From: an uncultured virus (IMG/VR IMGVR_UViG_3300028797_000122)
Taxonomy: Duplodnaviria; Heunggongvirae; Uroviricota; Caudoviricetes
IMG/VR virus record: IMGVR_UViG_3300028797_000122
Length of the DNA stretch: 64,000 nt
Strand: one strand, 5' to 3'
Part shown: positions 1 to 64,000 of the stretch, piece by piece
Position numbering within the stretch: the first letter of the stretch is position 1
Layout of the letters: each line of letters begins with the position of its first letter
Made by a program: the position numbers and the translations under genes
Notes under the pieces: generated by a model
What the model was told of the DNA's origin: nothing
The model's database searches: none
What the model saw: the letters and a program-made list of their open reading frames with translations, nothing else

Positions 1-977
1 GGCTGTGCTCCTTGCTGTTGAGCTGGCTGTGCATTTGCGGGAACCTGAAGGTTACCGCTGAATACAGATGCTACCTGCATATTAGCCTTCTGCAATGCGG
101 CGAGCGTCTGCTTTCCGATGAGGCCATCCTGAGATACACCTAGCTGAGCCTGTGCTGCTTGCACTTTTTTCTTTGCTTCGTTAAGGAGTAGGTTGAATGC
201 TTCCTTGGTGTCATTGTCCATCTTGCCTGTTGCATTGATGTTTTCTGTTGCCTGAATTGCCTTGATTGTGTTAGGACCGAGTACGCCATCAGTAGCAAGT
301 TTCAGGTTTGGATTCCTTGAATTTAGGAAATACTGCACGGTTGCGACATCTGCACCTTTCCTGAGCTGAGGTTGCTGTTGCTGCTGAGGTTGCTGTTGCT
401 GAGGAGCCTGCGGTTGAGCTTGCTGTTGTGGTTGCTGTTGCGGTTGAGCTTGCTGTTGTCCGTTTGCCGCAGGTCCTGATGTGCGGACTTGGCTCGGTTC
501 CCTTGTCATGCCCTTCGGAACTTGCGTCTGAGCTTGCTGTGCTGCTGGTTGTGCGGCAGGAGCACCTTGCTGCGGAAAGATATTATAGGACGACGGGTTG
601 TTGAAATCCATTGCCTGCGGTTGATTACGCTGACGTGCCGGGTCTACAGATACTTGTTGCTGAACTTGCTGTTGTCCGTTTGCCGCAGGTCCTGATGTGC
701 GGACTTGGCTTGGTGCCCTTGTTGTGCCCTTTGAAACTTGCGGCTGTCGGGTCTGCTGTTTTGCAGGTTGTGCAGCAGGTGCAGCGTTTTGTGGAAAGAC
801 ATTATAAGACGACGGGTTGTTAAAATCCATCGCCTGCGGTTGATTCCGCTGACGAGCTGGGTCTTTTTCATCGCCTTCCGCTTCTAGGCATATATTGTTA
901 ATGTTCTTGATAGCGGTTTTCATCTCCGCTGGAATGTGCAGCGTATCAATAGACGCTTCAAAAAGAGATTTTAACAT
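1..977 (-). CDS. Q/P/A-rich protein with peptidoglycan-binding (PG_binding_1-like) repeats and the shared N-terminal leader; 3' end runs off the window
   Basis: Not in the ORF track because it has no stop in the window. Manual translation from ATG 977: MLKSLFEASIDTLHIPAEMKTAIKNINNICLEAEG...LRKGADVATVQYFLN...DGVLGPNTIKAIQ...QAQLGVSQDGLIGKQTLAAL, with two DGxxGxxT motifs typical of PG-binding domains. TATAAACTA upstream at 1006-1014. Confidence 0.8.
   Translation of the reverse strand, partial: MLKSLFEASIDTLHIPAEMKTAIKNINNICLEAEGDEKDPARQRNQPQAMDFNNPSSYNVFPQNAAPAAQPAKQQTRQPQVSKGTTRAPSQVRTSGPAANGQQQVQQQVSVDPARQRNQPQAMDFNNPSSYNIFPQQGAPAAQPAAQQAQTQVPKGMTREPSQVRTSGPAANGQQQAQPQQQPQQQAQPQAPQQQQPQQQQQPQLRKGADVATVQYFLNSRNPNLKLATDGVLGPNTIKAIQATENINATGKMDNDTKEAFNLLLNEAKKKVQAAQAQLGVSQDGLIGKQTLAALQKANMQVASVFSGNLQVPANAQPAQQQGAQ
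450..865 (-). repeat. Intragenic tandem duplication of about 216-219 bp (about 72 aa)
   Basis: tccgtttgccgcaggtcctgatgtgcggacttggct occurs at 459 and 675; gacgggttgtt.aaatccat.gcctgcggttgatt occurs at 592 and 811. Encodes DPARQRNQPQAMDFNNPSSYN...SQVRTSGPAANGQQQ twice. Confidence 0.9.
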
Positions 978-1005
978 ACAGATACCCTATATTGTATTCT
1001 GACTC

Positions 1006-1014
1006 TAGTTTATA
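1006..1014 (-). promoter_or_regulatory. Late-promoter-like TATAAACTA
   Basis: Exact motif, recurring 13 times upstream of structural-type genes; resembles the T4 late promoter TATAAATA. Confidence 0.75.
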
Positions 1015-1020
1015 GCGTCA

Positions 1021-2649
1021 CTAACCTGCTTCAACAGTGTTGATGGCTATCATGGTGTCGCTGAAATTAGTCTTTACTCCGAACATTCCTTTGTCACCTT
1101 TGTCGTACAGGGCGAAGTAGAAGGAATATATAGTTTCCTTGTTCGGGTGAATAAGGTCGGATACAAAGGTTTTGTACTTGCTTGATGTATGGTAAGTAAA
1201 GTATAGGCGGCCATTCATCATTCCCCAGTCAAACCATACTTCACCCTCGGGTATTACCGTACCGTCAGGCAGCGTAGTTTCGTCATTGCTGAGGTACTGG
1301 AATATGGTATCACCTGGGGTATCCTCGACAAACTGTATCGTCGCCTTGAACGTATATGACGACTCGATGTCGCCGTTTGCGTTGTCGCCAAACCAGTTGA
1401 GAATCTTGCTCCAATCGACGTCATCCTCCACCGCATACCCGCCTTCGACTTCCTGACCATTTCCGGGAGCGATGTTCGGAATGAACTTTCGTGTATCGTC
1501 GTTGACGGCAACGAAGTCACGCCCGAATCCGCTAAGGTCGCTCTCGTGAGAATTATCGTAGTCGAAGTTGAAGCGGAGAAGGTCGAACGACGGGACTTCC
1601 GAAGGTTTCGTGATGTCCTCCGTCACCGATTCGCAATAGGTGTAAACGGGAATGCCGTTGGCATCAAAATCTTTTGGAAGAATCTTGTAGTCGGTATTGG
1701 GGTCATCATACGGAAGACCTTCCGTATCCTTGTTGTATTCGCCGATATCACAGCGTTTCAAACCTTCGTGGTAAGTCGTTGTTGTGAAACGGTCGAACAG
1801 GAGCAACTGTTTTAGCGATACATCCTCGTAATACTTGCTGCCGTCCGCATCCTGTTTCTGCATAAGAGTCGTCGACAGCGTGTGTAGAATAGAGTATCCT
1901 TCCCTGATGGTCGGGCACACTGTTTCCCACAGCTTTTTCTTCTGCTGTATGATTTCGCTCGGGTAGACGAGTAGCTGTTCCTTGTGGATTAGGTCCTCGT
2001 CGATATTGAAGTTCATCTCGGCGTACTTAATCATCTCTGGGGTCTCGTACGGCCTGTGGTAAACACCGTAGCAGTCAATAGGATAACTCACCTTGAAAAT
2101 CTGTTGCTGTGCGTCTGAGTCAGTAACATCTTCGTTCAACTCTGTCGTGTTGCTGCTGATGACTACTTGAACAGGCCTAGGAATTTCCGGGGCGAAGTCC
2201 CACTCCTTAATGACTATTGTCCTGTATTCATTGAAGTACGGCTCGATGTTCTCCTTTATCTGGAAGATATCGGAGATGTTGTCAGCCTGAAATTGCAATT
2301 CAAAGTGGAATACATACGGGGTCGGCTGGATGTCACGAATCCATCGGTCGGCTGACCTACAGAAAATCTCCCTCGCATAGGTAGGCTGCGGTCTGTTGGT
2401 CGAGTCTGGGCTGTTGCTCACGAACCTGATTGACCCTATTGGATAGGGAACGGTTAGCTGCTTATACTGCGTGCTGGACCAGAAGTTGGTAAAATTGGCA
2501 TTGTTGTGGGTGATGATGGGAATTTTTGCACTTCTTGAGTATGTAGTACGATACATGTCGTCGTATTTGTTGACATACATGTTATTGAACATGTCTATCA
2601 GTCCAATAAGGATTTTCTCAATAGTTCGTACGTAGTAAAATGGTCTCAT
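1021..2649 (-). CDS. gp15: Tail sheath stabiliser/tail terminator (T4 gp15-like) with a long C-terminal extension
   Basis: N-terminal FYYVRTIEKILIGLIDMFNNM and PTPYVFHFELQFQADNISDIFQIKENIEPYF match the gp15 pattern (FY...F..LFN.I...PVPY...FEL.......D..QI.EQILPYF). Confidence 0.75.
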   Translation of the reverse strand: MRPFYYVRTIEKILIGLIDMFNNMYVNKYDDMYRTTYSRSAKIPIITHNNANFTNFWSSTQYKQLTVPYPIGSIRFVSNSPDSTNRPQPTYAREIFCRSADRWIRDIQPTPYVFHFELQFQADNISDIFQIKENIEPYFNEYRTIVIKEWDFAPEIPRPVQVVISSNTTELNEDVTDSDAQQQIFKVSYPIDCYGVYHRPYETPEMIKYAEMNFNIDEDLIHKEQLLVYPSEIIQQKKKLWETVCPTIREGYSILHTLSTTLMQKQDADGSKYYEDVSLKQLLLFDRFTTTTYHEGLKRCDIGEYNKDTEGLPYDDPNTDYKILPKDFDANGIPVYTYCESVTEDITKPSEVPSFDLLRFNFDYDNSHESDLSGFGRDFVAVNDDTRKFIPNIAPGNGQEVEGGYAVEDDVDWSKILNWFGDNANGDIESSYTFKATIQFVEDTPGDTIFQYLSNDETTLPDGTVIPEGEVWFDWGMMNGRLYFTYHTSSKYKTFVSDLIHPNKETIYSFYFALYDKGDKGMFGVKTNFSDTMIAINTVEAG

Positions 2650-2671
2650 AAGGCATCACCTAATCAATGAA

Positions 2672-2714
2672 TAGTTTATAATGTCTGGATGCCGAAGCCT
2701 GAAATTATAAACTA
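2672..2714. promoter_or_regulatory. Divergent pair of TATAAACTA late promoters (- at 2672-2680, + at 2706-2714)
   Basis: Exact motifs back-to-back between the divergent gp15 and SLT genes. Confidence 0.75.
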
Positions 2715-2738
2715 TGATTGATTACTTATGGATGAGTC

Positions 2739-3965
2739 ATGACCCCAGAAGAACAGTTCAGACAGGTAGTATCCACACTCAATATACCGAAAGTGCAACT
2801 AGAAGCGATTTGCGACCTACACTCCGCAGTCTACGAGGCTATGGATTTGAAAGGAATCTATGACAAGTTGTCCCATCTGGACAATTACCCGAAGATTAGC
2901 AAGGCGATTAAGCTTGGTGGGGCTGCATTGATTGGAGGATGCCCGGTAGGTGGCGTGTGTAACACTGACTGGAACAAGGTGGCTGAGGGATTTGGCGGTG
3001 CCGACAAGCCCGTAGAGCAGTGTATAGACCAGCCGGAGAGTGCATACGACGAACAGGATACGGTTTTCGACTATAAGGGCAACCCAGGTGTTGTCGATAC
3101 CAATTTCACCGTAAAGACGGAGCCTAAGGCGGAAGAAACGCCTAAGGCGGAAGAAACGCCTGAGCCGAAAGAAACGCCTGAGCCTAACGAGGAAGTGAAG
3201 GAGGATGAGGATGATGACCTTGTCAGGGATACATTCTTGGTGAAGTTCCCGACACCATCTTCATCCGAATCGAGCGACGATGCTCTAAGGAAGTTCATGA
3301 TGACGAATCTCTCCAGTGTATTCAAGGAAACCCATACACCTCAACAACAGGCTGCCCATATCGAGCGCATCCTTCGTGCGGTCAAGAATGTGGCCAAGAT
3401 TACGTCAAGTCGTGGAATCGGCGAAGCCGAGTTGCTCGCCATCATGTGTGTCGAGAGCATGTACAACGACAAGCCGAAGACAACGAAATACAGGGGACTC
3501 GCCCAGCTGGGTGACGATGCAATGGACGATGCAAGGAAATATGCAAGAAGGTTCGGTCTGGATGCGTCAAAGATGCGTGACCCCGAGATTGTAGAGGATG
3601 CAGTGAACCTTGCCGCTGGCTACCTGTTGTACCTCATGTACCGTACCGACCGCAGCAACAAGGTGAAGCCTGACGGGAATGACGACAAGGAGATTGGTAA
3701 CATGACCTACGCCATTGCCTGTTATAACGGAGGCATAGGCACGACCAAGTCAAAGTACCATAACAATAAGGAACTTAGTGTTCCTATGCTTTACCGAATG
3801 GTTGAACGTAAAGAACTGACCCCCAACCAGGCAGTGAAAGTGAGGGGTTCGATGAAGGAGGCGTTAAGCTATCCGAAAAAGGTATTCAAGGTGCTTGATT
3901 ACTTTAAGAGTATCGGATTGCCAACGCACTTTGGTTCGGGAAATGTATATTATCGAAAGAGGTAA
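2739..3965 (+). CDS. Lytic transglycosylase (SLT domain) with shared N-terminal leader and acidic linker
   Basis: LLAIMCVESMYN (catalytic E-S), GLAQL, AAGYL and AIACYNGGIG correspond to the SLT motifs. An 18-nt EETPKA/EP repeat lies at about 3120-3186. Confidence 0.8.
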   Translation: MTPEEQFRQVVSTLNIPKVQLEAICDLHSAVYEAMDLKGIYDKLSHLDNYPKISKAIKLGGAALIGGCPVGGVCNTDWNKVAEGFGGADKPVEQCIDQPESAYDEQDTVFDYKGNPGVVDTNFTVKTEPKAEETPKAEETPEPKETPEPNEEVKEDEDDDLVRDTFLVKFPTPSSSESSDDALRKFMMTNLSSVFKETHTPQQQAAHIERILRAVKNVAKITSSRGIGEAELLAIMCVESMYNDKPKTTKYRGLAQLGDDAMDDARKYARRFGLDASKMRDPEIVEDAVNLAAGYLLYLMYRTDRSNKVKPDGNDDKEIGNMTYAIACYNGGIGTTKSKYHNNKELSVPMLYRMVERKELTPNQAVKVRGSMKEALSYPKKVFKVLDYFKSIGLPTHFGSGNVYYRKR

Positions 3966-3968
3966 TAC

Positions 3969-4301
3969 TTGAATTATTCTGCTATCTATTACAGTATAAT
4001 CAGACAGGCGAATAAACGGGAATGCGTTATCGGTGAACTATGCGAGAATCACCATATAATACCGCTCTCCTGTGATGGTAGCAACAAGAAAAGCAATCAA
4101 GTAGAATTAAAACTCAAAGAGCATCATATTTGCCATCTTCTCCTTTTACGCATGGGGTTGTGTAAAACATATTATTTTTCCAGACTTAGCTCAAAACAAT
4201 ATATTTTTATGAAGACTCTGGAAAAACAAAAGTATGAGCGAAGTAAACACAAACAGAAAACCCGAAGACGTTACAAGGCTCGCCAAGTATCTCTTGTTTA
4301 A
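3969..4301 (+). CDS. Short HNH endonuclease (T4 Mob-like), probably truncated
   Basis: MNY..IY..II..A...ENHHIIPLSCDGSNKKSNQVEL...EHHICHLLL is the typical phage HNH N-terminal module. TTG start with a GAGGT RBS. The ORF overlaps the next gene. Confidence 0.7.
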   Translation: MNYSAIYYSIIRQANKRECVIGELCENHHIIPLSCDGSNKKSNQVELKLKEHHICHLLLLRMGLCKTYYFSRLSSKQYIFMKTLEKQKYERSKHKQKTRRRYKARQVSLV

Positions 4302-5493
4302 GTATGCCCCAATCACGCATGCAGTTCTCGGATTCGCCGAGTTCGTATTTGACGACGTGAATACGGTGGCCAGTTGCATAGAAACGGGAAAGCTCTATGT
4401 CAAGATGAACAAGGAATTCGTGGCTACGCTGGAACCCCAGGAACTTGCCCTTATTTTCTATATCGAGTCGGTCCGAATCGGCCTCGGCCATGTTAGTACT
4501 CGTCTGTACAGTAACAAGAAGATATCCCTGATGGCTTCCGACCTGATTGCACTCAGAATGGGGTTGTGCTCGGACATTGGCGTGAACAATACGGCTTACG
4601 GCAAGGTCTTATCTAAGGTTTCTTTACTGGAAACCAATGTAAATAATCTGTATTACAGCAAGTATTACAAGGAATACGATTACCGAAAGGTAAGCATCGA
4701 AATCCTCTACAAGTTACTTACCGAGGGTAAAAACGGCGGTAAGAACAATGATGGCGACCAGAAGGATGATTCCAGCGAAAAGGATAATTCCGGGGGAATG
4801 TCTACCTATTTGAATGATGAAACTAGGGCTGACGAATGGAATGCCGAGGCCAACATTACGGAGGCTGTCGAGAGTGCTGCGGTCAACGGTGGCGGCAGTT
4901 GGGGAACGGCAGATGCCAATGGGGTAATCAGCATGCTCTCGAAGGCTACGAAAGTAGTCGATGGCCGTACCATAATCAGGAAATTTGTGTCAGACGCTGT
5001 TGAATGTGGATGGCGTGAATGTCGATTCAAAAGAAACAGGCGGTTTGACCTGATGTATCCGGGACATATTCCTGAATACAAGGCGAAACTTCTGGTGGCA
5101 GGGGATGTTAGCCGTTCGATGCCGACAAGTGCCGTTTCTAGGATAATTTCACTTATTCTGGCCGTAGGCAAGGATGTCGATATCGACTATTGCTGGTGGA
5201 ATACAAAATGTACCACTCCGGCCCACTTGACCCCGATGATGAGAAAAAAGAAGGAATTTGCCATATCGACTGGTGGTGGAACGGACTGCAACTGTGTTTT
5301 CCGCATGTTGGATACTTGCCGTACACGGTATGACGGAATAGTCATCGTGAGCGACATGGATTTCTATCCCGAGCTCAAACTGGCTAAAAGGTACAGGGTT
5401 AGGAAGATACTGTGGGTGAAGACCAATCCCGACAAGGACCCTCCCGAAAAATACGCCAAAAAAGTGGTTGACTTGAACGAGTTGGAACATTAA
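4234..5493 (+). CDS. DUF2201-like protein (degenerate metallopeptidase domain plus vWA domain)
   Basis: MIDAS-like VAGDVSRSM, GGGTD and IVIVSD motifs. The HExxH position reads YIESVRIGLGH. Confidence 0.75.
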   Translation: MSEVNTNRKPEDVTRLAKYLLFKYAPITHAVLGFAEFVFDDVNTVASCIETGKLYVKMNKEFVATLEPQELALIFYIESVRIGLGHVSTRLYSNKKISLMASDLIALRMGLCSDIGVNNTAYGKVLSKVSLLETNVNNLYYSKYYKEYDYRKVSIEILYKLLTEGKNGGKNNDGDQKDDSSEKDNSGGMSTYLNDETRADEWNAEANITEAVESAAVNGGGSWGTADANGVISMLSKATKVVDGRTIIRKFVSDAVECGWRECRFKRNRRFDLMYPGHIPEYKAKLLVAGDVSRSMPTSAVSRIISLILAVGKDVDIDYCWWNTKCTTPAHLTPMMRKKKEFAISTGGGTDCNCVFRMLDTCRTRYDGIVIVSDMDFYPELKLAKRYRVRKILWVKTNPDKDPPEKYAKKVVDLNELEH

Positions 5494-5523
5494 CCGTCGA
5501 ATCTGCTTTTTTGGCATGATTAT

Positions 5524-5654
5524 GAACTACCCATCCACATAAGATGGGTGGGTTTCCCCGAGTCCATCAGTGGCATTACAGAAATGGTTGATTTTTTGTC
5601 AAGGTGGCTTTCATCTCGGCCACTAAATATGACTGAGGGTTTTCGTCGCCACAT
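5524..5654. mobile_element. Possible non-autonomous IS200/IS605-type miniature element with two subterminal hairpins
   Basis: Hairpin acccatcca-cataaga-tgggtgggt (5529-5553) and imperfect hairpin ctcggcca-ctaaata-tgactgag (5615-5637) in a non-coding gap; no transposase. Confidence 0.4.
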
Positions 5655-5663
5655 TATAAACTA
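5655..5663 (+). promoter_or_regulatory. Late-promoter-like TATAAACTA
   Basis: Exact motif ending 28 nt before ATG 5692. Confidence 0.75.
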
Positions 5664-5691
5664 TTTTTGATTGAATTTAATCGGCTAGACT

Positions 5692-8600
5692 ATGTCATTT
5701 GAAAGAATTGTAAAAGAAGTTGACGTATTGACCTATAATGCGAGGAGTGTTCTTAACGCCTTGATTAGGTCGGTACTCCGATATGGGACATCAAACGGAT
5801 ATACCGTCGTAAAAAGCGGGGTCGAACTCAAACTTACCAGGAATGACATCTACCTCCTTTACAGACTGTACAATGAATGGGCTGGCCTTGGCTTTGAAAA
5901 GGATACATTCGAGGCTGCTTGTGACAATGTTCGTGAAAAGTTCATGCCTGTGGCAAACGTGAACCCGCTTCTGGTAGCCGATGCGGACGATGACGAACTT
6001 CTCCATGCGGTTGTTACTCATTCTAAAATTCTGTATCTGAATTCCAGTAACAAGAAAAACGATAACCAATACTGGATTGAACAGATTATAAATGCGGCTG
6101 ACAAGACGGTCATATTAAATTCATCCCCTATTCCAGTCAACCTGAGAACCCCTGTATTCGACGAGAACATGGAAGTGGACAAGTATTCCCAGTATGAGAC
6201 CTACTTGCTCCCGATGGGCTACTACATGTCTCTTATCCTTGGTTCTGCTGGTGATGAAACTGACCATGTAGGTGGCGGAAGAAACTGGTGGTTCGATGTC
6301 GATAACGAGTTCAAGGTCAGCTCCCCGGCAGTAGTGCTTGGCGGAGATAATGGAACTGACCGATTCACTCACCGTGTCGCAAAAGACGAAAGCGGTAATC
6401 TGTCTAGTTACAGCCTTGCATACGGGTATAACACGAAACTCATTGGTGATTACGATACCGTTGGCGGTGTTTCAACTTTCGTATTCGGCTCCAGTTCACA
6501 TGGTATATCCAGTGCTTCTATGCTGCAAGCGAATTATGCTGGCATCTATGCAGGATTCAGCAACCAAGTGCATGCAGATAACGGAATGACCGCAGGCGGT
6601 GAGGACCTTACTGTCCTAGGAACTCACGGATTTGCCGCAAACCGTTCCAACACGGTTGGCTATCCTGGACATCTGTTCAAGGTTCCTGACCTTAAAAAGA
6701 TTGACGAAAACTGCGAAGTCGTGGTAAATGTATGTGAAGGGGAGACTTCAAAGACTCTTACCAAGTATAATCCGACCAACGTTCTTGATATTTATGTTAA
6801 CCAGAATGAGTTAACACCAGTATCATGGTCGAAATTCAAGGTTGGCGACAAAGTCATTATCTATGACCAAACAATCAATGACAAGAACTATATGTATTGG
6901 TTCGGTGTTGAATTGCGCCATCAGATAACGACAATTACGGGTATTGACACGGCGAATATTGCTTTTACTAGGCTTATTCTTAAAGATAATATCAAGTATA
7001 GTGAAATCGGTGTCGATGGTGGCCGTGTGGCAAAGTATAGTTCTGCCCAACACGCTAGCTTTGGTACACACTCCACTGCATTGAACTACTTGACGATAGC
7101 GGCTGGGGTCGACCAGACTGTCGTCGGCACAGCAAACTATCCTGTGGTAAACCCGAATTTCATTGTTGGAACAGGTTACATTCCCGAAGGCGACGAGATA
7201 CAGAGCCAGTATATAGGTATTGGTGCATTCGGTACTGATGCCGATGGATACATTCATAGCAAGGTCTATCGTAGAAACGCTTTCATGGTTGCCCGTGACT
7301 ATATCCATGGAGCGACCAGCGACTATATCATGATTGGCATGGTCAATGACCAGAATCAAACGGATATTCGCCACTGGGTAGCTACTACGGATGACCAGGA
7401 CCATAGGGAATTGTACCTTGAAGTTGCAGACGGGTCCGAGGAAGTCGCATGGAACGACCCTAACGATGACGACATTGACCCGGATGACTATCAGCAGTAT
7501 CACACCAGCCATATAGGCCTATCCAATACTAGGATGGTGCTCGGTAGGTTCACTGACCGTTCAAATGATGGAGACAAGAGCTGTCTCGCTGCAATCAATT
7601 TCTATGACAAGCGTTGGTTTGCTGAACATGACGACGTGAACCAACACAACATGCCTAGAAATACGGCGCTCGAACTAATTGGCGAAAATGCAATTCGTGA
7701 ACTGAAGACGAATTTCAATATTACAAACGGATTCGTCAAGCCAGACGGTTATATCTGCCAGTCCAGATATGCACCAGACAAGAGTTATGCCGTATGGAGG
7801 GATAACCCTATTGCCAACATGTTGTATGCGGAAAACGAATACATCGCAATAAGCAGTGCGAATACGCTGTCCATGTATTCATCAAATCTAGTCCTTCTTG
7901 CGTCCAAGAGCAGAATCGCTATAGAAGGGCCTAGGTTTGAAATCAGTCCGGCTACGAGTACAATAGGAACCCTTGCATTGACGGGTGATGGTAAAAGCCA
8001 TTGCCACGACTGGATTTGTGGTTGTGGAAAGGTGAATGACGTTCAGCAGCCGGACTTTGCCCGTGTTATGTACGCTGGCTTCCTGATTGCTACGTTTGGA
8101 GATGTTTTGTATGGATATTCGAAGAATATCTTGCCGACCCGAGACCTCGTATGCTGGGGGCTCGAAGAATTTGCGTTGGGTTCAGCGTCTGCACATATAT
8201 TCTCGTCGGTAGGCGGAAACAATGGCGATATTGAGAATTACAAGACGGAGTGTCAGAATGAATCCGTAAAACTCATCTTGCCTGGTCCGAGTAATACTGA
8301 GCATATTCATCCTGTATTGATGCGATACAAGGAAGAGACGACAAACCCGGCGGGTATCGTAAGCCCAGAAATAATGAAAGTGGACAAGCTTGCCCTCATG
8401 GACGATGTCGTTACCAGGCGTACAATTCAAGGGGCATTGCATATCACAGGTGACAACACTCCATCTGCTTATAGGTGGGTGAAGGTGGCTAATGTGACAG
8501 TCCCTGCGCCAGTTGGCGGTGTGCAGAACTTTGCCGCTGGTTCGTTCATTATCATGGCATCTGGCAGCAAGGGATGCGCTAAGCGTGAAATCCATTTCAA

Positions 8601-8934
8601 TATTGCCGGAGTTGGCGGAGGTAGCAGTACGGCGACGGTAAGGGGGTACTCGATAGACAGCCCGAACAGTGGTCGTGCATATAACCAGAAGGCTTGCGGT
8701 GCAGTTAAGGCAGTGCCTGTCAACACGCCATCGGACACTGAGCCAGCACACTACGGTATATGGGTCCAGATTTACAACCTCGACTTCTTCAGTATCTACC
8801 AGTCAAGCTTCAACGAAGGACAGGGTATTCTCTTATGGGAAAAAGGCGTATTTGCATTGAATAACATTACAGATACCAATCTCGTACGGACCGAAGTACA
8901 AGACGCAAACGCCACAACCATTGCAGATGCATAA
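5692..8934 (+). CDS. Probable tail fibre/receptor-binding structural protein
   Basis: 1080 aa, G/S/T/N-rich, with beta-repeat segments (SLAYGYNTKLIG, STALNYLTIAAGVDQTVVG) and a C-terminal YRWVKVANV motif typical of fibres. Late promoter upstream. Confidence 0.55.
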   Translation: MSFERIVKEVDVLTYNARSVLNALIRSVLRYGTSNGYTVVKSGVELKLTRNDIYLLYRLYNEWAGLGFEKDTFEAACDNVREKFMPVANVNPLLVADADDDELLHAVVTHSKILYLNSSNKKNDNQYWIEQIINAADKTVILNSSPIPVNLRTPVFDENMEVDKYSQYETYLLPMGYYMSLILGSAGDETDHVGGGRNWWFDVDNEFKVSSPAVVLGGDNGTDRFTHRVAKDESGNLSSYSLAYGYNTKLIGDYDTVGGVSTFVFGSSSHGISSASMLQANYAGIYAGFSNQVHADNGMTAGGEDLTVLGTHGFAANRSNTVGYPGHLFKVPDLKKIDENCEVVVNVCEGETSKTLTKYNPTNVLDIYVNQNELTPVSWSKFKVGDKVIIYDQTINDKNYMYWFGVELRHQITTITGIDTANIAFTRLILKDNIKYSEIGVDGGRVAKYSSAQHASFGTHSTALNYLTIAAGVDQTVVGTANYPVVNPNFIVGTGYIPEGDEIQSQYIGIGAFGTDADGYIHSKVYRRNAFMVARDYIHGATSDYIMIGMVNDQNQTDIRHWVATTDDQDHRELYLEVADGSEEVAWNDPNDDDIDPDDYQQYHTSHIGLSNTRMVLGRFTDRSNDGDKSCLAAINFYDKRWFAEHDDVNQHNMPRNTALELIGENAIRELKTNFNITNGFVKPDGYICQSRYAPDKSYAVWRDNPIANMLYAENEYIAISSANTLSMYSSNLVLLASKSRIAIEGPRFEISPATSTIGTLALTGDGKSHCHDWICGCGKVNDVQQPDFARVMYAGFLIATFGDVLYGYSKNILPTRDLVCWGLEEFALGSASAHIFSSVGGNNGDIENYKTECQNESVKLILPGPSNTEHIHPVLMRYKEETTNPAGIVSPEIMKVDKLALMDDVVTRRTIQGALHITGDNTPSAYRWVKVANVTVPAPVGGVQNFAAGSFIIMASGSKGCAKREIHFNIAGVGGGSSTATVRGYSIDSPNSGRAYNQKACGAVKAVPVNTPSDTEPAHYGIWVQIYNLDFFSIYQSSFNEGQGILLWEKGVFALNNITDTNLVRTEVQDANATTIADA

Positions 8935-8945
8935 CGGAGATTTTT

Positions 8946-10709
8946 ATGGCACAGAGTTTTTCTAATGCTTTTCCTCTTGAATCTATCGGGCGTGACATTG
9001 CCAGAAACAACTATAACTACGAGTCGATTTTCAACGCACTGATGGAGTGGAATAATTCTGAAAAGGATTATGTCACGGTTCGCCTGATGAAGAATAGCGC
9101 ACCTTATTTCCATACATGGACTTTCCCTACGAAGAAGGCTCAGTCGAAAACGGCTAGCATCTCGTTGGTAACCCCTGTCGCAGCAAATGCCTTTGACCTT
9201 GATGGCGAATACGGGATGGTTGCATCAACCGATGCGACTGATGAGGGTAAGGATGATGTCGTGATTCGAATAAATGTAGTTAATCCAGGTAACACCCGTT
9301 GGCGAGCCTTTGCTGATGTTTTAATCCTAGATTCTACGGACGAAGCGGAAACTCTCAAGTATGCTGTTTACCGCAAGCCCGAAACGGGTGGAGTATACAG
9401 CCTTTACATGGTAGATAGTCCGAAGGAAGGCTCGACCGATGCTGTTGTTAGCCCATTGATTGTTGATTTTAGCTCAGTAAATGGGCGTCAGAACATGAAG
9501 CACCATTTTGTTGTCAACGAGGGTTCTGTTTATGCAGTTACCACAGACAATCCGCTGTATATTAACGATTTGGGCACATCGAAGGCGATTCGTGTTGGAA
9601 CTGTGTGGAAAACAGGGACTTCGTACAACAAGGGTGAGCTTGTCGTGAAAAATGATGGCGATGGCTACCACATGTTTGTTAACCTGGCTGAAGACGGTGC
9701 TAACCTGAGTGACCCTAGCGATTATTTAGGAACTTTGGTTGACGGTAGCTATGTAGATTATGCAGGGGAGGACCAGCTATGGAAGGAAATGGTGCTTCTT
9801 CCGATAAGCAACATTTTCAACAGTTCGTCCGTAATCAGGATGAAGCCAGACAATGACTTTATGGGTATTGTTTTGCAAAACGCAGGCAATTCCTATGCCG
9901 AACCTGCCGTCAATATTGGAATAGAGGGTAATAGCAAGTACAAGACGAAGGATAGTACCTATGCCCGTCGTGTAGGCGTGTACAATACGGCTAACTACAC
10001 CATGTTCCCATACACGAACAACGATGTGTGGGTTGAAGGAAGGGATTGTGTCTACGACCCTAATATTCCTATCACACAGCGTCAAGGATACAGTGCAAGC
10101 ATGATTTTTGACCATTCCAGGGATGATGTAACTACTCTGAATTACATCAATTACGATGGCCCGGACCTTGACCAAGGCCTGTGCATCTATCTTCCTGTTC
10201 ATGGCCAGTCCGATGATAGTAATGCGGAGAACACGCCGGAAGATGGATACACATTTGACTTCTTCTTTAGGATATGGCCGACTCCTGCATACAATGGTCA
10301 TTCGACAAACGACCTTATCATAAACAAGGCTCAGATATACGTTTACTCCGTTGATGATGCTGACGAGGCTAAGAGCGGTTCATGTACGCTCAACCCTCTG
10401 GCAAAGTTTAGCATGGCCCGTCTCACGAACTTCTATGTCTATGACGAGAATATCGGCGTGCCTAACCGTCCCGTGATGTATCGTGCATCATTCGTCTATT
10501 CTGCCGAAGATAAAAAGTGGAAAGTGGCGGACTATTACCAGTTGCCGGACCATGTGTTTATCGGTCCTGTCGGCTTCGTTGACCCTACAAATAAGGGCAT
10601 TACGGACGATTCCAGACCCGGAAATGACTACCAGGGTTATGAAACAGCAGGATTCCCGATGTTTGCTGACCCGTTTGAAAAAACTTCGTTAGAACCTGTG
10701 CAAGAATAG
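8946..10709 (+). CDS. Probable virion structural protein with a CBM5/12-like motif
   Basis: WKTGTSYNKGELVVKN resembles the WxxxxxYxxGxxV carbohydrate-binding motif. Lies directly downstream of the fibre-like gene. Confidence 0.45.
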   Translation: MAQSFSNAFPLESIGRDIARNNYNYESIFNALMEWNNSEKDYVTVRLMKNSAPYFHTWTFPTKKAQSKTASISLVTPVAANAFDLDGEYGMVASTDATDEGKDDVVIRINVVNPGNTRWRAFADVLILDSTDEAETLKYAVYRKPETGGVYSLYMVDSPKEGSTDAVVSPLIVDFSSVNGRQNMKHHFVVNEGSVYAVTTDNPLYINDLGTSKAIRVGTVWKTGTSYNKGELVVKNDGDGYHMFVNLAEDGANLSDPSDYLGTLVDGSYVDYAGEDQLWKEMVLLPISNIFNSSSVIRMKPDNDFMGIVLQNAGNSYAEPAVNIGIEGNSKYKTKDSTYARRVGVYNTANYTMFPYTNNDVWVEGRDCVYDPNIPITQRQGYSASMIFDHSRDDVTTLNYINYDGPDLDQGLCIYLPVHGQSDDSNAENTPEDGYTFDFFFRIWPTPAYNGHSTNDLIINKAQIYVYSVDDADEAKSGSCTLNPLAKFSMARLTNFYVYDENIGVPNRPVMYRASFVYSAEDKKWKVADYYQLPDHVFIGPVGFVDPTNKGITDDSRPGNDYQGYETAGFPMFADPFEKTSLEPVQE

Positions 10710-10792
10710 CGTTTGAAAAATATAATTTAGTGGTAGAAGCGCTGACTGCTTCATGTTACATTATTTTTGCCTTTTGAGGCGGATGGAGAAAG

Positions 10793-11314
10793 ATGTATAC
10801 ACGTTCAGAAATAAATAAGTTTTTACGATGCTATAAATGCACGGGCAGCCAGAAGAAGACTGCACAGGATTTTGCCGACTTTGCCTATGTTGGACAGAAG
10901 GACAAGGCTGGCGGAACGTTGATGTCTCATGCGGAAAGAGTCGTTGAGTACCTTGAAAAGAACGGTTATAGTGATAATGTCGTTATCGTAGGCTATCTAC
11001 ACGACATCTTGGATAACGGTGGCTTTTGCCAGAGTGACCTAAGCATGTTCTTCCCGGAAGAGGTATGCGAAGCTGTATCCCATCTTTCGCACAACAAGAC
11101 ATCTTGCCGTGAGGAGTATCTTACCAAAATCATGGAAAACAAGATTGCCACAATCGTTAAGATTGGCGACTTGACTGACAACATGGTTATCACCAAGAAG
11201 GAATACCCGACAGACCGTGAATACTGGAAGACTTGCAAGTACAATCGTGAGATTGAGCGTCTTACCGACAAGCTTCACGAGTTTGGTGACGAGCCCGAGC
11301 AGGCGGAAGACTAG
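10793..11314 (+). CDS. HD-domain protein of the RelA/SpoT-hydrolase (Mesh1/SAH-like) group, degenerate
   Basis: GQKDKAG...SHAERV...YLHDILD...VKIGDLTDN follows the H.GQ.DK.G.PY..H...LHD..ED...VK.AD...N pattern with substitutions. Confidence 0.7.
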   Translation: MYTRSEINKFLRCYKCTGSQKKTAQDFADFAYVGQKDKAGGTLMSHAERVVEYLEKNGYSDNVVIVGYLHDILDNGGFCQSDLSMFFPEEVCEAVSHLSHNKTSCREEYLTKIMENKIATIVKIGDLTDNMVITKKEYPTDREYWKTCKYNREIERLTDKLHEFGDEPEQAED

Positions 11315-11326
11315 AACGCTCTAATT

Positions 11327-11923
11327 TTAAAACATATGGTCTAGGTCAAAATCCTCTTCACCCTCTGGCACGGGTTCCTCTGCAGGAGGTTCTTCGCTCG
11401 GTGGAGTAGGGTTTTCCGCAGGCTGTTCTGTCTGCTGGTCAGTAGTTTGGTCAGTCGGTGTGTCCGTTTGAGGTTCATCAGCAAACAGGTTATCCAGGTT
11501 AAAGTCTTCTTGCTCTTCCACCATAGGTTCAGCAGGAGTTTCTTCGGTTGGTTGTGGCGGCACTGAATTGTCTGCCGGGGGAGGGACCTGACCGAACAGG
11601 TCGGCTTGTTGAGCCGGGTCTGGTTCGACGGTTTCGACATTGTCGTCCTTATGGTCGAATATCTCGTCGCCTTCCTTCTTGTTGTTGTTTACACCAACCA
11701 TGGAATGTACCTTGTCCATGAGGTCGTTCACACCCTTTGTGTTGGTCTGCGTGATTTCAGTCTTTTCGACCGGGGTTTCAGCGGCTTCGTTGTCCGTCTG
11801 GCCCATTTGCGGAGCCAAGTTTGATTCCATTAGACATTTGCGGTATATCTTTGATACGGACTCGTACAATGCGGGTTCATGGGTTCTTAGATATCGAAGT
11901 TGTTGACTGAATGTTGCTGGCAT
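11327..11923 (-). CDS. Acidic, P/E/T-rich hypothetical protein with shared leader
   Basis: ORF track. Leader FSQQLRYL...ESVSKIYRKCLMES. EDF(N/D)LD(N/H)(L/M)F occurs twice. Confidence 0.75.
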   Translation of the reverse strand: MPATFSQQLRYLRTHEPALYESVSKIYRKCLMESNLAPQMGQTDNEAAETPVEKTEITQTNTKGVNDLMDKVHSMVGVNNNKKEGDEIFDHKDDNVETVEPDPAQQADLFGQVPPPADNSVPPQPTEETPAEPMVEEQEDFNLDNLFADEPQTDTPTDQTTDQQTEQPAENPTPPSEEPPAEEPVPEGEEDFDLDHMF

Positions 11924-11927
11924 GATA

Positions 11928-12368
11928 TTATCCTACGATGTTGTCCATCTTGCCGTTAAGTGCGGCATTGACGGTATTCTGAACTTCGTCCAGTTCGCTG
12001 TCCAGCTTTTTCTGAGCATCGGCAGCGGCCTTCTGGTTTGCTTCCTTCTGTTTTTCAATTTCTTGGAAACGTGCGGCGAGAGACATCATTTTCTGTGAGT
12101 CGAGGTTATTCAGGTCACCTTGAACAGTCCTTGGTTCGACTTTATTCTGCTGCTGTTGCGGCTGTTGCTGTTGCTGATTAGCATTTGCAATTACCTGATT
12201 CTGCTGTTGTGTATTAGCCGTCGAAATAGTCTGCGGCTGCTGGATGGTAACGGCAGATTCGAACTGGGATTTGCCTTCGTTCCTTAACCATACGTCGTGC
12301 AGGGCGTTGATTGCAGTCTTGAACTTTTCGTCGTCGACGTATTCGTTGATGAACTTGATGAATGTCAT
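11928..12368 (-). CDS. Q-rich coiled-coil hypothetical protein with shared leader
   Basis: ORF track. FIKFINEY...KTAINALHDVW...QFES. GAGG RBS and late promoter upstream. Confidence 0.75.
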   Translation of the reverse strand: MTFIKFINEYVDDEKFKTAINALHDVWLRNEGKSQFESAVTIQQPQTISTANTQQQNQVIANANQQQQQPQQQQNKVEPRTVQGDLNNLDSQKMMSLAARFQEIEKQKEANQKAAADAQKKLDSELDEVQNTVNAALNGKMDNIVG

Positions 12369-12399
12369 TGTACTTTCCTCATGTAATTGCCTCTGTGTA

Positions 12400-12443
12400 T
12401 AGTTTATACCCTTGATGCTGATTGTGTACCAGATTATAAACTA
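12400..12443. promoter_or_regulatory. Divergent pair of TATAAACTA late promoters (- at 12400-12408, + at 12435-12443)
   Basis: Exact motifs. Confidence 0.75.
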
Positions 12444-12465
12444 TAATTGAAAAATTGGAGACCAG

Positions 12466-15400
12466 ATGGAAAGCAGAAATTTAAAAATAAAGGATTATGT
12501 AACTCATGAACGTGTTCCTGTGAGGGGTGATTCTCATGGAAATTTCACGCTGAGTCCTTTAGGCTTTCCGTTCGTGAACCGAAGTGGATACCAGCGTGGC
12601 ACAACGCCGCCAACGACGTTCAGTGCGTCCATGGTGTATAAGCCGGAAACGTTTGAAACTACGATTACCCCTATTCTTGAATACAAGGATGAGTTCAAGT
12701 TTCCTCGTACTGACAGCGACCATGATACATTCCAAGTTAATGCTATCTTGAAAGTCCGTGACCTTGGATATTCTATATCCAGTGACTCAGCGAATTTCTA
12801 TCAGCAGGCAGTGGTGTCAGTCAAGGTAGATGATGCCACTTACGAACAGGTAAATGGTATTTATCACGTTGATGATACCAACCATATACCCGTAGCGCAA
12901 TCGGTTGATATTCCAGATGATTTCCCTGAAGACGGTATCTCTTGTAAGGTGACGTTCAGCCCTGAGGAGACAAAGGATATTGTCAGTCCGATGTTCATAC
13001 AGTTTACGGGTAGCGGCGATAACAACGGTGTTTACAAGCTGGTCGTTCAGGAGAAACCGGGCAGCGACATTACTCGTTACACATGGATGTACAAGACTTC
13101 CAATGAAGAAATTGCATGCGGTGGCGAAGATAATGTCACGTTCGACGGAAGCGAGAATGATAACGTCCATGACCATTATCGAAATAGGGTAAGTGACCAG
13201 GAAGTTGCTGATTACCTTAACCACATGCTCGGTGTCGCAATCGAATGTGGAAAGTTCCACGGGGCGGAATATCCAGTAGATTCACATGGTCTTCTAGTGA
13301 AATGGTTCCTTAGCCGTGGAGCAATCGTTCACTCGGTCGCCGGAAAGACTGTTGTCCTTGACGGGTTCGGCCATGTCTTGGCCAAGAGTGATTTGAGCGA
13401 TTGTTCGGGTACACCAGAAGACAGCGATAGGGGGCCATACGGCATAGGGATTATGCACGAGTGGCGAATGTCAACTGCCGGAGGCTATTACCCATCATAT
13501 GAGTTGGACTCCGATTATAACAACATATCGCTTGAAGTCGAGAAGTCTGGTGAACGGCACACGTTTATCATCAACCAAGACCTGAGTGATATGGTGGATG
13601 CTCCTCCGAGAAAGACGTTTATACATCTTCCCGCAGGCTTGGACTTGGCTGACGGAACAGAAGTCGAAATGAATATCGCTCTGCCTGTTGTTAGCCAGCC
13701 AGACAAAGTTGACTCGACAGAGGAACAACTAGAAGCGGCCATTAAGAGCTATACGGACTATGTGTCCCAGCCTCGTGTTTACATTGTGTCAGGTAAGCAG
13801 GTTCCGCTTCCGAATAACTCCGTTCAGGATTCAGGCATATCTACGACATCGAGTTCTTTCACGTTCAGGCCGAAGAATTCAATCGACGTTGAGAATGGGG
13901 CCCATATTGCATTCGGGTTGCTTAATAGATATGAATGCTCAAAGACTTTCCACTTCGTTGGTGTTGTCCGTAAGAATGGTAATACAACTACCATAGAGGT
14001 GAACGGCCAGTTCCCATACAACCGTTCAAGCAGAAGATGGAAAATGTATTCCAAGGATGCTACCTGCATTGTTGACGTAAGGACTGTCGATGACGATGGT
14101 GGTTTGACGGAATATACGACTGATAGCGGAGCGTTCAATAAAGACGAGACGCTTAAACCGAAATTCCCGACTGACCCCAAACTGATTGATGAAGATTCTA
14201 TCATTGCCACTGTGTATCCGACATCGACGAATACTTTCCCGTGGAGACTTAACGGAAGAAGCCGTGTCCGCCATCTAGGGCTGACCGCTAGTTCAAGTGT
14301 AGATTATAACGAGAATGCTAAACCGTTGACTAGGTTCGTGTTCGAGATGAACAAAAAAATATATGGTCACCTCAGCGACATGTTCCATGGTTACAAACCA
14401 ATGTCGTATCTTCGTTATGACGAGGAAAACACTGACGAAACCGTTGGACACTCTATTCTAGCATCGCTCCTTAGGGTAGCGTTGCCGACAAGCCTTGATG
14501 CTGACATTGACGAGACGAAGAAGGATGATATGTATGTGGTGGCTAATGCCACAAAGGCATTCCGGGAACTTATTGGAGATTTTAAGGTAGCCAGAGTCGG
14601 GTATGAATCATCTCGTGGATGGAGCAATAAGCAAGAAACCAGCTGGGGATATACAGCGGATAGACAGGGAGATATATGCCCGCTGCCTGATGTCAGTGAG
14701 CCGCTTGAAGATGGAACCGAGCAACGACTAAACGATTGGGAAACTAAGATTATCCATCTTCCGAACTACTGTCTCGGCGTTGATGAAAAACTGAAAAGGA
14801 ATCTAGCCTATGCGGGTTGGAACGAGTACACCCGCACAGATAATTTTAGAATTTTCTATGCTGATGAGGTAGATAAGTTTGTCGACTGGGACGGATATGA
14901 AGGCGTAGGTAATACGCATTACAAAGAATTTAAAGACGATTCTGGAACGACACAGAGGACTGTTGACAATTACACAGATGATGCGGAAGGTGACATCCCG
15001 TTTAACTATACTGCAGAAAACAGTGTATTCAAGCTCTTTGTTGTGAGTAAGAATAAGCAGACTGTTAATCAGTACGGAGCATACGTTCATGGATTCCTTG
15101 ACCTTCCGATAATCAAGAGGGGTCTTAGAGCAATATCGTGGCTTTTCGTTGATGAGAGTCATCCTGGACAAGAAAGCGAATTTCTGAATCGTGAAATGGA
15201 GCCGTTCTATCCGAGTTCACATGTTATATCTACGGACGGAGTTGCGTTTCCTGATGTTAGCAGAAATCTACTGCGTGACTTTATACAGCACGCTGATGTT
15301 GAAGACCGGGATGTAAAACGAGCTCTTCTCGCTTTCCCGGATAAGGTAGTTACGTTTAAGGACGAGAGCATATCTGATTTGTCAGCTGAATTGATTTCGG

Positions 15401-16680
15401 CCAATATTCCGAACGATGACGAGAACCCGGCAGTTGACTACATGAAGTCTTTGCTTACAATGTATTCCAACGGAATGCCGTTGCATATGTATGACGCACA
15501 TCGTGCCATCAATGTGGAGTCGTCTAGTGATGATTATGAAGAGTTGCTTCATACGCACGAAGTTACGCTATATAACAGAAATGCAGATTCCGATATGCAA
15601 AAGCAGCATAGGTACTGTGACCTTGCAACTAATACCACAGATGGACAAGGCAGTGAAGATGTCAACATGACTTACAACTTCATTTCAGAAAATGCTCTTG
15701 AAACATCTAGTGCGGTATCTCTTACATCGGCCTTGGAAAGTGTTTCCGCTTCGTTTATCGAAAATGTGTTTGGAGCCAAAACGGATGAGGACGAGACCAC
15801 GCATAACGGAATGTATACTAGAATTCACATTTCGGCAGTATTCTCGTCTAGTCTCGGCAGATGGATAGTGAAGGATTACAGACAGTATCCTACCTGCTAT
15901 TTGACTCCGCTATATGGTGCGAACACCATAGACTACACGGAGAAGTCATACGCCTACGGCAATCCTAAGAGCTATGCAAACCGTGTCTCGATGAATGCGG
16001 GAATGGCCAACAAGGTATTCAACGTAAGCAAGTACATTGATGCATGTGAAAAACAGCCTTTATGGCAACTTCCTTGTGGCGTAGGAAGTGACTATAGAGA
16101 TGGCCTGTATACCCGTTATTCCGAGCAGGCTCCTCTTGAAATGAACCCAGGTTGTATCCCGTTCCTGATGGAATCGTTCCCGTATGACAATGACGGAAAG
16201 TTGGATAGTTCTGTCAAGTTCAGGAACCTGTACGAAAGCATATCTACTCCAATGGATGCCAACGGGGAATCAAAGGAAGGGGCGGTCCCGGAGGTCAACT
16301 TCTGGAACATCAAACTGCATGTAAGGCCAGCCCGCAGTGCATACCCAGGCGCCGACGTTCCTAGCAATACGGCAAGAACTGGCGGAACCATAGCTGAACC
16401 TACACTAGGTATGTTCCACGACCTTGATGAGGGTATCGAAGGCGAATTCATCATTACTGACGATGAAACGAACCAGACAGAATACCTGATTGACGACCTC
16501 ACTCATATTGGTCCTGATATTGAGGTAGAACCGGGTGACGAGCGTGTTCCGTATGTCATATTGACCGATTCCGATGAATACGGTTCGCTGGTATACGATG
16601 AGCCTGACCCGGAAGGATGCTCTACTAAGTATGTGGCGATAGCGACAGACAATCCGTTAAGTCCAAAATACGCAGATTAA
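12466..16680 (+). CDS. Large hypothetical protein (1404 aa), probably virion-associated
   Basis: Long ORF with GGAG RBS and late promoter; no family recognised. Confidence 0.7.
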   Translation: MESRNLKIKDYVTHERVPVRGDSHGNFTLSPLGFPFVNRSGYQRGTTPPTTFSASMVYKPETFETTITPILEYKDEFKFPRTDSDHDTFQVNAILKVRDLGYSISSDSANFYQQAVVSVKVDDATYEQVNGIYHVDDTNHIPVAQSVDIPDDFPEDGISCKVTFSPEETKDIVSPMFIQFTGSGDNNGVYKLVVQEKPGSDITRYTWMYKTSNEEIACGGEDNVTFDGSENDNVHDHYRNRVSDQEVADYLNHMLGVAIECGKFHGAEYPVDSHGLLVKWFLSRGAIVHSVAGKTVVLDGFGHVLAKSDLSDCSGTPEDSDRGPYGIGIMHEWRMSTAGGYYPSYELDSDYNNISLEVEKSGERHTFIINQDLSDMVDAPPRKTFIHLPAGLDLADGTEVEMNIALPVVSQPDKVDSTEEQLEAAIKSYTDYVSQPRVYIVSGKQVPLPNNSVQDSGISTTSSSFTFRPKNSIDVENGAHIAFGLLNRYECSKTFHFVGVVRKNGNTTTIEVNGQFPYNRSSRRWKMYSKDATCIVDVRTVDDDGGLTEYTTDSGAFNKDETLKPKFPTDPKLIDEDSIIATVYPTSTNTFPWRLNGRSRVRHLGLTASSSVDYNENAKPLTRFVFEMNKKIYGHLSDMFHGYKPMSYLRYDEENTDETVGHSILASLLRVALPTSLDADIDETKKDDMYVVANATKAFRELIGDFKVARVGYESSRGWSNKQETSWGYTADRQGDICPLPDVSEPLEDGTEQRLNDWETKIIHLPNYCLGVDEKLKRNLAYAGWNEYTRTDNFRIFYADEVDKFVDWDGYEGVGNTHYKEFKDDSGTTQRTVDNYTDDAEGDIPFNYTAENSVFKLFVVSKNKQTVNQYGAYVHGFLDLPIIKRGLRAISWLFVDESHPGQESEFLNREMEPFYPSSHVISTDGVAFPDVSRNLLRDFIQHADVEDRDVKRALLAFPDKVVTFKDESISDLSAELISANIPNDDENPAVDYMKSLLTMYSNGMPLHMYDAHRAINVESSSDDYEELLHTHEVTLYNRNADSDMQKQHRYCDLATNTTDGQGSEDVNMTYNFISENALETSSAVSLTSALESVSASFIENVFGAKTDEDETTHNGMYTRIHISAVFSSSLGRWIVKDYRQYPTCYLTPLYGANTIDYTEKSYAYGNPKSYANRVSMNAGMANKVFNVSKYIDACEKQPLWQLPCGVGSDYRDGLYTRYSEQAPLEMNPGCIPFLMESFPYDNDGKLDSSVKFRNLYESISTPMDANGESKEGAVPEVNFWNIKLHVRPARSAYPGADVPSNTARTGGTIAEPTLGMFHDLDEGIEGEFIITDDETNQTEYLIDDLTHIGPDIEVEPGDERVPYVILTDSDEYGSLVYDEPDPEGCSTKYVAIATDNPLSPKYAD

Positions 16681-16758
16681 AAATTTTTTACTAGAATAGC
16701 TTGTAAAAAACATATATTTCAACTTAGAAGTTAAACCCTCTAAGTTGGGATTTTAAAT

Positions 16759-18039
16759 ATGAAGACAAGTACCCCCGAAAGCGGTTTCATTGTCACGCTC
16801 AATGCTGAACAGAAGGAACTCTTCAAGATAGCACAGAGATATGGATGGAACCGTCAGAAACTACTTGATAATGCACAGAAAGAAATCGACAAGGCTGGCC
16901 TCGGCATCTCCAAGGATACGTTGCGCAAGCGCTTTGACAGACTTTCCGAAAGATTCAACACTTACAACGCTGCTCTGAACAAGGATGAGGAAGTCCCCCA
17001 ATATCCGCAGGATAAGGAAGACCCAGTCGAAGACCGTAGGGAAAGCGAAAATACCTACTTAAAGAAGCAGCTGAACAGCCTCCGTGCCGAAAACAATAAG
17101 CTCAGGGTTCGTTCATATGTTGCAACAGAGTTGGCTGATGCATTGAAGACAGAAATTGCCGAAGTTGAATACGACAAGTTCTACATCAATGTCAAGAAGG
17201 CTAACGACGGTGAAAACCACCTTGTTCTTCCAATTTCGGATGCCCACTATGGAGAAGTTGTTCCAAGTGCCAGCACCCACGGAATTAACGAGTACAATCC
17301 AGACATTTCCAAGGCACGTCATATCAAACTCTTTGAAAAGGCTCTTGAAATGGCCCGTGACAACAAGTGCGGAACCCTTGACATTCTCATGCTTGGTGAC
17401 CTTTTCTCTGGCAACATCCATGACGAACTTAAAGAGACTAACGCTGGCCCGCTCACTAAGCTCCTTATTGACTACTTCAAATTCATTGTAGGTGCTTTCA
17501 AGAGCCTGAAGAATCAGTTCAAGAAGATGAATGTTTACTGCGTAGTTGGTAACCATTCCCGTACAAATCAGAAATGGCAGGCAAAGAATAAGGCGTACGA
17601 TAACTACGAGTACATCCTGTACAAGTTCATCGAGGAAGCATTTGCCGAAGACAAGACCGTTTCCATCCATGTTTCCGAAGCCCCGTCTGACATTGCCGTA
17701 ATCGGTGAACAGAAGTGGAAGATTGAACATGGCGACGCATATCGTGGCGGCGGTGCATTCTGCTCCCCGATTAGCACGGTCACCAGAGACAACTTCAAGG
17801 ACTACGGAATGTTCATGAAGATGGGCATTGATTTCGATGTCGCCATCATGGGTCACTGGCATCGTGGCGGTGAATGGTTCCTCAGCGGCAAGTGCATCCC
17901 TGTGTTCCTCAACCCGTCAATCGTCGGCCCTAACGAATACAGTATTGAAAAACTCCACGAGACTTTCCCTGCTTCCAGCTACATCTTCGTGACCAACGGC
18001 AAGGAAATCACATCTCAAACCCTCTACATGTTGCAATAG
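16759..18039 (+). CDS. Calcineurin-like metallophosphoesterase with N-terminal helical/coiled-coil region
   Basis: Motifs SDAHYG, LGDLFSG, VGNHSR, EHGD and MGHWH. Confidence 0.85.
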   Translation: MKTSTPESGFIVTLNAEQKELFKIAQRYGWNRQKLLDNAQKEIDKAGLGISKDTLRKRFDRLSERFNTYNAALNKDEEVPQYPQDKEDPVEDRRESENTYLKKQLNSLRAENNKLRVRSYVATELADALKTEIAEVEYDKFYINVKKANDGENHLVLPISDAHYGEVVPSASTHGINEYNPDISKARHIKLFEKALEMARDNKCGTLDILMLGDLFSGNIHDELKETNAGPLTKLLIDYFKFIVGAFKSLKNQFKKMNVYCVVGNHSRTNQKWQAKNKAYDNYEYILYKFIEEAFAEDKTVSIHVSEAPSDIAVIGEQKWKIEHGDAYRGGGAFCSPISTVTRDNFKDYGMFMKMGIDFDVAIMGHWHRGGEWFLSGKCIPVFLNPSIVGPNEYSIEKLHETFPASSYIFVTNGKEITSQTLYMLQ

Positions 18040-18042
18040 ATT

Positions 18043-19197
18043 ATGGCTACATTTTCAATGGCAAAGGCTCACATATTGAGGCTCGCTCCTGAAACGGCGT
18101 GCCTCCTTATCGGTCAGCCAGGTATTGGTAAAACTGAGTTTGTTTTCGACCTTGCTCAAACGCTGGGTCTTGAACTCGTCAAGCTCCGTTGTGCCGAAGC
18201 TGGTGAAACGGGAGACCTTACTGGCCTTCTGAGGGAAGTCAACGGAGTTCATTCCCATACGATTCCCGACTGGCTTTCCCACAACAGGCCCGTATTGCTG
18301 TTCCTTGACGAAATCAACCGTGCCAAGAAAGACACCATCAACGCTATCATGCAGCTTTGTACGAAGGAACAGGAATTCCTTGGCCACAGGCTCGCACCGG
18401 GGTCAAGGGTTATATGTGCGATGAACCCGTCCGATATCGCCAGTAACGATGTTGACGAGCTGAACCGTGCCTTGTATTCCCGTATGTCCAGAATTCACAT
18501 CGACGTTAGCAAGACTGACTGGCTTGCGTGGGCCACGACGCACGGCATCCACCCTGATATCATCAACTACATCGACCAAGCTACTGACGAGCACTTGTTC
18601 AAGATGGAAGATGTGGATAATTTCGAGGATGAAAACACGGTCAACCCGAGAGCGTGGGAAAACTTCTCGAAGATGTACATTAACGGAATTAAGTTGGGTG
18701 ATTACAAGCAGAATCCGAGCCTGATACAGAAGGATGCTGCTAGCCATCTCGGCCCCGTCGAAGCGTTGGCATTCTTCTCTTGGCTCTGCACGAAGCGGAT
18801 GTTCAACCCGCAGAATTTCCTCTTGGAAACTAACCCGACAAAAGCTATCACGGCAGCCACTCGTGTTTCTAAAATGCTTGATGTCTACCAGACTGAGCTG
18901 TGCCGTAATGTTACCAAGACGATGATATCACTTCTGTCCAATCCTTCGATGGAAACGCACAAGAGTACAATTATTGCTAACTTGTATTACTTGTATGACC
19001 GCTTGTCGGTCGAGCATGTTGCTGACGCATACGAGACTTACATCAGGGAGGCTGCTCTTCAGAACGACAAGCCGGACTGGTTCACTAAGTTGGCTCATAC
19101 CAACGAGGAGACATGGAGTAAGATAAAAACCATTATACAAGGAAAGGGAAAACCCGTCGTTGGTGTAAAAAATTCTAAACAATCAAAGAAAAAATAA
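18043..19197 (+). CDS. MoxR-like AAA+ ATPase
   Basis: Walker A GQPGIGKT, DLTGL, Walker B LFLDEINRA, AMNP, ALYSR and NPRAWE. Confidence 0.85.
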   Translation: MATFSMAKAHILRLAPETACLLIGQPGIGKTEFVFDLAQTLGLELVKLRCAEAGETGDLTGLLREVNGVHSHTIPDWLSHNRPVLLFLDEINRAKKDTINAIMQLCTKEQEFLGHRLAPGSRVICAMNPSDIASNDVDELNRALYSRMSRIHIDVSKTDWLAWATTHGIHPDIINYIDQATDEHLFKMEDVDNFEDENTVNPRAWENFSKMYINGIKLGDYKQNPSLIQKDAASHLGPVEALAFFSWLCTKRMFNPQNFLLETNPTKAITAATRVSKMLDVYQTELCRNVTKTMISLLSNPSMETHKSTIIANLYYLYDRLSVEHVADAYETYIREAALQNDKPDWFTKLAHTNEETWSKIKTIIQGKGKPVVGVKNSKQSKKK

Positions 19198-19215
19198 CTT
19201 TTTTATCGAAACCCC

Positions 19216-19244
19216 TTGCCAGAGGGGTTTTAATATACTATATT
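19216..19244 (+). promoter_or_regulatory. Sigma70-type promoter TTGCCA-N17-TATATT overlapping a hairpin (aaacccct...aggggttt)
   Basis: Exact 17-nt spacer; the same architecture recurs at 37093, 44715 and 46125. Confidence 0.65.
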
Positions 19245-19289
19245 CCTTGTCAGTGGACTAGAAAATTCACTCAACACAAAAGGTAAAAT

Positions 19290-19829
19290 ATGATTATCAA
19301 ACTCAACATTGCAGGCATGATGCCGATTCGTCTGGCTCTCGCTAGCGAACTTACACAGCAACTCCACGTTTCCCGAAAGAAGGATAAGTATGACCGTCGT
19401 GTCACCACTTCCTGGATTACGGGTACTACAACTGTGAAACTTGAACGCAACCATTCCAACAAGAACAGCAAGGATGTCAATGGCTTGATTTACATCGGTC
19501 GTTCCTTCCAGCAGTACATGGATAAGTTCGACGCTGGTGTTGGCTTCCGTCTGGCTGGTGTCCGTGCATTCGCTAAGTTCTTCGCTGTAAACGGCAAGAG
19601 CGAAATCGAAGCTACCAAGTTGGCCGAACAGGTTATGGACATCGTTGTCGCCAACAAGGATAAGGAACATGTAACTTTTGGTACTGAACCTGCAAAGGCT
19701 CCGGCCAAGGCTGTCGCCGCCAAGAAGCGTGGTCGTAAGGCCAAGACCGAAAAGGTCGAAAAGGCTGAAACCAAGACTGTTGCTTCCCCGGCACGTAAAC
19801 GTGGTCGTCCCCGCAAGCAGCCTGTTTAA
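19290..19829 (+). CDS. Basic DNA-binding protein with a histone-like K/A tail and a C-terminal AT-hook
   Basis: PAKAPAKAVAAKKRGRKAK...ARKRGRPRK contains the canonical AT-hook core RGRP. Confidence 0.65.
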   Translation: MIIKLNIAGMMPIRLALASELTQQLHVSRKKDKYDRRVTTSWITGTTTVKLERNHSNKNSKDVNGLIYIGRSFQQYMDKFDAGVGFRLAGVRAFAKFFAVNGKSEIEATKLAEQVMDIVVANKDKEHVTFGTEPAKAPAKAVAAKKRGRKAKTEKVEKAETKTVASPARKRGRPRKQPV

Positions 19830-19841
19830 GGAGAATGCAAC

Positions 19842-20438
19842 ATGAAGAAGGAATTCAGTGGATGCCTCAGTGCATTTAGTCCTGCGGTAAAGGATAATGT
19901 TCCGTACGTCAAGGTTTCTATCAAGACTACGGAAACTGGTGCTGATAAGCACCTCCTGTACGGTACGGAAGACATTGATGATGCGTTTGCTAGTCTGAAA
20001 AACTTCGTTGCGAATAAGGGCTATGGAAACACTAAGTGCGACCTTGATGACCCTCTTCGTGTGAAGCTGACGTTTGCGTCGTTTACGTTCGATGCATACC
20101 TTGTCTCTATCGCTGTAAAGAAGAAAGTGGACAAGGAAGTCGGTGATATGGCTGAGTACACGTTCAACTTCGAAAAGGACCCGAACGACGCCGACACTAA
20201 GTTTTGGGCATCTCATCTCAAAGTCAAGGACGATGACGATAAGGATGACCAGGACGATGGTGAAGACGAAGTATCCCCTGTTGATGAAGAAATTATGAAA
20301 CAGACGGATAGTTTGCTTGGCGAAGATGGTCCTAAGAAGAAAAAGAAACATAAGGCAGGATTTATCCTGTATGCAGTTTCTTTTGAAACTGTGTCTGAAG
20401 CTGATTCATCTGACGAAGTATCTTCTGAGGAAGAATAA
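19842..20438 (+). CDS. Hypothetical protein with acidic C-terminus
   Basis: ORF track; AGGAG RBS. Confidence 0.75.
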   Translation: MKKEFSGCLSAFSPAVKDNVPYVKVSIKTTETGADKHLLYGTEDIDDAFASLKNFVANKGYGNTKCDLDDPLRVKLTFASFTFDAYLVSIAVKKKVDKEVGDMAEYTFNFEKDPNDADTKFWASHLKVKDDDDKDDQDDGEDEVSPVDEEIMKQTDSLLGEDGPKKKKKHKAGFILYAVSFETVSEADSSDEVSSEEE

Positions 20439-20527
20439 TGATGAAGTATACACCAGAAACAGATAAGATTTTAGCTTGGGTTCTAATCCTGGTTATTCTT
20501 GCTGGACTTCTGGTATATCTCTTCTGA
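20438..20527 (+). CDS. Small single-TM peptide (29 aa)
   Basis: TAATG coupling to the upstream gene; MMKYTPETDKILAWVLILVILAGLLVYLF. Confidence 0.55.
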   Translation: MMKYTPETDKILAWVLILVILAGLLVYLF

Positions 20528-20552
20528 TGGTTTTGATATCTTGGGTAGAAAG

Positions 20553-20582
20553 AAGGCTGTCCTGATGGGCAGCCTTTCTTTT
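20553..20582. terminator. Bidirectional intrinsic terminator
   Basis: aaggctgtcc-tgat-gggcagcctt flanked by A- and T-rich tracts, between convergent genes. Confidence 0.75.
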
Positions 20583-21105
20583 ATGTATGCGCTCCTTTGT
20601 CAAACAGGCCACATACGTTTTCTTCGGTCAATACAATCCAGTTGACACCTCTGTTGGCACACCAGTTTCTTGCTGCTGCCCATTTCGCCTGGTTTACCAT
20701 CACTTCTTCGCACTGCATGTAGTAACGGGCCATCTTCTTTTGGTATGCTCGTACTTTTTTCGGGTTTGCACTTTCGGCCAATGCCTTTGGCGGCTTCGGC
20801 ATTACGGAAAATTTCTCCGGCTTGATTTCGATTAGGAACTTGTTTATCTTGGTGTCCGTGCCGGACTTGCATTCACAGTAGATGTCAGGGAAATACTTGC
20901 TCATTTTATGGAGCTTCGGCGACATATAATAGATTTGGAAATCGGGTTCATATCCCCATTTTAGAACATAGTTGTTCTGGTCCATTGCCTGAAAAATCCT
21001 TTCTTCCCATGACGACTTGCAAATTGGTGCCGCCAGATTTTCCATGTACTTCTCTGGATGTATCAATTTGTACCTAGCGTGCTTTGTTTTTACACCGTAA
21101 ATCAT
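20581..21105 (-). CDS. gp4: Head completion nuclease (T4 gp4-like, TnsA fold)
   Basis: KSSWE...WGYE...YFPDIY...LIEIKP...NQAKWAAA..WC...G..W.VLTE. Confidence 0.85.
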   Translation of the reverse strand: MIYGVKTKHARYKLIHPEKYMENLAAPICKSSWEERIFQAMDQNNYVLKWGYEPDFQIYYMSPKLHKMSKYFPDIYCECKSGTDTKINKFLIEIKPEKFSVMPKPPKALAESANPKKVRAYQKKMARYYMQCEEVMVNQAKWAAARNWCANRGVNWIVLTEENVCGLFDKGAHT

Positions 21106-21113
21106 TTCTCCCC

Positions 21114-22835
21114 CTATTCGGCATACTTGCCTAGAATTGATTTTATTTCATCTTCGTTATAGTCGTCAACAAGTTCGTAAGTAACCTCGACTTCTGCCGG
21201 ATATACTTCAATTTCCGCTCGCCCTGATTGGTTCGACGGGAAAGGAGTAAATGGCTGGTTCATGTTTACAGGGTATGCCTTCTTGCTACAATTATCTAAT
21301 ATTTCTGTAAGTTCTTCGACAGTGTCCGAGTCCATTTTGTAATCGGCGAGCATCCTGAGAAGCTGATAGTATTTTTCGGTGAAATACGGGCTTACCGTCT
21401 TGTCAACAAGATTGTGCGAAATTGATATGCACTTTTTCTGCTCTGATTTCGTGATAGGCTTATCGCCGACGTTTACTTCATTCTCCCGGTCAGGGGCTGT
21501 CCTAAACTGTATAGCTTCCTCGACTGCCGTTGTCGGTGTATTTGCCGCAGTCGTTTTCCTGTGTTTTTCGCATACTTCCTTGATGCCGGATGCTTCAAGC
21601 TGCGATAGCAAAGAGTCGAACTGTGTCTTCGGGTTGTCCCGGTAAATTGCACGGAACTCCTCGTCAGAAAAAGACTCATAGCCGAGTTTTGCCGCAATGC
21701 ACATGTCGTACAGGTCGGCTTCGAATGCACCCTGCCAGAACACGTCGTTTAGCCGGAGATTCTCGTTGATATCCTTAATCTTCCCCTCTATATCCTTCAT
21801 GAGGCCTGGGCACAGGTGGCTGAAACAGACAGTCCAACTTTTGAACGTGTTAATCATGTCGATAATCGACATGCCGTAAAATTCCTTGTTGTTCTTATAT
21901 TCCAAGCTGTATATGAAGAAACACTCGAAGTTGCCGACCGTCTTGATGAAACCACTGACATCGAACTTTTGTGTAAGCAGGTCGGCATAAGCTTTGATTA
22001 GGGCCCTGAGAGGCTTCATGAGCATATCGAATGTCATCTCGATTGCTGCCTTGATGCTGTTGTATAGCTTCAAGAGAAAATCATAGAGAAGGTCATTGAG
22101 GGAGCCGGATATACCACCACCGATGCCTATACCTATTCCAAGTGACAGAGGAAACTTGTTTTTAAGGCATTCTATCACGGCGTCCGGGTCTCGTGACATG
22201 TCGTTTCCATCGCTGTCCCTGTTACATCCTGTCACGCATGCGATTGCCCTGCAGAAACATGGACAGTCAACCATGATTTCATACAGTTCGTTCCAGTCGA
22301 AGTCTAGGCTTACACTTGCTCCTACGCCAACATCCAGAGATGCGGACATCTTGATATCCGAAAGCAGGTCTGTTATGCATTTGAAAACGGCATCGTTGAA
22401 GTTCAATATAGCTTCTTCGAGGCGTAGGCGTGCGGCATCAATCTTTGCAAACAGGACGAATGCTGCTTTTGTAGCAATCTCGATGGTTTCCTGAATCCAT
22501 GCAATCCATGTTCCTATCGTCTGGCAGATGCTCTTGCTCAATGTAAGGGCTCCGTTAAGGCTGACCGGGAAGTTGAAATTGTTGTATTGATGAAAGCCGA
22601 AATTTAAGTTGGACATCATTCCAACAGCGGCATAGGCGTTTATGCCCATCGTATCCCTACACCAGTCAAACACCACCTTTGTACAGTTGGTGGCTTCCAG
22701 CTTGTTCGTGACATTGTTAATCGAATTTGCAGTCTTCTCGACAGCTTCCGTGAAGCTACTAAGAATGCTTGAATCCGATTCTGTCGCCGGAGTGTCCTGT
22801 CTCGGAGAAATTACGTCTGTGATGCACTTTGCCAT
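21114..22835 (-). CDS. Cys-rich hypothetical late protein
   Basis: ORF track. Start moved to ATG 22835 (MAKCITD) because a TATAAACTA promoter lies at 22860-22868, inside the longer ORF. Confidence 0.7.
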   Translation of the reverse strand: MAKCITDVISPRQDTPATESDSSILSSFTEAVEKTANSINNVTNKLEATNCTKVVFDWCRDTMGINAYAAVGMMSNLNFGFHQYNNFNFPVSLNGALTLSKSICQTIGTWIAWIQETIEIATKAAFVLFAKIDAARLRLEEAILNFNDAVFKCITDLLSDIKMSASLDVGVGASVSLDFDWNELYEIMVDCPCFCRAIACVTGCNRDSDGNDMSRDPDAVIECLKNKFPLSLGIGIGIGGGISGSLNDLLYDFLLKLYNSIKAAIEMTFDMLMKPLRALIKAYADLLTQKFDVSGFIKTVGNFECFFIYSLEYKNNKEFYGMSIIDMINTFKSWTVCFSHLCPGLMKDIEGKIKDINENLRLNDVFWQGAFEADLYDMCIAAKLGYESFSDEEFRAIYRDNPKTQFDSLLSQLEASGIKEVCEKHRKTTAANTPTTAVEEAIQFRTAPDRENEVNVGDKPITKSEQKKCISISHNLVDKTVSPYFTEKYYQLLRMLADYKMDSDTVEELTEILDNCSKKAYPVNMNQPFTPFPSNQSGRAEIEVYPAEVEVTYELVDDYNEDEIKSILGKYAE

Positions 22836-22859
22836 TTTATATGCCGCTTGTTTCGTTAA

Positions 22860-22901
22860 TAGTTTATACCCGGTCAAAAATAGCGGTGCCATTATAAACT
22901 A
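22860..22901. promoter_or_regulatory. Divergent pair of TATAAACTA late promoters (- at 22860-22868, + at 22893-22901)
   Basis: Exact motifs. Confidence 0.75.
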
Positions 22902-22923
22902 TCATTGAATCGACAGGTATATC

Positions 22924-24669
22924 ATGGCATCTACAACACAAAATACAACTACACCAGCGTCTACCAAAACGTCCAAGGCGTCTTCGGCTAACGACAGCGT
23001 TAAGTCGATTGCTGACGCACTCGCCGCATTGCCGAAAGAGACTGAGCAGACGATGAAGGAATTTCTCGACCAGCAGATGGCCAACGCCAAGAATATGAAC
23101 GACGAGCTGGTAGAACAGTTCGGCAGCGCTATCGACAATAGTGATGTTGCCGCCTCGATGAACGAGGTCAAGGAAGTATTTAGAAAAAAAGCAGAAAATG
23201 ATAAGAACAATGTCGAAAACGAGAAACAGCAGGAAACCTTCACCAAAATTCAGAACGACCTTGACCGTATCCTTGAGATTCAGGGAGAAGCTCTTCGTGC
23301 TGAGGTGAAGCGTGATGAAACCATATACAACGATAGGGCTGTAAACGAGGTTGAGGAAAAATCTGACGAAAAGGTGGACGATGAAACCGACGTTGTAAAG
23401 GAAGATGTAAAACCTGTCGAAGTTAAAGTTGATGTACAGCTGCCCGAAGCGGAGAAGGAACCCGAGAAGGAAGACGTTGCATCAAATGTTCCGAGCAATG
23501 AAGAGAACTTGCTTAAAGACATCGTTTCTGGCCAGACTGAGCAGAACACCTTGCTTAACGATATTGGTCAGAAACTGTCCGATGTAAATCCCGAAGATAA
23601 AGTTGATGAAACATCTCAGAAGGAACCCAGCAAGGAGGAGAACTTGCTTAATGACCTGGTTTCTGCCCAGGCTGAGCAGAACTCCTTGTTGAACGATATC
23701 GGCAAAAAGTTGCCCGATATCAAGGATGAGGCTACCGACGATAACACTCCGAAGGAACCGAGTAAGGAAGAAGGTTTGTTGGGGGACATTGCATCGGCCC
23801 AGGCTGAACAGAATGCGTTGCTGAACGACATTGGCCAGAAATTGAGCGATGTTGATAATGCTGATGCCCCTCAACAGGAAGCTGTCGCAAACGATGTTCC
23901 TACTTTGACTGAAACGGCTTTTGCCGAAGTGAACGAGAACCTCGGTAAAATCAACACGAGCATCGACGATATGCTGGAAGAGCTTGGAGACTCCGTAGCG
24001 AATACTGATGTCAATGAGCCTCAGCCAATCACTGTCAATGTCGATGTTGAACAACCAGAGAAAGATACTGAAAAGGAACAGGAGGAGACTACTCCTAAAA
24101 CCCAGTCGGTTGAACTTGCTGAGGATAGCCTGAATAGCATTCGTGAACTTGTCGATACGTCTAAACAGAATGAAGAAAAACTGCTTGAGACGATGAACAA
24201 GCGAAATGCTGAATCGAAGGATAACGTCGAGCAGTTCAAGCAGGATTCCATGACGGAGCTTGCAAACGACATATCGGGTGCGACCGATGCCATGAACACC
24301 CAGCATGAAACCAAGTTGGATAGGCATGAGGATGAACCGTCTACTCCTGACGATGACAAACGGATAGAGCAGGCTGAAACGAAGCAGGATAATCGGTTTG
24401 ACGAAGATACCAAACAGGCTGATGAAAATGATGAACAACCCATGGTCTTGGACCGTCGGATGGACATTGCTGAACGGGCGGAACGTGATATCACTCCTGC
24501 ATTGAACGAAGTACAGCTGTTCAACAGGATGTCATTGACAAAGGAAGAAATTCTGGTGCTTGCATCGGAAATAGGAAAGGCAGTTAGAGAAAACCTTGTT
24601 GACAGGGATGCCGAAAAGAAACGAGAAGCGGCTCGCCTGGATGAAGTCGAAAGAATATTGAGGGGTTAA
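22924..24669 (+). CDS. Acidic helical protein with three ~44-aa internal repeats, first gene of the baseplate operon
   Basis: PS(N/K)EE(N/G)LLxD(I/L)xS(G/A)QxEQNxLLNDIGxKLxD occurs three times (about 23490-23860). Confidence 0.7.
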   Translation: MASTTQNTTTPASTKTSKASSANDSVKSIADALAALPKETEQTMKEFLDQQMANAKNMNDELVEQFGSAIDNSDVAASMNEVKEVFRKKAENDKNNVENEKQQETFTKIQNDLDRILEIQGEALRAEVKRDETIYNDRAVNEVEEKSDEKVDDETDVVKEDVKPVEVKVDVQLPEAEKEPEKEDVASNVPSNEENLLKDIVSGQTEQNTLLNDIGQKLSDVNPEDKVDETSQKEPSKEENLLNDLVSAQAEQNSLLNDIGKKLPDIKDEATDDNTPKEPSKEEGLLGDIASAQAEQNALLNDIGQKLSDVDNADAPQQEAVANDVPTLTETAFAEVNENLGKINTSIDDMLEELGDSVANTDVNEPQPITVNVDVEQPEKDTEKEQEETTPKTQSVELAEDSLNSIRELVDTSKQNEEKLLETMNKRNAESKDNVEQFKQDSMTELANDISGATDAMNTQHETKLDRHEDEPSTPDDDKRIEQAETKQDNRFDEDTKQADENDEQPMVLDRRMDIAERAERDITPALNEVQLFNRMSLTKEEILVLASEIGKAVRENLVDRDAEKKREAARLDEVERILRG

Positions 24670-24672
24670 TGT

Positions 24673-26133
24673 ATGGCAGAAGAAAATGGAAGATTCGGTA
24701 AGAGGACCCGTTACAGTGTGAAGGAATCCTACGCACAGGATGCGAAGGGGGTTATCCACAATTCCATCAACGAGTTGAACCCGAATGTAGTTAGGATAGA
24801 ACCTCTCGGCCCTGCCGCACGTCAGGCATTCCTTGGTCCTGTCCATGCCGCAGCCGATGCGTTGAAACTACGCATGGCATATGCGATGAACCCGGAGGCG
24901 TTCAAACCGTTCTATGGAATATTGACTCCGGGTGACCTGAGGGGATTGCGCCTATCTTTCCAGAGTTCTTGGTTGCAGGAAAATGGAAAAAGCTCATTCG
25001 AGCGTGCAACAGAAATATTGAAATCTCCTGCGGTCGCAATGCCGTTGGGGGCATCTGCTGGCGAAGCTATTGGAAACTCTTTTGGTGGATATGATGCGTC
25101 TGGCTTTGGTTTGGGTGCTGCTGCCGGAGCAATCACCTCTTTCATTATGAGTGGAAGCTCTGATGATAAGGATAAGGGCAACTCTCTTACGCATAAGCTA
25201 TCATCGTTCATTGGTGACGTTGGCACGAGACTAGGCTCGTCAATGGAACTGTATGGAATGGACTCTTCCTCTACTGGTGCAGCTACCTTGAAGACATTTT
25301 CAAAGTCTTCCATGGAAATACCGACTACGTTGAATTTCACTTGGTACATGCCGGAACAGGAGGACTTGTTCCGTCTTTCTATCCACAGGTTACTACAGCT
25401 TGCTTATGTAAGAAAAGCCTATACGGACAGAAAAGAATTTTTCGAAAACCTGAGTGCCGCAACAAATTCAGGCATGCAGCAATCGTTTGTGAATGCAAAG
25501 AACCTGAAAGATTCGCTAGGCGTTGTCGCTAAGTCATGGATAAATGCGGGCGACACCATTGTTGAATCAGGCGAGGCTCTGGTGGGTCAAAGTCCTGTAA
25601 TGAAGCAGTTTGCTGAGTCCAGGAACGCACAGCTTGGCGATGCTGTTGTCGATGCCGCTGGAACTGGGGTTTCCGTTGGAAATGCAATAGCTAACGGCAT
25701 CACGAACTTCACCGAGGGATGGGGAGATAAAATTGATGCGAATGCCCAGGATATAAGCGATGACGGTCAGTTTGCCGATACAGGCAAGCAGAATATCGTC
25801 AATGGAATGAATGACGTTATTGATAGTGTACTCAAAGCGTATATCGAGGGAAGTACGTTCATGGGTGCTAACTTCGTCCTTGTCCCTAACCCGGTCCGTC
25901 TTACGATAGGCAATATCCTTGATGTTGAACCAATGGTCATAACGAATGTTGTTATCACTCCTTCGGAGGAATTATTTATCAATAGCATAGGTGCAAGCAT
26001 TCCCGTTACGATGAAAGTAACCGTTACATTGTCACAATGGATGACACCGGGCCCGGACCATGACTTTATACGCTTGATTGGAGACAAATTGTTCTACCCT
26101 ATTCCTATGAAGAATTCTGAGAAGAAGAGCTAA
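24673..26133 (+). CDS. Probable baseplate/tail-tube cap protein (gp48-like tube fold)
   Basis: LNFTW.M...PNPVRLTIG...MVITNV.I.P...P..MKVTVTL pattern; directly upstream of the gp53-like gene. Confidence 0.45.
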   Translation: MAEENGRFGKRTRYSVKESYAQDAKGVIHNSINELNPNVVRIEPLGPAARQAFLGPVHAAADALKLRMAYAMNPEAFKPFYGILTPGDLRGLRLSFQSSWLQENGKSSFERATEILKSPAVAMPLGASAGEAIGNSFGGYDASGFGLGAAAGAITSFIMSGSSDDKDKGNSLTHKLSSFIGDVGTRLGSSMELYGMDSSSTGAATLKTFSKSSMEIPTTLNFTWYMPEQEDLFRLSIHRLLQLAYVRKAYTDRKEFFENLSAATNSGMQQSFVNAKNLKDSLGVVAKSWINAGDTIVESGEALVGQSPVMKQFAESRNAQLGDAVVDAAGTGVSVGNAIANGITNFTEGWGDKIDANAQDISDDGQFADTGKQNIVNGMNDVIDSVLKAYIEGSTFMGANFVLVPNPVRLTIGNILDVEPMVITNVVITPSEELFINSIGASIPVTMKVTVTLSQWMTPGPDHDFIRLIGDKLFYPIPMKNSEKKS

Positions 26134-26144
26134 TGGAGGTGAAT

Positions 26145-26576
26145 ATGGCTGACGAAGTAAATTACCCTAGATTCAGAAATGACAATCTGTCCATGTTGAC
26201 CTTGGACACAGTTCAGGGCTACGAGCAGGGTCGCCCGGACGTAATCGCTCGTCGCACTATGGGAAGCAGCCGTATGTGTAAGGTGCTGTGTGCAGCAAAC
26301 CATATACGCAACCCCTTGCCGTGTCGTGATTCGGTTCGTATTTTTGAGGAAAGCGTGTACAACGAGCTTTATATGAAGGGATATCGTGGTGAGCAGTTGC
26401 AGACGGAATATAAGAAGATGCTTGACGAACTCGAAGTAACGCCGGAGTATTGGCTACATTACAACAACCTGTTCAACGGAGTTGTCAGCGAAGTTACTGT
26501 TGGGGGCACGCTTATTATTCCTCAGCTCAATGACTCCTTGACATGGCTGACAAAATATGATTCAAACATTCGATAA
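26145..26576 (+). CDS. gp53: Baseplate wedge protein (T4 gp53-like/LysM-like)
   Basis: GRPDVIARRTMGSS....VLCAANHIRNP matches RPD.IA...YG......IL..N.I.NP. GGAGGT RBS before ATG 26145. Confidence 0.65.
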   Translation: MADEVNYPRFRNDNLSMLTLDTVQGYEQGRPDVIARRTMGSSRMCKVLCAANHIRNPLPCRDSVRIFEESVYNELYMKGYRGEQLQTEYKKMLDELEVTPEYWLHYNNLFNGVVSEVTVGGTLIIPQLNDSLTWLTKYDSNIR

Positions 26577-26587
26577 GGTAAACCGTT

Positions 26588-27898
26588 ATGCTTGGTATTG
26601 AAAACATAGACAACGCATCGATTGAAATTTACCTCATGGGTAGGGTGTATCCAAACGCACTCGTTACAAAATTTCTGCTTAACATACCAATCAACGGCGT
26701 ACCGTACGGATTCGCTACAATACAGAACGTAGATGATGCCAACGTAATCATTCATACGGGTGAATACGGCGTTATGAAATTCAGTAACACCGGGAACCCG
26801 ACGATGGACGGCACTGCGTTGACCTTTGTTGTTGTCGATTCAGCTCCTATTGAGGTAGTCCCAGGTACAAATAACAGTTTTCAAACTGTTTCTTTCAGAC
26901 TGGGTGCGTTCGATACTATGGATGTCAGGACCTTCCAGAAATACGGGACATCTACCGAAACGATGCAATCCGTGTTTAAACACCGTCAGATTGACGAACC
27001 TATTATCGTCATTCCTCCGAAGACTACGGGAGACATGATGAACTGGATAGTTGTCAAGTCGGACATGGAACATACGCTGAATGATATTGTGGAGCATTCC
27101 TTCTTGGAAGGAGACTATGTCTACTACACATTCTCGACGGAGAAGTGCAACTACATTGTATCAAGCATAGAGCGTTCAAAGAAATACTACCAACATCAAC
27201 TCTTCGCTTTCCATGTGAACGCTAAGCGAGGAGGAAACGCTTCGATGTACAAGGATTCTGACTCGGGATATGTCACATGGTTTTACACCACTGACAACAG
27301 GTGGAGTGATGCGGGCAAGAACAAGCATGAGCTGTTTCCGCATATCACCTATATGACCCTTACTGATAATAAGCCCGATGTTGGCCTATGTGATAACCAA
27401 TGTTTTTCCAAACTCTTGAAGGGAGCCGGGTATAGTAACCAGGATGAAATAGACAAGTCATTCGGCCCTGCGGGTTATACTTTCGGAAAGCCACACATTA
27501 TTAGGGACTGTTCTGTGAATACCCACAACATGTATCAGGTCTCTCCATTCATCCGTCGCCGCTACATGGCAAGTCTTGGCAAGAAGATGAACATTACGCT
27601 TACCAACGTCATGGGCCCGGATGTCGGTTCATCGGTATATGTGTTTGCTAAGTCAAAAGAACTCAGGGATGACTTCTTTGCTCCTGACCCGATATATTGT
27701 GATGAGTACGTTGTCCTTTCCAAACAGATAATTAAAAATGACGGCTCGGGCAAGGGTCCAACAAGTTCTGAAGATAGGATATACAGCGTCGTTACGCTGG
27801 GCTCCCCGAATCTTCTTTATGGACATCCAGATGAAGTCTCTGCTGAAATGGCGAAAATAAAGTTCCCTGAATACAATGATGCAGCTAAGAAAATGTAA
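26588..27898 (+). CDS. Probable baseplate hub protein (gp27-like)
   Basis: Position after gp53-like, size and beta-rich composition; no diagnostic motif. Confidence 0.35.
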   Translation: MLGIENIDNASIEIYLMGRVYPNALVTKFLLNIPINGVPYGFATIQNVDDANVIIHTGEYGVMKFSNTGNPTMDGTALTFVVVDSAPIEVVPGTNNSFQTVSFRLGAFDTMDVRTFQKYGTSTETMQSVFKHRQIDEPIIVIPPKTTGDMMNWIVVKSDMEHTLNDIVEHSFLEGDYVYYTFSTEKCNYIVSSIERSKKYYQHQLFAFHVNAKRGGNASMYKDSDSGYVTWFYTTDNRWSDAGKNKHELFPHITYMTLTDNKPDVGLCDNQCFSKLLKGAGYSNQDEIDKSFGPAGYTFGKPHIIRDCSVNTHNMYQVSPFIRRRYMASLGKKMNITLTNVMGPDVGSSVYVFAKSKELRDDFFAPDPIYCDEYVVLSKQIIKNDGSGKGPTSSEDRIYSVVTLGSPNLLYGHPDEVSAEMAKIKFPEYNDAAKKM

Positions 27899-27910
27899 AA
27901 ATGTATTTTA
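27898..27910 (+). promoter_or_regulatory. AAAATGTATTTTA motif (possible extended -10)
   Basis: Identical 13-mer also at 39944-39956 and 62002-62014, each just upstream of a non-structural gene. Confidence 0.5.
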
Positions 27911-27937
27911 ATCATTGTAAAGTAGCTGTATGTACCT

Positions 27938-28390
27938 ATGGGTAAGCTCTGTTGTGATGGAAAATTCAATGTTGGCCTTTATAAGCCGTTGTCCCAGCAG
28001 TTGGTAGACTTCGGTAACGAGTGTTTTGCCAAGTTTGTTGACCATGCCACGCTCATGTGGATGTTCATATTCTATGATGGGGCGAACGACTGTCCGAAGT
28101 GCAGGTCTTCATTGTCTGAAATTCACGACTGGTTCTACAAGAAAGGATTGCTTGATAGTTCCAACTACATGGTCAAGATAGTGGTTGAGCCGGAACCTGA
28201 AAAATGCAAGATTTACACAAACTTGGGATTTACCCTGAAACCAATGCACATATTCTGCGAACCAAACGGAAACATCTTCGACATATACACAGGTCTGCCG
28301 GATAGCAAGTGGCTGGACAAGCATATCTACCCGTACATACAGAAAAACATCGGCATGAAGAAGGTACTCTCGGCGATTAAGGAGCAATGA
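27938..28390 (+). CDS. Thioredoxin-fold protein
   Basis: WMFIFY....CPKC (CxxC after a hydrophobic strand), a later P-hydrophobic strand, and G...D...G. Confidence 0.65.
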   Translation: MGKLCCDGKFNVGLYKPLSQQLVDFGNECFAKFVDHATLMWMFIFYDGANDCPKCRSSLSEIHDWFYKKGLLDSSNYMVKIVVEPEPEKCKIYTNLGFTLKPMHIFCEPNGNIFDIYTGLPDSKWLDKHIYPYIQKNIGMKKVLSAIKEQ

Positions 28391-29445
28391 TGACGGACAT
28401 TAACGAACATAGCATAAAAAGGATAGTGGTCGGCTATACTCTCGACTCAGTTATCGAGGCTCATAACCAGGCACAGAACGTAGAAAACAGTGTCGTGTTT
28501 TATAGCACTGGCGTACTGGGCGAACCACTCGACAAGTACAACGATTTCATCTCGTATGACGACGCCAAGCGCCTCAGCGTGATTCTCCCCGACCTTGAAT
28601 TTGATGAGTTCGCTGGATGCGACTACCTCTATATACCGTATGAAAAGTTGAAGTTCAAGAATAGCCGTAACGGCCTTATGTCGCTTCCGTTTAACAAGCT
28701 CAGTTTCGACGATAACGATGAATGGAAGGCTGTCTGTGACGGATACTTTAACGAACATGTGCAGGAAATCTTAAAGGATATGTCCAACTCTCCTACCCGC
28801 CTCATAACCATGTTCAAGCAGTATCTTCCTAAATGGTTTGTAGACTGTATTGTCCGTAATGTCAGTGCAACTAGATGGGCCGGAATTCCGACAAGTAATA
28901 TAACCCTGAACGGCTACCTTTATGAGTTCAACCTGAATCAGATTGACTCAGATGGCATTCAGTTGTGGTACAAGCCGAGAATCAGTTACAACGAGGTTTG
29001 CAAGCGAATACTGAAAAAGGATAAGATTCCAGTATACACTGCTACAAAGGAAGATTGTACCCGGTTCCTTACCGACCGTTCTATCGAGTATGTGACTTTC
29101 ATGGATAACCGAGTTGACCATTATCTTGGTTATCGTAGCGGTATCTTTGACCGATGTGTTATGTCCGCAGTGCCATGCGAGTTGCCGTCGATATTCCACA
29201 ACGATTTCGACACGGGTATTATCCGTACCCCGACCATGGCTCACTGGGGTATATGCAAATACGGAAACGATGTACGTAAACTTTATTCAAAAAAGTGGAA
29301 TTCCATCTTGGAAGTTCCTACTTCCGATATTCCGATGACAAAGAATAACCTGCGCATGTATGATGCGTATTCTAAACTTCTTCCTCTGTTTGGAAACTTT
29401 AAGACATTGAATTTGCAGCAGAAGATAACTACCCTGATTAAGTAA
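28387..29445 (+). CDS. UDP-galactopyranose mutase (Glf)-like protein, divergent
   Basis: SLPFNK, ..RW.G.P, P...Y....IL and VDHYLGYRSG resemble Glf motifs (LPFN, KQWG, ID.FF.Y..G). The N-terminal GxGxxG is degenerate (VVGYTLDS). Confidence 0.5.
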   Translation: MMTDINEHSIKRIVVGYTLDSVIEAHNQAQNVENSVVFYSTGVLGEPLDKYNDFISYDDAKRLSVILPDLEFDEFAGCDYLYIPYEKLKFKNSRNGLMSLPFNKLSFDDNDEWKAVCDGYFNEHVQEILKDMSNSPTRLITMFKQYLPKWFVDCIVRNVSATRWAGIPTSNITLNGYLYEFNLNQIDSDGIQLWYKPRISYNEVCKRILKKDKIPVYTATKEDCTRFLTDRSIEYVTFMDNRVDHYLGYRSGIFDRCVMSAVPCELPSIFHNDFDTGIIRTPTMAHWGICKYGNDVRKLYSKKWNSILEVPTSDIPMTKNNLRMYDAYSKLLPLFGNFKTLNLQQKITTLIK

Positions 29446-29446
29446 A

Positions 29447-30484
29447 TTATTTCTTTTCCATCGAAGGAGCCGGGACGAATCCTCTGCGTTTTTCAAACCT
29501 TTCGTTGAACTCCTTTTCGTCCCTAGCATTGAGCGACTCGTAACTGTAACGAGTTCCGTTCATGTTGCTCTTAGTCCTTTCCCAGAACCTCAGGTTGTAG
29601 TCCAGTGTAGTTTCACTTGACCCGACAACCGCCTGAGTCACTGTGGTATTGTCGTGCAATCCACGCTCGCTCTTCTTAAATGTTCCGTTGAGTGGGTTGG
29701 GAATATTGAAATCCACGGTGAACGTGGCGAAGTCCATATTGCCGTTATTCGGGTCTATGGTAGGGGCGGCGGTCAACACGGCGGAGTTGTACTCGCTCAT
29801 CTGGATTACATCCAAGTTTGTCCTCGTGCCGGGGGCGTATGTCAACCACGGGGCTACCATATTCAATGCATCTTTGTTCTTGTCAGCGGCCCAGTCATCG
29901 GCAGTTGCCCCGTTCAGGAGTTCCACAGAGATGTCGATTTTATGGAACCCAGACTTGGGGCGTAGGACAAGCGGGGAAATTTGCGAGTTGAACATTGCAT
30001 TGAAGAAATTGAACCACATCAGGTAGTGGTTGTCAACAACAGTCAGGCTCAGTCGTCCCGGCTGAACCTTCTTAGGCATCTGAAAAGTAAGCGCCTTCAT
30101 TGAATCCAAAGAGTCGATTTCCTCTGTGCTCAACGTAGGTTTTGGCAACGTAACCGACTTGCAGTTCCATAGCATATTGAGAATGCGCTTTTCGTTATCC
30201 CAGTGGTCTTCGATGAAGTTGCTGAACTTTTGGAGCATATACGCCGAACCATTGAACCTCTTCGGCGCATGAGTATACTTGTCCCCAGCACAGTTCACCT
30301 GCATGATGGTCAGAGCCTTTTCCACATACTCGCCACTAAACCCGACATGAAACTTGTTCGGGACAAAGCCTTCCGCATGATTGAAATACTTCTGAAGGTA
30401 GCTGTCCGATGGACGCTCCGTATCGTGCATCACGGGGATTACTTCGGTTATTCTATTGTATGGTGTAGACGGTGTGCTGGCCAT
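29447..30484 (-). CDS. Tail-tube-fold baseplate protein (gp54-like)
   Basis: PNKFHV.F...CKSVTLP...LSLTVVD....WF..FN...FTVDF pattern of tube-fold initiators. Confidence 0.5.
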   Translation of the reverse strand: MASTPSTPYNRITEVIPVMHDTERPSDSYLQKYFNHAEGFVPNKFHVGFSGEYVEKALTIMQVNCAGDKYTHAPKRFNGSAYMLQKFSNFIEDHWDNEKRILNMLWNCKSVTLPKPTLSTEEIDSLDSMKALTFQMPKKVQPGRLSLTVVDNHYLMWFNFFNAMFNSQISPLVLRPKSGFHKIDISVELLNGATADDWAADKNKDALNMVAPWLTYAPGTRTNLDVIQMSEYNSAVLTAAPTIDPNNGNMDFATFTVDFNIPNPLNGTFKKSERGLHDNTTVTQAVVGSSETTLDYNLRFWERTKSNMNGTRYSYESLNARDEKEFNERFEKRRGFVPAPSMEKK

Positions 30485-30492
30485 AGGTACTC

Positions 30493-31218
30493 CTAGTATG
30501 AGTTACTGGTTTCTCCACCAGTAATTACACATATCGCAGACATAAACGAGTTTGGGTCTGGAAGGCGGATTATCCTCTTTATTTGGTAATTGAACGACAT
30601 TGTGAACTTCACAGCAGCTATGCTGCCCGGAGTTACCTGCAACGCACTGATGCTTGTCGGGAAACAGCGGTAGTAACGGACAATCATGTGATGTTGGGCC
30701 CTGTCGTCACCGAAATGGAAATCGATGTGCGGGATGTACATCAGCCTGTTCCTGTACCTGTGGTCGTACCCGTAGACCCTGTGATTGTGGTCTAGTATAG
30801 GGAACGCATCCGTCTGTCCGCTCTGGATTGTTTCCATATAGCGGTGAAGTGCCCAGTAGTTCTCGTAGTAGTCATCACAATACATACTTATCGAAATCGA
30901 CTCGTCGTATTCGTTGTCCTCCGTGGTTGGAATGTAAACGCTGAACTTGTAATGGTTTTCCTTGGCATATTTCAGAGAAAGGCCAGGAGCCGTAAAATTG
31001 TCGATGTTTGCGTTTACAGTCTCTGGCGGAGGCGCAGTATGCGCCTTTGTAACGTCATCTACGTGATGTTTTCCGTCATAGTCTGGGTCGTAAGATACGG
31101 GAAGGTCGCCTATCCGACACCTGATAAAACCCTGGTGAACGGGCACCGGGTTTCGTACAAGGTTACGATGCAACTCCCTGACAGTTCGGGGAGTTAGTAT
31201 AGGCTTCTTTTCCGTCAT
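30493..31218 (-). CDS. gp3: Tail tube terminator/completion protein (T4 gp3-like)
   Basis: FTAPGLSL...ISMYCDDYYENYWAL..YM...CFPTSISALQ...FTMSFNY. Confidence 0.6.
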   Translation of the reverse strand: MTEKKPILTPRTVRELHRNLVRNPVPVHQGFIRCRIGDLPVSYDPDYDGKHHVDDVTKAHTAPPPETVNANIDNFTAPGLSLKYAKENHYKFSVYIPTTEDNEYDESISISMYCDDYYENYWALHRYMETIQSGQTDAFPILDHNHRVYGYDHRYRNRLMYIPHIDFHFGDDRAQHHMIVRYYRCFPTSISALQVTPGSIAAVKFTMSFNYQIKRIIRLPDPNSFMSAICVITGGETSNSY

Positions 31219-31221
31219 ATC

Positions 31222-31980
31222 TTACTTCTTCACCTGGACAGAGCCGACGAGGTTGGTCTTGGAGGTCTTCGGCGGTTCCTTCTTGTATTCAGGCTTGCCG
31301 AGTTCCACGAGCTTTTCCGTCTTCTTGCCGTCCATGTCCTTCTGGGCATACTTTGCGAAAGCCTTCGGGTTCGGATTCTTCATCGGCTTGTCACTCGTTA
31401 CAACACCGAAGTCGTCACGTCCGCCGACCTTGAGAGTCGGGTTCTTCTGAGGCTTCACGATGCCGACATTGTTCGGTAGATTGTGAGACCTGATTGCAGA
31501 GATGAGCGTCTTCATGTCGCTGATGGAGATTGCCTCACCAGCCTTGATTGGCTTGATGGTGCCGACGAGAGACTTGCCCTTGACAGTCGGAGCTCCCTTT
31601 ACGGTGTAGGTCGTGTCAACTGTCGCATTGACTGGCTTGAACTTCGGAGTACCAGAAGATGCTTCGAGCTGTGCCGTCTTCTTGACTTCGGGTTCCTTCT
31701 GTGCTTCGCTCGTAGTTTCCTTATGACCCTTGATGCGTTCAGCCTTCCATTCCTTGATGGTCTTGAGAGGCTTTACACAGCCAACCTTGTCATTCTGCAT
31801 TACAAGGCCTTTCTTGGACGGCTTACGCATGGAATCGGTATCTGCCGTGGAAACGGAGGCAGCGTTCCAGAACGGGAACACCTCGTTCGCATCGAGCGTT
31901 TTAACTGGCTTCTTGGTCTCCAAGTGAGCCTTCACTTGGCCAAGAAGTTGTTTCTCAGTAGGGAGGTCAAACATATCCAT
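31222..31980 (-). CDS. Lys-rich basic late protein
   Basis: ORF track; repeated (L/K)VGx(V/I)K segments; late promoter upstream. Confidence 0.75.
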   Translation of the reverse strand: MDMFDLPTEKQLLGQVKAHLETKKPVKTLDANEVFPFWNAASVSTADTDSMRKPSKKGLVMQNDKVGCVKPLKTIKEWKAERIKGHKETTSEAQKEPEVKKTAQLEASSGTPKFKPVNATVDTTYTVKGAPTVKGKSLVGTIKPIKAGEAISISDMKTLISAIRSHNLPNNVGIVKPQKNPTLKVGGRDDFGVVTSDKPMKNPNPKAFAKYAQKDMDGKKTEKLVELGKPEYKKEPPKTSKTNLVGSVQVKK

Positions 31981-32021
31981 AATTCATTCCTATATGGCAA
32001 AAGCCAACATTGTTATGCAAA

Positions 32022-32090
32022 TAGTTTATAAGATTGGCGGAATGAATTATCTGTGAATATTGCATTTAAACCCCAAGACATTATAAACTA
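32022..32090. promoter_or_regulatory. Divergent TATAAACTA late promoters (- at 32022-32030, + at 32082-32090)
   Basis: Exact motifs. Confidence 0.75.
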
Positions 32091-32115
32091 TTTCTGAAAT
32101 AGCTGGTGCAACGTG

Positions 32116-33231
32116 ATGAAAAATATCTTCATAGAGTCTGTAAACAGCGTCATCGGATTGAGTGATGGCCAAAAGGGTGCAGTCGTGTCCTTGTATCGTA
32201 CCTTGTTTGAGGATGGCGCTGGGTACAAGCCTGCGAATAAAGAAGAGGATAAGAAAGAAGATAAGAAGGACGACAAGAAAGACGATAAGAAAGACGATAA
32301 GAAAGGCGGTGATAAAACGGATGATGCTCCAGCCGAATGGAAACGAAATCGCACACCGACTAATATGACCCCGGTCAAGAAGCGTGATGTTAAATACATA
32401 GCGTTGCACTACACGGCTGGCAATTCGTCTTCGTCTGGCTCTGCGTGTAGAACGAAATTCCCTGCCAACTGTTCAGCCGACTTCATCATTGATGATAGCG
32501 AAGTATACCAGTACAATCCTGACTTGGACCACTACTTTACATGGGCTATCGGTGTAAGCGACCCTCAGATTAAAGACAACTATGTAGCTGAGGCGAAAGC
32601 AAGGGGAATGAATGATGCGGCAAGTCTGTATGGAACTGCCAAGAATGCAAATACCATCTCAATCGAAATGTGCAGTAACTATAATGGCGAACGTCCTAAA
32701 AATGCATCACCGCTAGACCCTAACTTTTACTTGACCGAAGCTACCTTGGGGAATACGGCAAAGGTCGTTGCGTATTTGTTGAGTAAATATCCTGGCGCAA
32801 AGGTAATACGCCATTATGATGTCACTGGAAAACCTTGCCCCGGCCCGTGGTGCAGAGACGAGAAAGGAACGCAGCAATATCTTTCGTTTGTGCAACGCTG
32901 CAATGCTACGCCTGCTCCGAAAAGTGTTGAATATCAAGATGTCGAAGATTCATCGTTTGACAAGTCGCAGCCCTCTTGGCCAGATTTCGGTCGTCTGTTT
33001 GCTCCAGATAAAACGAAAACGACGGCAGGCGATGCGGCCAACGCTACTACGGAAAATACACTGAACGCCGTTATTAACTCAGTTAAAACCCCTGCCGCCA
33101 AGGTGCTTGCCGGGGTTATCTCGAAGATTAACCCTAATGCTTCCCCTAATGTTGTCGCCGAATTTGCCAACATGGTTGCTAGTAAGCCGGAGTTGTTGAA
33201 AAATGTACTCAAACTTGTATCAAATAAATAA
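32116..33231 (+). CDS. N-acetylmuramoyl-L-alanine amidase (Amidase_2) with shared leader and KKDD linker
   Basis: YIALHYTAG, SADFIID, NANTISIEMC and VIRHYDVTGKPCPG (Zn ligands H, H, C). Confidence 0.88.
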   Translation: MKNIFIESVNSVIGLSDGQKGAVVSLYRTLFEDGAGYKPANKEEDKKEDKKDDKKDDKKDDKKGGDKTDDAPAEWKRNRTPTNMTPVKKRDVKYIALHYTAGNSSSSGSACRTKFPANCSADFIIDDSEVYQYNPDLDHYFTWAIGVSDPQIKDNYVAEAKARGMNDAASLYGTAKNANTISIEMCSNYNGERPKNASPLDPNFYLTEATLGNTAKVVAYLLSKYPGAKVIRHYDVTGKPCPGPWCRDEKGTQQYLSFVQRCNATPAPKSVEYQDVEDSSFDKSQPSWPDFGRLFAPDKTKTTAGDAANATTENTLNAVINSVKTPAAKVLAGVISKINPNASPNVVAEFANMVASKPELLKNVLKLVSNK

Positions 33232-34930
33232 TAAGTATGCTTTGATGGAAGCTTCGTTGAAGAGTATTTATGGAATTGATGCCGATACGGTCAATGCTAT
33301 CATCACATTGCATCAGACGGTATATAAGCCTCAGTTTGAAAGTGTAGGCTCGGTAGCTCGAATATCCCTTGCCGCTGTACTTACTGGAACCGCCCTTTAT
33401 TCGGGTGCTGCCGGAGTGATTGCCTCTGCCATCGCCGTCGTTAGCGCTATATCTGGCGGTACTGCAATACCGTTCATTGGTGCTGCCGCTGCTGTTCTGT
33501 TTGCTGGATGGGCGGTGTACGATGCGGTCACTGATGTGTCCAAGGCAAATAAAGAAGCAAAGGAAATTATTCACGAAGGCAAAGCGATGGATGTGGCGGA
33601 AGCGGCTGTGAAAGAGCAGATGACGAGTAACCCATATGCAAAGTATGCGGTCGATGCGGCCAAGCGTACAGGACAAATTTTGAAGGAAACTGGCGGCAAT
33701 CTGATGGATAAGCTTGATGCCGTTTCGAAGACGACAACTACCAAGAAAGCGGATTCAACCGATACGATAGATGATGACGAGTTTGCCAAAAAGTTTGGTT
33801 TCACGAAGGACCTCCAGATTGTCGATGAGGACAATGCACTTAACCATTCGATGCAATTCTTCTATTACATGAATGGTTTTAACGAGTATGGCAACAAGGT
33901 TATAGACAAAGAAGCTCATGATGAGTTCATGAAGCAGTTTGAGGAATATTGGGAAGAACATAGTGATTTCCTTCCGTACTTGAACGAGAAGGAAGCAAGG
34001 TCCAAGATGTTTGTCGAGTTCGGTCGCAAGTATTACAAGGAAACCTTCATGCCGATGTTCAGGAAAAAACTTGCCGAAGCCAAGAAACTCAAAGACAAGG
34101 GAAAGAGCGTTGAGGAATTGGAAGCGGAAGGACGTAACGAGTTCGGGGATGTCGTTGATAATGTAAAATACTACGCCACGATGGGATTCACCCCGGATGC
34201 AAAAATTACTGACATCAATAAATTCTCGAAGGCATTTACTGCAAAGACGGGTCTTGACCTGAGTTACAACCCGGTGTCACCTGAAGGTGAAGAACTGTTG
34301 GAACGAATGATGAAGGACAAGTCGGAAGAATATCTGAAATATCTTCCAGCACCAGTGTTCCTCATGGAAGAGAAAGACCAGAAACCGTTTATCGAGAAAG
34401 CCCGTGACCCGAAACGCCGTGGAGAATCGCAGGTTGGCCGTTACGGAAAGGATATGATAGCATCTAATGCCGCCGCAAACAAAGTTGCGACCGAGCAGAA
34501 GGCTGGTAATGGTGCAGTCGCTCGAAATGGTGCGGCGCAACCGCAACCGCAACAACAAACGGATTCAAGTAACCAACAGCAGGATGATATCACTAATGCG
34601 CCTGATGTAGACAAGCAATCGGGCCCGTACCGTACTGTCGGAAAGGCTCAGTTGCTCAAAATATACAACCTCTTGCCAGAGCGTTCAAAGCACCTGATGC
34701 GTCTTGGATACATAATGAATATCAATAACGGTAAGTTTTACCGAATGAGTGATGCTGATAGGCTGGTCATGCCGCAGATTGTTCATGAGGCTCGAAAGGA
34801 AGCTGAACGCCAATGGATTGAACAACGCAGACAGGTCAAGCTTAACCAGGGTCGGTTGACCAGGGACGATATGACTAAGGAAGAAATTGAGGAATCGAAC
34901 AGGAGGGCGGGATTCCCCTCGAATAGCTAA
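33203..34930 (+). CDS. Hypothetical protein with shared leader followed by a long hydrophobic G/A-rich segment
   Basis: ...TVNAIITLHQTVYKPQFES followed by about 60 apolar residues (ISLAAVLTGTALYSGAAGVIASAIAVVSAISGGTAIPFIGAAAAVLFAGWAVY). Confidence 0.75.
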   Translation: MYSNLYQINNKYALMEASLKSIYGIDADTVNAIITLHQTVYKPQFESVGSVARISLAAVLTGTALYSGAAGVIASAIAVVSAISGGTAIPFIGAAAAVLFAGWAVYDAVTDVSKANKEAKEIIHEGKAMDVAEAAVKEQMTSNPYAKYAVDAAKRTGQILKETGGNLMDKLDAVSKTTTTKKADSTDTIDDDEFAKKFGFTKDLQIVDEDNALNHSMQFFYYMNGFNEYGNKVIDKEAHDEFMKQFEEYWEEHSDFLPYLNEKEARSKMFVEFGRKYYKETFMPMFRKKLAEAKKLKDKGKSVEELEAEGRNEFGDVVDNVKYYATMGFTPDAKITDINKFSKAFTAKTGLDLSYNPVSPEGEELLERMMKDKSEEYLKYLPAPVFLMEEKDQKPFIEKARDPKRRGESQVGRYGKDMIASNAAANKVATEQKAGNGAVARNGAAQPQPQQQTDSSNQQQDDITNAPDVDKQSGPYRTVGKAQLLKIYNLLPERSKHLMRLGYIMNINNGKFYRMSDADRLVMPQIVHEARKEAERQWIEQRRQVKLNQGRLTRDDMTKEEIEESNRRAGFPSNS

Positions 34931-34954
34931 TCATATACACCTAAGGAGAGACAT

Positions 34955-36619
34955 ATGCCATTTAACGGGATTCCTAATTTGCGAGATGCAAATGAGCCAG
35001 TCAAGCTCGACCTTTACAAGTTAAAGGAAATAAAGAAGTGCGCACTTGACCCGATTTACTTCATCCGTAACTACGTGTACATCAACACCAAGGACAACGG
35101 CATGCAGTTGTTCGACCTGTACGACTTTCAGGAGAGTGCAATAGCCAGGTTCCTGAAATACAGGTTTAACATAAACAAATGGTCGAGACAGGTTGGAAAA
35201 TCGACGGTCGTCCGTGGGTTTATCCTTTGGTGGGGTATCTTCCATAAGGACCAGCTCATAGCCATGATTGGTAACAAACTGTCCTTGGCAAAGGAACAGA
35301 TGCAGCAGCTCCGTGATTCGTACAGCCGACTTCCAGTATGGTTGCAACCCGGTGTCAAGCTGTGGAACAAGACTTCCATCCAGTTCTCGAACAACTCACG
35401 CATCATCGTTTCTTCGTCCTCTCCTGACAATATCCGTGGTTTCTCGATTAACCTTTTGTATCTGGACGAATTTGCGTTCCTTAGGCCTAACCTTGCGACG
35501 GAATTCATCGCTTCCGTTATGCCGTCTATTTCTTCGGGTAAGACAACCCGTTGTATCATCACCTCCACTCCTAACGGCATGAACCACTTTTACGAAATGT
35601 GGCAGACATCCTTGGAGGAAAAGGAAGCTGCTGTCGAGTTCGAGAAGGGGAACAACAACCTCTATGTGCGCTCCGTTGTTCAATGGAACGAGGTTCCCGG
35701 TCGAACAGAGGCTTGGGCAAATGCTGAAAAACTTAAAATTGGCGACCAGCGTTTCCGTCAGGAATACGAATGTGAGTTCGTCGGTTCTGGTATAACCCTT
35801 ATCGACTACCGTTGCTTGGAAAAGTTGAAGGCATCGGACCCGCTTCCGTTCGATGACAGTATATGGCCTCCGGCTCTTGCTGACATCGTAAGGGATATTT
35901 CTATGAGGGCGTTCAAGTATCCTGAACCCGTGGGAGCTATCGAGGCCAAGGGATACTCGTATGTCGCATCCATCGATACGGCTTATGGTATGAGACAGGA
36001 CGCCCATGTCTTGCAGATTGTGAAGGTGTATTCAAACATCAGGTGTGAACAGGTGTTCACGATGTCGTCCAACTGTACGGAAGTGAATGATTTCTGTAAG
36101 ATAGCGAACATCATTCTTAAATTCTATCGCAACCCGTACCTAATCATCGAATACAACGGACCTGGAAAATCCACCTATGACTACTTCTTCAATGTGGCCA
36201 TGTATCCTAATATTCTCAACTTTGACTTGAAGTGCCGTGGTCTGTGGGCAACGCCGACGTTGAAGAGCAACGTGGTCATCCTCCTTAAAATGTACATCCA
36301 GCGTGAATACTTGAAGGTGTATGATTACAACACAATCATGGAACTCATGACGTTTACTCAGAAAACCCAGAATACATGGGGCGGCGGAGGAAATACGCAC
36401 GATGACCATGTGACCTCGTTGTACTGGATTGTCTACTATCTCACCACGACATACTACTACGGCAACTACGAAGCAATAGAAGACCTAACCGAAACGGAAA
36501 TGCTGAGGTTGAGTACGGAGATGAGGAACCGTTATATGGATGTACTTGACTTCGTCAGGTCTCCCGAAGCTCAACAGGAACAGCACAGGCTTGGGGCTCT
36601 TGCGGAAGCGAGTGTATAA
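34955..36619 (+). CDS. terL: Terminase large subunit (T4 gp17-like)
   Basis: DPIYFIRNYV, LYDFQ, Walker A RQVGKST, Walker B LYLDEFAF, ITSTPNG, RQEYECEF and nuclease acidic residues (SIDTA, HDDHV). Confidence 0.95.
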   Translation: MPFNGIPNLRDANEPVKLDLYKLKEIKKCALDPIYFIRNYVYINTKDNGMQLFDLYDFQESAIARFLKYRFNINKWSRQVGKSTVVRGFILWWGIFHKDQLIAMIGNKLSLAKEQMQQLRDSYSRLPVWLQPGVKLWNKTSIQFSNNSRIIVSSSSPDNIRGFSINLLYLDEFAFLRPNLATEFIASVMPSISSGKTTRCIITSTPNGMNHFYEMWQTSLEEKEAAVEFEKGNNNLYVRSVVQWNEVPGRTEAWANAEKLKIGDQRFRQEYECEFVGSGITLIDYRCLEKLKASDPLPFDDSIWPPALADIVRDISMRAFKYPEPVGAIEAKGYSYVASIDTAYGMRQDAHVLQIVKVYSNIRCEQVFTMSSNCTEVNDFCKIANIILKFYRNPYLIIEYNGPGKSTYDYFFNVAMYPNILNFDLKCRGLWATPTLKSNVVILLKMYIQREYLKVYDYNTIMELMTFTQKTQNTWGGGGNTHDDHVTSLYWIVYYLTTTYYYGNYEAIEDLTETEMLRLSTEMRNRYMDVLDFVRSPEAQQEQHRLGALAEASV

Positions 36620-36623
36620 ACTA
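36615..36623 (+). promoter_or_regulatory. Late-promoter-like TATAAACTA overlapping the terL stop codon
   Basis: Exact motif. Confidence 0.65.
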
Positions 36624-36643
36624 CAAGAAAATACGGTAGCGAT

Positions 36644-37075
36644 ATGACGAACGATATTGATGAATTGATGGACGGAGTGTATAAGAGTGGCGAGATTTCA
36701 ATAGACAAGGAAAAGGTTAGCCTTCTTAACATTTTCATGCAGAGAGCATTTCCTGCCGTCAGCAAAAAAACAATAGCCGATGCATCAGCACTGCTTGCCG
36801 TATATTGTTGCCTTCTTACCGAGGGCAAACGTATTTTAGTTAACGACCATGAAATGGATGCCGAAGCGTTCAACAAGTTCTTCGATACATATGCCAAGAA
36901 GTCTGAAGGTGACTTTGAAAGGATGGAAGACATGTATAGCTTCTATGGTTCCGCTCTTGTCGTCGCTCTTTTTGTCTACCAATATACCTCCGGGCTTACA
37001 TCCAAGGATGCCATGTTCCATGAGACAAGGGGTGGCGATACAGCTGACCGTATAGCTGATGCTATCGACGAGTAG
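36644..37075 (+). CDS. Hypothetical protein
   Basis: ORF track; promoter motif upstream. Confidence 0.7.
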   Translation: MTNDIDELMDGVYKSGEISIDKEKVSLLNIFMQRAFPAVSKKTIADASALLAVYCCLLTEGKRILVNDHEMDAEAFNKFFDTYAKKSEGDFERMEDMYSFYGSALVVALFVYQYTSGLTSKDAMFHETRGGDTADRIADAIDE

Positions 37076-37092
37076 AAAATATAGTAACCCAC

Positions 37093-37121
37093 TTGCCAAC
37101 ATTTTCGTAAAATTATATATT
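37093..37121 (+). promoter_or_regulatory. Sigma70-type promoter TTGCCA-N17-TATATT
   Basis: Exact 17-nt spacing. Confidence 0.65.
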
Positions 37122-37163
37122 TTTGGGGAATGCAGGGAGTATTCCCCTTTTTTGAGGATTTTT

Positions 37164-37697
37164 ATGCCAGATGAAGTGAAAGTGATTACAGCGCCTACTG
37201 ACGAGAATGGGCAAATAAACGTCGATGACAACATCGAAAAGCTTGCGGATTGGATGAAGGACAAGGTCAGGACCAAGAATAAAAAGGGTAAGTTCGATGT
37301 TGACATTATGCTTCAGAACATGGTTGAGAACATTGGCGACGGCCAGATTAACGCCAATGGACTCCTCATGCAGGCCCAGATTCAACTTGCTGACATGGAA
37401 GATGACCTTGCGAAAAAGTGGGCTAAACAATTCGAAATACTTATGAACAGCAGACAGCCTTTCGAGAAGACGAAGGAAAATGTCACTATGTATCTTTCAG
37501 GAAAGCAGGATATCGCTGACCTGAACCTTAGAATCAAGAAGAAAAAAGCTTATATCGAGAATTTGAAAGGTTTTGCTGATGCGGTCAGATATTATCCAAA
37601 GAATGTCCAGACCATCCTCGACTTGAATGCTCTTGCGGTAGAATCTGGAAAGAAGGGTCTTATTGACCTGGATAGCGTGGCGGAGGATGAACAATAA
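37164..37697 (+). CDS. uvsY: Recombination mediator UvsY-like protein
   Basis: QPFEKTKENVTMYLSGKQDIADL..RI....AYIENLK matches the UvsY C-terminal pattern. Start placed at ATG 37164 after a GAGG RBS and the promoter. Confidence 0.55.
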   Translation: MPDEVKVITAPTDENGQINVDDNIEKLADWMKDKVRTKNKKGKFDVDIMLQNMVENIGDGQINANGLLMQAQIQLADMEDDLAKKWAKQFEILMNSRQPFEKTKENVTMYLSGKQDIADLNLRIKKKKAYIENLKGFADAVRYYPKNVQTILDLNALAVESGKKGLIDLDSVAEDEQ

Positions 37698-38401
37698 TGG
37701 CTGACGAAACCTTCAATCCGTTTAACATGAATATGCCGTGGGATGTTGACCCGAGCAAGACTTCCGCAACTGCGGAACCAGCCGTCGAGGACAAATCCAA
37801 AGCCGAACCAGCACAAGAGGATGCTTCTGCCGAGCCGAAACAGGACATTTTCACTGCCTTGGAAGAAAAGTTGAGACTTCCCATCGGTTCTACCAAGGAA
37901 GGAATCGAAGAAACCAAGCAGATGGTCAGGAAGATTCAGGCGAAGACGGCAATCTTCGAGACTAAGGGCACAGCACTTCTTGCACAGGAAAAGCTAGGAA
38001 AGCTTACGCCTGCACAGCATTTTGCCGAATGTGCTAGAATCAGGGCGCAGGCCAACCGTCTATACGACATTTCGTCCAACCTCATGGACAAGTTGAATGA
38101 CCAGGTTGAAGCGTCGCTTGACATGACAGACAAGATGTGGTCTGCGGTCAGTTCGATGATTTCGAGTGTCGGTCAGAGTCTTGAACGTCTCCTGAAGGTG
38201 ACTCAGGAACTCCGAAAGGAAGAGGACTTGCTTGCCATGGAAGTCAAGGAAGCCGAAGACGCAAAGAAGCTGGCGAATGATGATGGCACTATTGATGCAA
38301 CGCCTAATGACATGAATAAGCTTGTGACATTCTTCCAGGAAGAAGAAAGAAAAGCTACTGAGCAAAAACAAATTGAACATAAGGACGAAGAACATGAATA
38401 A
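37697..38401 (+). CDS. Probable terminase small subunit (T4 gp16-like)
   Basis: LYDISSNLMD.L...KMWSAVSSMISSVGQSLERLLKV.QEL...IDATPNDMNKLV parallels the gp16 helical hairpin and its C-terminal motif. Confidence 0.4.
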   Translation: MADETFNPFNMNMPWDVDPSKTSATAEPAVEDKSKAEPAQEDASAEPKQDIFTALEEKLRLPIGSTKEGIEETKQMVRKIQAKTAIFETKGTALLAQEKLGKLTPAQHFAECARIRAQANRLYDISSNLMDKLNDQVEASLDMTDKMWSAVSSMISSVGQSLERLLKVTQELRKEEDLLAMEVKEAEDAKKLANDDGTIDATPNDMNKLVTFFQEEERKATEQKQIEHKDEEHE

Positions 38402-39527
38402 AATTGGTATCATTGGCGATATCCATGTCGGTCAGACATTTTATCACAATCAGGTCATAACTGATTATCACAACAAGAAGCGTGACGAACTCTTCGACGA
38501 AATCATCGCCCGGTTCAAGAAGGAAGGGGTGGATACCATCCTGTTCAGCGGAGACATCTTCGATAACCGAAATATCGTTACGGTCGAATCTCTCCACTAT
38601 GTCATCGACCTTTTTGCGAACCGCATGAAGGATTTCAAAATCATCACGATTACTGGAAACCACGACATGCAGTACGAAAACTCCGACTGTCTTACGTCGT
38701 TGGAGTTCCTTCACTTCATCCCTAACGTGACCCTGATTGACAAGGGGCCTGTGGCAATGCAGTTCGGCCAGTACACATGGCATCTTTTCCCGTGGTTGGG
38801 TACTCCGGCCAACAAGGAGAAGGCTCTTGAATACATGATGTCGGTTGGATGCACTCCCGAAAAGCGAGCTGCTAATGTATTCTTCGGACACTTCGACATT
38901 ATCGGCATGTTAATGGAAGCAGGAAACCTTTCAGTTGCAGGATTCGACCCGAACGAGATGTCGAAGTATTGCACCTATGTCATCAGCGGCCATTACCACT
39001 GCAAGTCCGCCAAGAAGATTGGAAACACCCGTTTCCTCTATCTCGGTACGCCATACCATCTCTCGTTTGCCCACCTCGGGGTAGACCCAGGTTATTACAT
39101 CTGTAATACCGACACGATGAAGATTGACTTCATCGAGAACAAAATCGGTGAACGCTACATCGAAGTGAGCGACTACGATGATATCGACGCCCTGCCTGAC
39201 CTTAGCGGTACGCTTGTCAAGTACAACAACGACGTGTCGAAGACTTCCGAGGAGGCGATGGTTCCTCTCGACAAGTTGAAGGCGAAGAATCCGCTCCATG
39301 TATTCCCGTCTCCCTATGGCAAGCATGCCGAGGAGAGGAATGCAGCCGATGCCGTCGCCATAATAGAGGAGGACGACGAGGAAGCAAAGAAGGTCGTGAC
39401 GATGAGCCAGATGGAAGTCGCCAGACTGTTCATGGACAATGCGGACCAGCCTCCTCCGACTTTGAGTGACGGAACGAGTTCTAAGGACAAAATTATTTCC
39501 ATGATTGCAAGTTTTGATGCAACATAA
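38394..39527 (+). CDS. gp47: Recombination endonuclease subunit (T4 gp47/SbcD/Mre11-like)
   Basis: IGDIHVG, SGDIFD, TGNHD, FGHF, SGHYH and YLGTPY. Confidence 0.88.
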   Translation: MNKIGIIGDIHVGQTFYHNQVITDYHNKKRDELFDEIIARFKKEGVDTILFSGDIFDNRNIVTVESLHYVIDLFANRMKDFKIITITGNHDMQYENSDCLTSLEFLHFIPNVTLIDKGPVAMQFGQYTWHLFPWLGTPANKEKALEYMMSVGCTPEKRAANVFFGHFDIIGMLMEAGNLSVAGFDPNEMSKYCTYVISGHYHCKSAKKIGNTRFLYLGTPYHLSFAHLGVDPGYYICNTDTMKIDFIENKIGERYIEVSDYDDIDALPDLSGTLVKYNNDVSKTSEEAMVPLDKLKAKNPLHVFPSPYGKHAEERNAADAVAIIEEDDEEAKKVVTMSQMEVARLFMDNADQPPPTLSDGTSSKDKIISMIASFDAT

Positions 39528-39538
39528 AAGGAGCTGAT

Positions 39539-39901
39539 ATGAACGAATACAAGGTATTCCCTCGAAATCAGGTTCGTGCCGTTTACAGTGGTCACACCTT
39601 GACCTTGTCTGATGGCACTGTCATTGACGGTTTCCCTATGGGCATCCGTGGGACCATCGAGGTCATCGTAGACGATTGCGATGCGGGACAATTTGAGTAC
39701 ACCCCGATTTCGTTTGGATTACCCGGTGACCCTAAACCTAAACCGTCATATTACCGTTACAGGATTAAGACGCATGTCCCGGAGGACAGTCCTAACCAGA
39801 AATCCTCGTTCGTGCATTACACAAACGACCCGAATTCCGATACGCTTATACGGTGGGTATCCTTCGCAAAAGGTATGCCTATGATGGATAGATTGTCTTA
39901 A
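39539..39901 (+). CDS. Hypothetical protein
   Basis: ORF track; AGGAG RBS. Confidence 0.7.
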   Translation: MNEYKVFPRNQVRAVYSGHTLTLSDGTVIDGFPMGIRGTIEVIVDDCDAGQFEYTPISFGLPGDPKPKPSYYRYRIKTHVPEDSPNQKSSFVHYTNDPNSDTLIRWVSFAKGMPMMDRLS

Positions 39902-39994
39902 TTATTCTAAATATGGCGATTTTTATAGAATGTGTAAGTTTTAAAAATGTATTTTACTAACGTAAATAACAACCTTTTACGTTAGAAGGATACT

Positions 39995-41329
39995 ATGAAA
40001 GCTACTGAGCTGTATGAAAAACTCATTGAAGATAAGGTCAAGGTTAAGGCTGATGTTGACATCATCCATGTGAACGATGGTGATTCACGACTGTTTGGCG
40101 GTCGTTTCAACGAAGATTTCGCTCATCTTTGCCCGTTCTACGACACGCTATGCACATTCAATCACATCTCGATGACATCCCCGATGTTCATCAACCTGTA
40201 CTCCAAGCTTGCCATTACTAAGGAAACCGTGGTGATTCTTGACAACATTAAGAATCCTGCGGTTTTTGATGTTTTACAGAAGATGAAGTTCAGCAGTTTC
40301 CAGAACACGGTTGGTGACACTGTGCTGGACACGGCATACAACAAGGATGACAGTGAACAGGTCAGTGCTGAGAAGGAAGCTAAGAACGACGCTATCCGTA
40401 AGATTAACTTCCGTATCATCTACCTCCTTGACGAATTGGTCTGGGACGGCGTAGGTGGCCGTGGAAAGAGCATCTACGAAGCCCGTGTTATCGAGGACTT
40501 CCTCCAGGTTGCGGACACCATCATCGTTCCGACTTCCGAACTGAGACATGCTCTCATTGACATCGGCTTCGTCGCCGAAGAAAGGAAGAACGACATCACC
40601 ATCCTTCCGTTCACTATTCCCCCGCAGATTTATCAGGTCTATGCCGTCAATACAGCCAGGACATACAGCAGCGTGATTTCCAAGCCGAAAATCCTTGTCA
40701 AGGGTGCGGTCATCCCGACGAATGTCTGCGAATTTATTGTAGCCAAGCACAAGAAGTACAACTTCACGATTTGCTCTGGCGCCGACCTGCCTAATGACCT
40801 GATGCTTCTCCTTGCAAACGGCGATGTACGACACATCGTACATTACAGCTCGCCGAGCGTGAACTACAAGAACATTACCCATACCTATCTCGACGAAAGG
40901 GATGGCAGGTATGATTTCGTAATCCATTGTAACAACTCGTTGAACTACGACCTTGCAAGCGGCGACATCGACCCGATGCTCTCCGTGGCTTGTGGTTCAA
41001 TCGCTTTCGCCTGCGTTCGCAAGGACTGGTTTACCCCTGAAACTCACCTTTGTGAGAAGACGGGCACCACATTCACTCCGCAGGCTACCTACAACCAGAT
41101 TGACAACATGATTAGCCATGCCTGTGTCGCTGTTGAATGGAACAAGCTGTACGATGAACAGCGTGGCTCTATCGAAGTAAAGATTTCTGACAAGGCTGTA
41201 TCCATGGCACGTATCTTCGCCGTTCTCATCGGTAAGGACATGGTGAAGAAACGTTTCTCGGTAGGGGATGAAAATGGAACCGACAACGGAACCGACAACA
41301 CAACAGACAACGGAAACGCCGAAGCCTAG
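39995..41329 (+). CDS. GT-B glycosyltransferase-like protein
   Basis: IIYLLDELVW...FLQVADTIIVPTSELR...ITILPFTIP resembles the GT-B 'IY..DD...AD...VST..L.....V.PN' pattern. Confidence 0.5.
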   Translation: MKATELYEKLIEDKVKVKADVDIIHVNDGDSRLFGGRFNEDFAHLCPFYDTLCTFNHISMTSPMFINLYSKLAITKETVVILDNIKNPAVFDVLQKMKFSSFQNTVGDTVLDTAYNKDDSEQVSAEKEAKNDAIRKINFRIIYLLDELVWDGVGGRGKSIYEARVIEDFLQVADTIIVPTSELRHALIDIGFVAEERKNDITILPFTIPPQIYQVYAVNTARTYSSVISKPKILVKGAVIPTNVCEFIVAKHKKYNFTICSGADLPNDLMLLLANGDVRHIVHYSSPSVNYKNITHTYLDERDGRYDFVIHCNNSLNYDLASGDIDPMLSVACGSIAFACVRKDWFTPETHLCEKTGTTFTPQATYNQIDNMISHACVAVEWNKLYDEQRGSIEVKISDKAVSMARIFAVLIGKDMVKKRFSVGDENGTDNGTDNTTDNGNAEA

Positions 41330-41627
41330 CGTTATTGCAGACTCGCCCATCTACAATGTCATCAGGTATGACATGAAGTGGTACGAGAAAGGACATGACC
41401 CGCATGACTACAACAGCATGCGGGACATGTCTGTTTCTGAACCTATTATCGTTGACAAGTACGAGGACCAAGTTTTGCCCGACCCGATGAGCGAAAAATT
41501 GGCAAAAATGGTCTCCGATAAACTTAACGAGAAAGCTAAGGAACAGGAAAAGGTGTCAATCGACCTGAAAAATGGACAACATTACGACGGTCCTCGATAC
41601 GTCTATTCCTATTACGCTGGGAGATAA
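41268..41627 (+). CDS. Hypothetical protein
   Basis: ORF track; overlaps the upstream gene. Confidence 0.55.
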   Translation: MKMEPTTEPTTQQTTETPKPSVIADSPIYNVIRYDMKWYEKGHDPHDYNSMRDMSVSEPIIVDKYEDQVLPDPMSEKLAKMVSDKLNEKAKEQEKVSIDLKNGQHYDGPRYVYSYYAGR

Positions 41628-41628
41628 T

Positions 41629-42933
41629 ATGGCGGAAACAGAAAACTTGCTTAAACAGGCGGTCGCATTGAGAAAAAAGATGGGGGATAATCCCACAGCG
41701 TCTATGATTTTTCAGGAACCCCCGAAAAGGCGTATTGTCAACGAACACAAGTCAGTGAAAATCGTCCGACCGAACAGTATCAAGAAGTCGTTCAAGGTAG
41801 AGGATGCGGGTAATGCCGATGCTTCCCAGCAAGATGGCGAACCTAGATGGTTTGACCCGAACAGGACATTCAATGAATCGAATGACACGAAACCTCATGT
41901 GACTGACGACCAGTATGATTCAATGTTCTATCACGAGAAGGGACAGACTCCTCCTAACGACGTGCATCATATTTCTGGCGAAGAACTCGCCAGGAAGTTT
42001 TCCCAGGTTGCCGCTAACAGGGTTCCTCCCCAAGCCATGCAACAGGAACCGCCGCAGGGGTTCAATCCCCATGCCGCCATTCATCAACAGCCGCAGGCAA
42101 CGGTTCCCGTTCAGCCTCCAATGGTTGCCGTACACGAGCCACCAAAGCAAACAGAGGAAGATTTTCTTCCGCTCGACGAACTCCCGTCAAAGGGGGTGTT
42201 CTACAATGGGCCCATGCTAGCACAGCCGTTGCGACTTATCGACATGCTCATGGTCGAAAATATGGACAACGACAATAAACTGGATTCAATTACCGAAATC
42301 CTTGACAGGCGTACACGCTGTCCGGGTGGCCCAAAACAGATTGTCACTGGAGATGAAATCTACACCTTGCAGTACCTCCGTGCATCGACTTTCCCGAAAG
42401 ACCCTTACGCATGGACGAAATTCACTTGCAAGCATTGTGGAACCATCGTTGACGACCCTGGCTATAAGATAGACTTTACCAACATGAGGTTCCAAACCAA
42501 TGTTGACCCGATGGAGTTGGCAGAGAAGTTCAGGGCATACGGATGTCACCCGGTAGAACACATCGGAGGTGTTCCTGCGGTCGAAATTTATGTCAGAAGG
42601 CGTTTGCACGACTACTATTACAAGACCCAGATTGAAGAATGGAAAAAGAAGGGATTTACCCCGACGAAGCCGTATCTAGCCCTCCTTAACATGGCTCTCT
42701 TGGTGGATATTCCTGGATGCAACTCTTTGCAGGAGAACATCGAGTTCCTCGGAAACCTTACCAAGGACGATTCCGCCATATTCTTGTCAGAACTCGCAAA
42801 ATGTTCGTTCAGGACAAAGACGATGGTGGCTCATACGTGCCCGAACTGCGGAGGTGTGACGGTGACCCCGTTCCCCTTTCGGTATTCTACATTCATTTCC
42901 TCGGTACAAATTAGAAAGTCTGCGGAAACGTAA
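41629..42933 (+). CDS. gp26: Baseplate hub assembly chaperone (T4 gp26-like) with N-terminal P/Q-rich extension
   Basis: LPSKGVFY, GDEIYTLQYLRA, FTCKHCG and HTCPNCG. GGAG RBS before ATG 41629. Confidence 0.7.
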   Translation: MAETENLLKQAVALRKKMGDNPTASMIFQEPPKRRIVNEHKSVKIVRPNSIKKSFKVEDAGNADASQQDGEPRWFDPNRTFNESNDTKPHVTDDQYDSMFYHEKGQTPPNDVHHISGEELARKFSQVAANRVPPQAMQQEPPQGFNPHAAIHQQPQATVPVQPPMVAVHEPPKQTEEDFLPLDELPSKGVFYNGPMLAQPLRLIDMLMVENMDNDNKLDSITEILDRRTRCPGGPKQIVTGDEIYTLQYLRASTFPKDPYAWTKFTCKHCGTIVDDPGYKIDFTNMRFQTNVDPMELAEKFRAYGCHPVEHIGGVPAVEIYVRRRLHDYYYKTQIEEWKKKGFTPTKPYLALLNMALLVDIPGCNSLQENIEFLGNLTKDDSAIFLSELAKCSFRTKTMVAHTCPNCGGVTVTPFPFRYSTFISSVQIRKSAET

Positions 42934-43081
42934 GATTTATGTAACGGCGGAAACATCCACGTCTGCACTGGAATGCGACCGAATGTTCTTCCCGGAGTTC
43001 ATCGAGTTGAGCGATTACGTCATAGACAAGATGAAATCCCGTCGAAAAGTGAATAAAAGCAATGAAGTGACCTACGGCTGA
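42866..43081 (+). CDS. Open frame without an early start codon (gp51-like), overlapping the gp26 3' end in the +1 frame
   Basis: 71 sense codons (...RYKLESLRKRKIYVTAETSTSALECDRMFFPEFIELSDYVIDKMK...). No ATG/GTG/TTG before 42983. Ends in the terminator. Confidence 0.5.
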   Translation, partial: PRSPFGILHSFPRYKLESLRKRKIYVTAETSTSALECDRMFFPEFIELSDYVIDKMKSRRKVNKSNEVTYG

Positions 43082-43100
43082 TGCCGTAGGCTTTCTTTTT
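43071..43100 (+). terminator. Intrinsic terminator
   Basis: cctacggc-tgat-gccgtagg followed by ctttcttttt. Confidence 0.8.
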
Positions 43101-43111
43101 GACCGTCGAGG

Positions 43112-43120
43112 TATAAACTA
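43112..43120 (+). promoter_or_regulatory. Late-promoter-like TATAAACTA
   Basis: Exact motif. Confidence 0.75.
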
Positions 43121-43146
43121 TTGTTAGTTCATTACTGAGGAGTAAT

Positions 43147-43896
43147 ATGAATCCGTACAAAATCTTTGTTGAATCCATGCAGGATGCAGGCATTGATTCG
43201 ACTACTATTGATGCGGTTGCTGCTATCCACAAAGCCATCTATGAGGCTGCCGAAGACGACTCTGATGACGATAAGAAGAAAGGCAAAAAGCCAGAAAAGG
43301 ACGAAAAGGAAGAAAAGGACGAAAAGGAAGAAAAGGAAGGCCCCGACGAGAATGAATTTGAAGGACCAGAGGATGACCCTCCTTCTGAAGACGATAAGTC
43401 CGATGATGTAGACGGAGCTCCTGACGAAGACCCGCCTGATTTCGAACCCGATGAAAGCCCGGAAACCGCAGCTAACGAACCGAACGCCGACGAAGGCGCC
43501 AAGGCTATCATGTACAATATCCTTACCCTCATGAATGCCAAGCAGAACGCATACCAGCAATACCACTGGAATGCCGAAGGCAAAGCTCTCCACGAGAAGG
43601 CTCAGGAATGCTATGAGCTCTATCAGGAAACGAAGGACAAGGTGGCGGAAACATTGCAGGCTACCTACAACGAAAACATTGATTTCAAGGTATGGTCGGG
43701 CAAGATTCCTAACCTTACGGACAAGGGTGCATTCCTCGCATCAGTCGATGAAGACCTTGACCAGATTTCCGAGTTCCGTTCCCAGCTCGAACACTTCGAG
43801 ACGTTTGGCTTGAATGGAACGCTTGATGGATTCATTGATGAATTGACTGGAATCAAGTATCACCTTATCAGGTTCTTTGAAAACAAGGACGCTTAA
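43147..43896 (+). CDS. Ferritin/Dps-like four-helix protein with shared leader and acidic linker
   Basis: YQQYHWNAEGKALHEKAQECYE....KDKVAE matches the Dps-like HW....H...E.Y......D..AE motif. Confidence 0.7.
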   Translation: MNPYKIFVESMQDAGIDSTTIDAVAAIHKAIYEAAEDDSDDDKKKGKKPEKDEKEEKDEKEEKEGPDENEFEGPEDDPPSEDDKSDDVDGAPDEDPPDFEPDESPETAANEPNADEGAKAIMYNILTLMNAKQNAYQQYHWNAEGKALHEKAQECYELYQETKDKVAETLQATYNENIDFKVWSGKIPNLTDKGAFLASVDEDLDQISEFRSQLEHFETFGLNGTLDGFIDELTGIKYHLIRFFENKDA

Positions 43897-43910
43897 CTAA
43901 TGGTTCTATA

Positions 43911-44711
43911 ATGCGTAGAAATCCCGACATATTCGCCTTGCCGCCAGACCCGCTGCCAACCATGCTGATGACTCGTGACGATATCACCGAGTACATCAAG
44001 GCTAGGCTTGGCTATCCTGCGACAGAGATAGAAATGGAAGTGGAAAACCGAAACGGTCTTGGGCACATTGCCATGGCAATTCAAGACTCGCTCGACTACT
44101 TCTACCGTTATATGCAGTCTGAGGCCACTTACAGCGACTACATGATTATCCAGTTGAAACAGGGAATCATGGAGTATAGGGTTCCAGACAATGTGTACCA
44201 GCTTGTTGACTTGAACCCGAGCTACGGCAATACGTTCAGCCCGATGATGGCGTGGGATGTTGGCCCAGGCGAATCCCTTATGGGTGTTGGCGGCGCAGGT
44301 CTCGGCGGATTGGGACAGTTCGACCTTATCACCTATGCAGGCGCCCTCAGGTATCTGCAAGATGTTAAGAAATTGGTCGGAACCCAGTACAGCGTGAAGT
44401 TGCACCCGGTCGAGCACCGTATGCGTGTCTACCCGACACCGAAGACGGACAGGTTCGCAATCGCCCGTGTCTACTTGAAGGCAAAGCAGGCGGAAGTGTT
44501 CGCAAACCCGCTGTTCAGGGACTTCGTCGTGTCCCGTGCTGGTATGCAGCTCGGTATCATCCTCATGAAGGATACGGTCTCGCTCCCAGGTGGCGGAACG
44601 GTGAACGGGCAGACGATTTACACCACTTGGAAGGAAATCAACGACAAGAAACTCGAAGAAATCAAGAACGAGGCTGCAAGGCCGTGCATGATGACTGACT
44701 TGTCTAACTAA
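43911..44711 (+). CDS. gp13: Neck protein (T4 gp13-like)
   Basis: YIKARLGYP..EIE...AIQDSLDYF...LPGGGTVNGQTIY. Confidence 0.85.
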   Translation: MRRNPDIFALPPDPLPTMLMTRDDITEYIKARLGYPATEIEMEVENRNGLGHIAMAIQDSLDYFYRYMQSEATYSDYMIIQLKQGIMEYRVPDNVYQLVDLNPSYGNTFSPMMAWDVGPGESLMGVGGAGLGGLGQFDLITYAGALRYLQDVKKLVGTQYSVKLHPVEHRMRVYPTPKTDRFAIARVYLKAKQAEVFANPLFRDFVVSRAGMQLGIILMKDTVSLPGGGTVNGQTIYTTWKEINDKKLEEIKNEAARPCMMTDLSN

Positions 44712-44714
44712 CCC

Positions 44715-44743
44715 TTGACGGTCGTGATTGAATTATCTAAATT
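44715..44743 (+). promoter_or_regulatory. Sigma70-type promoter TTGACG-N17-TAAATT
   Basis: Exact 17-nt spacing; AGGAGG RBS follows. Confidence 0.55.
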
Positions 44744-44754
44744 AGGAGGACGAC

Positions 44755-44991
44755 ATGACAAGAAAAAATAGGAATACGGAAGCTACTTCCATACAGGGCG
44801 ATAGCCTCCTTGAAAAGGCAGCACCCGTCATCGTAGAACCGCCAAAGCCGACGGTCGCCGATGGAAAGGAAGCTAAGGCCGTTCCCGTGAAGAAGAAGCG
44901 TATCAGGCACCGCCAGACGGTGAAGCTCCACAACAAGAAGCTCTCTGTCTCGGTCATCTGCTCGAATCCGTATCTGAGACAGTTCTTGTAA
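44755..44991 (+). CDS. Small basic hypothetical protein
   Basis: ORF track; strong RBS. Confidence 0.65.
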   Translation: MTRKNRNTEATSIQGDSLLEKAAPVIVEPPKPTVADGKEAKAVPVKKKRIRHRQTVKLHNKKLSVSVICSNPYLRQFL

Positions 44992-45000
44992 GGAAGTGGT

Positions 45001-45486
45001 ATGACTGACGAAACAAAGAATAAGCTCGCTGCTAGGTTGAAGGAATACTTTACATTCCTGTTTTGGGCCGATGCCGACCAAGTGAAAATCATGATGAAAG
45101 TCCTTAACGAGACTGCTGTCATGGTAAGGGTTCTTATGCCATACATGGGCTGGAACACTGAAATAAGGACGACAATTAACGGAGACCTCAATCATCTTCT
45201 CAGTGATGAATACCGTGGTAGCGAGGACCTGGGTGGGGCGTTCGACATCGTCCCGTTCATGAGTGAAACCAAGATACTGGTGTCTACGGCGACCACATAC
45301 AATGGAAAGCCGATTTCCGCCGAGTATACTATCAAGCCATTGGATGGGGCTGGTATGAGCAAGCTTGTTAACCAGACTTTCAAACAGTTTGAGGACAAGG
45401 TTCGTCGGGACATCTACGATATGAAGAAAGCGGGAACCTTTGTTGACGATGCTGTTGCATCGGAAGATTCTTGGGAAACAGTATAA
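45001..45486 (+). CDS. Hypothetical protein
   Basis: ORF track. Confidence 0.7.
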   Translation: MTDETKNKLAARLKEYFTFLFWADADQVKIMMKVLNETAVMVRVLMPYMGWNTEIRTTINGDLNHLLSDEYRGSEDLGGAFDIVPFMSETKILVSTATTYNGKPISAEYTIKPLDGAGMSKLVNQTFKQFEDKVRRDIYDMKKAGTFVDDAVASEDSWETV

Positions 45487-45490
45487 ACTA
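45482..45490 (+). promoter_or_regulatory. Late-promoter-like TATAAACTA overlapping the upstream stop codon
   Basis: Exact motif. Confidence 0.65.
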
Positions 45491-45509
45491 AATTTGATTA
45501 AGGTATCTT

Positions 45510-45569
45510 ATGGGAAGCGAAGTTTAGGGTGAGACTATGGGAACCGACATGTAGGATGAGATTATGGGA
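45510..45569 (+). repeat. 27-nt tandem unit forming two in-frame 5-codon minigenes (MGSEV*, MGTDM*)
   Basis: ATGGGA at 45510, 45537 and 45564; TAG at 45525 and 45552. Confidence 0.75.
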
Positions 45570-45956
45570 GTTGAGAGTGCATTGCCGAGTATGATTGTGG
45601 GTGGTAACGTTATTGGTTACAGCGACCACAATGAGAACCTCTATAATGAACGTGATGTCATAGGGGAGTTTAACCGTCGTGCAATCAACGCTCCTGGCTA
45701 CGGATACAACGACATTCTTGCAACAATCGAGAAATTCAAGCAGAATCATGGATATGAGTTCCAGCCGCTAACCGAAGTGGATAAAAAGGAGCTTTATTCG
45801 TCAAGCGTTAGCACACCTGCCGGAAGCCTCTCGACTGTTGTCGATAAGGGCCCGTGCGGCACTTCCGTAACTACTGTGCAAAATCCTCCACAACCGATGG
45901 ATTCCGATGTGGCGAATGCAATGGCAATGCTCAAAGACTGCATCCTTCAAGGGTAA
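45564..45956 (+). CDS. Hypothetical protein
   Basis: ORF track. Confidence 0.65.
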   Translation: MGVESALPSMIVGGNVIGYSDHNENLYNERDVIGEFNRRAINAPGYGYNDILATIEKFKQNHGYEFQPLTEVDKKELYSSSVSTPAGSLSTVVDKGPCGTSVTTVQNPPQPMDSDVANAMAMLKDCILQG

Positions 45957-45960
45957 AATC

Positions 45961-46158
45961 ATGAAACGAATATACATAAATAAAAACGAGGCCAAGGAAA
46001 CGCCTTATGCGAGAAAATTGCGGATAGCGGAAACCGAAAATGGTAGAAAGCTGCGATGCCGTGTGGTTGAAAACAAGAAAAAGTATAAGAGAAGTCGGGA
46101 AATTCCCGACTTTAATTTTTTGTCTTGCAATTCATATTTTTTGGTGCTATATTTATAA
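45961..46158 (+). CDS. ArfA-like alternative ribosome-rescue factor
   Basis: MKRIYINKNEAKETPYARKLR...KLRCRVVENKKKYKR resembles the ArfA-family (F/L)RxRV(E/V)xxKK..Y.R core. AAGGGT RBS. Confidence 0.55.
   Translation: MKRIYINKNEAKETPYARKLRIAETENGRKLRCRVVENKKKYKRSREIPDFNFLSCNSYFLVLYL
46092..46121 (+). terminator. Intrinsic terminator inside the ArfA-like ORF
   Basis: aagtcggga-aat-tcccgactt then taatttttt, upstream of the stop at 46156-46158. Confidence 0.7.
46125..46153 (+). promoter_or_regulatory. Sigma70-type promoter TTGCAA-N17-TATATT for the sigma-factor operon
   Basis: Exact 17-nt spacing. Confidence 0.6.
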
Positions 46159-46285
46159 TAGTATTAAACCTGTTCATTTGGACAACAGGGTTAATACCGT
46201 TTAATAGCAAGATGACGGCACAATATAATCAAATTGTTAATCGTGAATAAAGCAACCAGTGGCCGTACCTCTTGTATGAGGAGAT

Positions 46286-47029
46286 ATGATAAAAAAGGAA
46301 GTGGTGTATGTAGATAAAAAAGTATTATCCGAATCATATAACAAATCACAGACATATCTAAGCGCATTAAAGACAAAACTGAATATGGAGAATACTGGCG
46401 ATATAATAAATGCAATCGTAAGGATGTGCAAGAAGCTGTTGTCGAACGACAATGCAAACAACAGGCGCCTGTATAATACATATCGAGACATCGTAATCGG
46501 CAATTACTCGCTTTATCTTATCAGAGTTTACAACAATTATGCAAAACAGTATTTACTGAACGCAAATGACCTTGTGCATCTGCCGTATGTTTATTTCAGG
46601 TCGTTGGTAAACAATTTCGACCCTGAATGCGGCGTGTCGTTCAATTCCTATATGGTGCTATGTCTCCACGGCTACATCAAGAAGTTCATATCGGATGAGT
46701 CCTTGGTGCATGTTAACCCGGCAAAGAAAGTAACATTGACTTATGTCGGCACGACTATGCAGGGGAAGGATGGGGATGAAATAGAATACCTACGCTCGAT
46801 AGACCCTTTTGACGCCGACTCGCAGGGAAAACTGCAGTTTGCATCGAAGTTTCTTGACTCGCTATCACCAGAGATGCAGGAACTATACGGATACCTTGTG
46901 GCGATGGAATCATCCAAGGAAGCCACAGAAGTATATGCAGAATGCCATCATTGCAGCAAGGAGAAGGTTTCATTTCTCCTGAATCGAATGCGAAGGAAAA
47001 TACGGATGGCATGGAGTGCCAACAAGTAA
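46286..47029 (+). CDS. RNA polymerase sigma-70-family factor
   Basis: RDIVIGNY.LY...V...Y...DL...VNNFDPECGVSFNSY (region 2) and a C-terminal LSPE......YAE....SKEKV..L..R (region 4-like HTH). Confidence 0.75.
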   Translation: MIKKEVVYVDKKVLSESYNKSQTYLSALKTKLNMENTGDIINAIVRMCKKLLSNDNANNRRLYNTYRDIVIGNYSLYLIRVYNNYAKQYLLNANDLVHLPYVYFRSLVNNFDPECGVSFNSYMVLCLHGYIKKFISDESLVHVNPAKKVTLTYVGTTMQGKDGDEIEYLRSIDPFDADSQGKLQFASKFLDSLSPEMQELYGYLVAMESSKEATEVYAECHHCSKEKVSFLLNRMRRKIRMAWSANK

Positions 47030-47044
47030 TAACAGGAGGAGCAA

Positions 47045-47851
47045 ATGTCTTTATTCGGTAACAAGAAGCTTCCGAACCCGCCTACATACCAGATACAGGA
47101 TATGGTGGATGACGCAATCAACATGATAATGGCGTCTGGCTATATTTCAAGAAACAGGGCGTACCTTGAAAAGATGGAAAGGGTGTCGTTTGAATATACC
47201 CCAGAGTTGATAGCCAACTCGTTCGCCAACTATGGCGGAAACAACAGGTATCACGTTTATACATTCGCCGGGTTAAGTCTCCTGATATGTACTTGTGCTT
47301 CTATCTTCACGGTATACACGAAGACTCACAAGACGAATCAGGTTAAAAGGGCACTTAAATGGTTGTTTAGCCATGCGTTGGTTGAAGACGAGGCGTACGG
47401 ACAGACATGGGACTTTGTCGATGAGGTTAAGATTGAGCTATTCTACAAGAAGTTCCCCGAATATCTTGTCAAGGAATACTATCCGCAGTATACAGAACTC
47501 GCCCGCAAGATGATTGTCTTTGTCCTTGGACATGAAATCGGTCACATCATGCTTGGGCACTTGGACCGCACGAACCATATTCCGAACAATGTGTCCCGCA
47601 ACAACGAACGCTCCTGCGACCTGTTCTCGTGCTCAATCCTGCAAGGCACTGGCGTTGGCAGCTCGTTTGTTGGAGGCCCCGTGTTCCTGACGCTCATATT
47701 CTTCTTCATGGACGACTCGAAATACCGCAACCATCAGTATGGAACCCACCCCGGCCACCGGGACAGGGTTATGAACATGGTACAGTCCTTCAAGAACGAA
47801 CTCCTGTATGCAAACATATCCGAAGCGGATATTCTAAATTTGATGAGGTAA
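47045..47851 (+). CDS. Zn metallopeptidase (M48/U49-like)
   Basis: FVLGHEIGHIMLGH, ERSCDLF and THP...R. Confidence 0.8.
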   Translation: MSLFGNKKLPNPPTYQIQDMVDDAINMIMASGYISRNRAYLEKMERVSFEYTPELIANSFANYGGNNRYHVYTFAGLSLLICTCASIFTVYTKTHKTNQVKRALKWLFSHALVEDEAYGQTWDFVDEVKIELFYKKFPEYLVKEYYPQYTELARKMIVFVLGHEIGHIMLGHLDRTNHIPNNVSRNNERSCDLFSCSILQGTGVGSSFVGGPVFLTLIFFFMDDSKYRNHQYGTHPGHRDRVMNMVQSFKNELLYANISEADILNLMR

Positions 47852-47855
47852 TAGG

Positions 47856-48875
47856 ATGAACAAATTCCTATACATTTACACGTTTTATTCGACAGCCCCT
47901 TGCCGCCTCCGAAATTTCACTGCATCAATCGAACAGCTTAAAACCGTAGACCCGGAAGCCGATATTTGTGTAGTCGAACAGAATGGTCTCACCGAAATCC
48001 CCGAGACCACTTTCCATCACAAGGTCGATATCGACGATACGAAATTCCACAAGACGGAACTCCTTAACTATGCGGTCAAGAATCATCCTGAATACACGCA
48101 TTATGTCATGATTGATGCCGACTCTTGGATTGATGCGGGAGTTGTTGACAATATCCATGAGCACTGCGACGACGCACCGCTTGTATTCCCTTACGAAACC
48201 TGCGTGTATCTTACCGAGGCGCAGACCCGTCGTAAATGCCGTCATGACATGGTTGATATCCCGTTGCAATACAATAGTTCCATACCAATAACCAGGCAAA
48301 CAGGTCTAATCAACTGTTTTAGCCGGGAAACGTACAATCGTGTCGGTGGGTTCGACAACGAGTTTGTCGGATGGGGTGCCGAAGACGATGCCTTCGTATA
48401 TAAAATCCGCCGAGTTACGGGAACCAAGGAAATGCGTTGCAAGGGAGGAGTTGTATTCCATCTGTGGCATCCGAAGGTCAACGACCGTTCTTATCTTGAC
48501 GGGCTGCAATATAAGAAGAATAGGGCATATTGCTCATTGATTCGTCGTATGACTGATGACGAGTTCAGACAATATTTGAACAAGGAAACTACCCTTGACA
48601 CGATTTACACGAGTTTCGTGGAGCGTGGAGGTATCGAGGGCGATGCCAAGCTGAGTATTAGTCCTGACACAAGGCTTAACATAAACACGTCGATTTACTA
48701 CGTTCCTAGCCTTAGGCCTACAATGACAGAATTTCTCACCGAGGTGCTTTATGAGGATGGTCCAGACTATGTAAAACATTTTGTTGACAAATATGTCAAG
48801 AAAGAAAGTGCCTACCCCGAAGTGTTGAAAGCGGTCGAAGATTTCTACGCAAAGAACGGTATCACGGATGATTAG
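47856..48875 (+). CDS. GT-A glycosyltransferase (GT2/GT7 galactosyltransferase-like)
   Basis: VVEQ, FHKTELLN, IDAD (DxD), VGGFDNEFVGWGAEDDAF and HLWH. Confidence 0.85.
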   Translation: MNKFLYIYTFYSTAPCRLRNFTASIEQLKTVDPEADICVVEQNGLTEIPETTFHHKVDIDDTKFHKTELLNYAVKNHPEYTHYVMIDADSWIDAGVVDNIHEHCDDAPLVFPYETCVYLTEAQTRRKCRHDMVDIPLQYNSSIPITRQTGLINCFSRETYNRVGGFDNEFVGWGAEDDAFVYKIRRVTGTKEMRCKGGVVFHLWHPKVNDRSYLDGLQYKKNRAYCSLIRRMTDDEFRQYLNKETTLDTIYTSFVERGGIEGDAKLSISPDTRLNINTSIYYVPSLRPTMTEFLTEVLYEDGPDYVKHFVDKYVKKESAYPEVLKAVEDFYAKNGITDD

Positions 48876-49554
48876 TCAATTTCAAGAGAATCTAGCATTG
48901 GGGGAGCAATCGGCACACAACCAGCTTGCCCTCTCGATTGCATCGGTTCGGCACGACGTTAGGTTTCACGAAGATGACTTTGCGGGCCGACTCTATGGTT
49001 TCTGTGAGGGAGGAACCCTTAGTACGCCATCATCGATGATGCGTTCTTACCGCAGGGTCTACATCAAGTATGACTCGGAGGCGGAATACGATATTCCGTC
49101 TGGTTATCGCATAATCGAGTTTGGTGAAGGTAAAAAATATTTGACATATCCCCTTGCCGGGAACTACCACAGGTTGTTCCCCAAAGTTGACCAGACGGTC
49201 GCTTACGGAAAGCTCCGCACGTTGGAACAGGCGGAACAGTATATCGACACTTTGTGCAAGATTGGTGGCAAAATAGTCCTTGCCAATATCGGGGAAAAAG
49301 ACTATATTTACAGGATAAAGGACGCACTGGATGCAAAGGGCATCTCTGTCGTCGTCCCACAGAACCATTCGTTCCATGTGCTTGACACTTACCTGCGTTC
49401 GTCGGCAAGGCTGGTACATTTCGGGAACGGGAACCACGGGATGATGTTCGCCAAGGGATGCTTGTATGCACAGGACGGCGTCGATTTTATCACGGACTGC
49501 GACAAGGTTGTTCCAACCGACTTGTCAGAGTTCATCAAGGAAGAACGGTTATGA
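48868..49554 (+). CDS. Hypothetical protein
   Basis: ORF track; coupled to the glycosyltransferase gene. Confidence 0.65.
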   Translation: MISQFQENLALGEQSAHNQLALSIASVRHDVRFHEDDFAGRLYGFCEGGTLSTPSSMMRSYRRVYIKYDSEAEYDIPSGYRIIEFGEGKKYLTYPLAGNYHRLFPKVDQTVAYGKLRTLEQAEQYIDTLCKIGGKIVLANIGEKDYIYRIKDALDAKGISVVVPQNHSFHVLDTYLRSSARLVHFGNGNHGMMFAKGCLYAQDGVDFITDCDKVVPTDLSEFIKEERL

Positions 49555-49811
49555 GCGAAAAGTGCGACAAGGGTCTAATCCTGAAGATTCATATGGCAGG
49601 AATTGAACCAATCGAGTTCAGGAATGTCGGCATAGAAGTGTACGAAGGCCTGAAACGTGACCTTGCGTCTGGACGCCCTTTCATAGAGTTCTCTGCGCTC
49701 ATCCAGAAGGGTTCCGAGAGCTGTAACCAAATGTCCCTCATACCGACAGTCCATATTAAGAAAATTACGTTGGAAGAACCATCAACCGCCGAAAAGGAAG
49801 GGAGAGAGTAA
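49551..49811 (+). CDS. Hypothetical protein
   Basis: ATGA coupling at 49551 (MSEKCDKG...). Confidence 0.6.
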   Translation: MSEKCDKGLILKIHMAGIEPIEFRNVGIEVYEGLKRDLASGRPFIEFSALIQKGSESCNQMSLIPTVHIKKITLEEPSTAEKEGRE

Positions 49812-49812
49812 A

Positions 49813-50865
49813 ATGGATGAAGTCGATTTGCTGGCAGGAACTATTCCTGAACCAGAAGATGTAAAGAAGAGTGTGCCCGTAGCCAAGGGCGGCTATGAAA
49901 TGTGGGTGGTTAAGCACCAGCCGCACACAGTAAGCGAAATGATTCTCCCGGACAATATCAGGAACAAGGTCGAGACGGCATTGCAGCTCAATGCTTTCGG
50001 CCATTACGTGTTCTATTCTAGCGCATCTGGTACTGGCAAGACTACGCTTTCCATGGCTATCCCTAACACGCTCGGGACATCGTTCAAGTTCTTCTCCGCA
50101 AGAGAGCAGTCCGATGTTTTCACTGACATCGAAAGCTATGCCGCACAGGCCTGTGTGAATGGTCTTCCCCGTTTTGTCGTTCTTGACGAGGCTGACCACC
50201 CGAATAAACCCGATGAATTCTACCGTAAGTTGCAGGGGCTTATCGAAGACAGCCAGAGCACCATCCGTTTTATACTTACCTGTAACGAGTTCCATCGTCT
50301 CCCTAACGCAATTTCGTCGAGATGTTTCCCTGTATCTTTCGACTATCCTCGTGATGACCGTAACTTGAAGAATGCGATGTACACGAAGATGATGGAAATC
50401 GCCAGGGAGGAAACCGCCCCGTATTCTGGTACGGTTGACTCGACCACGGTAGCGGAAATTGTGTCCAAGTGCTATCCCGACATGCGATTGATGACCTCCA
50501 CGATGTTCAACAACTTCCTGGAAAACCGTTGCTCCATCAAGGGCGAAGTCAAGGTGGTCTGCATGGAGTATACGAACAAGCTGGTTGACTTTGTCCTTGC
50601 TGGTGATGACCTCGGGGCACGCAAATTCGTGCTTGAAAACTATGTGGATTTCGACAGCTTGTTCCATCGTTTTGCCGAAACCATTATCGAAAAGAATGTT
50701 TTGCCGCCGATGGGAAGGCTTGAATTTTGCGTGATTACGGGCCAGTACGAGCAGATGAGCGAGTTCCAGGTAAGCCCGCACACGGTTGTAAACGCCTATA
50801 TCTCCAAGGTAATCCTGTTGCTCTATAAGTACGGCGTTCTGAAAATGCCGCAAGCCGTAAGGTAA
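49813..50865 (+). CDS. gp44: Sliding-clamp loader ATPase subunit (T4 gp44/RFC-like)
   Basis: WVVKHQP....MILP, SGTGKTT, VVLDEAD, RFILTCN, SRC and YPDMR. Confidence 0.92.
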   Translation: MDEVDLLAGTIPEPEDVKKSVPVAKGGYEMWVVKHQPHTVSEMILPDNIRNKVETALQLNAFGHYVFYSSASGTGKTTLSMAIPNTLGTSFKFFSAREQSDVFTDIESYAAQACVNGLPRFVVLDEADHPNKPDEFYRKLQGLIEDSQSTIRFILTCNEFHRLPNAISSRCFPVSFDYPRDDRNLKNAMYTKMMEIAREETAPYSGTVDSTTVAEIVSKCYPDMRLMTSTMFNNFLENRCSIKGEVKVVCMEYTNKLVDFVLAGDDLGARKFVLENYVDFDSLFHRFAETIIEKNVLPPMGRLEFCVITGQYEQMSEFQVSPHTVVNAYISKVILLLYKYGVLKMPQAVR

Positions 50866-50871
50866 TTCAAT

Positions 50872-51228
50872 ATGAAGTTCAGTGTTTCACAGTTTCTCAG
50901 AAACCGTATGGCGGGAGTTCCTGTTTCTGTTGAGGAGGAGGAAGTGTTCGAGCCGTTCCTTGTACAGGTGGCTCTCGAACGTGACCCGTCCGTGAACGAT
51001 ATCCTTCTCCAAACCAATACGAGGAGCTTCTTCCATCTAACGAAGAAGCTGCAGGCACACGCTTTCGACTGCTTGCAGGGAATGCGGCTAAACATGCAGT
51101 ATAACCCGACCAGGGGTAAGCGTGTTGCCGATATCAAGGAAGAGATTAGGGCCTACATGAAGGAATTTGGATTAGATTACAATTCGGCCAAGGCTATTGT
51201 GCTTGAAAAAGTGGGTATGAAATTATGA
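50872..51228 (+). CDS. gp62: Probable clamp loader small subunit (gp62-like)
   Basis: Directly after gp44; FEPFLV..AL and ..YM.EFG..YN.AK pattern; matching size. Confidence 0.55.
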   Translation: MKFSVSQFLRNRMAGVPVSVEEEEVFEPFLVQVALERDPSVNDILLQTNTRSFFHLTKKLQAHAFDCLQGMRLNMQYNPTRGKRVADIKEEIRAYMKEFGLDYNSAKAIVLEKVGMKL

Positions 51229-52712
51229 TTAACAACGCATTGAAAGAAGAAGGCAAGATTTTTACACCATTGTATATTGTGAACATCCTCCTCGATGTGG
51301 CGAAGTACACGACAGCCGAAAGTATCCTCGAAAAGCATTTCATGGACAACAGCGCAGGTGATGGAAACATCGTCGTTGCCGCCGTTTCCAGATATTGCGT
51401 CGAACATATCCGTCACAACAGCACCAAGGACGGGTTGAAGCATGCTCTCGAAACCTATATCCACGCCATCGAACTCAACAAGGCTAACTTCCGCCAGTTG
51501 AAACGCAGACTGGACGAGGCAGCCTCAATGTATGGCATCACGGATGTCAAATGGGATATCAGAGTCGCCGACGCCCTCTCCGTCCATGACTACGACGGCA
51601 AGATGGACTATGTCGTCGGCAACCCGCCCTATGTCCGTGTTCACAATCTCGGCAAGCTCTACAAGGAAGTCAAGAACTACAAGTTCGCCGACAAGGGTAT
51701 GTGCGACTTGTACCTTGCATTCTTCGAGCTTGGTATCAGGATGCTCAACGATACGGGTAAACTCTCTTACATTACCCCGTCGTCGTGGATGCATTCCACG
51801 TCTGGCACAGGTTTCAGGAAATACCTCCTTGATAACGGCAACCTCTCGTGCCTTATCGACTTCGGTCACAAGCAAGTGTTCAAGGGAATCACGACCTACT
51901 CGATGATTACCTGTATCGACAAGAACCTTAAAGACTCGTATGTCAATGTGGCCAACATCAACGAGCTTGACCAGCTCCTTAACGGAAGGTGCAGGCGACT
52001 GTCCCTCCAAGACATGAATATCGAAGGAAAGTTCTACATCGGCGATTACAGCGACCTCAAAGAACTCCGTGAAATCAGGACAGGAAACTACGAAAAGAAG
52101 GTTGTCGTCAAGAACGGCTTTGCCACACTCAACGACAAGGTTTTCATTGATGCCGATGACCTCCCGAGGATGTACTGCATTCCCGTCTTGAAGGCTTCTA
52201 CGGGCAAGTGGGGAACATGTTTCTACCCGTATGATGCGACTGGCCATGCTATCGCCCAGGAAGACCTGTTGAAACCTCATCGTTTCGGCGACTCGATGGA
52301 CGACTCCGTCGAGGCATTCCTTATCCACCACAAGGCCGAACTCTTGAAGGGCAGGAAGGAAAAGCCTGGGCTGGACTGGACCCACTTTGGTAGAACACAG
52401 GCTATCGGCGACGTGTACAAGGGAAAGCTTGCCGTGAATACGGTAATCAAGGACCCGGACACGGTAAAGGTGAACCACGTTGAGCCGGGAAAGGGCGTTT
52501 ACTCCGGCCTGTATATCATGGGTAACGAATGCCGAGTCCCAGTGCCGACCCTGACAGCATTGTTGACGGAAAAGAGATTTACCGACTACGTGGCTCTGTT
52601 GAAGAACTACAAGAGCGGCGGTTACTACACATTTAGCTCCCACGACTTGGAATGCTACCTAAATTACAGGTTGAGCCTTGTTAAGGAGAAACAAATTATC
52701 TATATTGGATAA
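51225..52712 (+). CDS. N6-adenine DNA methyltransferase (gamma class, Eco57I/TaqI-like)
   Basis: IFTP, DNSAGDGN (motif I), VVGNPPY (motif IV), DLYLAFFE and YITPSSW. Confidence 0.9.
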   Translation: MINNALKEEGKIFTPLYIVNILLDVAKYTTAESILEKHFMDNSAGDGNIVVAAVSRYCVEHIRHNSTKDGLKHALETYIHAIELNKANFRQLKRRLDEAASMYGITDVKWDIRVADALSVHDYDGKMDYVVGNPPYVRVHNLGKLYKEVKNYKFADKGMCDLYLAFFELGIRMLNDTGKLSYITPSSWMHSTSGTGFRKYLLDNGNLSCLIDFGHKQVFKGITTYSMITCIDKNLKDSYVNVANINELDQLLNGRCRRLSLQDMNIEGKFYIGDYSDLKELREIRTGNYEKKVVVKNGFATLNDKVFIDADDLPRMYCIPVLKASTGKWGTCFYPYDATGHAIAQEDLLKPHRFGDSMDDSVEAFLIHHKAELLKGRKEKPGLDWTHFGRTQAIGDVYKGKLAVNTVIKDPDTVKVNHVEPGKGVYSGLYIMGNECRVPVPTLTALLTEKRFTDYVALLKNYKSGGYYTFSSHDLECYLNYRLSLVKEKQIIYIG

Positions 52713-52718
52713 TGAAAT

Positions 52719-53117
52719 ATGACTACGCCTAACAACCCAGAGTATTTTTGCAGCCTAGCCAAACGGTTAGTATTAACCGAAGCTAAACTGAAATCCGTCG
52801 TCAGGACGCTCGTAAAGAAGTCCATGCCCGCAGGGTATGAACTTCGTTCTATTATCGAAATGGACAGGGTATTCTTGTCCTATCGGGCGGAACTCTGCAA
52901 CAGGCGCAAGCCTGACAAGCGGATGCTTTGCGATTTCGAGTATAAGGATGAAAAGCTGGAAATTTGCGCATCGTGCGTAAACAGGTACAGCCAGTACTAT
53001 GTCTATCCAGACAAGCCGTACGGTTTGAAATGCAGCAACGCCACGGAGACTTTCCCGTACGATGAAGGAAAGCTTACGGAAACCCTTAAAATCTTTGATA
53101 CCTTGGAGAAAATATGA
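52719..53117 (+). CDS. Hypothetical protein
   Basis: ORF track. Confidence 0.6.
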   Translation: MTTPNNPEYFCSLAKRLVLTEAKLKSVVRTLVKKSMPAGYELRSIIEMDRVFLSYRAELCNRRKPDKRMLCDFEYKDEKLEICASCVNRYSQYYVYPDKPYGLKCSNATETFPYDEGKLTETLKIFDTLEKI

Positions 53118-53266
53118 AAAGACCATATGTGAAGCCAAACATGGAAATCATCGAAAGTGATGTAAAGACCCAGTTGCTTGCTGGTTCGGGTGAAGACTCT
53201 GGAAACCCGTATTGGGACCCTCCTCCAGACAAGGAAGGATGTGAAACGCCGTGGTGGTGCCCGTAA
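53114..53266 (+). CDS. 50-aa peptide with a YxKP...LLAGS leader (RiPP-precursor-like)
   Basis: MKRPYVKPNMEIIESDVKTQLLAGSGEDSGNPYWDPPPDKEGCETPWWCP. GGAG RBS and ATGA coupling. Below the ORF-track cutoff. Confidence 0.7.
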   Translation: MKRPYVKPNMEIIESDVKTQLLAGSGEDSGNPYWDPPPDKEGCETPWWCP

Positions 53267-53281
53267 CAGGAGGACAGGAAC

Positions 53282-53467
53282 ATGTGTAACGATGAACAGG
53301 AAAAGGTAATGCACCTCCAATGCAGTGACGGAGTCTTGAACTTCGCTATTCGGGCATACATTGAATCCGAACTTGTACGGGACTTAATCGATAAGAAGCC
53401 TGGATGGATTGCTTCTCATACGATGCGTGATGTAGCCGACGAACTCGAAGAACTCTACATGAAGTAG
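53282..53467 (+). CDS. Small hypothetical protein
   Basis: ORF track; AGGAGG RBS. Confidence 0.65.
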   Translation: MCNDEQEKVMHLQCSDGVLNFAIRAYIESELVRDLIDKKPGWIASHTMRDVADELEELYMK

Positions 53468-53480
53468 GAGGCATGGGAAA

Positions 53481-53636
53481 ATGAAACCGCTTAAATTTCA
53501 GCATTTTTATGGAACGTATGAGTCCAGGACTAGCGCTGCGGCGAAATGCTGCGAGTTTGTAAATGAGAATAAAATAGAGGTTGTATCTATCTCTCATTGC
53601 GAGTACGATGTCTTCCTTTACTATCGGGAAAAATAA
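53481..53636 (+). CDS. Small hypothetical protein (51 aa)
   Basis: Manual translation MKPLKFQHFYG...FVNENKIEVVSISH...LYYREK; fills the gap in the operon. Confidence 0.55.
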   Translation: MKPLKFQHFYGTYESRTSAAAKCCEFVNENKIEVVSISHCEYDVFLYYREK

Positions 53637-53655
53637 TAACCTGAAAGAGGCCTAT

Positions 53656-54105
53656 ATGTCATTGAGATGCCAAATGGAAATCAACTGGTACGAAGTGGGA
53701 AAGGAAACTCCCCGTGAAGGAATGCTTCTATTCCTCGTAAGCGAAAAGGAAACCGACCTCATCTATACGGGATACAGTACTGGCGGTCAGTTCCGAATAA
53801 CGGGTCAGCTCGGCGGTATCTTGCCGCTCAAAGAGACGAAATTTACCCATTTCGCCTATGTTAACAACAATATGCTCCCGAAGAACTGCAAGCCGGGTTG
53901 TCTCGGTAGCGGTTGGCATCTTGCCAAGGACGAACTTCCTCCAGACGATGAACCTGTCGCCATCTGGCCTCCGTTCCAGAGTCAGCGCTTCGCCGTGTGG
54001 AACAAGGAATGCGACTGCTGGGATAGCGAGGACGGCGACGATTACATGTGCGACAAGGATGTCGTCGAAATGTGGTATCCTATCAACTGGGGAGGCGTAC
54101 AATGA
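53656..54105 (+). CDS. DUF551-like protein (two W....LP-type modules)
   Basis: INWYEVGKETP...THFAY and GWHLAKDELP...VEMWYPI. GAGG RBS before ATG 53656. Confidence 0.6.
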   Translation: MSLRCQMEINWYEVGKETPREGMLLFLVSEKETDLIYTGYSTGGQFRITGQLGGILPLKETKFTHFAYVNNNMLPKNCKPGCLGSGWHLAKDELPPDDEPVAIWPPFQSQRFAVWNKECDCWDSEDGDDYMCDKDVVEMWYPINWGGVQ

Positions 54106-54287
54106 TAGACCATGAACGAGAAGCCGAACTTCTAGGCATTGCCGCTGCCAATCTCTCTAATGCGAAGGAAGCCATGGTAGCTGTGTCCAGGATGCACTGG
54201 GGTTCTGACAAGGCCCTAGTTAACATGGCCCAGAATATAGGCAGCATTCTTGAAGATGTCCTAACTTACGGAAAACCAAACGAATAA
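54102..54287 (+). CDS. Small hypothetical protein
   Basis: ATGA coupling and GGAGG RBS. Confidence 0.6.
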   Translation: MIDHEREAELLGIAAANLSNAKEAMVAVSRMHWGSDKALVNMAQNIGSILEDVLTYGKPNE

Positions 54288-54296
54288 AGGAAATAT

Positions 54297-54836
54297 ATGA
54301 TTACCCCATCGAGTTTCAAGAAAACCTGTACAGAAGTTTTTGGTGAAGCCAACTGTGAGTTCAAGGAATACCGTGATACCATAGTTTACCACTATATCGA
54401 CTGCGTCGTGGACGGTGCGAAGGTGGCTAAGCTAACCATCCGTGATGATGACCTCAGCACATCCTGCTGGGTATCGATTAAGAATGTGTGTATCGACGTA
54501 CACTACAATTTCACATTAAAACGCCGTCTTAAACAGGCGGCCAAGCTGAGTTCGTCTACTCGTAAGAAACTGTTCGATATCTATTACGATATCACGAAAA
54601 AATTTCCTGACCTTAATAGCAGAGCCTGCGTTATTTTGGTTACCCACTATCTGGCTAACGTGGAGTTTTCCAGCTATGATGATATAAGGTCGTTCTATAG
54701 GGGCCTGTTTGTGAGTATTACTAAGAACAGCCCGGAAATTTTTCATCAGCTTGCTACCGATATGGAAGACTATTTCCATTCTATGCTTGCTGAGGAGATG
54801 AAAAACCGTTTACAGTCTAGTACGCCAAGTAAGTAA
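54297..54836 (+). CDS. Hypothetical protein
   Basis: ORF track. Confidence 0.7.
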   Translation: MITPSSFKKTCTEVFGEANCEFKEYRDTIVYHYIDCVVDGAKVAKLTIRDDDLSTSCWVSIKNVCIDVHYNFTLKRRLKQAAKLSSSTRKKLFDIYYDITKKFPDLNSRACVILVTHYLANVEFSSYDDIRSFYRGLFVSITKNSPEIFHQLATDMEDYFHSMLAEEMKNRLQSSTPSK

Positions 54837-54859
54837 ATGAGGGATAAGGAAGGATAACG

Positions 54860-55093
54860 ATGATTAGTGAAGACCAGAAAAAAGAAATCAATGAGCTTGT
54901 CGAACAGATGAAGTCGGAGGTCAAGGAAGACCATACGATTAGTGATGTTCTTCAAGATTGGGCCGAGTACTCTCTGACTGCGACATGGCGCCAATGTGAA
55001 AATGTCATATTGGCCGCATATCAAATCGGTAAAGAACATGGAAGAAATGAGACGCTTGACAATCAACAAAAGGAGGTAACCCATGGTAACTAG
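54860..55093 (+). CDS. Small hypothetical protein
   Basis: ORF track; RBS. Confidence 0.65.
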   Translation: MISEDQKKEINELVEQMKSEVKEDHTISDVLQDWAEYSLTATWRQCENVILAAYQIGKEHGRNETLDNQQKEVTHGN

Positions 55094-55352
55094 AAAAGAA
55101 CTTGCCGAGGCAATGCTTAAAAACGACAAACTCAAACTGGGTGTGACCGAAAAGTTTTACGACCGTGAGTACCAATGTGCCTACTGCGGCGACAAGGGTC
55201 AGGTTATTTTCGACCAAGATAATCAGGAACTTGACCGCTATGAAAACGACTTCTGTGTTGCGGCCCTTCCTGTCGAGTCAGTGAAACAAGCCATTACCGC
55301 TCTGGAAGCGTACGTTGATACCGGGGAGCTTCCCGATGAGGAATATGTCTAA
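55083..55352 (+). CDS. Hypothetical protein, paralogue A (CAYC motif)
   Basis: 89 aa; colinear with the next ORF. Confidence 0.8.
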   Translation: MVTRKELAEAMLKNDKLKLGVTEKFYDREYQCAYCGDKGQVIFDQDNQELDRYENDFCVAALPVESVKQAITALEAYVDTGELPDEEYV

Positions 55353-55397
55353 TGGACTTAATAACGATGTTTAACAATGAACAAAAGGTGGTAAACT

Positions 55398-55667
55398 ATG
55401 ATAACTAGACAAGAACTTGCTAATGCAATGCTCAGAAGTTACAAACTCAAAATGGGAGTGGTAGAAAAGTACAACGGCAGCGACGACCAATGTGCATACT
55501 GTGACAATAACGGTCAGGTAGTCTTCGACCAGACCACCCAGACGATTGAACGATACGAAAACGGTTCCGCCGTTGCTCGTGTTACTGTCGGGGCCATAGA
55601 ACCAGCTGTCGTAGCGATGGAAGAGTATGCGACTACGGGTCACCTTACCGCAGAAATTTATCTCTAA
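55398..55667 (+). CDS. Hypothetical protein, paralogue B (CAYC motif)
   Basis: 89 aa; colinear with the previous ORF. Confidence 0.8.
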   Translation: MITRQELANAMLRSYKLKMGVVEKYNGSDDQCAYCDNNGQVVFDQTTQTIERYENGSAVARVTVGAIEPAVVAMEEYATTGHLTAEIYL

Positions 55668-55680
55668 TGGGCATTTGATA

Positions 55681-55863
55681 ATGACATCCAGAAACAAGCA
55701 CGAGAAACTGAACGGGAGAAAACTGACTAGGTCGACTCCCCGAGATTGCAGGAGCAGCCAGAGGAACGAGCATGCAAAGCGTGGAGCGTTCTATGACCAG
55801 AGCATACGGCAGCGCTTGAATATGGAAGCAAAGGTTGAAATCGTAGATGCTGCACAGGAGTAA
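55681..55863 (+). CDS. Small basic hypothetical protein
   Basis: ATG 55681 within the tracked ORF. Confidence 0.5.
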   Translation: MTSRNKHEKLNGRKLTRSTPRDCRSSQRNEHAKRGAFYDQSIRQRLNMEAKVEIVDAAQE

Positions 55864-55867
55864 CGTT

Positions 55868-56086
55868 ATGGCAAAGCTTGAAGTTACTGACGTTATTGAA
55901 AAGGAAGGGCGTACTTGCTTCTACTGCAAAGATACCCTGATTTTCAGTTCTCCTACACAGGTTCCCGAGAAGTTCCAGGTATCTCAGGAGGCATGGGACA
56001 ATGCTCGTCAAATGTGTGTGGATGCCCGCATAAGGGGCAACTGGGTTGGTGAGGATATTACCAATCCGATTCCGTTTGAAGGTTAA
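55868..56086 (+). CDS. Small hypothetical protein
   Basis: AGGAG RBS before ATG 55868. Confidence 0.65.
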   Translation: MAKLEVTDVIEKEGRTCFYCKDTLIFSSPTQVPEKFQVSQEAWDNARQMCVDARIRGNWVGEDITNPIPFEG

Positions 56087-56109
56087 CAATAAAATGAGGA
56101 ATAGGTGAT

Positions 56110-56934
56110 ATGAACCCAAGTTCAAAACTAGAAGCGGCCCTCGACTCGATGGTCTTGAATCAAGAACAGAAAGACAAGATTCGTGATGCTTACACGGAAG
56201 ATTTGCGTAGGCAGACCGACAATATCGGCGACATGATTGATGCGTTCAAGGAAAAGCTGAACAAGAACAATACCGAGGCGCTCAACAGGACCCGCAAGGA
56301 AGTTACCAAGCAGATGTGGAATAATAACCGCATTGACTTGGAGAATGAAAAGGAAAAGCTAGAAGCGGAGTTCAAGAAGAAGCACGAGGCTGACGAAAAG
56401 CTTGAACAGAAGATGCTTGAAACGGTTAACGTCGCCGCCGAACGCTATGCCAATTACAGGCTTGGTGAAAAATGTACGGAAGGTGATGTCGAGGCGTTGA
56501 AGGCGTTGGCGAAGGACATCTTTGAACACCTGAAGGCCGAGATGCAGGTCCCGCTGTTCATTGTCACGGTGACCTATCAGCACGACATGGATGTCGAAGA
56601 CCGTAAAATCTACATCGGTCGTGACCCAGTAAAGGCAAAGCGTGCATTCATGAACTACCAGGAACTTTGGCACAAGGACAGCAAGCGTAAGTTCCCGAAC
56701 CCGTTCAAGTATAAGGAGAGCAACGGTTATTTCGAGGGAGCCAAGTATCTGGACGACGAAATTACTGGCAAGCAGGCCGACGAAATGTTGTCCGACGCCC
56801 TTGACGAGGCCATTGCGAACAAGCATGACTACACAATCAGGCCAGACGATATTGGCGAGGACCTGGACTTCAATAATTCCCCATGCTCTCTGGAAGTGAT
56901 TGTAGGCGACTATGAAACCTACGGCGGGGTATAA
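56110..56934 (+). CDS. Coiled-coil hypothetical protein
   Basis: ORF track. Confidence 0.75.
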   Translation: MNPSSKLEAALDSMVLNQEQKDKIRDAYTEDLRRQTDNIGDMIDAFKEKLNKNNTEALNRTRKEVTKQMWNNNRIDLENEKEKLEAEFKKKHEADEKLEQKMLETVNVAAERYANYRLGEKCTEGDVEALKALAKDIFEHLKAEMQVPLFIVTVTYQHDMDVEDRKIYIGRDPVKAKRAFMNYQELWHKDSKRKFPNPFKYKESNGYFEGAKYLDDEITGKQADEMLSDALDEAIANKHDYTIRPDDIGEDLDFNNSPCSLEVIVGDYETYGGV

Positions 56935-57020
56935 TGAAAACCTTCACCTACGGCTTTGCCGCAATAATGGGCGGTGTAATCATCGGTTATATCGCTTTGC
57001 ATTTAATACTCCCGGCCTAG
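56934..57020 (+). CDS. Small single-TM peptide (28 aa)
   Basis: TAATG coupling; MKTFTYGFAAIMGGVIIGYIALHLILPA. Confidence 0.55.
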   Translation: MKTFTYGFAAIMGGVIIGYIALHLILPA

Positions 57021-57028
57021 TTTCAGGC

Positions 57029-57063
57029 AAAAAGAAAAGGGCAAGCATTGCTTGCCCTTTGTT
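57029..57063. terminator. Bidirectional intrinsic terminator
   Basis: aaagggcaagc-att-gcttgcccttt with an upstream A-tract, between convergent operons. Confidence 0.8.
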
Positions 57064-57075
57064 AATTCCCGTCTA

Positions 57076-57801
57076 TTAGACGTACTTGTATCCAGGCGGA
57101 ATCCAGATGGTGAACCTGTCGTACTGGAAGGTCGCCCTCCATTCACCGAGGTCGGCTACACCGTAGGTTCCCGGCTTTGGCAATTCGACCTTTTTCGGCC
57201 ATGCGTTGATATACGTGATGGAGAAGATACAGTCACCATACATCCAGTCGTAGTATTCGAGCGTAACCGTCTGGTTACGGAGAAGCTGTACGGTCGGGTT
57301 AGACCAGTTGGCTTGCTGGCCCAAACCGAGGTGGATGTGGTTGGATGAATCCTGTGCGATACGGTTCGTCTGCCAGTTGGCGTCAGAACGGTTTGCCAAG
57401 GTGAGCTCACCTGTGTTGTAGATGAGGTTTCTCCATTCCATCATGGCTTCGTACGGAGCCATATCTTCCGTACAAACACCACCGATAGAGAACTCGCCAT
57501 CAAGGCCAGTCTGTCCAACGGGGTAGTGCTTGTTGAAGCCCATGTATTGGAAAGACTTTTCTTGCAGGGCGACAGCAGGGATGGTAGGCGGCTGCTGCAC
57601 ATAGAGTGCAAAGGACGCTTCGCCATCCTGAATGTCGAACTGGTCGTGGTTTTGAAGGTCCATTCCGAAGGCGTGGAAGATTTCCGTAGAAATCAACATC
57701 CTCCAACGGCTGGTCCTATACGGGTCTGCGAGGGTGTCGATGGCAGCGCCAAAGAACACCTTTTTCTTCAATTCGTCGTCTATTGTCTGGTTGATACCCA
57801 T
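57076..57801 (-). CDS. gp19: Tail tube protein (T4 gp19-like)
   Basis: Follows the sheath gene; TIPA...YMG....PVG...EW...I...AWP..V.L.......EWRATFQYD. Confidence 0.85.
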   Translation of the reverse strand: MGINQTIDDELKKKVFFGAAIDTLADPYRTSRWRMLISTEIFHAFGMDLQNHDQFDIQDGEASFALYVQQPPTIPAVALQEKSFQYMGFNKHYPVGQTGLDGEFSIGGVCTEDMAPYEAMMEWRNLIYNTGELTLANRSDANWQTNRIAQDSSNHIHLGLGQQANWSNPTVQLLRNQTVTLEYYDWMYGDCIFSITYINAWPKKVELPKPGTYGVADLGEWRATFQYDRFTIWIPPGYKYV

Positions 57802-57814
57802 AGTTTACCTCCCA

Positions 57815-60800
57815 TTACACATAAAGTGAAGTGGTCTGAGTGTTGCTAGAACCATTGGACTCAACAATAGTTCTCAGTGTAATCCAGCGAGAGGTCTTGG
57901 TCGGCTTCAAGCGGAGGTCAACGTGCAACTCGTTCCTGTCGATAACGTCAGGGGTGTTGTTCGTGTCGTCGCAGATAGCCGTACCTGAGTACAAACCAGC
58001 CGGGTTAGAGTTCATGATTGCATCCAACTGAGCCTGCAAATCGGACTGAATGTTCGTACGCAGGTTGGTCGTATTCAACTGGAAGACCTTCCTATCGAGG
58101 TAGTGATAGAACATCTTGTGAATACCAGCCAAGAGCATAGCGACATGAATCTGGTCGAATGCAGAGCTTTCCTTCTGCATCGTGAAGTCGCCCCAGATGA
58201 ACATTCCACGGCTGTTGAAACGAGTCGGGTTGACCCTGATTTCAGTCAAACGGGCAATGTTGGAATCCGTGTCTTCAGGATACTTGAAGGTTCTCGGATA
58301 CTTTTCGGTTACACCCCATTCAGTCGGGATGACAGCGTTGATTTCACCAGCAGGCGGCAACCACCAGATACCGTTGGCAGCGTTTGCCGTGATGATGGAA
58401 GCGAGCTGTACGGACTTCACCACTTCCACATTCATGAGCGTGTAGTAGCTGTCGAAGAATACGCCACGACCATCATAGATAGCACCCCAGCGTCCCTTCA
58501 CTCCGAAGCCTTGTGCGCCAATCATCTTCTTGAGGGTTGTCTCGATGTTGGCTTCGCCTACGCCGTCAAGGATAGCGAAGCAGTCCTTACGGAGTTCGCA
58601 AACATTGAGGATTGCGGAAATGACCGTACCATCGAGAACCTCACGGTTCTTCTTGAACAGGTTCTTGACACCAGTACCAGCACCGATGAGCATCGACACG
58701 TCCGTGCCGTCCTTGTCAAGGAACAGGTTCCATGCGTTGGACAGGGTTGCCGAGTCGCTGTTGTTGGCTGGCGTGTATTCCCAGATTGCGTCGTTGATGA
58801 TGGCCGGGTCACGTTCATCGTAGGAAAGCATCGTGGAGACAGAGTCGAGATGACCGTTCTCAACGCTCTGAGACAAGTCGTAAGCGTTGTTCGTGAGGAA
58901 GTTGTCGAGGATGCCGCTGTCGTTGATGAGGAGCCTTGCACCGCTGTCCGTGAGAACAGAGTCGGCCACGTCACCAATGTAGAGGTTTCCGTCATCATGC
59001 ACGTAAGGCACGATGGTTCCTTCCATCTCGTAGGTCTTGCCGTTGAAGTGGTAGGTGATGTAGAGGTACATCCTTGCGATGGCCTCGCCTTCCGCAGAAA
59101 GCACATACACCTGCTTTGCAACGCCGTTGAAGTTCACATCTTCATACTTGACGGATGCAAGACCCATTGCGTTGAACGAAGCACCGATTTCGTCGCTCAC
59201 GAGGAGCTTGTCGGTACGCTGGACAACACCGTCGTTGTATGTCGTGTAATCAAACGTGAGTATTCCGTCATCGTTTGCGAGGAACTTGTTTTCCTGTACG
59301 CTTGCCGGAACCGTCAGGTCGTATGCCCCGAGCATGTTGAACGTAAGCCCGTCCTTACCAGATGTCCAGATGTTGGCATTGGATGCCGTCAGGTCGACGA
59401 GCTTCCATGTGCTGTTTGTACCGAACTTCTTGATATTGAGCTCATCGTCATATTCGACTGTGTTGGCGTGGCTCAGGATAACGATGTCCTTGAATGTATT
59501 TATGTTCTGAACGACATAAACATCGTTCTTGTCGAAGTATTTCGGGTCGGCTGGCTTGTTGGACTTCTGCCTTACGAATGCTACAAGGTCGCCAATGTTG
59601 TACTGCGTAGCAGTTCCAAACGGGACTTGCACACCGAATGTTGATGTCGTGTTGTACTTTGTCCTGTCGGCAATGTCAGAGAGTTGAGTAACATTGTTTC
59701 CAAGGTAGGTGTTGATTGCGAATCCTTCCTTGTTGAATGCAGCGAGAATATTATTCGTCGTTGCAGTGAGGTTGATTATCTTACCTCCAAGAGAGGTGTT
59801 GTCGGCAACTTCCTCACCGTTCTTTCCAGTGATAGTTATTGCACCAGAACCAGTCACTGCGGTGACGTAATATTCCTTCTTACCGTCGGTGTCTAGCTGG
59901 ATGATGTCGTCGGCAGATACCGTACCTACTTCAACCATTCCACGAGTCTGCAATTCGGAAGGCTTGCCCGTTAGGTCCTCTGGGAACACGAGCGTAACGA
60001 CGTACTGGGTCGTTGTCGTTGTCACCTTGTAAGTAACTGACTTGGTGACCGTAGCGCCTTGCTGTGGAGCACTTTCAGCAGCAACCTGGTAGGTCAATAC
60101 CCATTTGTTGTTGGTGGTGTCGACGGATATTTCTGCACCAGACACTACTGGATTGCTTGCGTTTTCGGGGATAGTTGCGCTTGCCGTAACTGTTCTAGGG
60201 TCTCCTGTCTCACTCACCGAATCAACAGTAAATTCTACATCATGAGGAGTTGTGTTTTCTACAGTATTGCTCTCGACCTCTGGTCCAGATACTTTAACGC
60301 CAACGTATTCTTTGGTCGTTTCTTCAGTACCATCAGTGAAGGTTGCTACAACGGAGTCATCAGCATTAATTGACTTCATGAAGTTTTTGGCTTCATTCTC
60401 AGTATCAAACGATGCGATGAGTTCGTTATCGAATTCTTCGGACGCTTCGACGTTATCGAGTACCACGGTGTTCAATATCTTCGGTCGATTGGTATTGACA
60501 TTCAACGTAACAATCTTTGCAGATGCGTCGCATGTTTCCGTTCCAATAGAAGATATTTCGTAAGCACTGAATTGCTCCACTTCGCTCTCTACGGTAGCGT
60601 CCAAGGTGACTCTTGCTACACCTTCGAGCGTAACCGATTCGACCGTACCTGTAACCGTCTTCGTGATGGTTTCCTCATCAACAGTAACTTGGTATGTAAA
60701 CGTGATGATATCACCCGCTTCGATGACAGCTTCTTCTGGCGTAAATGTAAGAACCTTGCCTTCGATTCCGCTGGTATTAACTGTTTCCTTGGTTTTAAGT

Positions 60801-61903
60801 CCAAAGATACGGGTAACCTTGATGTTGCCATCTGGTTCCCTCAACAGGATTTCGGAGCCCATCTTGACATTAGCAAAATCGACTTCGCCAGTTTCCGTCT
60901 TGATGTAGTTCATCTCGCCGTACTTCTTTACAGCACGGTTAGCAACAGCTGTCTTGACTTCGAGGTAGTCTACACCAGTTGTCGCATCGTCGTTATTGCA
61001 GAAGAATGTTGCCGTAGTGTTGGTTAGTGACGGGATGTTCTCCTGCTCGGTCTCGTACTCGGCGACAACCTGTGTATCCAGAATCTTGTTGACGGTTGCG
61101 TACACACCCTTCTCGCTATCAACGAAGTTTGAAGCAGGGAAGTAGATTACGTCGCCAACGCTGAATGCAGGAACGGAGTCGCAAACGAGTGTTACAAGCT
61201 TCTTGTTTTCTCCGCCGATGTCTTTTCGTACGGTTGCCGTGTAACGGTCTGCTGCACGCTTTGCCGCAGTCGGGTCGCTGTTGACGAGAGCGAAGAGCAC
61301 CACGTTGGTGTCGGAACGCACATCAGACGGCTTGCCTTCCTCGTTGAACTCTTCACCAGCGGTAAGCTGGAAGTCCACATTGGAGTTCTCTGCTATGGTT
61401 TCCTGAATGGTGTTAATCTTGCGCTTACCGCCAAAACCAGCGAATCCGTCAGCGATATAACGAGTAGCGGCGAAGTGACGGATATCGAAGGATGTGTGAA
61501 TCACTTCGGTCTTGTTCTCAGCCCTGCTACGAGAATTGTCGTAGTAGTCATCTTTCGCAGCGTTGCGGTCGAAAGCCACGACGAAAGCGTCGGACTTCAA
61601 GTCGGACTTGCGAACGTCGGTCTTTTCCACCTGTTCGCCGTATGGACGAACGAAGTGTACGTGGCCGCCGTTGTTAAGCACGGCACGGGTAGCGTACATA
61701 CCCATGTTCCACTTGGCCTGGTTAAAGCCGAGGCCGAGGATTGAATCCTGGTTCGCCGTATTGGTGATTTTCAGGATTTTGTTAAATTCGCCCTTGGGTG
61801 AGTAGCCGACAACACCGCCGATTAGAGCCGGATTGTCAATGAAAGAATAACCTGAACGGTCTTCAATCTTGATGGCCACGCCTGGACTTCCTTTTCTAGC
61901 CAT
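57815..61903 (-). CDS. gp18: Contractile tail sheath protein (T4 gp18-like) with very large insertions
   Basis: SPGVAIKIEDRS..., VVGYSPKG, RKDCFAILD, WLPPAG, VNP...IWGD.T...SAFDQI, and ICDDTNNTPDVIDRNELHVDLRLKP. GAGGG RBS before ATG 61903. Confidence 0.92.
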   Translation of the reverse strand: MARKGSPGVAIKIEDRSGYSFIDNPALIGGVVGYSPKGEFNKILKITNTANQDSILGLGFNQAKWNMGMYATRAVLNNGGHVHFVRPYGEQVEKTDVRKSDLKSDAFVVAFDRNAAKDDYYDNSRSRAENKTEVIHTSFDIRHFAATRYIADGFAGFGGKRKINTIQETIAENSNVDFQLTAGEEFNEEGKPSDVRSDTNVVLFALVNSDPTAAKRAADRYTATVRKDIGGENKKLVTLVCDSVPAFSVGDVIYFPASNFVDSEKGVYATVNKILDTQVVAEYETEQENIPSLTNTTATFFCNNDDATTGVDYLEVKTAVANRAVKKYGEMNYIKTETGEVDFANVKMGSEILLREPDGNIKVTRIFGLKTKETVNTSGIEGKVLTFTPEEAVIEAGDIITFTYQVTVDEETITKTVTGTVESVTLEGVARVTLDATVESEVEQFSAYEISSIGTETCDASAKIVTLNVNTNRPKILNTVVLDNVEASEEFDNELIASFDTENEAKNFMKSINADDSVVATFTDGTEETTKEYVGVKVSGPEVESNTVENTTPHDVEFTVDSVSETGDPRTVTASATIPENASNPVVSGAEISVDTTNNKWVLTYQVAAESAPQQGATVTKSVTYKVTTTTTQYVVTLVFPEDLTGKPSELQTRGMVEVGTVSADDIIQLDTDGKKEYYVTAVTGSGAITITGKNGEEVADNTSLGGKIINLTATTNNILAAFNKEGFAINTYLGNNVTQLSDIADRTKYNTTSTFGVQVPFGTATQYNIGDLVAFVRQKSNKPADPKYFDKNDVYVVQNINTFKDIVILSHANTVEYDDELNIKKFGTNSTWKLVDLTASNANIWTSGKDGLTFNMLGAYDLTVPASVQENKFLANDDGILTFDYTTYNDGVVQRTDKLLVSDEIGASFNAMGLASVKYEDVNFNGVAKQVYVLSAEGEAIARMYLYITYHFNGKTYEMEGTIVPYVHDDGNLYIGDVADSVLTDSGARLLINDSGILDNFLTNNAYDLSQSVENGHLDSVSTMLSYDERDPAIINDAIWEYTPANNSDSATLSNAWNLFLDKDGTDVSMLIGAGTGVKNLFKKNREVLDGTVISAILNVCELRKDCFAILDGVGEANIETTLKKMIGAQGFGVKGRWGAIYDGRGVFFDSYYTLMNVEVVKSVQLASIITANAANGIWWLPPAGEINAVIPTEWGVTEKYPRTFKYPEDTDSNIARLTEIRVNPTRFNSRGMFIWGDFTMQKESSAFDQIHVAMLLAGIHKMFYHYLDRKVFQLNTTNLRTNIQSDLQAQLDAIMNSNPAGLYSGTAICDDTNNTPDVIDRNELHVDLRLKPTKTSRWITLRTIVESNGSSNTQTTSLYV

Positions 61904-61934
61904 AATACCCTCTATTTGGTCATTACTCATCATA

Positions 61935-61943
61935 AAGTTTATG
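61935..61943 (-). promoter_or_regulatory. Variant late promoter CATAAACTT for the sheath/tube operon
   Basis: 7/9 match to TATAAACTA at the usual distance from the start codon. Confidence 0.4.
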
Positions 61944-62035
61944 TAGTGGCCACAATTTTGAAAAAAAATCCGAAAATTGACCCTTGCCGAGGGTGGGTTG
62001 CAAAATGTATTTTAATGGTAAAATATGGGTGCAAT

Positions 62036-62323
62036 ATGCAGAGAATCACTACACAGTTATACAGGATAGCCAAATTTATAGGCATTTTGGGCATATTCAA
62101 GGACTTCTTCGGCGATGAAGTCAAGCTGTCTAAACTCTACCGTGTTCTTATGGGCGCTTTGATAGCGTATATCGTGGGCAGGACTGCCTACATGTCGTAC
62201 CGGGTGTTCAAGAACGGGTATGTAAAGGAGATTCAGCGTCGTGTGGACGACGATGACGAAGGTGGCGATTATGGAAATTACGGAGACAATGAAGGCGATG
62301 CTCCGTTCCCCGAAGAAGAGTAA
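62036..62323 (+). CDS. Small membrane-associated protein with acidic tail
   Basis: Hydrophobic VLMGALIAYIVG segment. Start placed at ATG 62036, downstream of TTGCCG-N18-TATTTT. Confidence 0.6.
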   Translation: MQRITTQLYRIAKFIGILGIFKDFFGDEVKLSKLYRVLMGALIAYIVGRTAYMSYRVFKNGYVKEIQRRVDDDDEGGDYGNYGDNEGDAPFPEEE

Positions 62324-62332
62324 GGTGCAAGT

Positions 62333-63919
62333 ATGAGTAGTAACAACGAGACTCCAAAACCACTGATTAAAGTAGATTTTAAGACTCTTGACGAATGGAA
62401 GAAGTTCGGATGGAAGGAAAAGCTTGGCTGGGTACGTCATGTATTCCGTGACAATGTCGGTAACATCAAGGGCATAATCAGCGACAACCTGAATGACCTG
62501 TTTGATGTCCTTCATGCGGCATCCAGCCGTGGCACGATATACAGGAAGATGGTGGACCTGGGCAAAATCACTATGTCTTCGACCAAGTTCCTGTCTGGCC
62601 TTGAGGAAATCCTTACGAAGGAAACCCGTATCGCAAGTACGCAGTACGACTATATCCTTAAATGGGTCCATTGCCAGTCTATTGACGACTTGTTCATCAA
62701 CGATGCCAGCATCAACTCGGATATCGTGAGAACATTCGCTGAGAACATCAAGAAGATTTCCGAGAGCGGGGCGTTTAAAATCAAGAAGATGGAGTACGAC
62801 CCGAAGTCGAAAAGCAATGGGCACGACGTGTCTGTGAACTACCTCCTCGAATACACTGGTGACGTTCGGGATGCTGTGGGCATGGAAATTTTCGTCCACT
62901 GTGCATACTTCAATACTACGGACAATGCGGCAAAGTCGGTCAACCTTTCTTCGAAGGGTTCGTTCCTGGTTGCAGTCAACATGGTCGGAAGCAACGCCCC
63001 GTATATTGACAAGATTGAAAACAACGGTGACGGGCTGTTTATTGTCTACCATTCTATGCTCATGGTGGCGCTGCAGAACTATGTCAAGAGCCTTGATGTC
63101 AGCAACAATTATGTGAAGCTCGACCCGTACGGAGACCTTAGGGCCACGTCCAGACGCCTCGTCCCGTTCAATATCGACAACTTCGACAAGGACTCCATCA
63201 TCACCGAGATGAAGAGGTGTCTCGAACAGGGTAAGCGCCGTGGATACATGTTCATGGGTGACCCCGGCACTGGCAAGACCGAGTCAATCCAGAAGCTGCT
63301 TGAACAGTTTACCGACATTCCTGTGTTCTGGGTGGACAGCTCGTCGCTAAGTTCCTATACGGCGATTCATGACGTGTTCAAGACACTGCATTACTTCCCG
63401 AAGTCAATCTGTGTTTTTGACGATATCGACGCCTTGGACCTCACGGCCAAGTCTGACAAGACTACCGCCTTTATCGAATGCATGGATTGCAAGGATGACA
63501 GCCTTGCCTACAACGGAATTGTCATCATGACGGTCAACGAGCCGACCCGAGTCCATTCTTCAATCAAGTCTAGGCCGGGTCGTATCGACAAGATTATATA
63601 CATCAAGAACCCTGAGTCCATCGACAGCGTATTCGATGTCATCACTCAGAGGTATGTCAGGGCGGACCACGAGATGCCGTCCAAGTTCAGCATGAAGAAC
63701 AAGAAGTTCGTGGCATGCATGCAGAAATGCATCGACGCCAACTTCACTCACGCCCACATCGCCGGAATCATCGATGACATCATCTATCTTTCCGAGACGA
63801 AGGGCGACGCTCTCATCAAGGAACTTTCAAAGAGAATCGACGACCGCATCATGTCCATCAAGTACGCCAACATGAAGACTAAGAACGGTTATTTCGAGAA
63901 GGGGAGCCTTTCGGACTAA
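62333..63919 (+). CDS. Single-domain AAA ATPase (classic AAA, BCS1-like architecture)
   Basis: RRGYMFMGDPGTGKT, CVFDDID, MTVN and RPGRID (second region of homology). Confidence 0.85.
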   Translation: MSSNNETPKPLIKVDFKTLDEWKKFGWKEKLGWVRHVFRDNVGNIKGIISDNLNDLFDVLHAASSRGTIYRKMVDLGKITMSSTKFLSGLEEILTKETRIASTQYDYILKWVHCQSIDDLFINDASINSDIVRTFAENIKKISESGAFKIKKMEYDPKSKSNGHDVSVNYLLEYTGDVRDAVGMEIFVHCAYFNTTDNAAKSVNLSSKGSFLVAVNMVGSNAPYIDKIENNGDGLFIVYHSMLMVALQNYVKSLDVSNNYVKLDPYGDLRATSRRLVPFNIDNFDKDSIITEMKRCLEQGKRRGYMFMGDPGTGKTESIQKLLEQFTDIPVFWVDSSSLSSYTAIHDVFKTLHYFPKSICVFDDIDALDLTAKSDKTTAFIECMDCKDDSLAYNGIVIMTVNEPTRVHSSIKSRPGRIDKIIYIKNPESIDSVFDVITQRYVRADHEMPSKFSMKNKKFVACMQKCIDANFTHAHIAGIIDDIIYLSETKGDALIKELSKRIDDRIMSIKYANMKTKNGYFEKGSLSD

Positions 63920-63927
63920 AACATAGA

Positions 63928-63951
63928 ACCTAGTTATTTAACTAGGTTTTT
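63928..63951 (+). terminator. Intrinsic terminator
   Basis: aacctagtta-tt-taactaggtt followed by T residues. Confidence 0.65.
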
Positions 63952-64000
63952 GCTATGTTCTGACGGCATTAAACATTCATCAAAAAATGTGGATACTTGT

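What the first reader, a model, noticed from the sequence alone, without database searches (positions are those of the whole stretch)
45961..46158. Phage ArfA-like gene with an intrinsic terminator inside the ORF (non-stop mRNA architecture)
Seen: a small basic ORF with RCRVVENKKKYKR. A 9-bp hairpin (46092-46112) and T-tract lie right after this motif and about 45 nt before the stop. The remaining codons (FNFLSCNSYFLVLYL) are hydrophobic and overlap the next promoter. Established: E. coli arfA and B. subtilis brfA are expressed from truncated non-stop mRNAs, so tmRNA tagging destroys the product unless trans-translation is overloaded. Inference: the phage carries its own back-up ribosome-rescue factor with the same sensing logic, possibly countering host defences that cleave mRNA or tRNA.
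Basis: partly seen in the sequence, partly recalled or inferred. Interest (0 to 1): 0.75.

Follow-up and report, generated by a model that had tools for sequence, protein, structure and literature searches.

The report
Stop-less phage ribosome-rescue factor candidate
A jumbo phage carries a conserved gene for a tiny basic protein whose reading frame runs into a conserved terminator-like hairpin before any stop codon, so its message likely lacks a stop and the protein, a likely distant relative of the ribosome-rescue factor ArfA, would build up only when the host's main rescue system (tmRNA) is overloaded.

Summary
ORF 45961-46158 is a real gene (pN/pS 0.11 over codons 1-43). A 9-10 bp hairpin and U-tract start at codon 44, 45 nt before the stop. 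The hairpin is nearly frozen in close kin and is rebuilt from other bases in distant syntenic phages. The frame beyond it is not conserved (2-58 residues), and one relative reads on into the next gene. The tail is the next promoter, not a conserved hydrophobic segment.

The protein fails the ArfA profile test and lacks KGKGS and KH. It belongs to an unnamed family, seen so far in phage contigs, whose C-terminal half weakly resembles ArfA and DUF7230. Of 23 loci, 7 have the hairpin first and 13 have an ordinary stop.

Best reading (0.55): an ArfA-like rescue factor under tmRNA control. Termination, tagging and rescue are untested. Phage ArfA is already annotated in two papers. This scan noted the design in 29 findings, one in close kin (e1-5823688).

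The parts
45949..45953 (+). Shine-Dalgarno-like AAGGG in the last codons of the upstream 130-aa gene (stop 45954-45956), 7 nt before the ATG
   Evidence: Sequence; AAGG kept in all 10 aligned loci; SD-like words before 67 of 114 genes against a shuffled mean of 19
45961..46092 (+). Conserved coding core, codons 1-44: predicted helix 15-24, NG turn, LRxRVV, KKKYKR
   Evidence: pN/pS 0.11 in 15 distinct sequences; family profile; low-confidence AlphaFold model, pLDDT 68, pTM 0.30
46091..46113 (+). In-frame terminator-like hairpin, codons 44-51
   Evidence: pS 0.07 against 0.46 in the core; other bases with pairing kept in L058/L059 and L061
46111..46121 (+). U-tract TTTAATTTTTT; predicted RNA 3' end about 46117-46119, giving a stop-less frame of about 52-53 codons
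   Evidence: Sequence, invariant in 10 aligned loci; the end position is inferred from general terminator behaviour
46122..46158 (+). Unconserved rest of the frame up to the first stop
   Evidence: Frameshifts and tails of 2-58 residues among 32 proteins; codon score -5.1
46125..46153 (+). Sigma-70-type promoter-like site TTGCAA-17-TATATT with TG, likely driving the sigma-factor gene
   Evidence: TTGCA...TATATT also present in relatives
45564..45956 (+). Upstream 130-aa gene of unknown function, likely co-transcribed
   Evidence: a similar gene (judged by eye) lies upstream in L058 and L061
46286..47029 (+). Downstream sigma-70-family factor gene; marks the syntenic clade
   Evidence: TIGR02980 E 1.6e-6, TIGR02937 E 3e-6, both below cut-off; phrog_351 E 2.9e-5

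Best explanation
The gene encodes a conserved basic protein of about 50 residues whose frame enters a conserved terminator-like hairpin before any stop codon, so its mRNA likely ends without a stop, and the product is likely an ArfA-like back-up ribosome-rescue factor that would accumulate only when host tmRNA tagging is overloaded. Shown: coding constraint up to codon 44; the hairpin and U-tract kept as a structure; no constraint on the frame or stop beyond them. Inferred: transcription of the operon ends near 46117-46119; ribosomes stall at that end; tmRNA-SmpB tags the 52-53-residue product for decay. When tagging is saturated, for instance by heavy phage translation or by host RNA-cutting defences, some product would be released. 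It would put its KKKYKR segment into the empty mRNA channel and offer the LRxRVV strand to a host release factor, as ArfA residues 25-30 do with RF2 (PMC8012679, section 7). Family members with an ordinary stop would be the unregulated form.
For: Architecture: pS falls from 0.46 in the core to 0.07 in codons 44-54. Distant syntenic phages keep a hairpin right after YxR with other bases: L058 AGAAGCCGG/CCGGCTTCT; L061 AAAGTCCAA/TTGGACTTT, shifted one base against the codons, so the peptide there changes while the stem stays (pairs read by eye). Of 23 loci, all 7 with z of -2.4 or lower have their stop 14-50 codons away; 13 of the other 16 stop within 8-13 codons. The stop-less product would be about as long as the ordinary-stop forms. 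P0151 has no stop at all and reads into the sigma gene. Only 3 of 113 terminator-like calls in this phage sit this way. Family link: an ArfA profile built without the bridging sequence scores 14 of 27 family representatives above all 133 basic decoys; profile-profile score 15.2 against a null maximum of 15.1, 0 of 300 shuffles. A gene annotated ArfA in Pseudoalteromonas phage J2-1 joins an ArfA-type N-half to this family's C-half (17.8 bits). 8 family members hit DUF7230 at E 1.7e-5 to 3.5e-3 (3 of 25; 5 more). The same layout controls arfA and brfA (PMC8012679 section 7; PMC6881298 passages).
Against: The protein itself has no Pfam or NCBIfam match, no PF03889 or PF23876 match and no PDB match with any of three queries. 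Its own score against the ArfA profile (3.4 bits) ties the best decoy. In the reverse direction, 8 of 11 ArfA sequences score within the decoys. hhalign probability against E. coli ArfA is only 3-4%. KGKGS is absent. The KH motif shared by ArfA and BrfA is absent here and present in 5 of 27 representatives. The N-half is unrelated to ArfA. The U-tract is interrupted. In one RNA library a 171-nt contig identical to the window (46068-46238) and a 5,925-nt contig of a relative bridge the terminator; this may be read-through or DNA. 3 of 23 loci have long tails without a hairpin. A closely trailing ribosome can suppress in-frame terminators in some bacteria (recalled), and the host is unknown.
Confidence: 0.55

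Rival explanations
1. Same non-stop control and same ribosome site, different outcome: the peptide binds the empty mRNA channel but does not recruit a release factor. It would shield or park stalled ribosomes, or compete with SmpB-tmRNA.
For: Similarity to ArfA is limited to about 20 C-terminal residues. The best-conserved positions, KE..R..RI...NG, have no ArfA counterpart. KH is missing.
Against: The aligned stretch includes the equivalent of ArfA F25 and the RF2-binding strand 27-30 (PMC8012679 section 7). Negative feedback by tmRNA makes most sense for a factor that replaces tmRNA.
Confidence: 0.18
2. No sensing. The hairpin is just the operon's terminator, the stop codon was lost, and enough protein comes from read-through or from release by host factors. 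The protein may still be a rescue factor.
For: The gene is last in its run of genes, directly before a promoter. Most unlinked family members have an ordinary stop (16 of 18 lack the hairpin). RNA-library contigs bridge the terminator.
Against: No stop was found before the hairpin in any of 32 close proteins or in the distant syntenic loci, although the stem was rewritten. The layout recurs in unlinked loci L066 and L079. The tree forces at least 2 changes of state but is mostly unresolved. Read-through products would carry arbitrary tails, once a whole sigma factor.
Confidence: 0.12
3. Attenuator-like use in cis: a ribosome on the hairpin blocks termination, so translation status sets read-through into the sigma-factor gene.
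For: The hairpin is in frame, and the sigma gene follows in all syntenic loci examined.
Against: The sigma gene has its own conserved promoter-like site after the hairpin. The protein is conserved in loci with no hairpin and other neighbours. L066 and L079 have a hairpin but no sigma gene after it.
Confidence: 0.07
4. A basic nucleic-acid-binding or virion protein unrelated to ribosome rescue; the ArfA likeness comes from lysine/arginine content.
For: Weak scores. The gene lies among late and structural genes (neck protein at 43911-44711). One family segment sits inside a 303-aa acidic protein (P0055).
Against: Column-shuffled and basic-decoy controls are exceeded at family level. This reading does not explain the stop-less layout.
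Confidence: 0.08

Closest known systems
ArfA (YhdL, Pfam PF03889) of E. coli and other gamma/beta-proteobacteria
   Same: Size; basic C-terminal segment; predicted helix followed by a hydrophobic residue and an RxRV strand; expression from a stem-loop inside the frame; unconserved C-terminus (PMC8012679 section 7).
   Different: No profile match; no KGKGS; no KH; unrelated N-half; the tail is promoter DNA rather than a conserved hydrophobic segment; the stem is a short terminator type rather than the long stem E. coli arfA folds into.
BrfA (YqkK) of Bacillus subtilis
   Same: Rho-independent terminator inside the coding region that would make the product depend on failure of trans-translation (PMC6881298, passages); N-terminal helix and basic tail.
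   Different: No hit in the PDB sequence searches; no KH; no pairwise comparison with BrfA could be run, and the paper's supplementary alignment was not seen.
Phage genes annotated ArfA (pelagiphage HTVC027P gp30, PMC12753301; Citromicrobium phage RXM g10, PMC8953757; Pseudoalteromonas phage J2-1 ATN93434.1) and DUF7230 (PF23876)
   Same: Phage-borne. The J2-1 and DUF7230 proteins share the RxRVVxDKxKYxRK half with this family. RXM g10 also has a hairpin before its stop.
   Different: They have ArfA-type or NPxA-type N-halves, while this family has KE[ST]xxxRxxRIxxxxNG. The passages seen name the gene by annotation only, with no test and no mention of a non-stop mRNA.

Membership tests
ArfA (PF03889) | Profile match over the curated cut-off | tested here: not met
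   no match; E. coli ArfA control scores 89.5 bits
ArfA (PF03889) | KGKGS segment before YxR | tested here: not met
   Present (or KGRGS) in 10 of 11 ArfA-type sequences; absent here and in the 27 representatives
ArfA (PF03889) | Hydrophobic residue 25 and strand 27-30 that bind RF2 | tested here: inconclusive
   LRCRVV aligns with FRQRVE at hhalign probability 3-4%; the model shows no strand and is low confidence
ArfA / BrfA | Lys-His motif in the mRNA channel | tested here: not met
   Absent in this protein; 5 of 27 family representatives have it
ArfA / BrfA | Stem-loop or terminator inside the frame before the stop | tested here: met
   Sequence and conservation only
ArfA / BrfA | mRNA really ends there and the product is tmRNA-tagged | not testable with these tools
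   Only assembled contigs of RNA libraries were available
ArfA / BrfA | RF2-dependent peptide release on non-stop ribosomes | not testable with these tools
BrfA | Sequence similarity to BrfA | tested here: inconclusive
   No PDB chain hit at E up to 10, but HMMER's filters drop weak matches and no pairwise test was possible
DUF7230 (PF23876) | Score of 27 bits or more | tested here: not met
   No match for this protein; best family member 25.3 bits, C-half only
ArfB (YaeJ) | GGQ peptidyl-tRNA hydrolase domain | tested here: not met
   No GGQ in the 65-aa sequence; no PF00472 match in 5 related phage records

The most novel reading that the evidence does not exclude
An undescribed family of release-factor-recruiting rescue peptides, distinct from ArfA, BrfA and ArfT and carried by jumbo phages of gut anaerobes. 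It has switched more than once between a constitutive form with a stop codon and a tmRNA-sensing form without one, and it lets the phage keep ribosomes turning over when host defences cut mRNA or tRNA.
Probability: 0.3. Interest if true: 0.75.

Novelty: new variant of a known kind. Interest (0 to 1): 0.52.

Why it matters
ArfA-type factors are reported only in gamma- and some betaproteobacteria and a few Bacillus species (PMC11633108, passages), and a review expects further small factors that sequence searches miss (PMC8012679, passages). This family gives a concrete candidate with natural regulated and unregulated versions side by side. If it works, phages bring their own ribosome-rescue factor and wire it to the host's tmRNA load. 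That links ribosome quality control to phage counter-defence and can be tested with a 50-residue peptide.

Tried and rejected
Direct family scans (Pfam, NCBIfam, PHROGs) gave nothing beyond phrog_1375 at E 0.12. tblastn against cultured phages gave no match for the core. PDB sequence searches were empty. The ESM Atlas gave unnamed clusters at 0.90 and a DUF7230-containing cluster at 0.89, a lead only. The AlphaFold model was too weak for a fold search, so none was run. Complex prediction with RF2 was not available, so nothing was folded.

RNA data were contigs only. They cannot show ends, strand or level, and three of the four runs laid were small-share holders. L035 was rejected as a chance match. 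The longer 83-aa frame from ATG 45907 was rejected: relatives have stops 9-12 codons upstream of the 45961 start. A capsid-targeting N-terminus (recalled motif type) was rejected because the INE-like word is not kept (KISD and NINC variants).

The host was not identified. The only GTDB hit is the phage contig itself inside a Bacteroidaceae MAG; none of the other 400 genomes of that phylum carried the family; strong SD use fits Bacteroidota poorly (recalled). No tmRNA, SmpB or release factor was found in the two complete close genomes. The tree on 40 columns is mostly unresolved. Scripts had bugs and were rerun. The gene set missed this ORF, hence.

Literature: DUF7230 gave 0 papers; phage-encoded + ribosome rescue + non-stop mRNA + terminator gave 1 listing, about RNase R; Fibrobacter + jumbo phage + rumen gave 0. 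Subscription papers are not covered.

Full report
Setting. The window is the first 64 kb of a 119-kb virus record. A complete 422-kb record, G001, carries the identical gene, so this is a jumbo phage. The neighbours are a head-tail adaptor, a sigma-70-family factor, a metallopeptidase, a glycosyltransferase and a clamp loader. Habitat labels returned by the tools point to ruminant gut. The host is unknown.

Observation. ORF 45961-46158 encodes 65 aa; its first 53 residues hold 17 K/R and 7 D/E. An AAGGG sits 7 nt before the ATG. The hairpin spans 46091-46113 and the U-tract 46111-46121, with z = -4.3 against 200 shuffles. It begins in codon 44, directly after KKKYKR, and the stop is 45 nt after the last G-C pair. 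A TTGCAA-17-TATATT site lies in the tail, and the same pattern occurs 20 times in the record.

The gene is real, and its coding constraint ends at the hairpin. In 15 distinct sequences out of 20 close loci, codons 1-43 have pS 0.46 and pN 0.05. Codons 44-54 have pS 0.07, with 2 variable columns of 33 against 42 of 129 in the core. Beyond the U-tract the alignment breaks up with insertions and deletions. Among 32 proteins the tail is 2 to 58 residues long, clearly hydrophobic in 3 and of negative hydropathy in 19. In P0151 the frame never stops and continues into the sigma factor (41% identical to the window's sigma factor over 244 aa). That is one cluster known as protein only.

The hairpin is kept as a structure. 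A profile search of 1.84 billion representatives gave 29 hits: 3 close, 25 distant family members and 1 spurious. A second round gave 142 hits among 348 candidates. The family pattern is KE[ST]xxxRxxRIxxxxNGxxLRxRVVxxKKKYxR. In distant phages with the same gene order, L058/L059 and L061, a hairpin and U-tract again follow YxR, built from other bases. L058 turns a T-A pair into C-G. L061 turns three G-C pairs into C-G, A-T and A-T and is shifted by one base against the codons (read by eye, no covariation statistic). For one search I used 23 loci, leaving out duplicates and most near-copies. Seven have a hairpin with z of -2.4 or lower and a stop 14-50 codons away: all 5 syntenic loci, plus L066 (weak U-tract) and L079. 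Of the 16 others, 13 stop 8-13 codons after YxR and 3 have tails of 22-28 codons without a hairpin. A tree needs at least 2 and at best 4 changes between the two states, but 15 of 20 inner branches are open. As a control, 113 terminator-like sites were called in G000 plus 300 kb of G001: 81 follow or overlap a stop, and 3 lie up to 200 nt before the stop of a frame with an SD-led start, this one included.

Relation to ArfA. The protein itself matches nothing. At family level the link is weak but above the controls. Against E. coli ArfA (NC_000913.3) hhalign aligns 22-24 columns at E 0.011-0.014 and probability 3-4%. Against a profile of 10 ArfA-type sequences the score is 15.2, with 0 of 300 column shuffles reaching it (maximum 15.1). 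That profile puts 14 of 27 family representatives above all 133 basic decoys, but this protein only ties the best decoy. In the reverse direction only 1 of 11 ArfA-type sequences beats all decoys, and 8 lie within them. That one is the annotated ArfA of Pseudoalteromonas phage J2-1, which has an ArfA-type N-half and this family's C-half without KGKGS. DUF7230 proteins bridge in the same way. KH follows YxRxx in 5 of 27 representatives and not here. The AlphaFold model (pLDDT 68, pTM 0.30) shows a helix at 15-24 and little else. I therefore do not file it as an ArfA; the claim is that it likely works like one.

Mechanism. Shown: coding core, conserved in-frame hairpin and U-tract, no constraint downstream. 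Inferred from arfA and brfA (PMC8012679, section 7 read in full plus passages; PMC6881298, passages and section 10): termination near 46117-46119, stalling, tmRNA tagging and decay, and release of a 52-53-residue product when trans-translation is saturated. That length matches the forms with an ordinary stop (mostly 44-55 aa). More weakly inferred: binding in the mRNA channel and recruitment of a release factor through the LRxRVV strand. Counter-defence is the least supported step. G001 has RtcB and tRNA genes and no tmRNA, SmpB or release factor. G005, whose family member has an ordinary stop, carries its own tmRNA; one case is no pattern. Against clean termination: the U-tract is interrupted, and two contigs of one RNA library bridge the site, which may be DNA or read-through.

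What is known. Phage ArfA genes are annotated in PMC12753301 (HTVC027P gp30, highly expressed early and late; passages) and PMC8953757 (RXM g10; passages), without functional test in the passages seen. Of the 10 ArfA-type loci fetched from the phage collection, 2 show a hairpin before the stop by eye: RXM and an unverified record. PMC6514570 (passages) has no mention of phage in its main text. PMC11633108 (passages) restricts chromosomal ArfA to gamma- and some betaproteobacteria and 10 Bacillus species. My searches (listings and abstract starts) showed no paper on a non-stop phage rescue gene or on this family. Subscription papers and the supplements of these papers were not seen; the BrfA alignment in the supplement of PMC6881298 may bear on family membership. 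Within this scan, 29 earlier findings in at least 26 genomes hold the same words (8 shown), and e1-5823688 is a close relative. These are unchecked notes and not evidence.

Verdict. A real, well-conserved stop-less gene design in an unnamed phage family with a weak ArfA link: a new variant of a known kind. Interest 0.52; function untested.

Noticed in passing
P0151 (protein only): A family member whose frame stays open through the terminator region and the intergenic DNA into the sigma-factor gene, called as one 324-aa protein.
   Followed up: partly
P0055 residues 77-115; P0038 and P0040 similar: The family segment sits inside a 303-aa acidic protein between Glu-Ser words, which recalls head proteins cut by a prohead protease (recalled motif type); it could be a virion-delivered form.
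   Followed up: no
window 46161-46197 (+): A second hairpin (7 + 6 bp) just after the promoter, in the leader of the sigma-factor gene; present in this sub-lineage (L024, L025) and absent from the nine other loci aligned.
   Followed up: partly
G005:C1:123310-123663 (L081): A 424-kb phage with an ordinary-stop member of the family encodes its own tmRNA (tag ANTYAMAA) and, about 4 kb away, RtcB.
   Followed up: partly
L093 (OL963731.1, Citromicrobium phage RXM g10): The annotated phage ArfA has an 11-bp hairpin in frame before its stop; the passages of its genome paper that I saw do not mention it.
   Followed up: partly
L086, L088, L091, L092 (phages pf16, RsoM2USA, Cr30, CRP-212): ArfA-type small ORFs with KGKGS that are not annotated in their GenBank records; L090 (phage Arash) carries one labelled 'ribosomal protein L2'.
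   Followed up: partly
L099: An ArfA/DUF7230-type N-terminus whose frame continues for about 130 more codons into another domain.
   Followed up: no
L104 7375-7797 (+) and L108 10664-12898 (-), stretches of G001: The two other terminator-like hairpins that lie shortly before a stop (71 and 20 nt); they look like chance hairpins in coding DNA.
   Followed up: no
window 11928-12368 (-), 32113-33231 (+), 43147-43896 (+); G000 66878, 68431, 70162, 94724: Several proteins begin with a short F-[ILVN]-E-like word (FINE, FIES, FVES, FLEG, LFES, FLEA, LFEE), possibly a shared head-targeting or cleavage signal.
   Followed up: no
L095 (JAFXNA010000004.1): A 317-kb contig of a close phage relative is binned inside a Bacteroidaceae MAG; SD use and the promoter type of the phage cast doubt on that as host.
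   Followed up: partly
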